A stretch of DNA of 32,000 nucleotides from Candidatus Uhrbacteria bacterium (GTDB taxonomy: Bacteria > Patescibacteriota > Patescibacteriia > UBA9934 > GWF2-40-263): assembly GCA_016188425.1 (NCBI GenBank), contig JACPHX010000018.1:3164-35163 (forward strand), in the 5' to 3' direction. A program made the translations under genes and the position numbers. The notes beneath the pieces are model-generated. The model was not told the origin of the DNA and made no database searches. It worked only from the letters and a program-made list of their open reading frames with translations. The stretch's first letter is position 1; each line of letters opens with the position of its first letter. Shown here in pieces: positions 1 through 32,000 of this stretch.

Positions 1-116
1 GTTTCCAAAAGATGTCCCAAAATCGGCATCCCGCCGACGGGCGTCAATGCTTTTGCAAATGGTTGCCCCATCCGCGTCCCTTTCCCCGCGGCTAAAATGA
101 CGATCCGTAGCTTCAT
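1..116 (-). CDS. sugar-phosphate nucleotidyltransferase (GlmU/RmlA-like), N-terminal fragment running off the window
   Basis: Minus-strand ATG at 116..114. My translation MKLRIVILAAGKGTRMGQPFAKALTPVGGMPILGHLLE carries the LAAGxGTR signature of NTP-transferase-fold enzymes. It is absent from the ORF track because the window edge truncates it. Confidence 0.55.
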   Translation of the reverse strand, partial: MKLRIVILAAGKGTRMGQPFAKALTPVGGMPILGHLLE

Positions 117-117
117 A

Positions 118-213
118 CTAGATAAAGGCATCGATAAAAATTCCCACCAACATCCCCAAGGCAAAAATAACGGCCCAAGCAATGACCGAACAAAGCGTAC
201 ATTTCTTCTCCAT
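118..213 (-). CDS. possible 31-aa membrane peptide
   Basis: ATG at 213..211. My translation is MEKKCTLCSVIAWAVIFALGMLVGIFIDAFI, one hydrophobic helix. Its TAG stop lies 1 nt before the next gene's ATG. It is very short with no homology argument. Confidence 0.25.
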   Translation of the reverse strand: MEKKCTLCSVIAWAVIFALGMLVGIFIDAFI

Positions 214-236
214 AGGCCTCTATTCTATCGTTCCGA

Positions 237-265
237 TAAAAAAACGCCAGTCTTGCGACTGGCGT
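237..265 (-). terminator. Rho-independent terminator after the 5S rRNA
   Basis: Hairpin ACGCCAGTC-TTGC-GACTGGCGT (244-265). On the minus strand it is followed by a U run (plus-strand A run 238-243). Confidence 0.7.
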
Positions 266-288
266 TTCTTCTTCAAACCGTTCCTTGG

Positions 289-398
<110 letters not shown>

Positions 399-578
399 CT
401 AAGGAACGGTTTGGCACTGAATATACAATCAAGAGGACAAGTAATTTCGATTCTCAAATGGTTGTAGAGCTCGGATTATTAGTACGGCTCGGCTACACGT
501 GTTACCACGCTTCCACCTGCCGCCTATCAACCTTCTCATCTCGAAGGATCCTAATTAACGAAGACTAATCTTAGGGTC

Positions 579-612
<34 letters not shown>

Positions 613-734
613 AACCAGACGCCGCTACTCGGCCATGCCCTTGGCAGGACAACCGATTCACGGGAGGTCTGTTCATCCCGGTCCTCTCGTACTAGGGATG
701 AGTCCCTTCAATCTTCAACGCCCATGGTAGATAG

Positions 735-786
<52 letters not shown>

Positions 787-817
787 TGGCGAACAGCCAA
801 ACCATTGGGACCTGCTC

Positions 818-860
<43 letters not shown>

Positions 861-1390
861 TTCGTCGATGTGAACTCTTGGAAAGGATCAGCCTGTTATC
901 CCCGGAGTAGCTTTTATCCGTTGAGCTTCCGCCGTCCTATATCGTACGGTCGGATCACTAACTTCCACTTTCGTGACTGCGCGACGTGTCAGTCTTGCAG
1001 TAAGGCCAGCTTTTGCGTTTGCACGTCCAGCGCGATTTCCATCCGCGCTAAGCTGACTTTTGTAAACGCCTCCGTTACTTTTTAGGAGGCACCCGCCCCA
1101 GGTAAACTACCCACCAGATCCTGTTCCCATGCCGGATTACGGCAAAAGGTTAGGGCACGCGCAGCACCAGGGTGGTGTCTCATTGGCGCCTAAGCTCCCA
1201 CCTACGCTGAACAGGTGAAGCGCGTGCTCAAGATCAAGTTGTAGTAAAGCTTCACGGGGTCTTTTCGTCTAACCACGGGTAATGAGCATCTTCACTCATC
1301 TTGCAATTTCGCCGAGTCCCTCGTTGAGACAGTTATCAAGTCGTTATGCCATTCGTGCACGTGGGAACTTACCCCACAAGGAATTTCGCT

Positions 1391-1692
1391 CATGATGTTG
1401 CTCTCCTTGGAAAGGAGGAGATGGTCATTTCTGCCATCTTCCACATGTCGCCATGCGGGTCGGACTATATCTTCTCTTGAACAACCGTTTAGTCACTCAA
1501 GGTCTGGCGTGTAGTCTCTGAGGATTCCCTTTGATTCGTCTCGTATGAACGAGATTCTCTCGGGGTCTTTCCTGCTGATTGTCTGATGTTCATCAGATAT
1601 TCCAGCACATAGCCAAATTTTTCTTCTACGTCTTCTCTGGCAAAAGAGAAGTTCGAAGAGAGGTCTTCCACCTCACTAAGGCAGTGTTATTC
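1391..1692 (-). ncRNA. group I self-splicing intron inside the 23S rRNA gene (no homing-endonuclease ORF)
   Basis: The conserved exon string CCTAAGGT|AGCGAAATTCC is split by 302 nt. The upstream exon ends in U and the intron ends in G. P1 can form between exon CUAAGGU and intron GCCUUAG with the U-G wobble at the splice site. The intron core reads GACTAAAC...AAGATATAGTCCGACC, nearly identical to the Tetrahymena J6/7-P7 and J8/7-P7 strings GACUAAAU...AAGAUAUAGUCGGACC (recalled from memory). Confidence 0.85.
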
Positions 1693-2535
1693 ACCTTAGG
1701 ACGATTATAGTTATCGCCGGCGTTCATCCGCGCTTCAGTCGAAGGCTGCCGCTCTTGCGAGCATGACCCCCTTCCTTAACGTTCGGACACTGGCCAGGCA
1801 TCAGCTCCTATACATCACCTTTCGGTTTAGCAGGAACCTGTGTTTTTGGTAAACAGTCGCTTGATATCTTTCGCTGCGGGTCGCCTCCTCACGGAAGCAA
1901 CCAGGCCTTATCCCTAGGTTACGGCCACTTTTTTGCCGAGTTCCTAAACGAGGGTTCTCTCGTACACCTTGGCACATTACGCGCCTACCCACCTGTGTCG
2001 GTTTACGGTACGGGTTGTTTGAAGATATCTTTAGCGGCTTTTCTTGGCTCTTGATCTGTTCCTCTCCGCCGGTTCAGCACCGACGTCGCGATGATCCCAA
2101 GGTGTAACGGTTGGCGGATTTACCTACCAACCACCTCGAAACCCCCAGCGCATAGCCATACAGCGCAGGAATTTAGCAAAAGCGTCCCCGCTTCAGTCTT
2201 CAAACAAGTGCAGGAATATTAACCTGCTGTGCATCGATTACGCCTTTCGGCCTCACCTTAGCTCCCGACTCACCCTGGGACGATTCGCGTTGCCCAGGAA
2301 CCCTTAGGTTTACGGTGGGGGAGATTCTCACTCCCCTTTATGCTACTTATGCCAACATTCTCACTTCGCAACGCTCCACCGCGGGTCTCCCCTTCGGCTT
2401 CGACGCAGTTGCAAACGCTCCCCTACCACTTGTCCGGCAGAGCCGGATCAAATTCTCAAATTCGGCACGTGACTTGAGCCCCGATGGATTTTTGGTGCAG
2501 AAAAACTCGACCAGTGAGCTGTTACGCTTTCTTTA

Positions 2536-2570
<35 letters not shown>

Positions 2571-3183
2571 TTGAGTCTTTCCACCGCCTTCTACACTTAG
2601 TCACGGTTTAGGGGCCTTATTTGGAGATCTGGGCTGTTTCCCTTGTGACGAATGGAGCTTCGCCCCCATCGTCTGACTGCCGGAAACACGTGTTGGTATT
2701 CGGAGTTTGGTTAGGGCGTCTACCCGAAGGCGACGGCCCGATTCAGTGCTCTACCCCCAACACGCTATTATACCGACGCTAGCCCTACAGCTATCTCGGG
2801 GAGAACCAGCTATTACCGAGTTCGATTGGAATTTCTCCGCTAACCACAACTCATCCCGAAGTTTTGCACAGCTTATGGGTTCGGCCCTCCACGGACTGTT
2901 ACGTCCGCTTCAGCCTGGTCATGGTTCGGTCACCCGGTTTCGGGTCGTGTGCACGCCACCTTCCCCTATTGTAGCCGGCGTATCGGGTTGCCCCAATACG
3001 TCAGTACAGTAGAGGAAACGCAGGTTAATGCTCGCTTTCACTATGGCTTCGCCCCGTAGGGCTTAACCAAGCGACGTACAGCACACTCGTTGGCTCATTC
3101 TTCAATAGGAACGCCATCATCCGGCAATGCCGGACTCTGACTCCTTGTAAGCATACGGTTTCAGATACTATTTCATCCCCCTT

Positions 3184-3217
<34 letters not shown>

Positions 3218-3567
3218 GTTCACTATCGATCGTGAAGCGTATTTAGCCTTGCCACATAGTCGCGGCAGATTCCCACAGGATTTCTCGGGTCCCGAGGTAC
3301 TCAAGGTTTCTTACGACACTGATTTCTTTCTTTCGAATACGGGGCCATCACCCTCTTTGGCGTTGTGTTCCAACAACTTCTTCTAGAAAGAAATACATCT
3401 GTCTGATCCCTGGAAGCGGATCGTGTAAGACCTTACAACACTTGCTATGCAACGGCTTCCACCTTTCACTCCCGACGCACATGGAACCGAAGTCCCACAT
3501 ACATCGAAAGCTTCACATAATAAGTTTAGGCTGTTCCCTGTTCGCTCGCCGCTACTGGGGGAATATT

Positions 3568-3620
3568 CTCGTTGGATATCGTAGCTGTAGAACAGTGTTC
3601 TACAGCTACGATACAACGAG
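3568..3620 (-). repeat. 53-nt near-perfect palindromic insertion (expansion hairpin) in 23S domain I
   Basis: CTCGTTG-GA-TATCGTAGCTGTAGAA-CAGTG-TTCTACAGCTACGATA-CAACGAG. It sits between the conserved GAAAAGAAA and ATTCCCCCAGTAGCGGCGAGCGAAC blocks, which are adjacent in E. coli 23S. Confidence 0.6.
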
Positions 3621-3981
3621 TAGTCTTTTTCTTTTCCACTGGCTACTGAGATGTTTCACTTCACCAGGTGCCCTTCATACGCCTATGTATTCAGCGGATG
3701 ATCGTGCGGCATTCCCCGCACGGGGTTTCCCCATTCGGATATCTCCGGATCAAAGGTTGCTTGCCACCTCCCCGAAGCTTTTCGCAGGCTGCTACGTCCT
3801 TCTTAGGCGCTTCATGTCGAGCCATCCACCGTATGCCCTTATTGCTCTACAACCATCCGAGAATCGAAACGCGGTTCGATTTCAACAGATGGTACTACTT
3901 GCTTGCTTACATTTGAATGTTGATTCTCATTACTTGTTTCTACTTGATTGTATTCAGTTGTAATGAGCTTGCGTCGCCCAT

Positions 3982-4006
3982 GAAAAAACCCGCGTTTGCA
4001 CGCGGG
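3982..4006 (-). terminator. Rho-independent terminator separating the HAD operon from the rRNA unit
   Basis: Hairpin CCCGCG-TTTGCA-CGCGGG (3989-4006), followed on the minus strand by TTTTTT (plus-strand A run 3983-3988). Confidence 0.6.
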
Positions 4007-4145
4007 AATTTGGCAGGATGTTATACCCTGCTTACATCCCGACGTGTTGTAGTACCAACTGGCTTTTCATGATCAACGTGCCGGCATTGTACGGAAAGCC
4101 CCCAGGAGTGTCAAGACGTCGCTGTGCACATCTTTCCCGCTGATT

Positions 4146-4781
4146 TTATGCTGCTTCCTCCAACTCATGAAGCGTACTAATGACCGGCCAGGCCTCGTTA
4201 TCTAATGGATGGGACTCCGTGTGGCGTTCCTGGCCTTCGCGGCGGATACGGATAAGCTTTACGGGGAGGCCTGCCTCGTAGACAGCTTGCAGCTGGTTTG
4301 GGCTGTCCTCGAGTAAAATAAGGTCGGTTTCTCCTTGTTCTACTAGTTCTTTTATATGCATGGATTTGGTCATTTCCTGGGACGCGATGCGAATATCATC
4401 GAAGAAAGAATGGATGCCTACGCCGTCGATCTTGGCTTGTTGGAATTCCGCGTCCCCAAAGGTAAGGATGCTGCGCTTGCGACCGAGTCCTGCCTCCAGA
4501 TGCGGCATGGTGTCATCGAAAAGCCAATCGTCTTTCTTGGCGGCGATGAGGGCGTGGAAATCGTGAATGAGCTTGGCGGACTGGCGGTTCTCCGGCACCC
4601 CGAGCGCACCCAAGTGTTTCGCAAAGGTATAGCCGTCGTCTTTGACGACTTCTGATGTGTCCCACGCTTGCGCAGAGGGGATGCCAAATGAGGCCTGAAC
4701 CGCATCGCACCAGAGATGCAGGTATTTGGGTAATGCAAAAAGGGTTCCGTCGAGGTCGTAAAGGATGTGGGCATCAAGCAT
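4146..4781 (-). CDS. HAD-superfamily hydrolase/phosphatase
   Basis: ORF track 4146..4832. I start it at the internal ATG 4781 so that MLDAHILYDLDGTLF (the DxDGT motif I) is N-terminal. This gives an 8-nt overlap with the upstream gene's stop. ATGs at 4811 and 4832 remain possible starts. Confidence 0.75.
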   Translation of the reverse strand: MLDAHILYDLDGTLFALPKYLHLWCDAVQASFGIPSAQAWDTSEVVKDDGYTFAKHLGALGVPENRQSAKLIHDFHALIAAKKDDWLFDDTMPHLEAGLGRKRSILTFGDAEFQQAKIDGVGIHSFFDDIRIASQEMTKSMHIKELVEQGETDLILLEDSPNQLQAVYEAGLPVKLIRIRREGQERHTESHPLDNEAWPVISTLHELEEAA

Positions 4782-5364
4782 AGTCGTTTGGGAGAGAAGC
4801 GCCTGGGGCATATTCGTGCGGCCGCCGGGCAATTGCCTCGATGATATCTAAAAGTGCTGGATATTCTGCGTCCATAAAATGGCCGCAACCGTCCACGGTC
4901 ATGAGCGTCGCCTTAAAGGCCTCGGCGAGCTTTACCCCATGCTCATAGGGCACAAGTGTATCGTCTTTGGAATGGACGACGATGAACTCGCGCGCTTTCC
5001 ACATAAGCACATCGGAGTCCAGATCGACAATGAAGAGCCGCCGAAGCTCGGGGCGCGTCACTTTCCAAGGGGCGGCGACCATGATGACCGCGCGGGGGGT
5101 TTCGACCATTTCGACCGCTTCCAGGTATTGGAGGGCGATAAAGGCACCAAGCGAGTGACCAAGAATGATATCGTCATTTCGTAGCCGACCTATGGCTTTT
5201 TTCATGATCTCGACGATTTCCGGGAGGTTCAGGTCGTCTCCTGCTTTGAGCGGAAGGGCCGGTGCCACGACTTCGAAGCCACGATCTTGCAGGGCATGCG
5301 CAAGCCAGGGATGGAAGTTCATCTGTGGAGAAGCATTGAAGCCGTGGACAAGGATGATGCGCAT
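4774..5364 (-). CDS. small alpha/beta-fold serine hydrolase (YdeN-like)
   Basis: ORF track 4774..5652. The convincing protein begins at the internal ATG 5364 (MRIILVHGFNASP...), with the nucleophile elbow GHSLG and later D/H residues. The upstream 96 codons are Cys/Pro-rich junk spanning a repeat array and a terminator. Confidence 0.75.
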   Translation of the reverse strand: MRIILVHGFNASPQMNFHPWLAHALQDRGFEVVAPALPLKAGDDLNLPEIVEIMKKAIGRLRNDDIILGHSLGAFIALQYLEAVEMVETPRAVIMVAAPWKVTRPELRRLFIVDLDSDVLMWKAREFIVVHSKDDTLVPYEHGVKLAEAFKATLMTVDGCGHFMDAEYPALLDIIEAIARRPHEYAPGASLPNDYA

Positions 5365-5397
5365 AGTTCGAAGGGAGGGTACCGCGTTTGGGGAAGA

Positions 5398-5456
5398 GGC
5401 ACAAGGGTGGATGTAGGGGGCGCAAGGGGCGCAGGAGGTCCAAGGGGCGCAGGGGG
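5398..5456. repeat. array of about 9-bp phased CAAGGG/CAGGRG repeats
   Basis: ggCACAAGGGtgg..., then gcgCAAGGGgcgCAGGAGgtcCAAGGGgcgCAGGGGg. The core matches the CAAGGG repeats at 18514-18609. Confidence 0.5.
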
Positions 5457-5470
5457 AAATACAAAGGAAC

Positions 5471-5499
5471 ACAAAACAGCCCCTCAAGGCTGTTTTTGT
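5471..5499. terminator. bidirectional Rho-independent terminator
   Basis: A 9-bp stem AAAACAGCC / GGCTGTTTT with loop CCTCAA, an A run on one side and a T run on the other. It sits at the low-coordinate edge of the GC-rich block. Confidence 0.65.
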
Positions 5500-5578
5500 G
5501 CCCGCTCCAGCGCACCAGATACTCGGAGATACCGAGAGAGGTGGCTCCCCAGAGGACATGGATGGGCTGGAGTGGAAT

Positions 5579-5612
5579 CCAGACGCGCGCTCCTCCGGGG
5601 GCGCGCGTCTGG
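5579..5612. other. 12-bp GC-rich perfect hairpin
   Basis: CCAGACGCGCGC-TCCTCCGGGG-GCGCGCGTCTGG, 6 nt 3' of the small membrane ORF. There is no U tract on either strand. Confidence 0.6.
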
Positions 5613-5617
5613 CAGGG

Positions 5618-5818
5618 TCATCGTCGAAGGGATCTGTAAGCGGTGAGGACACCGCCTTTCAGAACGCACCATTCGATGACCACGGTGATGCACACGACCG
5701 TAAGCGAGCCGGCTCGGCCCGCTTCCACGCCCAAGTAGGCGACCACGATGAACGTGGCCACGAACACGGCGAGGAAGATCGCGGCAGGGGTGTCGATGGA
5801 TTGCTTCGTTGCCATCAT
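5618..5818 (-). CDS. possible 66-aa two-helix membrane protein
   Basis: This is the internal ATG-ATG of ORF 5618..5950. MMATKQSIDTPAAIFLAVFVATFIVVAYLGVEAGRAGSLTVVCITVVIEWCVLKGG has two hydrophobic segments. There is no obvious SD. Confidence 0.4.
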   Translation of the reverse strand: MMATKQSIDTPAAIFLAVFVATFIVVAYLGVEAGRAGSLTVVCITVVIEWCVLKGGVLTAYRSLRR

Positions 5819-5985
5819 GCTGGTCCCGGAGAGGAACAGGACGATGGCAGCGAAGTGGATTCTCTCATCCCGCGCCTGGCCCGAAAGAGGGGGGCAAGAC
5901 GCGGGAAATCGAGACCCCGAAGTACATGCAGATGCATGGCTTCGGGGCACACGGCGAAACGAGTAGTATCGCCGCTCGTGCTAGT

Positions 5986-6066
5986 GGTTGGTGTAGCCAA
6001 CCGTCAGTGGTTCCAAAACGGGAACCGGCGCGGGCTATTTACAGGCGCCCACCTATCTCGTACTCA
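5986..6066. repeat. three-hairpin motif R, copy 1
   Basis: GGTTGG-TGTAG-CCAACC, GGTTCC-AAAACG-GGAACC, GGCGC-13 nt-GCGCC. A 66-nt core (5997-6062) is 64/66 identical to 8169-8234. It lies 13 nt 3' of the stop of gene 6080..7192. Confidence 0.7.
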
Positions 6067-6079
6067 CGAAAGCCCTCTC

Positions 6080-7192
6080 TCAATCGAGACGGCCTCCGCC
6101 GAACACGGCCGCCGCGTCCACAAGGACGGCGTGGACGACCAGTGTCGCCCTATAGTCGCCGTCCCAATCGTACTCGCCGTGCTCGACGAGCACGTACGCC
6201 GAGAACTCTCCCTCGGCGGACTTGTACACCTCGAGGACGCGCTGGCCGTCCGTGTCCCCCCACCACAACGGAAGGTCCGTCATGGCGTCCGGCGGGAACT
6301 CGTTGAGATCCAGCCGGAACGTGGCGAGGGGGGTGCCACTGGGGACATCAACTTTCTCCGTGACCGTCACGGGGACGGACGCAGGGGCGAGTCCCTGCCA
6401 CTTCGCGGGAGCGAGCGCCATCCGCCTACGCGCGAGAAGACCCCGCAGGTGCGGGTTCAACTCACGATCGGCGAGGGCCCGATCGAGGTCATCCCCCACC
6501 GCGACGCCGAGCGCGAGCCGCTCGGCCGTCGCGGGGGAGAGATTGGGCGCGCGCATGACATCTCCGAGGAGATGACCGAGCCCCTCTTTCTCGATCCCCG
6601 CGAGGACGCGGTCGACCTGGTCGGCCGAGCAGAGAGGGTTCCGAAGGATCTCGGTGTACCTCCCCTTCTCCGCGGCCGCCGTGACGAGCACTTCGACCTG
6701 CTCGGGGTCGAAGGTGCAGCGAGCGAGGTTGAACCCCCACGCGCACACAACGACCTTATCGAGAGGCCGCGCGCCGCGGAGGTCGCAGGAGAGAAGGTCC
6801 TTCTCCTCACCTCCCCCACCAATGTCCGCCTTCGAGAGGTCGACCCCTCGAAGGTCGACCCCCTCGAAGATCCCCGACAGCCAGTAACGGCTGTCGTCGA
6901 AGTCGAGCCGAAGCCCGACCTCGATCGCGACCCGCCGGAGGTCGGGCAACTCCTCCGGCAGCTCTCCCACGAGAACGAGGGGGGCGTGATACCCCCACCA
7001 ACACTCCCGCTCGGGGGAGAGTCCGAGCGGGAAGGCGAGCTTCGCGAATTCGATCGAGAGGCCCACCCTCTCCCGATCCTTCGAGCGGACGACGAATCGT
7101 CCGCCCTCCTTCGTCACCATCAACTCATCCTTTTTGCCCCTGAGGGCGAAAAGGAAGGAGTCGACGATCTGGAGGTTCTTCATTGTGTTCAT
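6080..7192 (-). CDS. hypothetical protein with a probable pentapeptide-repeat segment
   Basis: 370-aa ORF with ATG at 7192, preceded by GGAGGA 7 nt upstream. The middle region reads VDLRG VDLSK ADIGG ... CDLRG ... FNLAR CTFDP, which resembles A(D/N)LXX pentads. The rest has no motif I recognise. Confidence 0.65.
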   Translation of the reverse strand: MNTMKNLQIVDSFLFALRGKKDELMVTKEGGRFVVRSKDRERVGLSIEFAKLAFPLGLSPERECWWGYHAPLVLVGELPEELPDLRRVAIEVGLRLDFDDSRYWLSGIFEGVDLRGVDLSKADIGGGGEEKDLLSCDLRGARPLDKVVVCAWGFNLARCTFDPEQVEVLVTAAAEKGRYTEILRNPLCSADQVDRVLAGIEKEGLGHLLGDVMRAPNLSPATAERLALGVAVGDDLDRALADRELNPHLRGLLARRRMALAPAKWQGLAPASVPVTVTEKVDVPSGTPLATFRLDLNEFPPDAMTDLPLWWGDTDGQRVLEVYKSAEGEFSAYVLVEHGEYDWDGDYRATLVVHAVLVDAAAVFGGGRLD

Positions 7193-7245
7193 TTATTTCT
7201 CCTCCACTTTACGCCGTGGCGCGGGTCACGCGGTTGTTTTTGTTG

Positions 7246-7292
7246 ATGCGTGCCCTGGAACAGAGGAATGTTTTCCTCTGTTCAAGGACACG
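7246..7292. repeat. leader hairpin S, copy 1
   Basis: TGCGTGCCCTGGAACAGAGGAATGTTTTCCTCTGTTCAAGGACACGG. It is a homologue of 8045-8092 with compensatory stem changes. Confidence 0.5.
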
Positions 7293-7450
7293 GCCCTGAA
7301 TCATGTGAGATTCAGGGCAAGGCCAGCGAAGTAGTGCTGGCCCACGTGGTAGACAGGAACAGACGTTCCTGGAACCGGCAGGGTGCCGGATCTTCCCTTC
7401 CGCCTATTTTGTGAATCAGCGGATGGGGCTTTTGGGTGGAAGCGGGGAGG

Positions 7451-7852
7451 TTAGTCGAGAAGGCCGCGCTCGCGCAGGACTTTCTCCTGCGCGATACGGA
7501 CGGTCTCGTCGTCGAGGCCGACCTCTTTGAGGGCGGCCTGGCGGCGAGCATTGAGCTCCTTCTCCGCCAGAACCGCGTCCGCCGCCGCTTGGAGGGCGGC
7601 GAGACGTCCTTCCGCCTTCTCTTTCGAGAAGGTGAAGAAACTTTCCCCAAGACGAGGATCCTCCATTTGGAGATCCTCGTCTCTGTCCCCGTACTGCCAA
7701 TGGTCCCCCTCCCAGATGTGGAGGGTTCCCCCTCGGAAACTGTAGGCGGTCTGTCCCCCGCCTGAATCGAGGACGCTCCCGTCCTCCTCCACCTTCCATT
7801 CGAGGACGCCGTCCTCGATCTCATCAACCAGAAACAATTTTTGCTTCGTCAT
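7451..7852 (-). CDS. hypothetical protein (133 aa)
   Basis: ATG at 7852, preceded by AGGAGG 5 nt upstream. It has protein-like composition and an acidic N-terminal half. No motif recognised. Confidence 0.65.
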   Translation of the reverse strand: MTKQKLFLVDEIEDGVLEWKVEEDGSVLDSGGGQTAYSFRGGTLHIWEGDHWQYGDRDEDLQMEDPRLGESFFTFSKEKAEGRLAALQAAADAVLAEKELNARRQAALKEVGLDDETVRIAQEKVLRERGLLD

Positions 7853-8044
7853 TTCATCCTCCTAGGACCGGGATGCCTCCCGTTCTGCCCTTCCGGACGT
7901 TGTTGCTCCTTCATTTTCCCCACCTCCAACCACCATGGCTGGCCACAGGTCGGCCGAGCAGGCAGGGTCGCGCTTCCTGGGTCGCGACCAAACTGAGTTT
8001 CCGTCCTTTTTACAGGATGAAATCTTGCACGGTTCTTTTTCAAG

Positions 8045-8092
8045 ATCGTGCCTTGGAGCACAGAAGGTTTCTTCTGTCCTCAAAGGCATGGG
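8045..8092. repeat. leader hairpin S, copy 2
   Basis: ATCGTGCCTTGGAGCACAGAAGGTTTCTTCTGTCCTCAAAGGCATGG. Confidence 0.5.
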
Positions 8093-8153
8093 CGAGTGAG
8101 TGCATCTCTCTCGCCAGCCGAGTGTGCCCAGAACCATGATGGGTGCTGGGCTT

Positions 8154-8238
8154 GGTTGGTGTCTGCTGCCAACCGTCAGCGGTTCCAAGACGGGAACCGG
8201 CGCGGGCTATTTACAGGCGCCCACCTATCTCGTAATCA
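8154..8238. repeat. three-hairpin motif R, copy 2
   Basis: It has the same three hairpins as 5986-6066. The first loop is enlarged (TGTCTGCTG). It lies 25 nt 3' of the helicase stop. Confidence 0.7.
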
Positions 8239-8263
8239 CGACGACCGGTCGCGGATGCGACGG

Positions 8264-11200
8264 TCACCGTTTTCCAGCGCCGAATTTGGCCTTGAGCGCC
8301 GCGAGCTGGTCGCTCGCGGCGGTCTCGGCTGTCTTCGGTGCGGAGGGGGCGGACGAAGTCGTGGCGAGGCGAACCTCACCGGTATGACCATTGACGCAAT
8401 CGAGCATCAACGTCTCGCCGGCTTGGTACGCCTTCCATTGCCCCTTGGTGACACCGACGGTGGCACCGCAGAAACAACGGAAGGTTCGCCCACCTTCGTC
8501 TTTGAAGGACGCTCCACCCGCATCGGACGCCGGGGAAGCGGAGGGACGTGGGGAGGCGCCACGCCGGCTCTCGAGATGGCTTGAAGCACCCTCGAGATAG
8601 GCGTAGACATCGCTCGCTCGACCGAGGTTGAAGAAACTTTCTCCCCCCTCGACGTACATGAGCGTGCCGATCGCCTGGCGCACCCCCTCCTGTTGACGTC
8701 CACGTCCGTAACCGGACGTCAACTCGCGACGGAACACCCTCACTGCTTCCGCTGCACCCACGATTCGGGCGGCAGCTTCGGCGAAAATGCGGATATTCCG
8801 CGCCTGACGCAGGTCGACGCCAACGATCCCTAAGATCGCCGACAACTCGCTGCGCTCGACCGCCTCGGCTTCCGCCTTGGCGCGCTGGGCATCCTCCTTG
8901 ACTTTGGCGACTCCACGCAGAGCCGTCTCGACCTTGGCGGTGATCGCCTTGGTCTCAACGGTCCACGCGCGGATCCCGGCCGAATCCCTCGGCAGGTAGG
9001 CCCACCGCCTGGAGTCGACCGGCCCGTGGAGCTCATAAGAAATGTCGTACCATCCCTGATGGGATGACAACATCTTGAGCTCCTCGCGAGCCGCCTCGGC
9101 CTCCGCCGTTGCCGCTTCGCGCTCGACGCGCTCGGCGGCCTCTACTTTCTCCCGTTCGCGTTGCCCGCGGAGCTCCTCACGGATCTCCTCGAGCTTCGCG
9201 AGCGCCCCCTTTCGTGCCTCCTCGGCCTCCGCGCAGCTGGCAAACCACTTTGCCTCGAACTTGGAGTCCGATGCGTAGTAGGTGTACGCAGCCGCGACAG
9301 CGCCAAACGCCTCGAGCGGCGAACCATCAACCACACACGACCCGTAGGTCGAGATTGTGATCTCTGGAATCGCCGGCTCTTCGGCCGAAAGGTCGGGGAG
9401 GGCGAGAACGGGTCGGTTGGTCCACCGACCCCACTGCTCTTGGTTCAGGTGATTTCTCACCCTCCCCTTGAGCTGCGGGATCTCGGACGACTCGATGGTC
9501 GTCGACCAGCCGAAGCTGATCGATACCATCAAGAACCGACCCGACGGGAGACGAATACCCTCGTCCGGGAGCTTGGCCCAGGCATTCGCCTTGACCATCT
9601 CCTCGGAGAGCTTCACGCGCGGGGCGTACACGGTCCCATAATAGGGCGACCGGTACTCAACCGCGAGATTCACTCCGAGGATGTCGATCTGGTCGGGGTT
9701 TTCACCGACGACCATTTCGACGAGCTCCTCGTCGAGGGACGGGAGTCGCAGACTCTCGACGTCTCGGATCTCTCCGATACGCCGAGCGCCTGCGAGCGCG
9801 GTGAGATAAAAGCCGGACAACTCGTCCGACGAGTAGACCTTGAAAGTCTCCTCGCCGGAACGAGCGTTCAGCTCCCCTGCCCGCTTCTGCCTTGCGGCAT
9901 TGGCGGACAGGATCTCGCCCACACTCCCCTGAACCGACCCGGCGCTGGCGAGCCACCGGGCGAAGACCTTGGCCGCCTCGGGATTCTCCCCGTCGGCGAC
10001 CATTTCTTCCTTGATCTTTTGCCCGTTGAAGTACGTCTGTGTCGTGGACACGACGACGTCCTTCTGGGCATCGAACCGAGGGGAGAGGCCGGTCTTGACC
10101 TCTCCAAGCTGTGGGGCGACCTCGAGCAACATGCTCGGGTCGACCGCGCTCGCACTCCCGACGAGGTGCAGCGTGAACGATCGTCCACGCGCACCTTTGC
10201 CGGAAATGTCGAACGGCAGGCCGACGAGCCAGTCGGGCCGCCCCGTCACAACCGTCTCACGCGCGAGCTGCCGAGTGCCCGCGCTCCCGTTCCGGTATTC
10301 CCCTCCACCCTGGTTAGAGTAGAGGTGATCCACCATCCCGGAAACGCAGGCGAGAAGGATCGCCTTCCGCTCTTCGTCCTTCGAGGCGAACCTCTTGGAC
10401 TCGGAGCGGACGGAACCCCGAACCGCGTCGAGGAGCTTCCCCCGGATTTCTCCGGCCCGGAAGAAGTCCTTGGTGAAGATACCCTGCTCGCGCAGAACAT
10501 CCACCTTGGACGCTCCTCCTCCACCCTTCACGGCCTTCCCGGCGTTAAACACGTCGAGAATAGCCAAAAGGTCGGATTTTGACTCCATCGTCAGCTGCTT
10601 CCAGCTGCCGTCACGAGCCCGGATTTCTCCGGCCTCGAGACAAGCAGCAATGGTCGCGACCGACTCGACGACGCCGAGCCGCTCCGCCTCGATGAGCATG
10701 CGTGCGTACTGCACGCTCACCGGGAGCTTTGCCATCTTCCGACCAATCTTTGTGACTTGACCGTCGGACGACATTGCCCCCAAGGCAATAAGCGACTTCT
10801 TCGCGGCCGCCAGAGTGGCCGCGTCTGGTTGGTGGAAAAACTCGAGCGTTGTCGCATCGAATCCTTGCACCGCCAAACGCAGGACCATCTGGTCCAACCG
10901 CGAACGAAGAATCTCGGCCCGCGGGAACTCGGGCCGCTCGGACAGGTGCGTGTCCGAGCAGAGAACATAGACGCCGGGCTTGCACCTTCCAGCCCGGCCA
11001 GCTCGTTGCTCACAATCTGCCCGCGAGATGGGCTTGAGGTAAAGTCCCTCAATCCCATCCACGAGCTCGATTCGCCTCTCGACGCCGCTATCTACAACGG
11101 CGTCAATGTCGGAGATCGTGACCGACGTCTGTGCCACATTCGTGGACACGACGACCTTCACTTTCCCTGACGGAGGCGGGTCGAAACAAAGCTGCTGCTC

Positions 11201-11935
11201 GTGCGGCTCGAGCTGCCCATGAAGCGGCAGCACGAGCGCGGACGAGCCGAGTTCCTTGGAGATCGAGGAAACGGTATCCTCAATCTCCTTCTTTCCAGGT
11301 TGAAACACGAGAACATTCCTGCCCTCGCGTCCCAGCCGAACCGCGGTCGCGACCAAGTCTCTCGACGAGGCCGACGACCGCTCTACCGGAAAAAGACGTC
11401 CCGGCACGTCGATGACCGGCACCCCACCGAAATAAGCGGCGAGGCGCTCCGCGTCGAGGGTCGCGGACATAATGACAACCCGAAGGTCATCACCAGCCGC
11501 GATCCTCGACTTCGTCCACGCGATCAAAACCTCCATATTGAGGTTCCACTCGTGGACTTCATCGAGCACCAGGACAGTCTTTCCGCCGGTCTGTCCGGCT
11601 CCGGAAAGTTCACGAACGAGCTGCAACCCGTCCGTGCAGAACAATACGTCCGTCGCAGCGGACGCCACACGCTCTTCGGCGGTGTGGAAACCGACCACGG
11701 CGCCCAACCGTGATTTCATTTCCTGGGCCACACGCTGGGCAAGCGTGCGGGCTGCGAGTCGGCGCGGCTGCGTCACAATGACGCGGTATCCAGCTCTCGC
11801 AAGGAGCTGGGGTACCTGGGTGCTCTTTCCAGCACCCGTAGCCGCGGTGATCAGTAGCGCACGGTGGTTTAGCACCATGCGCACGATCTCTTCCCCGTAC
11901 AAAAGTACGGGGAGGGTCGCGATTAATTCGTTCAT
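8264..11935 (-). CDS. DEAH-box (HrpA/HrpB-like) ATP-dependent helicase with a roughly 600-aa uncharacterised C-terminal extension
   Basis: 1223-aa ORF with ATG at 11935 and AAGGAG 5 nt upstream. Motifs are TGAGKST (I), DEVHEW (II), SAT (III) and QRAGRAGR (VI), followed by an HA2-like region. The C-terminal half has a charged coiled-coil stretch (EEARKGALAKLEEIREELRGQREREKVEAAERVEREAA) and a C-terminal Cys/His cluster (FRCFCG...DCVNGH). Confidence 0.9.
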   Translation of the reverse strand: MNELIATLPVLLYGEEIVRMVLNHRALLITAATGAGKSTQVPQLLARAGYRVIVTQPRRLAARTLAQRVAQEMKSRLGAVVGFHTAEERVASAATDVLFCTDGLQLVRELSGAGQTGGKTVLVLDEVHEWNLNMEVLIAWTKSRIAAGDDLRVVIMSATLDAERLAAYFGGVPVIDVPGRLFPVERSSASSRDLVATAVRLGREGRNVLVFQPGKKEIEDTVSSISKELGSSALVLPLHGQLEPHEQQLCFDPPPSGKVKVVVSTNVAQTSVTISDIDAVVDSGVERRIELVDGIEGLYLKPISRADCEQRAGRAGRCKPGVYVLCSDTHLSERPEFPRAEILRSRLDQMVLRLAVQGFDATTLEFFHQPDAATLAAAKKSLIALGAMSSDGQVTKIGRKMAKLPVSVQYARMLIEAERLGVVESVATIAACLEAGEIRARDGSWKQLTMESKSDLLAILDVFNAGKAVKGGGGASKVDVLREQGIFTKDFFRAGEIRGKLLDAVRGSVRSESKRFASKDEERKAILLACVSGMVDHLYSNQGGGEYRNGSAGTRQLARETVVTGRPDWLVGLPFDISGKGARGRSFTLHLVGSASAVDPSMLLEVAPQLGEVKTGLSPRFDAQKDVVVSTTQTYFNGQKIKEEMVADGENPEAAKVFARWLASAGSVQGSVGEILSANAARQKRAGELNARSGEETFKVYSSDELSGFYLTALAGARRIGEIRDVESLRLPSLDEELVEMVVGENPDQIDILGVNLAVEYRSPYYGTVYAPRVKLSEEMVKANAWAKLPDEGIRLPSGRFLMVSISFGWSTTIESSEIPQLKGRVRNHLNQEQWGRWTNRPVLALPDLSAEEPAIPEITISTYGSCVVDGSPLEAFGAVAAAYTYYASDSKFEAKWFASCAEAEEARKGALAKLEEIREELRGQREREKVEAAERVEREAATAEAEAAREELKMLSSHQGWYDISYELHGPVDSRRWAYLPRDSAGIRAWTVETKAITAKVETALRGVAKVKEDAQRAKAEAEAVERSELSAILGIVGVDLRQARNIRIFAEAAARIVGAAEAVRVFRRELTSGYGRGRQQEGVRQAIGTLMYVEGGESFFNLGRASDVYAYLEGASSHLESRRGASPRPSASPASDAGGASFKDEGGRTFRCFCGATVGVTKGQWKAYQAGETLMLDCVNGHTGEVRLATTSSAPSAPKTAETAASDQLAALKAKFGAGKR

Positions 11936-12101
11936 CTTTCTCCTTGAGACAGGGGCACGGCCTTTCGACCATCACCCACCCTGCCTCCGCCGGTCCTCTA
12001 CCGACTTCCCTTCCCTTCGACTCCTTGAGTCGCTCAGGGTCGGGCCTGCAGGCAGGGTTGCCCAAGGTTGTTTACGCACCCTCTCCTCAGAGAAGTGCTT
12101 C

Positions 12102-12123
12102 CAAAAATGCAAATCCTTTGCAT
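12102..12123 (-). terminator. Rho-independent terminator after the GNAT gene
   Basis: Hairpin ATGCAAA-GGA-TTTGCAT on the minus strand, followed by TTTT. Confidence 0.6.
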
Positions 12124-12188
12124 CCTCAAAAGCACGCTCAAACCCCATTTCCCTCCGTTTGGGTTTGAGCAAGAACGCGGACATCGCC

Positions 12189-12641
12189 TCAACCAGGCCA
12201 GCTGTCCATGATTTGCCCATGATTGACGATCATGAGCCGCTGACGCAGATCTTCCGAGAGCCGGTTGACCACATGGGCCATCCCGGCAGACATCAGATCC
12301 ACGCGGATCTTCTCGAACCCTCGTTCGACGCAACGTTTTACCGTTGCCTCAAAGAGAATCGATCCGATCCCTTGGCCTCGACGTTCATACAGGACATACA
12401 GTCCCACGATCGTCGGGGTCCCCTCCCCTTCTTCTCCCCAAGGCGCAATCGACGCCAGCGCGACGATCTCTTGGCCATCAAAGGCCGCGAGAAACTCGTC
12501 GCAACAGGTAAGTCGATCCCCACCGAAGAGGATCATCGTTTTCGAGTTGCGATGGGCGGATGCCCACGAACCCGCGAGGGTTGTTGAGATTTGTTTGAGT
12601 TCAATGGCCAACGGCCACCTCCTCGGACGGATGAATCCCAT
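12189..12641 (-). CDS. GNAT-family N-acetyltransferase
   Basis: ORF track 12189..12989. I start it at the internal ATG 12641 (150 aa). The acetyl-CoA motif A is RRGQGIGSILFE. The upstream part of the ORF overlaps the Cys-rich gene in another frame and looks non-coding. Confidence 0.7.
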   Translation of the reverse strand: MGFIRPRRWPLAIELKQISTTLAGSWASAHRNSKTMILFGGDRLTCCDEFLAAFDGQEIVALASIAPWGEEGEGTPTIVGLYVLYERRGQGIGSILFEATVKRCVERGFEKIRVDLMSAGMAHVVNRLSEDLRQRLMIVNHGQIMDSWPG

Positions 12642-12777
12642 CCTTGCCTTTTGTTTGTGAACTCTCACCGCGCACCTTTTTCCAAAGATGCGTGGAATTG
12701 AGACGCCCGGGGACACGACGAAAGGTGGAGTACACCAATCATCGCGCCCCGGGAACATAGGCCTGGCGGATACAACC

Positions 12778-13026
12778 TTATGGGTTGTATCCTTGACACT
12801 CGCAACAACCGTTGGAGTGCTCGCTCCCCCGGCCACAGGAGGGAGCATTTTCCACGGGGACGCGGTTCGTCCCGCCGCACAAAGTGCAGCCGGATACACC
12901 CGCGTCTCCGACGCCTGACCCATTGCAAAACGGGCAGAACGCCGTCTCGATACCCTCGAGACCTGGGTTAGAGATGTTGGCGGCTCCATTGGCCGTGCCG
13001 CTCTGCGACATCGATTTGGAATCCAT
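12778..13026 (-). CDS. Cys-rich mini-protein with DnaJ-type CxxCxGxG zinc-finger repeats
   Basis: 82 aa with ATG at 13026. It contains CPFCNGSG and CTLCGGTN followed by CGRG...CCECQG. There is no clear SD. Confidence 0.5.
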   Translation of the reverse strand: MDSKSMSQSGTANGAANISNPGLEGIETAFCPFCNGSGVGDAGVSGCTLCGGTNRVPVENAPSCGRGSEHSNGCCECQGYNP

Positions 13027-13209
13027 CCGGAGGCGGGGTCTGGGGACCCCGCCTATATTTAGATGGATGATTCACAAATCGATGTCCAGAACTCGATCCT
13101 CTCAACGTCCCCGAACATGCCCAGCAAGCGCTGGGCCGATCGGGAACGTAGTTGAAAACCGATATCCACTCATATCCCGTTGACGGAAAACGCCCGGCAT
13201 GATGTGTAG

Positions 13210-13215
13210 TATACT
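13210..13215 (+). promoter_or_regulatory. candidate -10 box (TATACT) of the first coiled-coil gene
   Basis: The block CCGTTGACGGAA...TATACT...TTAATTCAT...ATCTATG(G/A)ATCAGG is conserved upstream of both paralogs (compare 18739-18744). TTGACG lies too far away (about 22-24 nt) to be a canonical -35. Confidence 0.35.
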
Positions 13216-13272
13216 GTGGTCAAGGTTCCAAGGAGGAATGCTTGATTCATTTAATTCATTATTTTTCGATCT

Positions 13273-13755
13273 ATGGATCAGGCAAAGGTATTGCAAAGTG
13301 TTCTGGAGACCGTATCTCAAATAAATGAGACGGTTACGGACTTAAAGACCGACGTTGCGGGATTAAAGGTGGCTGTTACTGTTTTAGATCAGAAAGTGAC
13401 TGGTTTGGATCAGAAGGTGAACCGTCTAGACCAGAAGGTTACCGCCATTGAAAGTGATGTTTCTGCCCTAAGAACTGATTTCTCCGAGATGAAACTCGAG
13501 ATGTCAGACATGAGGGAATCCATCGAATTCATAAAGGACAACGCCGTCACACAGGATGAGTTCAAGGAATTCCGCCAAGAGGTGAAAGGTAATTTCAACG
13601 GCTTCAAGCTCGATTTCATCGACTACCTCGACGACAAAGTTCGCATCCCACGCGAAGACGCCCTGGGCGCCCACCGAAAAACCGATCGCATCACCGACAT
13701 CCTCGTAGAACGCAAAGTCCTCACCGAATCCGACCGCTCCCGCATCGCGGCCTAG
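13273..13755 (+). CDS. coiled-coil protein, paralog 1 (160 aa)
   Basis: It carries heptad-type repeats, including three 21-bp tandem units at 13384-13446 (LDQKVTG/LDQKVNR/LDQKVTA). The C-terminal blocks FIKDNAVTQDEFK and ILVERKVLTESDRSRIAA match paralog 2. Confidence 0.8.
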   Translation: MDQAKVLQSVLETVSQINETVTDLKTDVAGLKVAVTVLDQKVTGLDQKVNRLDQKVTAIESDVSALRTDFSEMKLEMSDMRESIEFIKDNAVTQDEFKEFRQEVKGNFNGFKLDFIDYLDDKVRIPREDALGAHRKTDRITDILVERKVLTESDRSRIAA

Positions 13756-13765
13756 TACATACCCC

Positions 13766-13793
13766 AAAACCGGCCTCTGCCGGTTTTTGTTTT
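13766..13793 (+). terminator. Rho-independent terminator
   Basis: AAAACCGGC-CTCT-GCCGGTTTT followed by TGTTTT. Confidence 0.8.
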
Positions 13794-13827
13794 CGTCACT
13801 CTCCCTTGCTCCATTCCCCATTCTTTT

Positions 13828-13897
13828 CCTCCTCAATCCCCTCGTTGTTCACAAGAGGATAATTGGAGAGGCAAGCGATGTGCGTGCTTGCCTTCGT
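13828..13897. repeat. two-hairpin cassette-boundary element, copy A
   Basis: CCTCCTCAATCCC-CTCGTTGTTCACAAGAGG-ATAATTGGAGAGG-CAAGCGATGTGCGTGCTTGCC-TTCGT. It is 70/70 identical to copy B. Confidence 0.8.
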
Positions 13898-14216
13898 AGC
13901 GACGAGCGTCGCGAGAAACATCCGGCAGAGCCGGACGGAAACAGCTGATGCTGGATCCTCCGCCATAATGAATAAGGCGGCTTCTGTGGTGCGTGGAGAA
14001 CAGCGTCTTCCACGGGAAGTCTTTGCGGGATTCCATCCCCGTCATCGTGTTCGCCAGAGCGGCGCAACTTCAGGCCTCGATGAAGGCCTCTGCCTCAAAT
14101 TTGACCCCTTGGTCTGTGTCGCGGTTTTTGACCTGGGTTTTTCTTACCCAACCGCGAGCGTTCAGAGACGCTTCCAAGGTGCCATGGGAGGCATTGGCTG
14201 CTGTGGCGTCTGCAGC

Positions 14217-14495
14217 CTATTTCTGCTCGGGCAAGTGGATTTTCATCCACTCGTCCGGCAGGGTGAGGCCACCATCGTACGGATTCTCAACGAATCCGCA
14301 CGACCGGCACCACACCTGGAGGTTCTCCAGGTGCCCGCCGACCCCGTATTCGGGGTAGTGGCCCAACCCCCCTCCGCAGAAGGGGCAGGTTTCACTCTCC
14401 AATGAGAGAGTGGTGAACCCGCCCCACCCGAACTTCACGCCACCGATTTCTCGGTTGGCGAAAGTTTCGCGGAGGGTTCTTTCGATCCGCGCCAT
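14217..14495 (-). CDS. small zinc-ribbon-like protein (92 aa)
   Basis: ATG at 14495. It contains CPFCGGG ... CRSCG and has balanced, protein-like composition. The overlapping plus-strand ORF 13863..14405 is Arg/Ser-rich. Confidence 0.6.
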   Translation of the reverse strand: MARIERTLRETFANREIGGVKFGWGGFTTLSLESETCPFCGGGLGHYPEYGVGGHLENLQVWCRSCGFVENPYDGGLTLPDEWMKIHLPEQK

Positions 14496-14668
14496 AATAA
14501 GAAGACCTGCATTCTCTCCTTAGTATGACGTGGATCATCTTTCTCGTACGTCCCGCGATGTTCATCACGAACCGCTGCGCGAGGGACCCACCCAAAGACT
14601 TCGCCATGGTTTCCCTCTTTCCCCTCTCTGAAGGACAACAAGGAAGCCGTGATGGTTGGTACTTTTCC

Positions 14669-14738
14669 CCTCCTCAATCCCCTCGTTGTTCACAAGAGGA
14701 TAATTGGAGAGGCAAGCGATGTGCGTGCTTGCCTTCGT
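14669..14738. repeat. two-hairpin cassette-boundary element, copy B
   Basis: Identical to copy A over 70 bp. Confidence 0.8.
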
Positions 14739-14953
14739 GTAACTGGATCCGCCAGCCGCGGTCGACACCAGAACAGTGTCTCACCGAACACGTCGGCTGA
14801 CGTCATCTTTCCGTTTTGTGCAACGGAATTCAGGCCCGATGATGGCCGCTTGCCTCAAATTTGGCGTCTGGTTTGAACCGTCGCATTGACCAGCGACGAG
14901 TGACAGATGTCACTTCCAGAAAGCCATGGGAGGCAGGGTCTCCAGGGCGCACC

Positions 14954-15178
14954 TCAATAGGTGCAACCCATGGACTGACAGCCGTAGCCGTCAATCCAAG
15001 AGACCGGGACGATCGAGTGGCAAGAGCCACACTCGACCGTTTCCTCGGTCTCACGGACCTCTGCGCCGGGAACGGTCCCAGCAACTTTTTCCGCCTCTTC
15101 GATCGAGGCGAGACCTGAAGCCACCAAGTGGCCAGGCCCCGCGACGTCAGGGCGGACGACGATGTACGTCATACCCAT
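14954..15178 (-). CDS. small Cys-containing protein (74 aa)
   Basis: ATG at 15178, with a second ATG at 15172. It contains ECGSCHS ... GCQSMGC and has protein-like composition. No homology argument. Confidence 0.5.
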   Translation of the reverse strand: MGMTYIVVRPDVAGPGHLVASGLASIEEAEKVAGTVPGAEVRETEETVECGSCHSIVPVSWIDGYGCQSMGCTY

Positions 15179-15274
15179 TTTTTCCCATCAAAACGACAGG
15201 AACAAATGGCTGTGGCGTACATCGTAAATTCCGTACTTCCGTCATTCTGTATACTTCCGGAATCCGTAACGAAT

Positions 15275-15335
15275 CCCCTCAATCCCTTTGTGTTGCCACA
15301 AGGAGATAATCGGAGCTATGATCAACGTGATCATA
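15275..15335. repeat. two-hairpin cassette-boundary element, copy C
   Basis: CCCCTCAATCCC-TTTGTGTTGCCACAAGGA-GATAATCGGAG-CTATGATCAACGTGATCAT. It has the same architecture as A/B with different stems. Confidence 0.65.
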
Positions 15336-15340
15336 CATCT

Positions 15341-15595
15341 ATGAAAGACCGTATCCTTCAGTACACTGTCCTCCTTACCCCCGATGAAGAATCGGGTGGG
15401 TTTACGGTTGAAGTCCCAGCTATTCCTGGATGCTTCACGGAAGGCGACACCCTTGAACAAGCAAAGGCAAATGCGAAAGAGGTAATAGAACTTTGTCTCG
15501 ATGTCCTTGCCGACGAAGGCCTCCCTCCGCCAGTTGCAGCAGCTGACAATTCCTCTTTGAACATGTACTGTTCCAAAAGGATGGTGACCGTATAA
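15341..15595 (+). CDS. HicB-like (UPF0150) antitoxin-family protein, with no hicA partner seen
   Basis: This is the internal ATG 15341 of ORF 15128..15595. YTVLLTPDEESGGFTVEVPAIPGCFTEGDTLEQAKANAKEVIELCL is the classic HicB N-terminal domain pattern. Confidence 0.75.
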   Translation: MKDRILQYTVLLTPDEESGGFTVEVPAIPGCFTEGDTLEQAKANAKEVIELCLDVLADEGLPPPVAAADNSSLNMYCSKRMVTV

Positions 15596-15621
15596 CTACG
15601 GGTAAACCTATCTTCGCAAAT

Positions 15622-15656
15622 AAAATCTCGACTTCGTCGGGATTTTATTTTTTTTC
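15622..15656 (+). terminator. Rho-independent terminator after the hicB-like gene
   Basis: AAAATCTCGAC-TTC-GTCGGGATTTT (one mismatch), followed by ATTTTTTTT. Confidence 0.7.
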
Positions 15657-15678
15657 TAAACTGCTGTTTGGTGGACTC

Positions 15679-15752
15679 GGGCCTGTAGTTTAACGGTAAA
15701 ATACCATCCTGCGAAGATAGAGATGCGGGTTCAACCCCCGTCGGGTCCACCA
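15679..15752 (+). tRNA. tRNA-Arg (anticodon GCG)
   Basis: Manual cloverleaf. Acceptor GGGCCTG/CGGGTCC has two G-U pairs. D arm is GTTT-AACGGTA-AAAT. Anticodon arm is CCATC-CTGCGAA-GATAG with one C-A mismatch. T arm is GCGGG-TTCAACC-CCCGT. Discriminator is A and CCA is encoded. Confidence 0.8.
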
Positions 15753-15755
15753 CCC

Positions 15756-15790
15756 AAAACAATTCCGCCCTGCGGGATTGTTTTGTTTTA
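15756..15790 (+). terminator. Rho-independent terminator after tRNA-Arg
   Basis: A 13-bp stem AAAACAATTCCGC / GCGGGATTGTTTT (one G-U), followed by GTTTTA. Confidence 0.7.
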
Positions 15791-15798
15791 ATCCTTCC

Positions 15799-15842
15799 CT
15801 TTCGTACTTTCGTAATTTTGTACCTTTTGTAGTTTCGTAACG
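15799..15842. repeat. five phased TT(C)GTA repeats with about 8-9 bp period
   Basis: TTCGTAc TTTCGTAa TTTTGTAc cTTTTGTAg TTTCGTAAcga, directly abutting element D. A looser CGTA array at 15216-15272 abuts element C. Confidence 0.4.
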
Positions 15843-15843
15843 A

Positions 15844-15955
15844 CTCTCCTCAATCCCTTCAGGTTTTCCGCTGCCAGCTGCCTACTGCAAGCTGCCAGCT
15901 TCCCAAAAGAGATAGTCGGAGAGGCGAGGAGTGATGTGCAATCACTGTTCTCGCC
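15844..15955. repeat. two-hairpin cassette-boundary element, copy D
   Basis: CTCTCCTCAATCCC, then about 55 nt of hairpin/direct-repeat insert, then GATAGTCGGAGAGG-CGAGGAGTGATGTGCAATCACTGTTCTCGCC. Confidence 0.65.
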
Positions 15956-16391
15956 ATCCGAGTGCATTTCACGTTTTACGACCGCCGTCGTTCGCCGCAA
16001 CATGATGTCGCGACTTCCTGGCATTGCGCCAAGCGTTTCTTTCTCCGCCTACTTCTGCGCTGGGTCGAAACCCTGCACTGGACATGAGCGGATCAATTGA
16101 CTTGCGTACATTGGGGCTCTGCTTCCCCTGGGCTCACCACAAGACAGGTGACTTCACTCTTTTCTTACCGGGTAGAAGATTTTCTCCCGAACCTGCACCA
16201 CACAATGGCGCAGGTATTAAGCAGACACTTTGGGAAGCAGTCGCATCCTCCCCGTGTGCCCGCGGAAAGTGGGGATGCCGCTACCGTTTCACTGGTTCGT
16301 AGTCACCAGTTTGCCGTCATCCTTGCGGATGGGGCGAAACGATAGAGGAATCATCCTCAACTCTCCTTTTTTGTGGTTTAGTAATCGATTC

Positions 16392-16425
16392 ATCTCTCCA
16401 CAACCACAGAATGGAGAGATTTTTG
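16392..16425 (+). terminator. hairpin with a T run on the plus strand only
   Basis: ATCTCTCCA-11 nt-TGGAGAGAT followed by TTTT. It lies 9 nt beyond the stop of the convergent 526-aa gene, and on the minus strand no U tract follows it. Confidence 0.55.
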
Positions 16426-16433
16426 ACGGGCTG

Positions 16434-18014
16434 TCAGCCGACCTTCACGAATTCGAGACCCAACTCTCGAGCTTGAGCAATGGTAATTTTGTCACCATGC
16501 TTCAGCCCTTGATTGTTCTCGGTCGTGAGGGTCGACTCCCTGATGGGATCGCCGGGGAAAAACGTCCAGATAATCTGGCCATTGTCCCCGGGGCCAACGA
16601 GAGCTACCGTGAAATTCACGGAAGACCTCGGAAGCCCCACCGCCACCGGCATGAGCTTCCCCGTCCCCTTCTGGTCATTCAGCACCAACTCTGTCCCCGA
16701 AGGGAGGTTGTCGATGCTGTCGACCCCCATCTCTCCCGCGAGCGCCGCGCGAAAACCCTGAGCCGGCGCGTTGATCGAAGAATGGGCATAGGGCGCCCAC
16801 TCCGCGGCCAACACGACCTTCTCGAGCTCCTCCACCCCAATATTTGGGTAGATCGAGCCGAGTCGCTTCTCGGAATCCCCGGCGCGCATGGCGAGGCAGT
16901 CGGCCCAATACGAGGGCGAACCCTCGTTCCGGCTGGGGACCAACTTGGTCGCAGCGATCGCAGCCCGCACCTGAGCCGTGGGCCCGAGGTGACGGCTGGC
17001 CTTGAGGGCCGGAAGAATCGCACTCTCCCACACGGCTTCGCTGCAATGAAGCAGGAAGTCGGTATTTGAGAGCAATCCCACTTCGAGCCCAACCGGCTGG
17101 CCTGCCGCGAGTCGTCGCAGATCAACTCCTTGGTCACCCAAGGTCTTGATCTGATACTTCTCGACGACCGCGAGCGACACCTGCGAGCCCGTCTTTGCCG
17201 CGATCGGGCCCTCCGATTTGATCGTGACGGTCACCTTCGCGCCCTTTTTGTCGAGCGCTCCGGTTACCGTGTTCAAATCGAATTTGCCCGTACCTCGGCT
17301 GTCGACGAGCCACACCGCCGGCGCAACCTCGACCGTGGTTTCGAGAACCTTCTTGGCCCCCTCGACCGCGGCTTCGTACGCCGCCACCGCCCCCTCGAGC
17401 TCGCTCCGTGCCGCTGCATTGCCGGAAGCTGCTTTGACGAAATTTTCGAACAATTTCGCCTTCGCATCCTCCGAGATTTGCGGCTTCTCCTTGTTGAAGG
17501 GAGGGAGCGTACTCATGGCGCGGCAGACGAGCCATCCCAGCTCGCTCAAGTTCAGAGCGTTTTGCTGGGGTCGCACGTCGAAGATCGGGGCATCCTTGTC
17601 CAAACCTTCGTACGAAACTCCGAGCGCTTTCATCGCGCCCAAAAGCCCGTCTAGGTCCGGATCGGCGATCACAAGGTCGATCCCCACGAACTCCCCGAGC
17701 TGCACCAATTGGGCACAGCCTGGGAAATCCTTCCGGAGCACGATCTGGGCATTGCTACCCAAAATCAATTCGACGCGCTCGGCAGCCTCGGGATTTCTTC
17801 CTTCGCTGCGATGATGATCTCGGACGACGCCCTCGACGTTCATCTTGACCAACTCTTCGATGGTCTGCGCGAGCACGGGCGTGCTCGGCGTGTCGATGAA
17901 CAACACACGCTGGGGCATCGCTTGCCCCAAAGCCTCCAACAACAGCTCCCGGTCGCTGTCATTGAAGAATCTCTGGAAGTAGACCGGGGTTCCATTGATT
18001 CCGAACTTGAACAT
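16434..18014 (-). CDS. hypothetical 526-aa protein with DHH-phosphoesterase-like motifs in unusual order
   Basis: ORF track 16434..18086. I start it at the internal ATG 18014 (MFKFGINGTPVYF), which has AAGGAG 7 nt upstream. The N-terminal third contains VLFIDTP, VRDHH and ADPDLDG. The C-terminal 350 aa has no motif I recognise. Confidence 0.8.
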   Translation of the reverse strand: MFKFGINGTPVYFQRFFNDSDRELLLEALGQAMPQRVLFIDTPSTPVLAQTIEELVKMNVEGVVRDHHRSEGRNPEAAERVELILGSNAQIVLRKDFPGCAQLVQLGEFVGIDLVIADPDLDGLLGAMKALGVSYEGLDKDAPIFDVRPQQNALNLSELGWLVCRAMSTLPPFNKEKPQISEDAKAKLFENFVKAASGNAAARSELEGAVAAYEAAVEGAKKVLETTVEVAPAVWLVDSRGTGKFDLNTVTGALDKKGAKVTVTIKSEGPIAAKTGSQVSLAVVEKYQIKTLGDQGVDLRRLAAGQPVGLEVGLLSNTDFLLHCSEAVWESAILPALKASRHLGPTAQVRAAIAATKLVPSRNEGSPSYWADCLAMRAGDSEKRLGSIYPNIGVEELEKVVLAAEWAPYAHSSINAPAQGFRAALAGEMGVDSIDNLPSGTELVLNDQKGTGKLMPVAVGLPRSSVNFTVALVGPGDNGQIIWTFFPGDPIRESTLTTENNQGLKHGDKITIAQARELGLEFVKVG

Positions 18015-18397
18015 TTGAATCTCCTTCTCCCCCACCCTTCGGCAGAGGAACTCATTTCCAGGATCCGTTTCATCCCTCGACTCCACCCCTTCGATATTCT
18101 CAAGGGCTTCGCTTTGGACTAGGGCGTCCTTTCCCTAGATGGTCTTGCCATCATGCATATCGTCGTGACTTCAGCAGACGATAAAAGCCTAGTGTTCTTG
18201 CGCCAACACGGCGGGATATTTTCCTGTGTGGCCCTTTTGGAACCACGGAGGATCTAACGCTGATCCAGCGGCGATGGATGATAACCGTCCATGCCCGGCC
18301 CCTTTCTGACATTGCCTGCAACAGGGGTTCGCCTAGTCTCGTAAGACCAAACGCGATCGCAGGGTTCGAACCAGTTTCCGGATATCAGAGCCTTTCA

Positions 18398-18455
18398 GCC
18401 CTCTCAATCCTTTCCGCCCTTTCAGGCCTGATTCGACTATGAGAACTCTCTCCCC
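18398..18455. repeat. possible degenerate copy E of the cassette-boundary element
   Basis: CCCTCTCAATCC-TTTCCGCCCTTTCAGGCC-TGATTCGACTATGAG...CTCTCC. Only the first block and the general layout match. Confidence 0.35.
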
Positions 18456-18513
18456 AAACTCCATCGCACTGGATGAAGCTGAGGGATCGAGGGGGAAGTT
18501 TATTCCCCGTTGG

Positions 18514-18609
18514 TTTCAAGGGTCTCAAGGGTTACAAGGGATTCAAGGGCATTCGCTTTCCGAACACCCTTGCGACCCTTGCGACTCTTGAAACCCTTGC
18601 AACCCTTAC
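18514..18609. repeat. inverted arrays of 9-bp repeats (4x NNCAAGGGN facing 5x ACCCTTGNN)
   Basis: The left arm is TTCAAGGGT CTCAAGGGT TACAAGGGA TTCAAGGGC. The spacer is ATTCGCTTTCCGAAC. The right arm is ACCCTTGCG ACCCTTGCG ACTCTTGAA ACCCTTGCA ACCCTTAC. Confidence 0.8.
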
Positions 18610-18738
18610 TGTGCCTCGAGCAAATTGATTTGGATCTCCATAAAGATATTCGGAACGCCTCCAACGGGTTGGGAGCGTAGGTAAATATCCGTTTTTCCAC
18701 AGACGAGCCGTTGACGGAATTTGTGACTCGTGGTGTGT

Positions 18739-18744
18739 TATACT
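18739..18744 (+). promoter_or_regulatory. candidate extended -10 (TGtTATACT) of the second coiled-coil gene
   Basis: TGTTATACT at 18736-18744, within the upstream block conserved with paralog 1. AGGA lies 5 nt before the ATG at 18807. Confidence 0.4.
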
Positions 18745-18806
18745 CAAGAGGAACAGGCCGAACTCCAACGGCAATTTGTTCACTTAATTCATAAATTTAG
18801 GAATCT

Positions 18807-19229
18807 ATGAATCAGGAACAAGCCGTTATTCAGACACTGACAGCTATTCTGTCCTTGCAGAAGGAATTCGGTTCCATGCAGAAGGACATAAAATCAATGC
18901 AAGGAGATATCGGAACCATCCAGAAGACGATGGCGACAAAGCAAGATATCCAAGAACTCAAGAAGGACATTCAGACGGTGAAGAGCGATGTCCAGGCACT
19001 GAAGAGCGATGTCCAAACACTGAAGGGAGACGTATTATCCGTCCAAAGCGATGTCCTGACCATCACAAGAGAATCCCGAGACACTCTCAAGATCGTCCAA
19101 TTCCTTAAGGACAAGGCCGTCTCGCAGGACGAGCTAAAGGCCAAAGATGCGAAGGTAATTACCATGGTCGACATGCTCGTCGAAAAAGGCACCTTCACTT
19201 CCAAAGACCGTAAACGCATTTTTGCGTAA
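18807..19229 (+). CDS. coiled-coil protein, paralog 2 (140 aa)
   Basis: It has four 21-bp tandem units at 18978-19061 (VKSDVQA/LKSDVQT/LKGDVLS/VQSDVLT). The C-terminal FLKDKAVSQDELK and MLVEKGTFTSKDRKRIFA match paralog 1. Confidence 0.8.
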   Translation: MNQEQAVIQTLTAILSLQKEFGSMQKDIKSMQGDIGTIQKTMATKQDIQELKKDIQTVKSDVQALKSDVQTLKGDVLSVQSDVLTITRESRDTLKIVQFLKDKAVSQDELKAKDAKVITMVDMLVEKGTFTSKDRKRIFA

Positions 19230-19266
19230 GAACAAGACTCAAAAACCATTTCTTCCTACAGTACGG

Positions 19267-19313
19267 AGCCGGTTTCCGACATTCGGCCAGAGGTCGTGTC
19301 GGGGCCGGTTTTT
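19267..19313 (+). terminator. Rho-independent terminator (long bulged hairpin plus T run)
   Basis: CCGG..CCGACA-15 nt-TGTCGG..CCGG, followed by TTTTT. Confidence 0.65.
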
Positions 19314-19864
19314 ACGTACACGGAAAGACGCAGTTGTTTTGAATCTGTTGTTATTCAGTTGTAAGGAACGCTGCGCGGACTTCCTGTTTCTTCAACAGGC
19401 CTTCCACGGACTCTCTCCTTAGTTTTGATAAGGAGTGCAGGTGACTCAATGTCTTTTGGACATTGAATACCCGCGCACTCGTTACCATGATGGTTCTGGT
19501 GAACGCATCAGGGGCATCGCTTCGTTCCTCCCCGCGCCTCTCTCAAAACGCGAGGTGACGTAATTCCGTCGATGCCGGTTCCTTGGGGTCGACCCAAGGT
19601 TGCCAGACGAGGTTGTTTCCATAGGATCAGGTCTCTCTCCCTGCGGTCGTCCTTGCGGACGCCCACTCCTATAGACGAAACACTCGTTAGAGTTGCCTCG
19701 ATTTCTGTGAAGAAATCAAAAGGCAGGTTTATCGTTCTTTCTCAATGAGAGTTCGACAAACCTGCCTTATCCAAACCTCGCGGTTTGAATTATTCCAGTG
19801 GCTATTGCGCCATGCTGGTTCCCCTTATAACCCAGGGTTCGGTCTCTCTCTAGTTGTAAAGGAC

Positions 19865-19888
19865 GTTGGAATGTTGGAATGTTGGAAT
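19865..19888. repeat. 3x tandem GTTGGAAT
   Basis: GTTGGAATGTTGGAATGTTGGAAT, with a partial GTTGGAG at 19896-19902. A C-rich 7-8 bp periodic tract (CTGCCCTC CGCCCTC TGCCTC CTGCCCTC) follows. Confidence 0.6.
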
Positions 19889-20068
19889 CTTCGGCGTTGG
19901 AGCTGTTCGTTTAGAACCTGCCCTCCGCCCTCTGCCTCCTGCCCTCTTCCGCCATTTGATCTTCGTGGGACGAGTATAACATAAAACACAGAAAGTGTCA
20001 AGGGTCTAGTGGCGGCAAATAGCCATATTATCTAATTTTAGAGACATTATATAGGTATATAAATGCCA

Positions 20069-20097
20069 TTGACTCTGTGACATAAATGAGGTATTCT
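20069..20097 (+). promoter_or_regulatory. sigma70-type promoter for the TrmB-like gene
   Basis: TTGACT (20069-20074), a 17-nt spacer, then TATTCT (20092-20097), inside the only AT-rich patch of the region. Confidence 0.6.
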
Positions 20098-20200
20098 AGA
20101 AAAGAAGGAAAAAGAGGCGGGGAATGGCGAGCGTCAAGCCGAGCCCGAACAAGGGCAACCCCACCAAACCTCCCCTTGGCAGGGAGGCTTCGAACCGGAC

Positions 20201-20284
20201 ATTCCTAGCCCTCCCAGTCCTCTCCTTCCCAGTCATTCCTAGTCTTTTCTTTCTAGCCCTCCCAGCCATTTCTAGCCATCCCTC
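20201..20284. repeat. four CTAG-centred repeats TTC(C)TAGCC(C/A)TCCC in the leader
   Basis: ATTCCTAGCCCTCCCAG (20201), ATTCCTAGTC (20236), TTTCTAGCCCTCCCAG (20250), TTTCTAGCCATCCC (20269). Confidence 0.5.
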
Positions 20285-20287
20285 TCT

Positions 20288-21166
20288 ATGCCCCATGAAA
20301 TACATTTCCCCATCCTTCTAAAGATGGGGCTCAATCAAACAGAAGCCCTTATTTATGAGCTTCTGCTTGAGATGGGACGGTCTAAAGCGCGAGAAGTCGT
20401 TGAAAAGGCCGAGCTTGGGCGTGGGAACGTTTATAATGCTTTGCTTTCTTTGCAAACCATGGGATTTATCCAAGTCGTTGAGGGAAAACAAACGGAATAT
20501 GAGGCCGTAGACCCAGGGCGCCTTTCTTCGCTTATTGATCGCCGGCGCAAAGAAATTGAGCAGATAGAGGCGGAATACAAGGAAGCGGCCACGCAAATGC
20601 TGTCGACATTCCGTCTTTCCACGGGGAAACCGGCGATTCAGATATACGAGGGGTTTGAGGGGACAAAAAAGGCGCTCTACGATTCCCTGCAGTCAAAGGG
20701 AGAAATCCTGACCTATCTGGATCCTGCGGCGCTTTCACAAGAAATAGCCGACCTCAACAAACGGTATGTCACAGAACGCCGCAAACGCGGGATCCATAAA
20801 CGCATCTTGCTCCCTGACAATGCCGCAGCGCGGGAGTATTTGAAGGTGGGCGGAGGTGAATTTACCGAAATCCGCCTCGCAAAGGGACTTTCCGAGCATT
20901 TTAAGACCGCGATGGAAATCTACGACGATACGGTCACATTGCTCACCATGACTCCAGAACGCAATATTTCCGTTATTTTGACGGATCCCAACATCACTTC
21001 CCTCATGCGGGCCCAATTCGAGTTCGTTTGGAGGCGGTCCGCTTCGTCGGAACCCGTTGCCCACCGTCATTCTCCCCCCTCCACTCCCCCTCCTTCACCT
21101 TCCCAACCTCCTCCTCCATCGCCACCCATCTCTCCCCCGTCTTCGAGTCCGCAAAATAACGGATAA
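20288..21166 (+). CDS. TrmB-family transcriptional regulator with a Pro/Ser-rich C-terminal tail
   Basis: The N-terminal winged HTH reads ILLKMGLNQTEALIYELLLEMGRSKAREVVEKAELGRGNVYNALLSLQTMGFI. The last roughly 40 aa are PPSTPPPSPSQPPPPSPP and overlap a convergent ORF. Confidence 0.8.
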   Translation: MPHEIHFPILLKMGLNQTEALIYELLLEMGRSKAREVVEKAELGRGNVYNALLSLQTMGFIQVVEGKQTEYEAVDPGRLSSLIDRRRKEIEQIEAEYKEAATQMLSTFRLSTGKPAIQIYEGFEGTKKALYDSLQSKGEILTYLDPAALSQEIADLNKRYVTERRKRGIHKRILLPDNAAAREYLKVGGGEFTEIRLAKGLSEHFKTAMEIYDDTVTLLTMTPERNISVILTDPNITSLMRAQFEFVWRRSASSEPVAHRHSPPSTPPPSPSQPPPPSPPISPPSSSPQNNG

Positions 21167-21245
21167 TCACTTTTCCACTGTTCGTCTCGGCTTCGATTTC
21201 CTTGGCCATCCGTTCGCGGTCGGCTGGGAGTTGGTATTTCCTCAC
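21003..21245 (-). CDS. hypothetical small protein (80 aa), extent uncertain
   Basis: The N-terminal MRKYQLPADRERMAKEIEAETNSGKVIIRYFADSKTGERWVAMEE looks coding. The C-terminal part overlaps the TrmB tail by 164 nt. Confidence 0.35.
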   Translation of the reverse strand: MRKYQLPADRERMAKEIEAETNSGKVIIRYFADSKTGERWVAMEEEVGKVKEGEWRGENDGGQRVPTKRTASKRTRIGPA

Positions 21246-21449
21246 CTATACGCCTTCGACCCCCTCGAGGAGATCTTCTTTTGTGATTCCCCCTTGGCGA
21301 GCCAAATTACGATAATTCTTATTTATTCGATCCGTCTTGCGCAATTCCTTCATTTTTTTCTCCCAAGAACCCGAAAACCTCTCGGACATTATCTCTTGAA
21401 ACAGAGAACTTTCCTCGCCTTCCTGGAGCATCTCTTTTCCAACAAACAT
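21246..21449 (-). CDS. hypothetical small protein (about 67 aa)
   Basis: This is the internal ATG of ORF 21246..21659, whose upstream part is antisense to tRNA-Leu. Its stop abuts the next ATG at 21245. Confidence 0.35.
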   Translation of the reverse strand: MFVGKEMLQEGEESSLFQEIMSERFSGSWEKKMKELRKTDRINKNYRNLARQGGITKEDLLEGVEGV

Positions 21450-21576
21450 CCTTGAATCGATTCGGCGCGTGGCTATATTTATTACCACAATCCTACCACA
21501 TCCATTGTCCCCAGCGCCTCTCTTTGCTATTCTCCCTACCAATAGTCCCTCGTTCTTGTTGCCCTCAAAACCTGTT

Positions 21577-21661
21577 GCCGGAGTGGCGGAATTGGCAGAC
21601 GCGCATGGCTTAGGACCATGTGGGGCAACCCGTGGAGGTTCGAGTCCTCTCTCTGGCACCA
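21577..21661 (+). tRNA. tRNA-Leu (anticodon TAG)
   Basis: Acceptor GCCGGAG/CTCTGGC, anticodon arm CATGG-CTTAGGA-CCATG, long variable arm, T arm GGAGG-TTCGAGT-CCTCT, and CCA encoded. Confidence 0.9.
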
Positions 21662-21694
21662 GGTTTTGGTGGTGATCGACGTTTTCTCAACTGT

Positions 21695-23548
21695 ATGGTT
21701 TCAAAAGCGGATATTTCTTCTTCCTTGCTCCTCCCGGTCAGTACGGAGCCCAGTTGGAGCCCGGATGATTCGCTGTTGGCGTATAGGAGTACGCACGATG
21801 AAGGGAGCCAGTTGTATACCTATAATCTCCTCACAAAAGAACATGTACGGCTTTCCCATGGACGAAAAGTGTCGACTTGTACGTTTTCTCCTACAAAAAA
21901 CGAAATCCTCTACGGAAAAAAGCGGGCAGGATCAGATGCGGTCACGATGTACATAGCAAATATCGCAACCGGTCGGTCATTTTCTCTTTTCAAAAGCGAA
22001 CATGAACTGCGGCGCGCTAAATGGTCGCCGGATGGAAAGTGGATTGCGGCCAGTCTCCTCGTCCACGGGGCGACCAATGTGCAACCCGTTATCATCCCGC
22101 GCACTGGCGGGACTCTCACGGAGCTCCCCTCGCCATCTGGCTGGTGCGAGCCCGTCTGTTTCTCCCCTTCTGGGAACATCCTCCTCCTGCGCGAGCGCGT
22201 AACGACTCGCCACGCGCGCTGGTGGTTCCTCCACCGGGACACCAACGAACTCAAACCCTTTCCCATGGAAGAATCGGAAGAAGAGACCGAACTCCTCTCC
22301 CCGATGTGGGCAGATGAGAGGCATTTGCTCTTCCTCTCCAACTTTGAACGGGAATTCCTCTCTATCTATGAATTCAACCTCAAGACCGAAGCTATCACGC
22401 TTCGTCTGGGTCTTGAAATGGATATCGAGCTTGCCCAACTCCACGAGCCAACGCGGCAAATCCTCGTTTTGACCAATGAAAGTGGTTTTCGTCTCGCTTC
22501 CGTCTGCGATGCGACGACCTTTGAAAAACAAAAAGGTTGCCCAAAAACCGACGGACTCATCTTCCACCCAGAGTGGTCCCACGACGGCACTCGCCTGGCA
22601 TTCGCTCACCGATCCCCGCAAGCCCCGTCGACCCTTCATCTCTGGGATCTCCGTACCAATGAAGTCTCCTCCGTCCTGGACGACAACCAGCGCCTCGTGG
22701 ACTCCCACGGCCATCGTCTTCCGCTTCGCATCAACGCCCCATCCCCGACCCATGTCTCGATTCCAACCTTCGACGGCCGTTCGCTCCACGGTCTCCTCTA
22801 CAAACCAGATGGGGCTCCCAAAGCCGCTGTCGTTTATGTACACGGCGGCCCATCGAGCCAAATCCGCCCTGCCTACTATCCGCTCCTGGAAGCATTGCGA
22901 CGCGACGGGTTCCTCGTCCTTGCCCCGAATATCAGAGGAAGCCGTGGGTTTGGGAAGACCTTCATGGCGCTCGATGACCAAGAAAAGCGGCACGATTGCT
23001 TCAAGGACATGGAAGCAGTCCATCGATATCTGACAGGCACGCTCGCGATGGATCCGCAGAGGATCGGTATCGCGGGAACGAGCTATGGCGGGTATATGAC
23101 GATCGCGTCGCTTGCCTACCAGCCAGAGCTTTGGAAGGCGGGTGTCGCGATGGCCGGCTTTGCGGACCTGCAACATTTTCTTGAACGCACGTCCCCGCAT
23201 CGTCGTGCACTACGAGAAAAGGAGTATGGATCGCTTAGCAATCCCGAACTTCTGCAATCGCTCTCCCCGATCCATCACGCAGACCGCATCCGCTCCCCAC
23301 TCCTTCTTCTTCATGGCGGATTGGATCCTCGCGTCCCTGTGAGCGACGTAGAGCAACTAGAAGAAAAGATCCGTTCGCATGGCGGGCATGTGGACCTGCA
23401 CATCTACCCCAAAGATGGCCATGGGCTCTCGCGGCGTTCGAGCCGGGCGGACATCGCCTTCGAAATGATCCGGTTCTTCGAAGAACATCTTGTCCGTAGC
23501 AAAAAGATACCCACAAGATCTTCGCCGAACCCGTTGACGAAGGCCTGA
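21695..23548 (+). CDS. S9-family serine peptidase (prolyl oligopeptidase / acylaminoacyl peptidase type) with an N-terminal beta-propeller
   Basis: I start it at the internal ATG 21695, because ORF-track start 21620 overlaps the tRNA. It has TolB-like repeats (WSPDDSLLAY, WSPDGKWIA, WSHDGTRLAF), the catalytic GTSYGGYM, and downstream D and H residues. Confidence 0.9.
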   Translation: MVSKADISSSLLLPVSTEPSWSPDDSLLAYRSTHDEGSQLYTYNLLTKEHVRLSHGRKVSTCTFSPTKNEILYGKKRAGSDAVTMYIANIATGRSFSLFKSEHELRRAKWSPDGKWIAASLLVHGATNVQPVIIPRTGGTLTELPSPSGWCEPVCFSPSGNILLLRERVTTRHARWWFLHRDTNELKPFPMEESEEETELLSPMWADERHLLFLSNFEREFLSIYEFNLKTEAITLRLGLEMDIELAQLHEPTRQILVLTNESGFRLASVCDATTFEKQKGCPKTDGLIFHPEWSHDGTRLAFAHRSPQAPSTLHLWDLRTNEVSSVLDDNQRLVDSHGHRLPLRINAPSPTHVSIPTFDGRSLHGLLYKPDGAPKAAVVYVHGGPSSQIRPAYYPLLEALRRDGFLVLAPNIRGSRGFGKTFMALDDQEKRHDCFKDMEAVHRYLTGTLAMDPQRIGIAGTSYGGYMTIASLAYQPELWKAGVAMAGFADLQHFLERTSPHRRALREKEYGSLSNPELLQSLSPIHHADRIRSPLLLLHGGLDPRVPVSDVEQLEEKIRSHGGHVDLHIYPKDGHGLSRRSSRADIAFEMIRFFEEHLVRSKKIPTRSSPNPLTKA

Positions 23549-23578
23549 AAAAATGGTGTTCTGGCAGTAGAAACAATC

Positions 23579-23615
23579 GGACTCCAACCTTCGGTGGTGG
23601 GAGTCCTTTTTGTTT
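23579..23615 (+). terminator. Rho-independent terminator
   Basis: GGACTCC-14 nt-GGAGTCC followed by TTTTTGTTT. Confidence 0.75.
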
Positions 23616-23660
23616 CGGCGCCTTAATGTACGCGTTTCGAAACGCACTCACTATTCCCCT

Positions 23661-25859
23661 ATGCTTATTGGAGGAAAAACCTTTAGCTTTGGCGTACTTA
23701 TCTCGAGCCTCTTGCTCCCATCCTTTGCGCACGCCACCCCCCTTCCATCGGTCATTATCAGCGAGGTCAATTGGGGCGGTTCTGCCCCGAGCGTCGCCGA
23801 TGAATGGATTGAACTCGTGAACCTCACCACCGATCCTGTCGATATAAGCGGCTGGACGCTTGCCGGAGCCGCTTCGGGAACCGCACTGATCACGCTTCCG
23901 CCTGGGAGCCAAATCCTCTCGGGAGGAACCTTCCTGATTTCCAATTACGATGCCGACGCCCCTAACAGCGCCCTTGCCCTCACACCATCCTATGTCACTA
24001 CCACGGTTTCGCTCTCTAACTCGTCCCTTTCCCTCCTCCTTGCAGACCGAGCAGGAAATCTCGTGGATGAGGCAGGAGATGGAACATCTCCTTTCGCTGG
24101 AAGCGCTCGCACAACTGGAGGAGCAGGAGGAGTGTCCATGCTGCGCTTCGACCCCTTGCGAGCTGGAACTCGAGCAGATGCTTGGGTGAGCGCGATTGAG
24201 TCGCTCGGATTTGACACTGGATCGATTGAAAAGGGAACGCCAGGCGTCCTTGATGGAAACCTGCGTCCGTTCGTCACGGTTGTGCAACCGATCGTGGAGC
24301 CGACGCCGGCTCCTGTGGATGCAACTCCGGTTGTCGACGATCCGTCTCCGACTATCTCCGACCCCTCTGCACCCCTTGTGCCTCCTGCGCCACCCATCAT
24401 CGAAACGATCAATATTATAAACGACCCGCTCCCGGAACCGATTCTTGAGCCGGTAGTCGTGACGCCGGTCGTCGTTCCCGTCGTCCTACCGGCCCCGGAA
24501 GTCGAGCCAGCGACCGTCTCCTTCGAAAAAGGACGGATTGTCATCAATGAACTTCTGCCAGCGCCTGCTTCGGGAGGAGACGAGTATGTGGAACTATATA
24601 ATCCGGGTGCTGATCTTCATCTGGAGGGCTGGCAACTTCAAGATGCGTCCAATCACCTTACAGAGATTTCTCCCCAGGAATTCCTTGCCAATACCTATAT
24701 TGTCATCGAGAGTCCAAAGGGGGCATTGAATAATGGCGGGGACACGGTAACGCTACTCTCCCCAGATGGAACAGCCATCGACCAAGTCACCTACGGGACA
24801 GCCGACCTGCCAGCCCCGGCCTATGAAATATCTATCAGCCGCACGAGTGAAGGACTCTTCCAACTCACCCCCTTCATGACCCCCGGCACGGGAAACCAAT
24901 TCCCGGTCCAAGATCCCGTCGTGATCCCGATGCCCGATCCCATCGGCACTGTCGTTGCAGACCCGATCATCCCAGTCATTGTGGAACCGGTGACGCAACC
25001 CGTCGCCCCTCCAGAGACGGACGCCGCCGCTCCCCCCGTCTCCCAAACCGACCCGACGACCTTCCAAGACCCGGCGGTTATCTCCGACCCCTCCTCCCTC
25101 CCACCTCCTCCCTCCTCCCTCCTCCCTCCAACCCCCGACATGCAAAAATATCCCATCATTACAGATTTCTCCGAGATCGAGGATGCGGCAGTGGAAACCG
25201 TCGTAACTCTGGAAGGGATCGTTCTGTACGGACCGGAAATTGTGGGACCAAGACGGGTGCTTCTAGGGGACAGCCAACAGACCATGGTTCTCTATAAAGC
25301 CGACAAGCTCTATCCAGCGCTTCCACAAGGAACCAGAGTCCGAGTTCAGGGGGTGGTACGAAAAGCAATGGGAAAGAAACGAATCGTGATACGGAAAAAG
25401 GGGGGTGATTTCCTCACCGTGCTCCCCGAACCGCTCGAGGAGACGCCCTACGCACAAGCTTGGGACTCCGAAAGTGCGGAGGTGGGAGATTTTGTAGAAA
25501 TCGAGGCAGTCCTCGTCAAAAAGTCTGGAAAAACGCTCATTCTCGAAACAACGAACGGAACGCTCATGGCACAGCTTCAAAAGAACATCGATCTGACCTT
25601 GTTTCCCCTTATCAAGCAAGCGGGGTCAGGAGTCTGGATCCGCGGAGTGGTCGCGGAACGTTCGCCAGATAAACTCATGGTATTCACGCAAGCGGACATC
25701 GTCATCACGCCCGCACTCCCCTCACCAGAAACGGCCGCGGAAACAATCGTGGCAATAACCGACTCCAAAAAGAAACGCTCGTTTCCGATTGAGATCGCTC
25801 TTCCCGCCGGTGCCGCGCTGGCAGGACTCGGAATCAAACGGTTCAAAATGCCAAGCTGA
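23661..25859 (+). CDS. secreted protein with two lamin-tail domains (LTD) and Pro-rich linkers
   Basis: I start it at the internal ATG 23661, which gives the signal peptide MLIGGKTFSFGVLISSLLLPSFAHA. The LTD signatures are ISEVNWGG..DEWIELVN and INELLPAP..DEYVELYNPG. There is a C-terminal hydrophobic anchor. Confidence 0.8.
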   Translation: MLIGGKTFSFGVLISSLLLPSFAHATPLPSVIISEVNWGGSAPSVADEWIELVNLTTDPVDISGWTLAGAASGTALITLPPGSQILSGGTFLISNYDADAPNSALALTPSYVTTTVSLSNSSLSLLLADRAGNLVDEAGDGTSPFAGSARTTGGAGGVSMLRFDPLRAGTRADAWVSAIESLGFDTGSIEKGTPGVLDGNLRPFVTVVQPIVEPTPAPVDATPVVDDPSPTISDPSAPLVPPAPPIIETINIINDPLPEPILEPVVVTPVVVPVVLPAPEVEPATVSFEKGRIVINELLPAPASGGDEYVELYNPGADLHLEGWQLQDASNHLTEISPQEFLANTYIVIESPKGALNNGGDTVTLLSPDGTAIDQVTYGTADLPAPAYEISISRTSEGLFQLTPFMTPGTGNQFPVQDPVVIPMPDPIGTVVADPIIPVIVEPVTQPVAPPETDAAAPPVSQTDPTTFQDPAVISDPSSLPPPPSSLLPPTPDMQKYPIITDFSEIEDAAVETVVTLEGIVLYGPEIVGPRRVLLGDSQQTMVLYKADKLYPALPQGTRVRVQGVVRKAMGKKRIVIRKKGGDFLTVLPEPLEETPYAQAWDSESAEVGDFVEIEAVLVKKSGKTLILETTNGTLMAQLQKNIDLTLFPLIKQAGSGVWIRGVVAERSPDKLMVFTQADIVITPALPSPETAAETIVAITDSKKKRSFPIEIALPAGAALAGLGIKRFKMPS

Positions 25860-25860
25860 T

Positions 25861-26064
25861 ATGCAAAAAGTCGCCATCAGCGCCAAAAAACTCCAAGAGG
25901 AGATTGAACGCCAAGCCTTTGCCTATGGCATGCCGCCCGCGGTCTCGACCCTCCTTGGAGAACATGTCATTACCCTCTTACAAACGGCCGTCACAACAGC
26001 ACCCTCACCTATCAGACTCTTCCACTATGGAAACTACCAACACGGAGAAAAAACAATGGCTTAG
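25861..26064 (+). CDS. hypothetical small protein (67 aa)
   Basis: Its ATG lies 1 nt after the LTD stop. It overlaps the next ORF by 38 nt. Weak case. Confidence 0.3.
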   Translation: MQKVAISAKKLQEEIERQAFAYGMPPAVSTLLGEHVITLLQTAVTTAPSPIRLFHYGNYQHGEKTMA

Positions 26065-26239
26065 CGAACTTGTCGGTCAAGTAAACACTCTCTCGGAGGA
26101 ATTCGGCCTCGATCCAGCTTCAAGCAGCAAGTTACGGGAGTTCATCCTTGAGACAGCCAGAAATAAGTATAAAGCAGGAAACAAAAGCGGCGCCCGATGG
26201 GCCTTCAGCCAGATGAAGGCGCAGCCCCAGACGGCCTGA
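26027..26239 (+). CDS. hypothetical small protein (70 aa)
   Basis: This is the internal ATG of ORF 25904..26239. METTNTEKKQWLSELVGQVNTLSEEFGLD... has helical, protein-like composition. Confidence 0.45.
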   Translation: METTNTEKKQWLSELVGQVNTLSEEFGLDPASSSKLREFILETARNKYKAGNKSGARWAFSQMKAQPQTA

Positions 26240-26246
26240 CCTAATA

Positions 26247-26306
26247 AAGAGGCCAAGTCTCCCTGTACAGACGCCCGATTCGGGCGTCTTAGGAGCTTGG
26301 CCTCTT
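26247..26306. terminator. nested hairpin between convergent genes
   Basis: The outer stem is AAGAGGCCAAG/CTTGGCCTCTT and the inner hairpin is AGACGCCCG-ATTC-GGGCGTCT. Confidence 0.6.
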
Positions 26307-26892
26307 ACAATTTAATTTCTTGAACGGGCGGCGGGGCTTGTCGTGCCATGGCTCCCGGCCCGTGCCGCGCCCTGTCTTGCTCTACCAATCGTAAAATCTG
26401 ATGTTTTACCTGCTCCGGATTATCAATAGCTTTGAAATGGAACTTGATCGCCGCGCTTGAGGTTTGAACTATAACGTCGCCATAGGACAAGAGCGTTTCC
26501 AGGACCCCGGACATTTCCGAGGTCACATCCTGGATATCCGCCAGGTGCAACTCCGAAGCGACACGCTTGAACAACCCCATCTGCTCGATACTGATGACCC
26601 GTTCGTTGGTGACGATCCACGTATCCAGATAATAATCCGTGAGCTCCACGAAACTGATCACCCACATGCCCAAAAAATAGATGGAAAGCAATACCGCGAG
26701 CACGGGCCCCAAGAGAGGACGGGAGAGCCAATCCAACACCGTCTCGCGAAAAGCAAAGAGGAGAAGGATCGGGAGTATGAACGTCAAAAAAAACATGAAA
26801 ACGAGCTGGACGACGGCAATCCAGTGGCGACGCAGGAATAGCTCCGCTTTTTCATCCTTCTGCTGGTTGGGAAGATGGTCGAGATTCATCAT
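26305..26892 (-). CDS. membrane protein with a bacterial PH (YdbS/YdbT, DUF304-like) domain
   Basis: This is the internal ATG 26892 of ORF 26305..27075. Two TM helices are followed by YYLDTWIVTNERVISIEQMGLFKRVASELHLADIQDV. Confidence 0.65.
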   Translation of the reverse strand: MMNLDHLPNQQKDEKAELFLRRHWIAVVQLVFMFFLTFILPILLLFAFRETVLDWLSRPLLGPVLAVLLSIYFLGMWVISFVELTDYYLDTWIVTNERVISIEQMGLFKRVASELHLADIQDVTSEMSGVLETLLSYGDVIVQTSSAAIKFHFKAIDNPEQVKHQILRLVEQDRARHGPGAMARQAPPPVQEIKL

Positions 26893-27155
26893 AGGGTTGC
26901 GGGGCCGGAGAAGAGCTCTTGCAGGGAGAGGGCCTGATGCCAATCGAACGAGGCCATCAGTGCCATCGAAGCGATGAGGAGCCCCAGGGATCCAACGGAA
27001 AAAACAATGATGATATTCCAAAGCAAGCGGGAGCCAATCCCGTATCGCACCAAATTGTGCAAGTTGAGGCCGCAATAAAGCAAATAGAAAAGGACGAAAA
27101 GCAAGTAGGGAATCAAGAGGATCGCGAGAGGGATAACGATTTGGCCGTCTTGCAT
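26889..27155 (-). CDS. small integral membrane protein (88 aa)
   Basis: ATG at 27155 with AGGAG 4 nt upstream. It has three hydrophobic segments and an ATGA overlap with the downstream gene. Confidence 0.65.
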   Translation of the reverse strand: MQDGQIVIPLAILLIPYLLFVLFYLLYCGLNLHNLVRYGIGSRLLWNIIIVFSVGSLGLLIASMALMASFDWHQALSLQELFSGPATL

Positions 27156-27170
27156 ACGTCTCCTATTCTA

Positions 27171-28187
27171 TCACGAAGGCCGCAAACCGATATGTTCAAA
27201 AGCCCGAGGCGTCGCCACGCGGCCGCGAGGCGTACGCTCGAGCATGCCGATACGCAACAAAAATGGTTCATGGACGTTCTCGATCGTCTCTATTTCCTCG
27301 GAAGAGGAAGCGGCGAGCGTAGAGAGACCAACGGGACCTCCATGAAAAAGTTCGATGATCGTCACAAGCAGCCGCCGGTCGACCGCATCCAGCCCAAGCG
27401 GATCTATCTCCAGCATAGCGAGCGCTTCCAGCGCGAGCGATTCGTCGACCGCGCCGGATCCGCGGATCTGCGCCACATCCCGGACGCGGCGGAGCAGACG
27501 GTTGGCGATGCGAGGCGTGAAGCGGCAACGGGTGGAGAGCAAGGCGACCGATGGATCGTCGATATCGACATGGAGAATGCTGGCGCTCCGCCTCACAATG
27601 GCCTGCAAATCTTCCTCGGAGTAGTAGTTCAAGTGGAACACGGCACCGAACCGGTCGCGCAGAGGCGCAGAAAGCAGCGAGAGTCTGGTCGTCGCTCCTA
27701 TGACAGTAAACGGCTCAAGATTCAGACGAAGCGTGCGCGCGGTTGGTCCTTTCCCCACGATAATATCCAGGACAAAATCTTCCATCGCTCCATATAAAAC
27801 CTCCTCGATCGTCCGATTCAAGCGGTGGATCTCATCGATAAACAAGACGTCCCCTTTTTTTAGGTTCGACAGGATCGATGCCAAATCCCCCACCTTCTCA
27901 AGCACCGGGCCGCTGGTCACTTTGAAGTTGGATCCCATCTCCCTGGCAATGATGTGGGCTAGCGTCGTCTTCCCCAAGCCAGGGTTCCCATACAAAAGCA
28001 CATGCTCCGTTGGCTCGCCACGTCCTTTTGCTGCCTCCAAAAGGATGGAGAGGTTGCGCTTGATGATGTCCTGGCCTACGAAATCACTCAAAGTCAGAGG
28101 TCGCAGCCCGACCTCTACTTGGCGTTCCTCCTCCCCTGCCCCATCAGCCACTGCCTGTGGGACTATTCCTTCATCTCGCTCGATCAT
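27171..28187 (-). CDS. ruvB: Holliday junction branch migration ATPase RuvB
   Basis: [12 protein letters not shown], Walker [12 protein letters not shown], Walker [11 protein letters not shown], and sensor [17 protein letters not shown]. The ORF-track start 28196 is a TTG, so I prefer the ATG at 28187. Confidence 0.95.
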
Positions 28188-28273
28188 ATGCCCCAATTAT
28201 GGAGACAGACGAGGCAACAGACAAGCCCGAAATCAAAACGGCGCCTGCTGATGATTCAGCAAGCGCCCGCGTA

Positions 28274-28389
28274 TACGTTTTCTCCTTCATTGTCACCTCT
28301 TCCACGGGCGGACAGGATGGCCACCCCTACGTTTTCCCTTCATTCTCCCCCTACATTCTCTCGCAGGCGGACAGGATGGCCGCCCCTAC
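28274..28389. repeat. two tandem units of about 54-59 bp
   Basis: TACGTTTTC(T)CCTTCATT...GGCGGACAGGATGGCC(A/G)CCCC occurs twice. Each unit holds a GGCGG-9 nt-CCGCC-type hairpin on the minus strand. Confidence 0.7.
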
Positions 28390-28394
28390 TGTAC

Positions 28395-29348
28395 TCACCC
28401 AGCCATCCGCTCGAGGGCGGGGGGGCGCCCAGGGAACAAGGTCCAGACGGCGTGACGGACATCCTCGCATTGCTCGATGATGCCCGGGCTCCGATCGGAT
28501 CGAATCGTCGCCATCAGACGAGACCACTTCCCGCTACGTCCGGCGATGAACCGCGCGAACCACAGATGTGCTTCCCGCACCTTTCTGTCCTCGAGGGCCT
28601 CGTACCCTGTGAGCGGAACGATGCTGGATCCAACAGGGTGTCCGCAAAGGAGTGCCTGTTCTTCGCCAAGATGTGGCTCCCCGCGGCTCTCGAGCACGAC
28701 GACGTATCCGCATGACTTTCGTTCGTCCCACAAGACGAGATCGACGCGTCCGGATCCTTCGTCGGAACGCCTGGGGGCATAGGCATAGACACTCGATGGC
28801 AGCGCTGCCAGGAGGCGTGCCGACGCCAACGCTCGGGCAAACATCCGCGCGTCCCATCGTTCTTCGCGCACCAAGTGATGGAGACGTACGCGTCCCATCC
28901 AGGACAAAGATAGCAACCCCACAGGAAGGAATCGGTGAAGGTAGGTCCGCACCAATGAGGTGACGCGATTGATGGTCGGGGTATCTCCCCCATTTCGCAA
29001 GCTCTTCAATGCCTGCATGACACCGAAACACGCGGCGGAGAGGACCAGGGCCTTGGGAATGCCCATAATCTTCGCCAACCGATAGAACGGAGCCAAGACC
29101 GATTTTTCCAGCCGCTGGTTTACCTTGTCGCTCCCGACGATCTCGAGGATTTTCTGCGCCTGATTCTGCCCGCCCTTTGCCGCGAGCCGCATGATATCTT
29201 CGAACCTGTCGTTGGGGGACCAGTCGTCCTGTGGCGCTTTGATGCGGGAAAGCCCCGTCGTCGGGCGCAAGTTGGCTGGAGCAGGACGTCGAACCCTTCT
29301 GGGCCGTTCCATGATCTCCAGGAGTTTTTCGTTTTCTGATGGTCTCAT
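28395..29348 (-). CDS. hypothetical protein (317 aa)
   Basis: ORF track 28395..29381 starts at a TTG, so I use the ATG at 29348. It has protein-like composition and no motif I can name. Confidence 0.7.
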   Translation of the reverse strand: MRPSENEKLLEIMERPRRVRRPAPANLRPTTGLSRIKAPQDDWSPNDRFEDIMRLAAKGGQNQAQKILEIVGSDKVNQRLEKSVLAPFYRLAKIMGIPKALVLSAACFGVMQALKSLRNGGDTPTINRVTSLVRTYLHRFLPVGLLSLSWMGRVRLHHLVREERWDARMFARALASARLLAALPSSVYAYAPRRSDEGSGRVDLVLWDERKSCGYVVVLESRGEPHLGEEQALLCGHPVGSSIVPLTGYEALEDRKVREAHLWFARFIAGRSGKWSRLMATIRSDRSPGIIEQCEDVRHAVWTLFPGRPPALERMAG

Positions 29349-29424
29349 TTTGTCTTCTTTCTCTTTGCCCCAGGGCAGCAAAGCCGCTTACCATACACAA
29401 AAATGGGGGTTTCGTCAATAGCCA

Positions 29425-29460
29425 AAGCAAAAAACAAAAAACAGCTATTTCGCTGTTTTT
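29425..29460 (-). terminator. Rho-independent terminator after tRNA-Leu(TAA)
   Basis: Minus strand AACAGC-GAAATA-GCTGTT followed by TTTTGTTTTTT. Confidence 0.7.
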
Positions 29461-29547
29461 TGGTGGGCGGGGAGGGAATCGAACCCTCACGGCCTTTCGG
29501 CCTTGGAATTTTAAGTCCCATGCGGCTACCAATTACGCCACCCGCCC
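29461..29547 (-). tRNA. tRNA-Leu (anticodon TAA)
   Basis: From the reverse complement: acceptor GGGCGGG/CCCGCCC, anticodon arm TGGGA-CTTAAAA-TTCCA, long variable arm AGGCCGAAAGGCCGT, T arm GAGGG-TTCGATT-CCCTC, and CCA encoded. Confidence 0.9.
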
Positions 29548-29597
29548 ATGAAGGCAAGGATAAGGGTCAAAAGGAATCCGAACAAGCCCCCATTCCC

Positions 29598-29828
29598 TCA
29601 CGATCTCGTAAATACCCCAGAACACCCCTTTTCGTGTTTCTCCATCTGCCAACGAAAATCTTTGTGGAGCTGGTCCGCATCCTCTGGGGCGAGTTCATCA
29701 AAGAGCGACCCGGACATATGCGAAAGCGGTTTGTAAATCGCCTTGATGTGGTCTGCGACATCAATAGGGCCATAGTATTCGTAGGCCTCCCCGCATTTGT
29801 TACAGGTGAACGTATATTGTTTGCTCAT
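29598..29828 (-). CDS. small CxxC protein (76 aa)
   Basis: Its ATG lies 9 nt after the polX stop. MSKQYTFTCNKCGEAYEYYG... has protein-like composition. Confidence 0.55.
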   Translation of the reverse strand: MSKQYTFTCNKCGEAYEYYGPIDVADHIKAIYKPLSHMSGSLFDELAPEDADQLHKDFRWQMEKHEKGCSGVFTRS

Positions 29829-29837
29829 ACGGATTTC

Positions 29838-31574
29838 TTATGTTTTTAACGCTTTGAGCGCGGACAAAAGCGCGGGGGCAGATTTTGTGTTCAGCACATC
29901 CGCTTTCTTCGCCCATCCGCGGCGCGCGGTGCCGACGGCAAAACGCATCCAGTCCATATCTTGCGCCCGGTGCGCGTCGGAATCAAGGACGAGTTTTACC
30001 CCAAGGCCCACGGCTTGCTCGACAAAGGAATCCTTGAGATCGAGGCGATTTGATCCGTTCACCTCCAAGGCGACGCCGTATTGCTTGGCCGCGCGCAAGA
30101 CGCGCCCCATGTCGACTGCGTAGGCCGGACGCTCTAAAACGACTCTCCCTGTGGGATGGAACAGGATATGCACATGCGGGTTTTGCATCGCCGCGATGAT
30201 ACGGGCGGTCATTTCCTTCTCCTTCATCGAGAAAAGGGAGTGCACCGATATACCGACGATATCCAACGTCTTGAGCGCCGCATCAGGGAAATCGAGTTTT
30301 CCGTTTCGTAGCACATCACATTCGATCCCTTTGAGGAGATGGAACCCTTTTGATTTCTTGTTGAAACGATCGATCGCCAATCCCTGGGAAGCGAGCCGGC
30401 GTTCATCGAGACCGCGGGCGATCGTGAGTGAGCGGCTGTGGTCGGTAATCGCCGCATAGGAATATCCGCGATGCCTTGCTTCTTTCACGATCGTGGCGAG
30501 CGAATCTGCGCCATCGGACCAATCGGATTGCACTTGGAGGTCGCCTTGCATATCTGTGAGCTCGACCAATCGTGGCATGCCCCGTTCTTTTGCCTGCTCA
30601 ATGACACCAGGCCATTCTCGCAGCTCTGGAGGGATGAACGGAACTCCGAGGGTCTTGTACACCAACTCCTCCGTGCCAGCGACCAGACGATGGCCGTGTT
30701 TGAAAAGGCCGTACTCGGAGAGTTTGCATCCTTTTTTGATGGCGATAGTGCGCAACGCGATGTTGTGGTCCTTGGACCCGCTCAAATAGAGCATCGCGGC
30801 ACCCCAGACGGCCGGGCGAACGATACGTACATCACAATGCATCCCGTTTGTGAGGTGTGCGGTGATACTTGTCTCCCCTTCTTCTATAACCTCGCGTACC
30901 TGCGGGAGCCGATGGAGCGCGTGGCGGAGCGTGGGAGCATCTTTCGTTGAGACCAATAAATCAACATCGCCGACAGTCTCCTTGAATCGTCGGATGGATC
31001 CGGCCGCTTCGGCCTGACGCACCCCAGAAATAAGGCGAAGTTCCTCGACTATCTTCTCTGCGATATACCACCCTTCATGGAGCAAGAACCGCCCCTCATG
31101 TCCCTGCGCAAACGCGAGCGCCCGACGAAGTTTGTCTTCCCTGCGCCCCGTAAATCCTTCGGCTTTGGCTATTTTTCCTTCATCCACTGCCTTTTTGAGA
31201 TCGGCGAGTGTCCGTATATTGAGCGTGCGATACAGAGCCAGTGCCGTCTTGGGCCCAACATCCTCCAGCGAGGTGAGGGCGAGCATATCAAACGGATATT
31301 TCCGTTTCATCTGCCGGTACGCCGCGATCTCTCCCTTTTCCACGCCTTCAATAATTTTTTCCAAGATACTCTCCCCCACTCCTGGCACCCGCTCAATGCA
31401 TTTCTCTCCACATTGATGGTACATGACCGACAATTCCTCATCGAGCCCGCGCACCGATTCGGCCGCCTGCGCGTATGCCTGGGGTTTGAACGCAATGCCT
31501 TCCGCGGACAAAAAAAGACCGATTTCCTCTAGGCGGTCGGCGATCTCTTGGTTAGTGAGCGGGTGAACGGGCAT
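29838..31574 (-). CDS. polX: family X DNA polymerase with C-terminal PHP phosphoesterase domain
   Basis: I start it at the internal ATG 31574 (MPVHPLTNQEIADRLEEIG). It has helix-hairpin-helix blocks (VPGVGESI, DVGPKTA), GDVDLLV catalytic aspartates, and then the PHP motifs AITDHS...HIL FHPTG...DSDAH. Confidence 0.9.
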   Translation of the reverse strand: MPVHPLTNQEIADRLEEIGLFLSAEGIAFKPQAYAQAAESVRGLDEELSVMYHQCGEKCIERVPGVGESILEKIIEGVEKGEIAAYRQMKRKYPFDMLALTSLEDVGPKTALALYRTLNIRTLADLKKAVDEGKIAKAEGFTGRREDKLRRALAFAQGHEGRFLLHEGWYIAEKIVEELRLISGVRQAEAAGSIRRFKETVGDVDLLVSTKDAPTLRHALHRLPQVREVIEEGETSITAHLTNGMHCDVRIVRPAVWGAAMLYLSGSKDHNIALRTIAIKKGCKLSEYGLFKHGHRLVAGTEELVYKTLGVPFIPPELREWPGVIEQAKERGMPRLVELTDMQGDLQVQSDWSDGADSLATIVKEARHRGYSYAAITDHSRSLTIARGLDERRLASQGLAIDRFNKKSKGFHLLKGIECDVLRNGKLDFPDAALKTLDIVGISVHSLFSMKEKEMTARIIAAMQNPHVHILFHPTGRVVLERPAYAVDMGRVLRAAKQYGVALEVNGSNRLDLKDSFVEQAVGLGVKLVLDSDAHRAQDMDWMRFAVGTARRGWAKKADVLNTKSAPALLSALKALKT

Positions 31575-31654
31575 ACCTCCAGGGGCAGTATAACAAAAAG
31601 GAAGGGGAAGGGAGAATGGAGAATGACAAAAAAATAAGAGAGACACGATGTCTC

Positions 31655-31876
31655 TCAACGAAGATTGGTGAGCGTGCGGATCGCTTCGACTTCCTTGGGA
31701 GGAATATCCAGCGATTGCAGCGCCATCAAAAGGTCGAACAAGGAGGTGAGCAAATCGACTCCTCTCCCCAGCTCGACGGTGTGGACGGTGGGCGGGATTT
31801 CCTGCCGAAAGAGCACAAGGAACTGATTCGCCGGATGGTCGCCCGGCATCACAAAGGCAGACAGCGGGTCGGTCAT
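31655..31876 (-). CDS. hypothetical protein (73 aa)
   Basis: Its ATG overlaps the upstream stop (ATGA). No motif recognised. Confidence 0.45.
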   Translation of the reverse strand: MTDPLSAFVMPGDHPANQFLVLFRQEIPPTVHTVELGRGVDLLTSLFDLLMALQSLDIPPKEVEAIRTLTNLR

Positions 31877-32000
31877 GGCAGCATCCCCTCTTCCTCGGGT
31901 CCGGTCATCACGCGCGGTTGTAATGCCGGGGCATCCACCGTGGCCAGGGCATCCACCGTAATCGAGTAGCCCAGCATGGTACGAATTTCCCGCGCCAGCT
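31873..32000 (-). CDS. C-terminal end of an upstream gene running off the window
   Basis: My translation ...LAREIRTMLGYSITVDALATVDAPALQPRVMTGPEEEGMLP* ends in a TGA that overlaps the next ATG. Function is not assignable from 41 aa. Confidence 0.4.
   Translation of the reverse strand, partial: LAREIRTMLGYSITVDALATVDAPALQPRVMTGPEEEGMLP

Follow-up and report, generated by a model that had tools for sequence, protein, structure and literature searches.

The repeated two-hairpin element in the window, a 32-kb stretch of a metagenome-assembled genome of Candidatus Uhrbacteria (CPR), apparently represents an undescribed RNA family. With moderate confidence, we interpret copies A–D and a fifth copy as a structured RNA motif that lies within transcripts of an Uhrbacteria-related clade, would act in cis and was clustered here by local amplification. 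Read on the minus strand of the window, the motif comprises a variable 5′ hairpin, 0–2 nt of spacer and a 4-bp closing helix (P1), followed by an internal loop (G/A-A-W-U on the 5′ side, (U)UGA on the 3′ side, with UGA invariant) and by P2, a helix of 10–12 bp that preserves a U·G wobble and whose apex varies freely.

Copies of the motif in the window

The following features, given in window coordinates, were delineated.

13829–13892, minus strand, copy A: hairpin 2 (the 5′ hairpin) at 13892–13870 and the P1 5′ strand CUCC at 13868–13865; the core continues with the loop AAUU, the P2 hairpin at 13860–13836, the loop UGA at 13835–13833 and the P1 3′ strand GGAG at 13832–13829
14670–14733, minus strand, copy B: identical to A over 70 nt (14669–14738)
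15275–15335, minus strand, copy C: core at 15275–15316; the 5′ hairpin is the palindrome TATGATCA-ACG-TGATCATA at 15317–15335
15845–15955, minus strand, copy D: core at 15845–15921; 5′ hairpin at 15923–15955
5858–5948, minus strand, fifth copy: covariance model match at 5858–5918, 18 bits
13898–14216, minus strand, non-coding stretch from the stop of the 92-aa ORF to copy A, part of a duplicated unit
14739–14953, minus strand, non-coding stretch from the stop of the 74-aa ORF to copy B, paralogue of 13898–14216
18398–18455, no strand, E: rejected, part of a 9-mer tandem repeat outside the motif family

The blocks CCTCAATCCC and GATARTYGGAG occur together four times in the 32 kb and on one strand only, against an expectation of zero from shuffled sequences. 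A preliminary description of this DNA had listed five copies, A–E, in the same orientation. Copies A–D are real, the hairpin sequences given for them are correct, and the identity of A (13828–13897) to B over 70 of 70 nt was confirmed; E proved to be no copy, and the member at 5858–5948 had been overlooked. Both covariance models missed E, even at E ≤ 10 with filters off, and its "CTCAATCC" falls within a degenerate 9-mer tandem repeat (CCTTTCAGC × 4.3, 18391–18429).

From the stop of the 92-aa ORF to copy A the distance is about 320 nt, and a bidirectional terminator (13766–13787) follows copy A after about 45 nt; copy B lies between the 74-aa ORF, whose stop is about 215 nt upstream of it, and the 92-aa ORF. 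Logan contigs from three samples all end at 14709, within the copy B repeat. The 74-aa ORF begins 96 nt downstream of copy C, whose palindrome overlaps the −10 region of the predicted plus-strand hicB promoter. Copy D is found 478 nt past the stop of the 526-aa gene. The fifth copy, situated between a 370-aa ORF (7192–6080) and an alpha/beta-hydrolase gene (5652–4774) and sense to both, has the 5′ hairpin CCCCGAAG...CUUCGGGG, a P1 of UCUC/GAGA, the loops GAUU and UGA, and the P2 UCCCGCGUCU.../...AGGCGCGGGA.

The contents proposed for the intervals between copies hold for the 92-aa ORF, which is an ORFan, for the 74-aa ORF, and for hicB with tRNA-Arg; the 526-aa gene shows conserved synteny and is no cassette. 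From 13.7 to 20.1 kb, coding density is low and 7–9-mer tandem repeats are numerous. One such repeat, GCTGCCA × 4.4 at 15870–15900, enlarges the P2 apex of copy D, so that the length of about 55 nt given for its hairpin 1 is owed to a 7-mer microsatellite in the loop.

The stems had been thought to be replaced by unrelated sequence around unpaired consensus blocks. Replacement applies to hairpin 2 of copy C only: hairpin 1 is homologous in A–D, with two compensatory changes and several G·U transitions, and copy D carries a variant form of the hairpin 2 of A and B, with GGC.AG...GATGTGC in common and one compensatory change from A-T to G-C. The consensus blocks themselves are mostly paired, forming P1 as well as the base of hairpin 1.

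Members in related genomes and covariation

A covariance model built from A–D only (R1) matched the related loci L081 (28 bits), L070 (21 bits) and L080 (20 bits), all in intergenic DNA and on the gene strand. The other model (R2) matched untrained members in L071 (33 bits), L083 and L084 (32 bits), L081 (L081a, 19 bits), and L085 and L087 (18 bits), together with the window site at 5858–5918 and L080a (15 bits), which is orthologous to L081a; for the members at 15–19 bits, support comes from context and from the 5′ hairpin, which is not modelled. In 483 kb of unrelated loci, no score exceeded 13 bits outside sites picked by pattern. When GTDB representative genomes and JGI metagenomes were scanned for the exact patterns, no further copy with the window's own blocks emerged, and no Rfam 15 model matched the motif at or near threshold. 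The covariance search suggested in the preliminary description has thus yielded family members in related loci and the fifth window copy, and its remark that the element belongs to no nameable RNA family agrees with the Rfam result.

The motif occurs about once per 10–15 kb in the approximately 145 kb of related Patescibacteria DNA scanned, which consists of loci anchored on two gene families. In related genomes, members are solitary and lie in ordinary intergenic DNA, in 5′UTR, intercistronic or 3′UTR positions on the sense strand, sometimes shortly before a canonical terminator and sometimes only 15–33 nt from a start codon.

Alignment of 12 distinct members with MAFFT and RNAalifold recovered P1 and P2 unaided, with compensatory changes in 14 of 16 pairs; the U·G wobble of P2 is retained in 10 of the 12. 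Paired cells amounted to 93.7%, compared with 47–60% when partners were slid, and none of 500 shuffles reached the observed score, although these statistics are partly circular because the members were chosen by models that reward pairing. The 5′ hairpin, a feature that the models did not use, adjoins P1 in 11 of 12 members and carries a GNRA loop in L080a and L081a. UGA can form pairs with UCA in L070 and L071, and an open internal loop is therefore not common to all members. Differences within the orthologous pairs L080a/L081a and L080b/L081b are compensatory, which indicates long-term selection on structure. These results support a selected structure, as had been proposed from the window copies, with strong covariation once relatives are added.

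The probable strand of the RNA

Among the 12 members, 30 cells are G·U pairs when read on the window's minus strand, versus five C/A mismatches, which indicates an RNA on that strand. RNA folding z-scores were −4.6, −2.3 and −3.6 for the minus strand and −2.0, −2.0 and −2.9 for the plus strand, and all matches of at least 14 bits are sense to an adjoining gene. The minus strand, hinted at earlier through G-U pairs and a GNRA loop, is accordingly the better candidate. For copies C and D, we assume minus-strand transcription running antisense to hicB and tRNA-Arg. Relatives carry GAAG, GAGA, GAGC or AAAG at the position of GGAG, and the pairing partner changes too; GGAG is therefore a helix strand and not a conserved Shine-Dalgarno sequence.

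Origin of the cluster

Between the non-coding stretches preceding A and B, about 81% of aligned columns are identical and indels are numerous, and several of their hairpins are preserved by compensatory changes. Since the adjoining copies of the motif are identical at 70 of 70 nt, local duplication with gene conversion is the most likely origin of the cluster A–D. A structured non-coding stretch of 215–320 nt and the motif would have been duplicated together in the A and B units, and the motif itself would have been homogenized by gene conversion or by very recent copying. The four clustered copies would then reflect local amplification and would not mark cassette boundaries.

Possible role

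Hairpin 2, P1 and P2 could stack quasi-continuously over about 25 bp, a single conserved internal loop included. Such a stack, together with the seeming irrelevance of the position in the transcript, suggests a signal that works in cis and is recognized by a factor acting in trans. Its most probable role would be that of a site for a double-strand-specific endoribonuclease of the RNase III type or for an RNA-binding protein that would process or stabilize mRNA, and a processing or stability signal is our best guess at its function. RNase III is not specifically indicated over another factor or over a role in transcription.

Alternative readings

The adjacent stem-loops might instead act on RNA polymerase, either as an antiterminator resembling the HK022 put RNAs or as a pause or termination signal modulating terminator read-through. 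This is unlikely. The separation of the two stem-loops by 0–2 nt recalls the put RNAs, every copy is on the sense strand, and A, D and L085 sit 11–58 nt upstream of terminator hairpins, but many copies (B, C, L083 and L080a) have no terminator nearby. No U-tract follows the motif, which is therefore no canonical terminator itself; it also has no sequence similarity to an Rfam family.

That each copy is, or ends, a separate trans-acting transcript (a small RNA gene or a 3′UTR-derived sRNA) is quite unlikely. In L085 and A, two hairpins followed by a canonical terminator do have the typical layout of an sRNA, several copies stand in tandem in a single orientation, and conserved structured non-coding stretches lie 5′ of A and B. 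However, UGA is the sole invariant sequence and the conserved blocks are paired, leaving no conserved single-stranded seed, while most copies have neither a promoter-like site nor a terminator, and the short distance of some copies to a start codon also speaks against it.

A non-autonomous mobile element (a MITE, an IS200/IS605-derived PATE or a REP-RAYT hairpin repeat) served by a transposase in trans would be short, hairpin-rich and multicopy in non-coding DNA, as the motif is, and would fit both the identity of A and B and the patchy presence of copies across related loci. We nevertheless consider it improbable: outside the local cluster, divergence within genomes equals divergence between genomes, orthologous copies diverge in a compensatory manner, the sense-strand bias is strict, A–D have no target-site duplications, and the window ORFs scanned contained neither a Y1 transposase nor a RAYT.

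Still less probable is a DNA-level feature devoid of RNA function, namely left-over inverted repeats of promoters or operators that slippage and unequal crossing-over would have spread within decaying, repeat-rich non-coding DNA. The gene-poor, repeat-rich region from 13.7 to 20.1 kb, the overlap of C with a 10/12 sigma-70-like hicB promoter and a perfect palindrome, and the placement of A and B within a duplicated segment would be in line with it. By contrast, arms 19–55 nt apart are unsuited to a dimeric DNA-binding protein, promoter hexamers lack conserved spacing in A, B, D and the relatives, and compensatory changes, U·G wobble and strand bias across genomes point to selection on the folded strand.

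The preliminary description had invoked the logic of a cassette array, comparing the element with attC sites and IS200/605-type subterminal hairpins. An integron-like array (CALIN), in which non-canonical attC-type single-stranded DNA sites bound cassettes and a tyrosine recombinase lies outside the window, is very improbable and has largely been refuted. Canonical attC sites have an AAC/GTT triplet, an RYYYAAC/GTTRRRY box, extrahelical bases and spacers of 5–6 nt in each arm, their bottom strand folds better, and in sedentary integrons they are often identical (PMC5027507). The resemblance consists in imperfect hairpins of one orientation that separate small, mostly unknown or toxin-antitoxin-type genes (the 92-aa ORFan, HicB), in the succession of paired outer box, unpaired spacer, paired inner box and length-variable tip, in near-identical neighbours (A equals B), and in two cassette-like units with a common 3′ part and unrelated ORFs. 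The motif, however, has neither triplet, box nor extrahelical bases, its loop measures 4 × 3 nt, and its outer helix of 4 bp covaries in sequence. Its core folds weakly as single-stranded DNA (−4.5 to −6.6 kcal/mol, z about −1 for A and C), and the better-folding, G·T-rich strand is the ORF sense strand. Relatives carry single sense members next to housekeeping genes, and the window has a further one at 5858; E, as well as the 526-aa syntenic core gene, falls away as part of an array. In agreement with the preliminary description, scans of the larger window ORFs revealed no domain of an integrase, a transposase, an RT or a Cas protein, and a flank check found no integrase in the 1.9 kb past the window's right end.

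Least probable of all is the plus-strand leader that had been suggested, in which CUCC would sequester GGAG(AGG), the Shine-Dalgarno sequence for a short ORF starting in hairpin 2: GGAG does lie 2–9 nt ahead of an ATG in A–D, and C is immediately upstream of hicB, with an 8-codon mini-ORF overlapping the hicB start, but the mini-ORFs are not conserved (MCVLAFV*, 23 aa, 8 aa and 175 aa, the last being implausible), GGAG changes along with its pairing partner, the plus strand folds less well and turns the G·U pairs into C/A mismatches, and in relatives the genes to which the motif is sense lie on the strand matching the window's minus strand.

Comparison with known systems

Orphan multicopy Rfam motifs of the TD-1/TD-2 and Rhodopirellula-1 type are lineage-restricted UTR hairpins supported by covariation and of unknown function. 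Our RNA motif is alike in kind, yet no Rfam 15 model matches it.

The put RNAs of phage HK022 are two stem-loops one nucleotide apart that act in cis in the nascent transcript and lie near promoters in the phage. The stem-loops of the motif are likewise about one nucleotide apart and could also act in cis, and some copies precede terminators closely, but it has no sequence or family match to put, and many copies are far from terminators.

RNase III signals of phage T7 are intercistronic sense hairpins with upper and lower stems and a conserved asymmetric internal loop, which split the polycistronic transcript into units and leave stabilizing 3′ hairpins. The motif shares the stems, the conserved internal loop and the sense strand, and if cleaved it might divide transcripts in a similar way; it differs in having no sequence similarity and a lower stem of 4 bp, which needs stacking of the 5′ hairpin to attain two helical turns.

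REP/BIME elements of E. coli and Salmonella are transcribed intergenic imperfect hairpins, locally clustered, that stabilize upstream mRNA wherever they are placed; REPs have a sequence conserved genome-wide, stand in either orientation and are associated with RAYT transposases. In the motif, by contrast, sequence is free save for UGA, structure covaries, orientation is strictly sense and a second hairpin adjoins. For the role proposed here, REP/BIME elements, as short hairpins in many intergenic regions, are the closest analogue.

Copies of the motif in the window

The window derives from the chromosome of a Candidatus Uhrbacteria bacterium (CPR/Patescibacteria) with a metagenome-assembled genome. 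It encodes 23S and 5S rRNA, three tRNAs, RuvB, PolX and a helicase of HrpA-like type. Its 526-aa protein is 100% identical to the NCBI protein HYV73_03870, whose neighbour matches the window helicase, also at 100%. The blocks CCTCAATCCC and GATARTYGGAG were found together at four sites, all on the same strand, where 0 would be expected. An additional copy was revealed by the covariance model R2 (18 bits), in whose training set it was not included.

13829-13892, minus strand, copy A
14670-14733, minus strand, copy B
15275-15335, minus strand, copy C
15845-15955, minus strand, copy D
5858-5918, minus strand, additional copy

The stem sequences first reported for A-D were correct, and A (13828-13897) and B (14669-14738) are indeed identical at 70/70 positions. 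Same-organism contigs assembled from each of three sequencing runs show 100% identity and end at 14709, within B, the behaviour to be expected of a true exact repeat when assembly is k-mer-based. A fifth copy, E (18398-18455), had also been proposed and had to be abandoned: the first block, CCTCAATCCC, is matched there with one mismatch, the second is absent, and the site, which neither of two covariance models found even with filters off, sits within a degenerate 9-mer tandem repeat (CCTTTCAGC x4.3). Hairpin 1 of D, 55 nt long, proved to be the ordinary hairpin, its loop holding the 7-mer microsatellite GCTGCCA x4.4.

Tandem 8-mers adjoin two of the copies, CTTTCGTA x5 beside D (15799-15839, plus strand) and a TTCCGTA-like unit x6 beside C (15210-15270, plus strand). 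Their minus-strand sequence is TACGRAAN, which directly follows the motif on its 3' side; CGTAACGA beside the motif is also common to C and D.

Fold and strand

RNA folding was clearly better on the minus strand (z = -4.6, -2.3 and -3.6) than on the plus strand (-2.0, -2.0 and -2.9). The consensus blocks, thought in the preliminary description to be unpaired, are mostly paired on the minus strand, where CUCC/GGAG forms the 4-bp helix P1. Within P1 lies an internal loop of 4 x 3 nt, with (A/G)A(U/C)U on its 5' side and UGA on its 3' side, and inside this loop a helix of 10-11 bp, P2, which is unbroken in A and B and shows mismatches but no bulges in the other copies. The former hairpin 2 is the hairpin immediately 5' of P1 on this strand (hp2). 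Among A-D alone, covariation is anecdotal, with two compensatory pairs and 67/500 shuffles equally good.

A function of the UGA as a leader-peptide stop codon was ruled out, no consistent ORF ending there, as was a promoter reading (TTGAG as -35, GATAAT as -10), which lacks a partner hexamer at constant spacing. Judged by eye against their consensus features, the internal loop did not fit a K-turn, a hammerhead or a bulge-helix-bulge.

Relatives of the motif

When GTDB representative genomes, JGI metagenomes and IMG/VR were searched for the exact two-block pattern, no copy with the window's block sequences was recovered, only scattered single coding or chance matches. An unrelated metagenome contig (L067, 640-790), picked up merely for containing both blocks, has a series of CCYCCCTTRTCAGGGGRG hairpins located upstream of a gene encoding 1019 aa. 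The protein database contained no close sister genome, the best helicase relative being 61% identical. The 92-aa ORF is an ORFan with no homologue found, and the 74-aa protein has remote small homologues only.

Loci of relatives were fetched around orthologues of the genes flanking the copies and searched with R1, a covariance model trained on the cores of A-D only. R1 matched two loci between a helicase gene and the next gene (L081 10577-10627, 28 bits; L080 10554-10631, 20 bits) and two upstream of the HrpA-like helicase (L070 410-460, 21 bits; L071 8004-8053, 14 bits), all on the gene strand. R2, obtained by adding three R1 matches, recovered untrained members in L071 (33 bits), L083 = L084 (32), L081a (19), L085 = L087 (18) and L080a (15), a and b denoting separate members within one locus; L080a is orthologous to L081a. 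In 483 kb of unrelated loci, nothing exceeded 13 bits away from pre-selected pattern sites, a comparison that is approximate, as the control was run with default filters and the family searches with filters off.

A feature outside the models, a stable hairpin ending 0-2 nt before P1, is present in 11/12 distinct members, with GNRA loops in L080a and L081a. The P2 apex of L080b carries a 7-mer tandem repeat, like that of D. The earlier statement that the element matches no known RNA family held: Rfam 15 gathering scans of the window, L080 and L081 were empty at the element, and E-value scans of 13400-18900, 13790-13930 and L081 10480-10660 gave chance-level matches only. Literature searches on CPR integrons and attC sites and on CPR structured intergenic RNA yielded no description of the motif.

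Covariation and position relative to genes

The compensatory changes expected in a larger alignment were observed at 14/16 pairs (12 distinct members, MAFFT and RNAalifold), with the same P1 and P2 recovered and the UGA invariant throughout. Paired cells amounted to 93.7%, compared with 47-60% with slid partners, percentages that are partly circular because the members were gathered by covariance models rewarding pairing; the observed covariation was reached in 0/500 shuffles. One P2 position is U·G in 10/12 members. G·U cells number 30 and C/A cells 5, so that the complementary strand would pair in just ~81% of cells, as counted from the alignment. The substitutions that separate L080a from its orthologue L081a, and L080b from L081b, are compensatory, and every member has at least one neighbouring gene on its own strand. 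Support independent of the pairing-based selection comes from the untrained matches, from the 5' hairpin that the models lack, from the bias towards the sense strand and from the asymmetry in G·U cells. One fold kept in divergent sequences through compensatory changes, a strand bias relative to genes and G·U asymmetry are general criteria of a conserved structured RNA motif, and the family displays them all.

Position of motif members relative to genes
Ahead of a start codon: L083 and L080a at 15-33 nt; L081b, B, C, window 5858, L070, L081a and L071 at 43-540 nt
Between genes of the same direction: B, window 5858 and L080b/L081b
In a 3'UTR, shortly upstream of a terminator hairpin: L085 at 11 nt, A at ~45 nt and D at ~58 nt

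The conserved fold is placed on the gene-sense strand, at presumed transcribed intergenic positions of several related genomes.

Local duplication and repeat-rich neighbourhood

A and B are each preceded by a non-coding stretch of 215-320 nt. These stretches are homologues of one another, 81% identical where columns align and with gaps in 42% of columns, and their hairpins persist via compensatory changes. The 92-aa protein is not related to the 74-aa one. The two left-hand units resemble a duplicated segment. The chance of a 70/70 identical motif beside 81% flanks is ~0.81^70 = 4e-7, and since other members show that the motif sequence is free to vary, the identity of A and B points to gene conversion or very recent copying. 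No homology to the A and B stretches was found in the 470-nt stretch beside D. The many 7-9-mer tandem repeats and the low coding density of the neighbourhood fit a slippage-prone region.

Upstream of the 526-aa gene, a 720-nt non-coding stretch contains a 29-nt inverted repeat (18512-18607), the arms of which are the 9-mer tandem repeats GGTTTCAAG x4.2 and ACCCTTGCA x4.7. The intervals 18087-18806 and 19230-20095 (720 and 866 nt) have no called genes and no Rfam match, and contain the short tandem repeats GTTGGAAT x3 and GCCCTCC x3.9. Two coiled-coil paralogues (13273-13755 and 18807-19229, both plus strand) bracket the region, with 24% identity, similar N- and C-termini and similar upstream sequence (TTCAYTTAATTCAT). 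In L080 and L081, the ~480-aa genes that follow the motif have an N-terminus (LQSVLE) resembling theirs. An 82-aa Cys-rich ORF with DnaJ-type CxxCxGxG repeats (12778-13026, minus strand) overlaps the 5' part of a long GNAT ORF and is, with the 92- and 74-aa ORFs, one of three small zinc-ribbon-like proteins on the minus strand.

Other features of the loci

A conserved, apparently structured leader immediately precedes the gene for the HrpA-like helicase, both in the window and in four relatives.

11936-12075, minus strand, helicase leader of the window
615-784, helicase leader in L070
8455-8591, helicase leader in L071
8215-8353, helicase leader in L080
8255-8392, helicase leader in L081

These leaders share the words GGGCAGCCCTGCC, GAAGTC, GCAGGGTGGG and CTGCTCGAGGAG; RNAalifold assigned them 29 pairs, 10 with compensatory change, and Rfam gave no match. 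Upstream of the motif, relatives have gene-free regions of 1.3-2 kb (L080 4677-6000; L081 4021-6000; L083 12378-13828), 70-90% identical over >600 nt between L080 and L081, which might represent a large RNA that escaped annotation or an overlooked gene; they had no Rfam match. The 23S rRNA of the window (460-3852, minus strand), with a group I intron (1441-1702, minus strand; 62 bits), is followed by the 5S (289-397, minus strand). With no adjacent 16S gene, the rRNA genes appear unlinked, which is common in CPR.

Proposed role and alternatives

Based on the fold, its covariation and its placement, the copies are probably a structured RNA motif read on the gene-sense strand. The motif would act as RNA within mRNAs, at any transcript position. 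Stacked on one another, hp2 (7-11 bp), P1 (4 bp) and P2 (10-12 bp) would form a ~25-bp helix with one conserved internal loop. Signals for RNase III-type processing consist of about two helical turns of dsRNA with an internal loop and are cut by RNase III, and a ~25-bp helix with an internal loop is the anatomy of both RNase III-type signals (T7 sites) and protein-bound stabilising hairpins (REP elements). This likeness, together with the RNase III gene present in the relative L070, favours a processing or stability signal, which we tentatively predict as the most likely role.

A put-like transcription element is an unlikely alternative reading of the same sense-strand fold. Slightly less likely still are 3'UTR-derived sRNAs. 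Equally doubtful is a new self-acting functional RNA class restricted to CPR/Patescibacteria, such as a put-like RNA polymerase modifier or a self-cleaver at the UGA internal loop, with which many transcripts would be punctuated in organisms of otherwise minimal regulatory repertoire.

At copy C, the adjoining hicB-like gene (HicB_lk_antitox domain, E = 2.9e-12) raises the question of an operator. A HicAB operator or leader is characterised by a palindromic operator overlapping the hicB promoter, with a hicA partner. A promoter-like TTGCCA-18-TATGAT does overlap the C palindrome (15317-15335); beside this orphan gene no room was seen for a hicA-sized ORF, judging from the ORF layout. The neighbouring tRNA-Arg (15679-15752, plus strand), flanked by two canonical terminators, one on either side, has the anticodon GCG, unusual in bacteria, where ACG is normal. 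Repeats of att type at its 3' end were ruled out, similar words occurring in the wrong order, and so was an oriC with DnaA boxes, there being no skew switch.

A mobile element is improbable. For IS200/IS605 ends, PATEs and REP-RAYT systems, a Y1 (HUH) transposase or RAYT is expected in the genome, with near-identical hairpins dispersed in both orientations. Neither enzyme was found in the window ORFs scanned, and copies beyond the cluster differ strongly in sequence and are without exception gene-sense. A plus-strand leader and a pure-DNA feature are likewise improbable.

A recombination site, suggested by the apparent cassettes between copies, fares no better. The absence of an integrase from the window was borne out by the larger ORFs scanned, in which no such domain occurs, and a recombinase, for which the preliminary description had suggested inspecting the flanking sequence, was not found in the 1.9 kb by which a 19-kb Logan contig extends past the window's right end (whole contig 57.5 kb). 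In a CALIN, an adjoining IntI integrase is not required. The supposed 526-aa cassette proved to be a conserved 337-aa DHH-like protein with a 188-aa C-terminal tail, unique to this genome (16434-17000, minus strand), which may be a read-through or a fusion; the 526-aa protein had no match in PDB or PADLOC. Nearly all of the 20 DHH-like homologues found are 337-344 aa long, three being 353-374 aa. The gene order TrmB, DHH-like gene, helicase is kept in all relatives examined, and the interval between the last two is merely expanded in the window.

Comparison with known systems

The attC-like cassette logic first proposed does not survive comparison, no defining attC feature being present. attC sites have an AAC/GTT triplet in the R box, within RYYYAAC/GTTRRRY, extrahelical bases on one arm, an unpaired 5-6-nt central spacer per arm, and a stable ssDNA fold with a bottom strand, antisense to the cassette ORFs, that folds better and is G:T-rich (PMC5027507). 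In contrast, no copy has an AAC...GTT pair at its base; the outer helix, CUCC/GGAG in A-D, takes covarying forms in relatives (CUUU/GAAG, GCUC/GAGC and UCUC/GAGA). Instead of spacers and extrahelical bases there is the 4 x 3 nt loop without bulges. As ssDNA, the cores of A and C fold weakly (-4.5 to -6.6 kcal/mol, z ~ -1), and the strand that is rich in wobbles and folds better is the one in sense with the 92-, 74- and 526-aa ORFs. There is no evidence here for integrons or a new recombination system in CPR, and the case shows that copies of a common UTR hairpin, when clustered locally, can resemble an integron cassette array.

CPR/Patescibacteria have tiny genomes with very few recognised regulators or non-coding RNAs, and their functional ncRNAs are almost uncharted. 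A covarying sense-strand UTR motif every ~10-15 kb would rank among the few lineage-specific cis-RNA signals known in CPR and would offer a handle on transcript processing or stabilisation there. Absent from Rfam 15, the motif is in kind a lineage-restricted, multicopy UTR hairpin motif, and for such motifs without known function there are many precedents.
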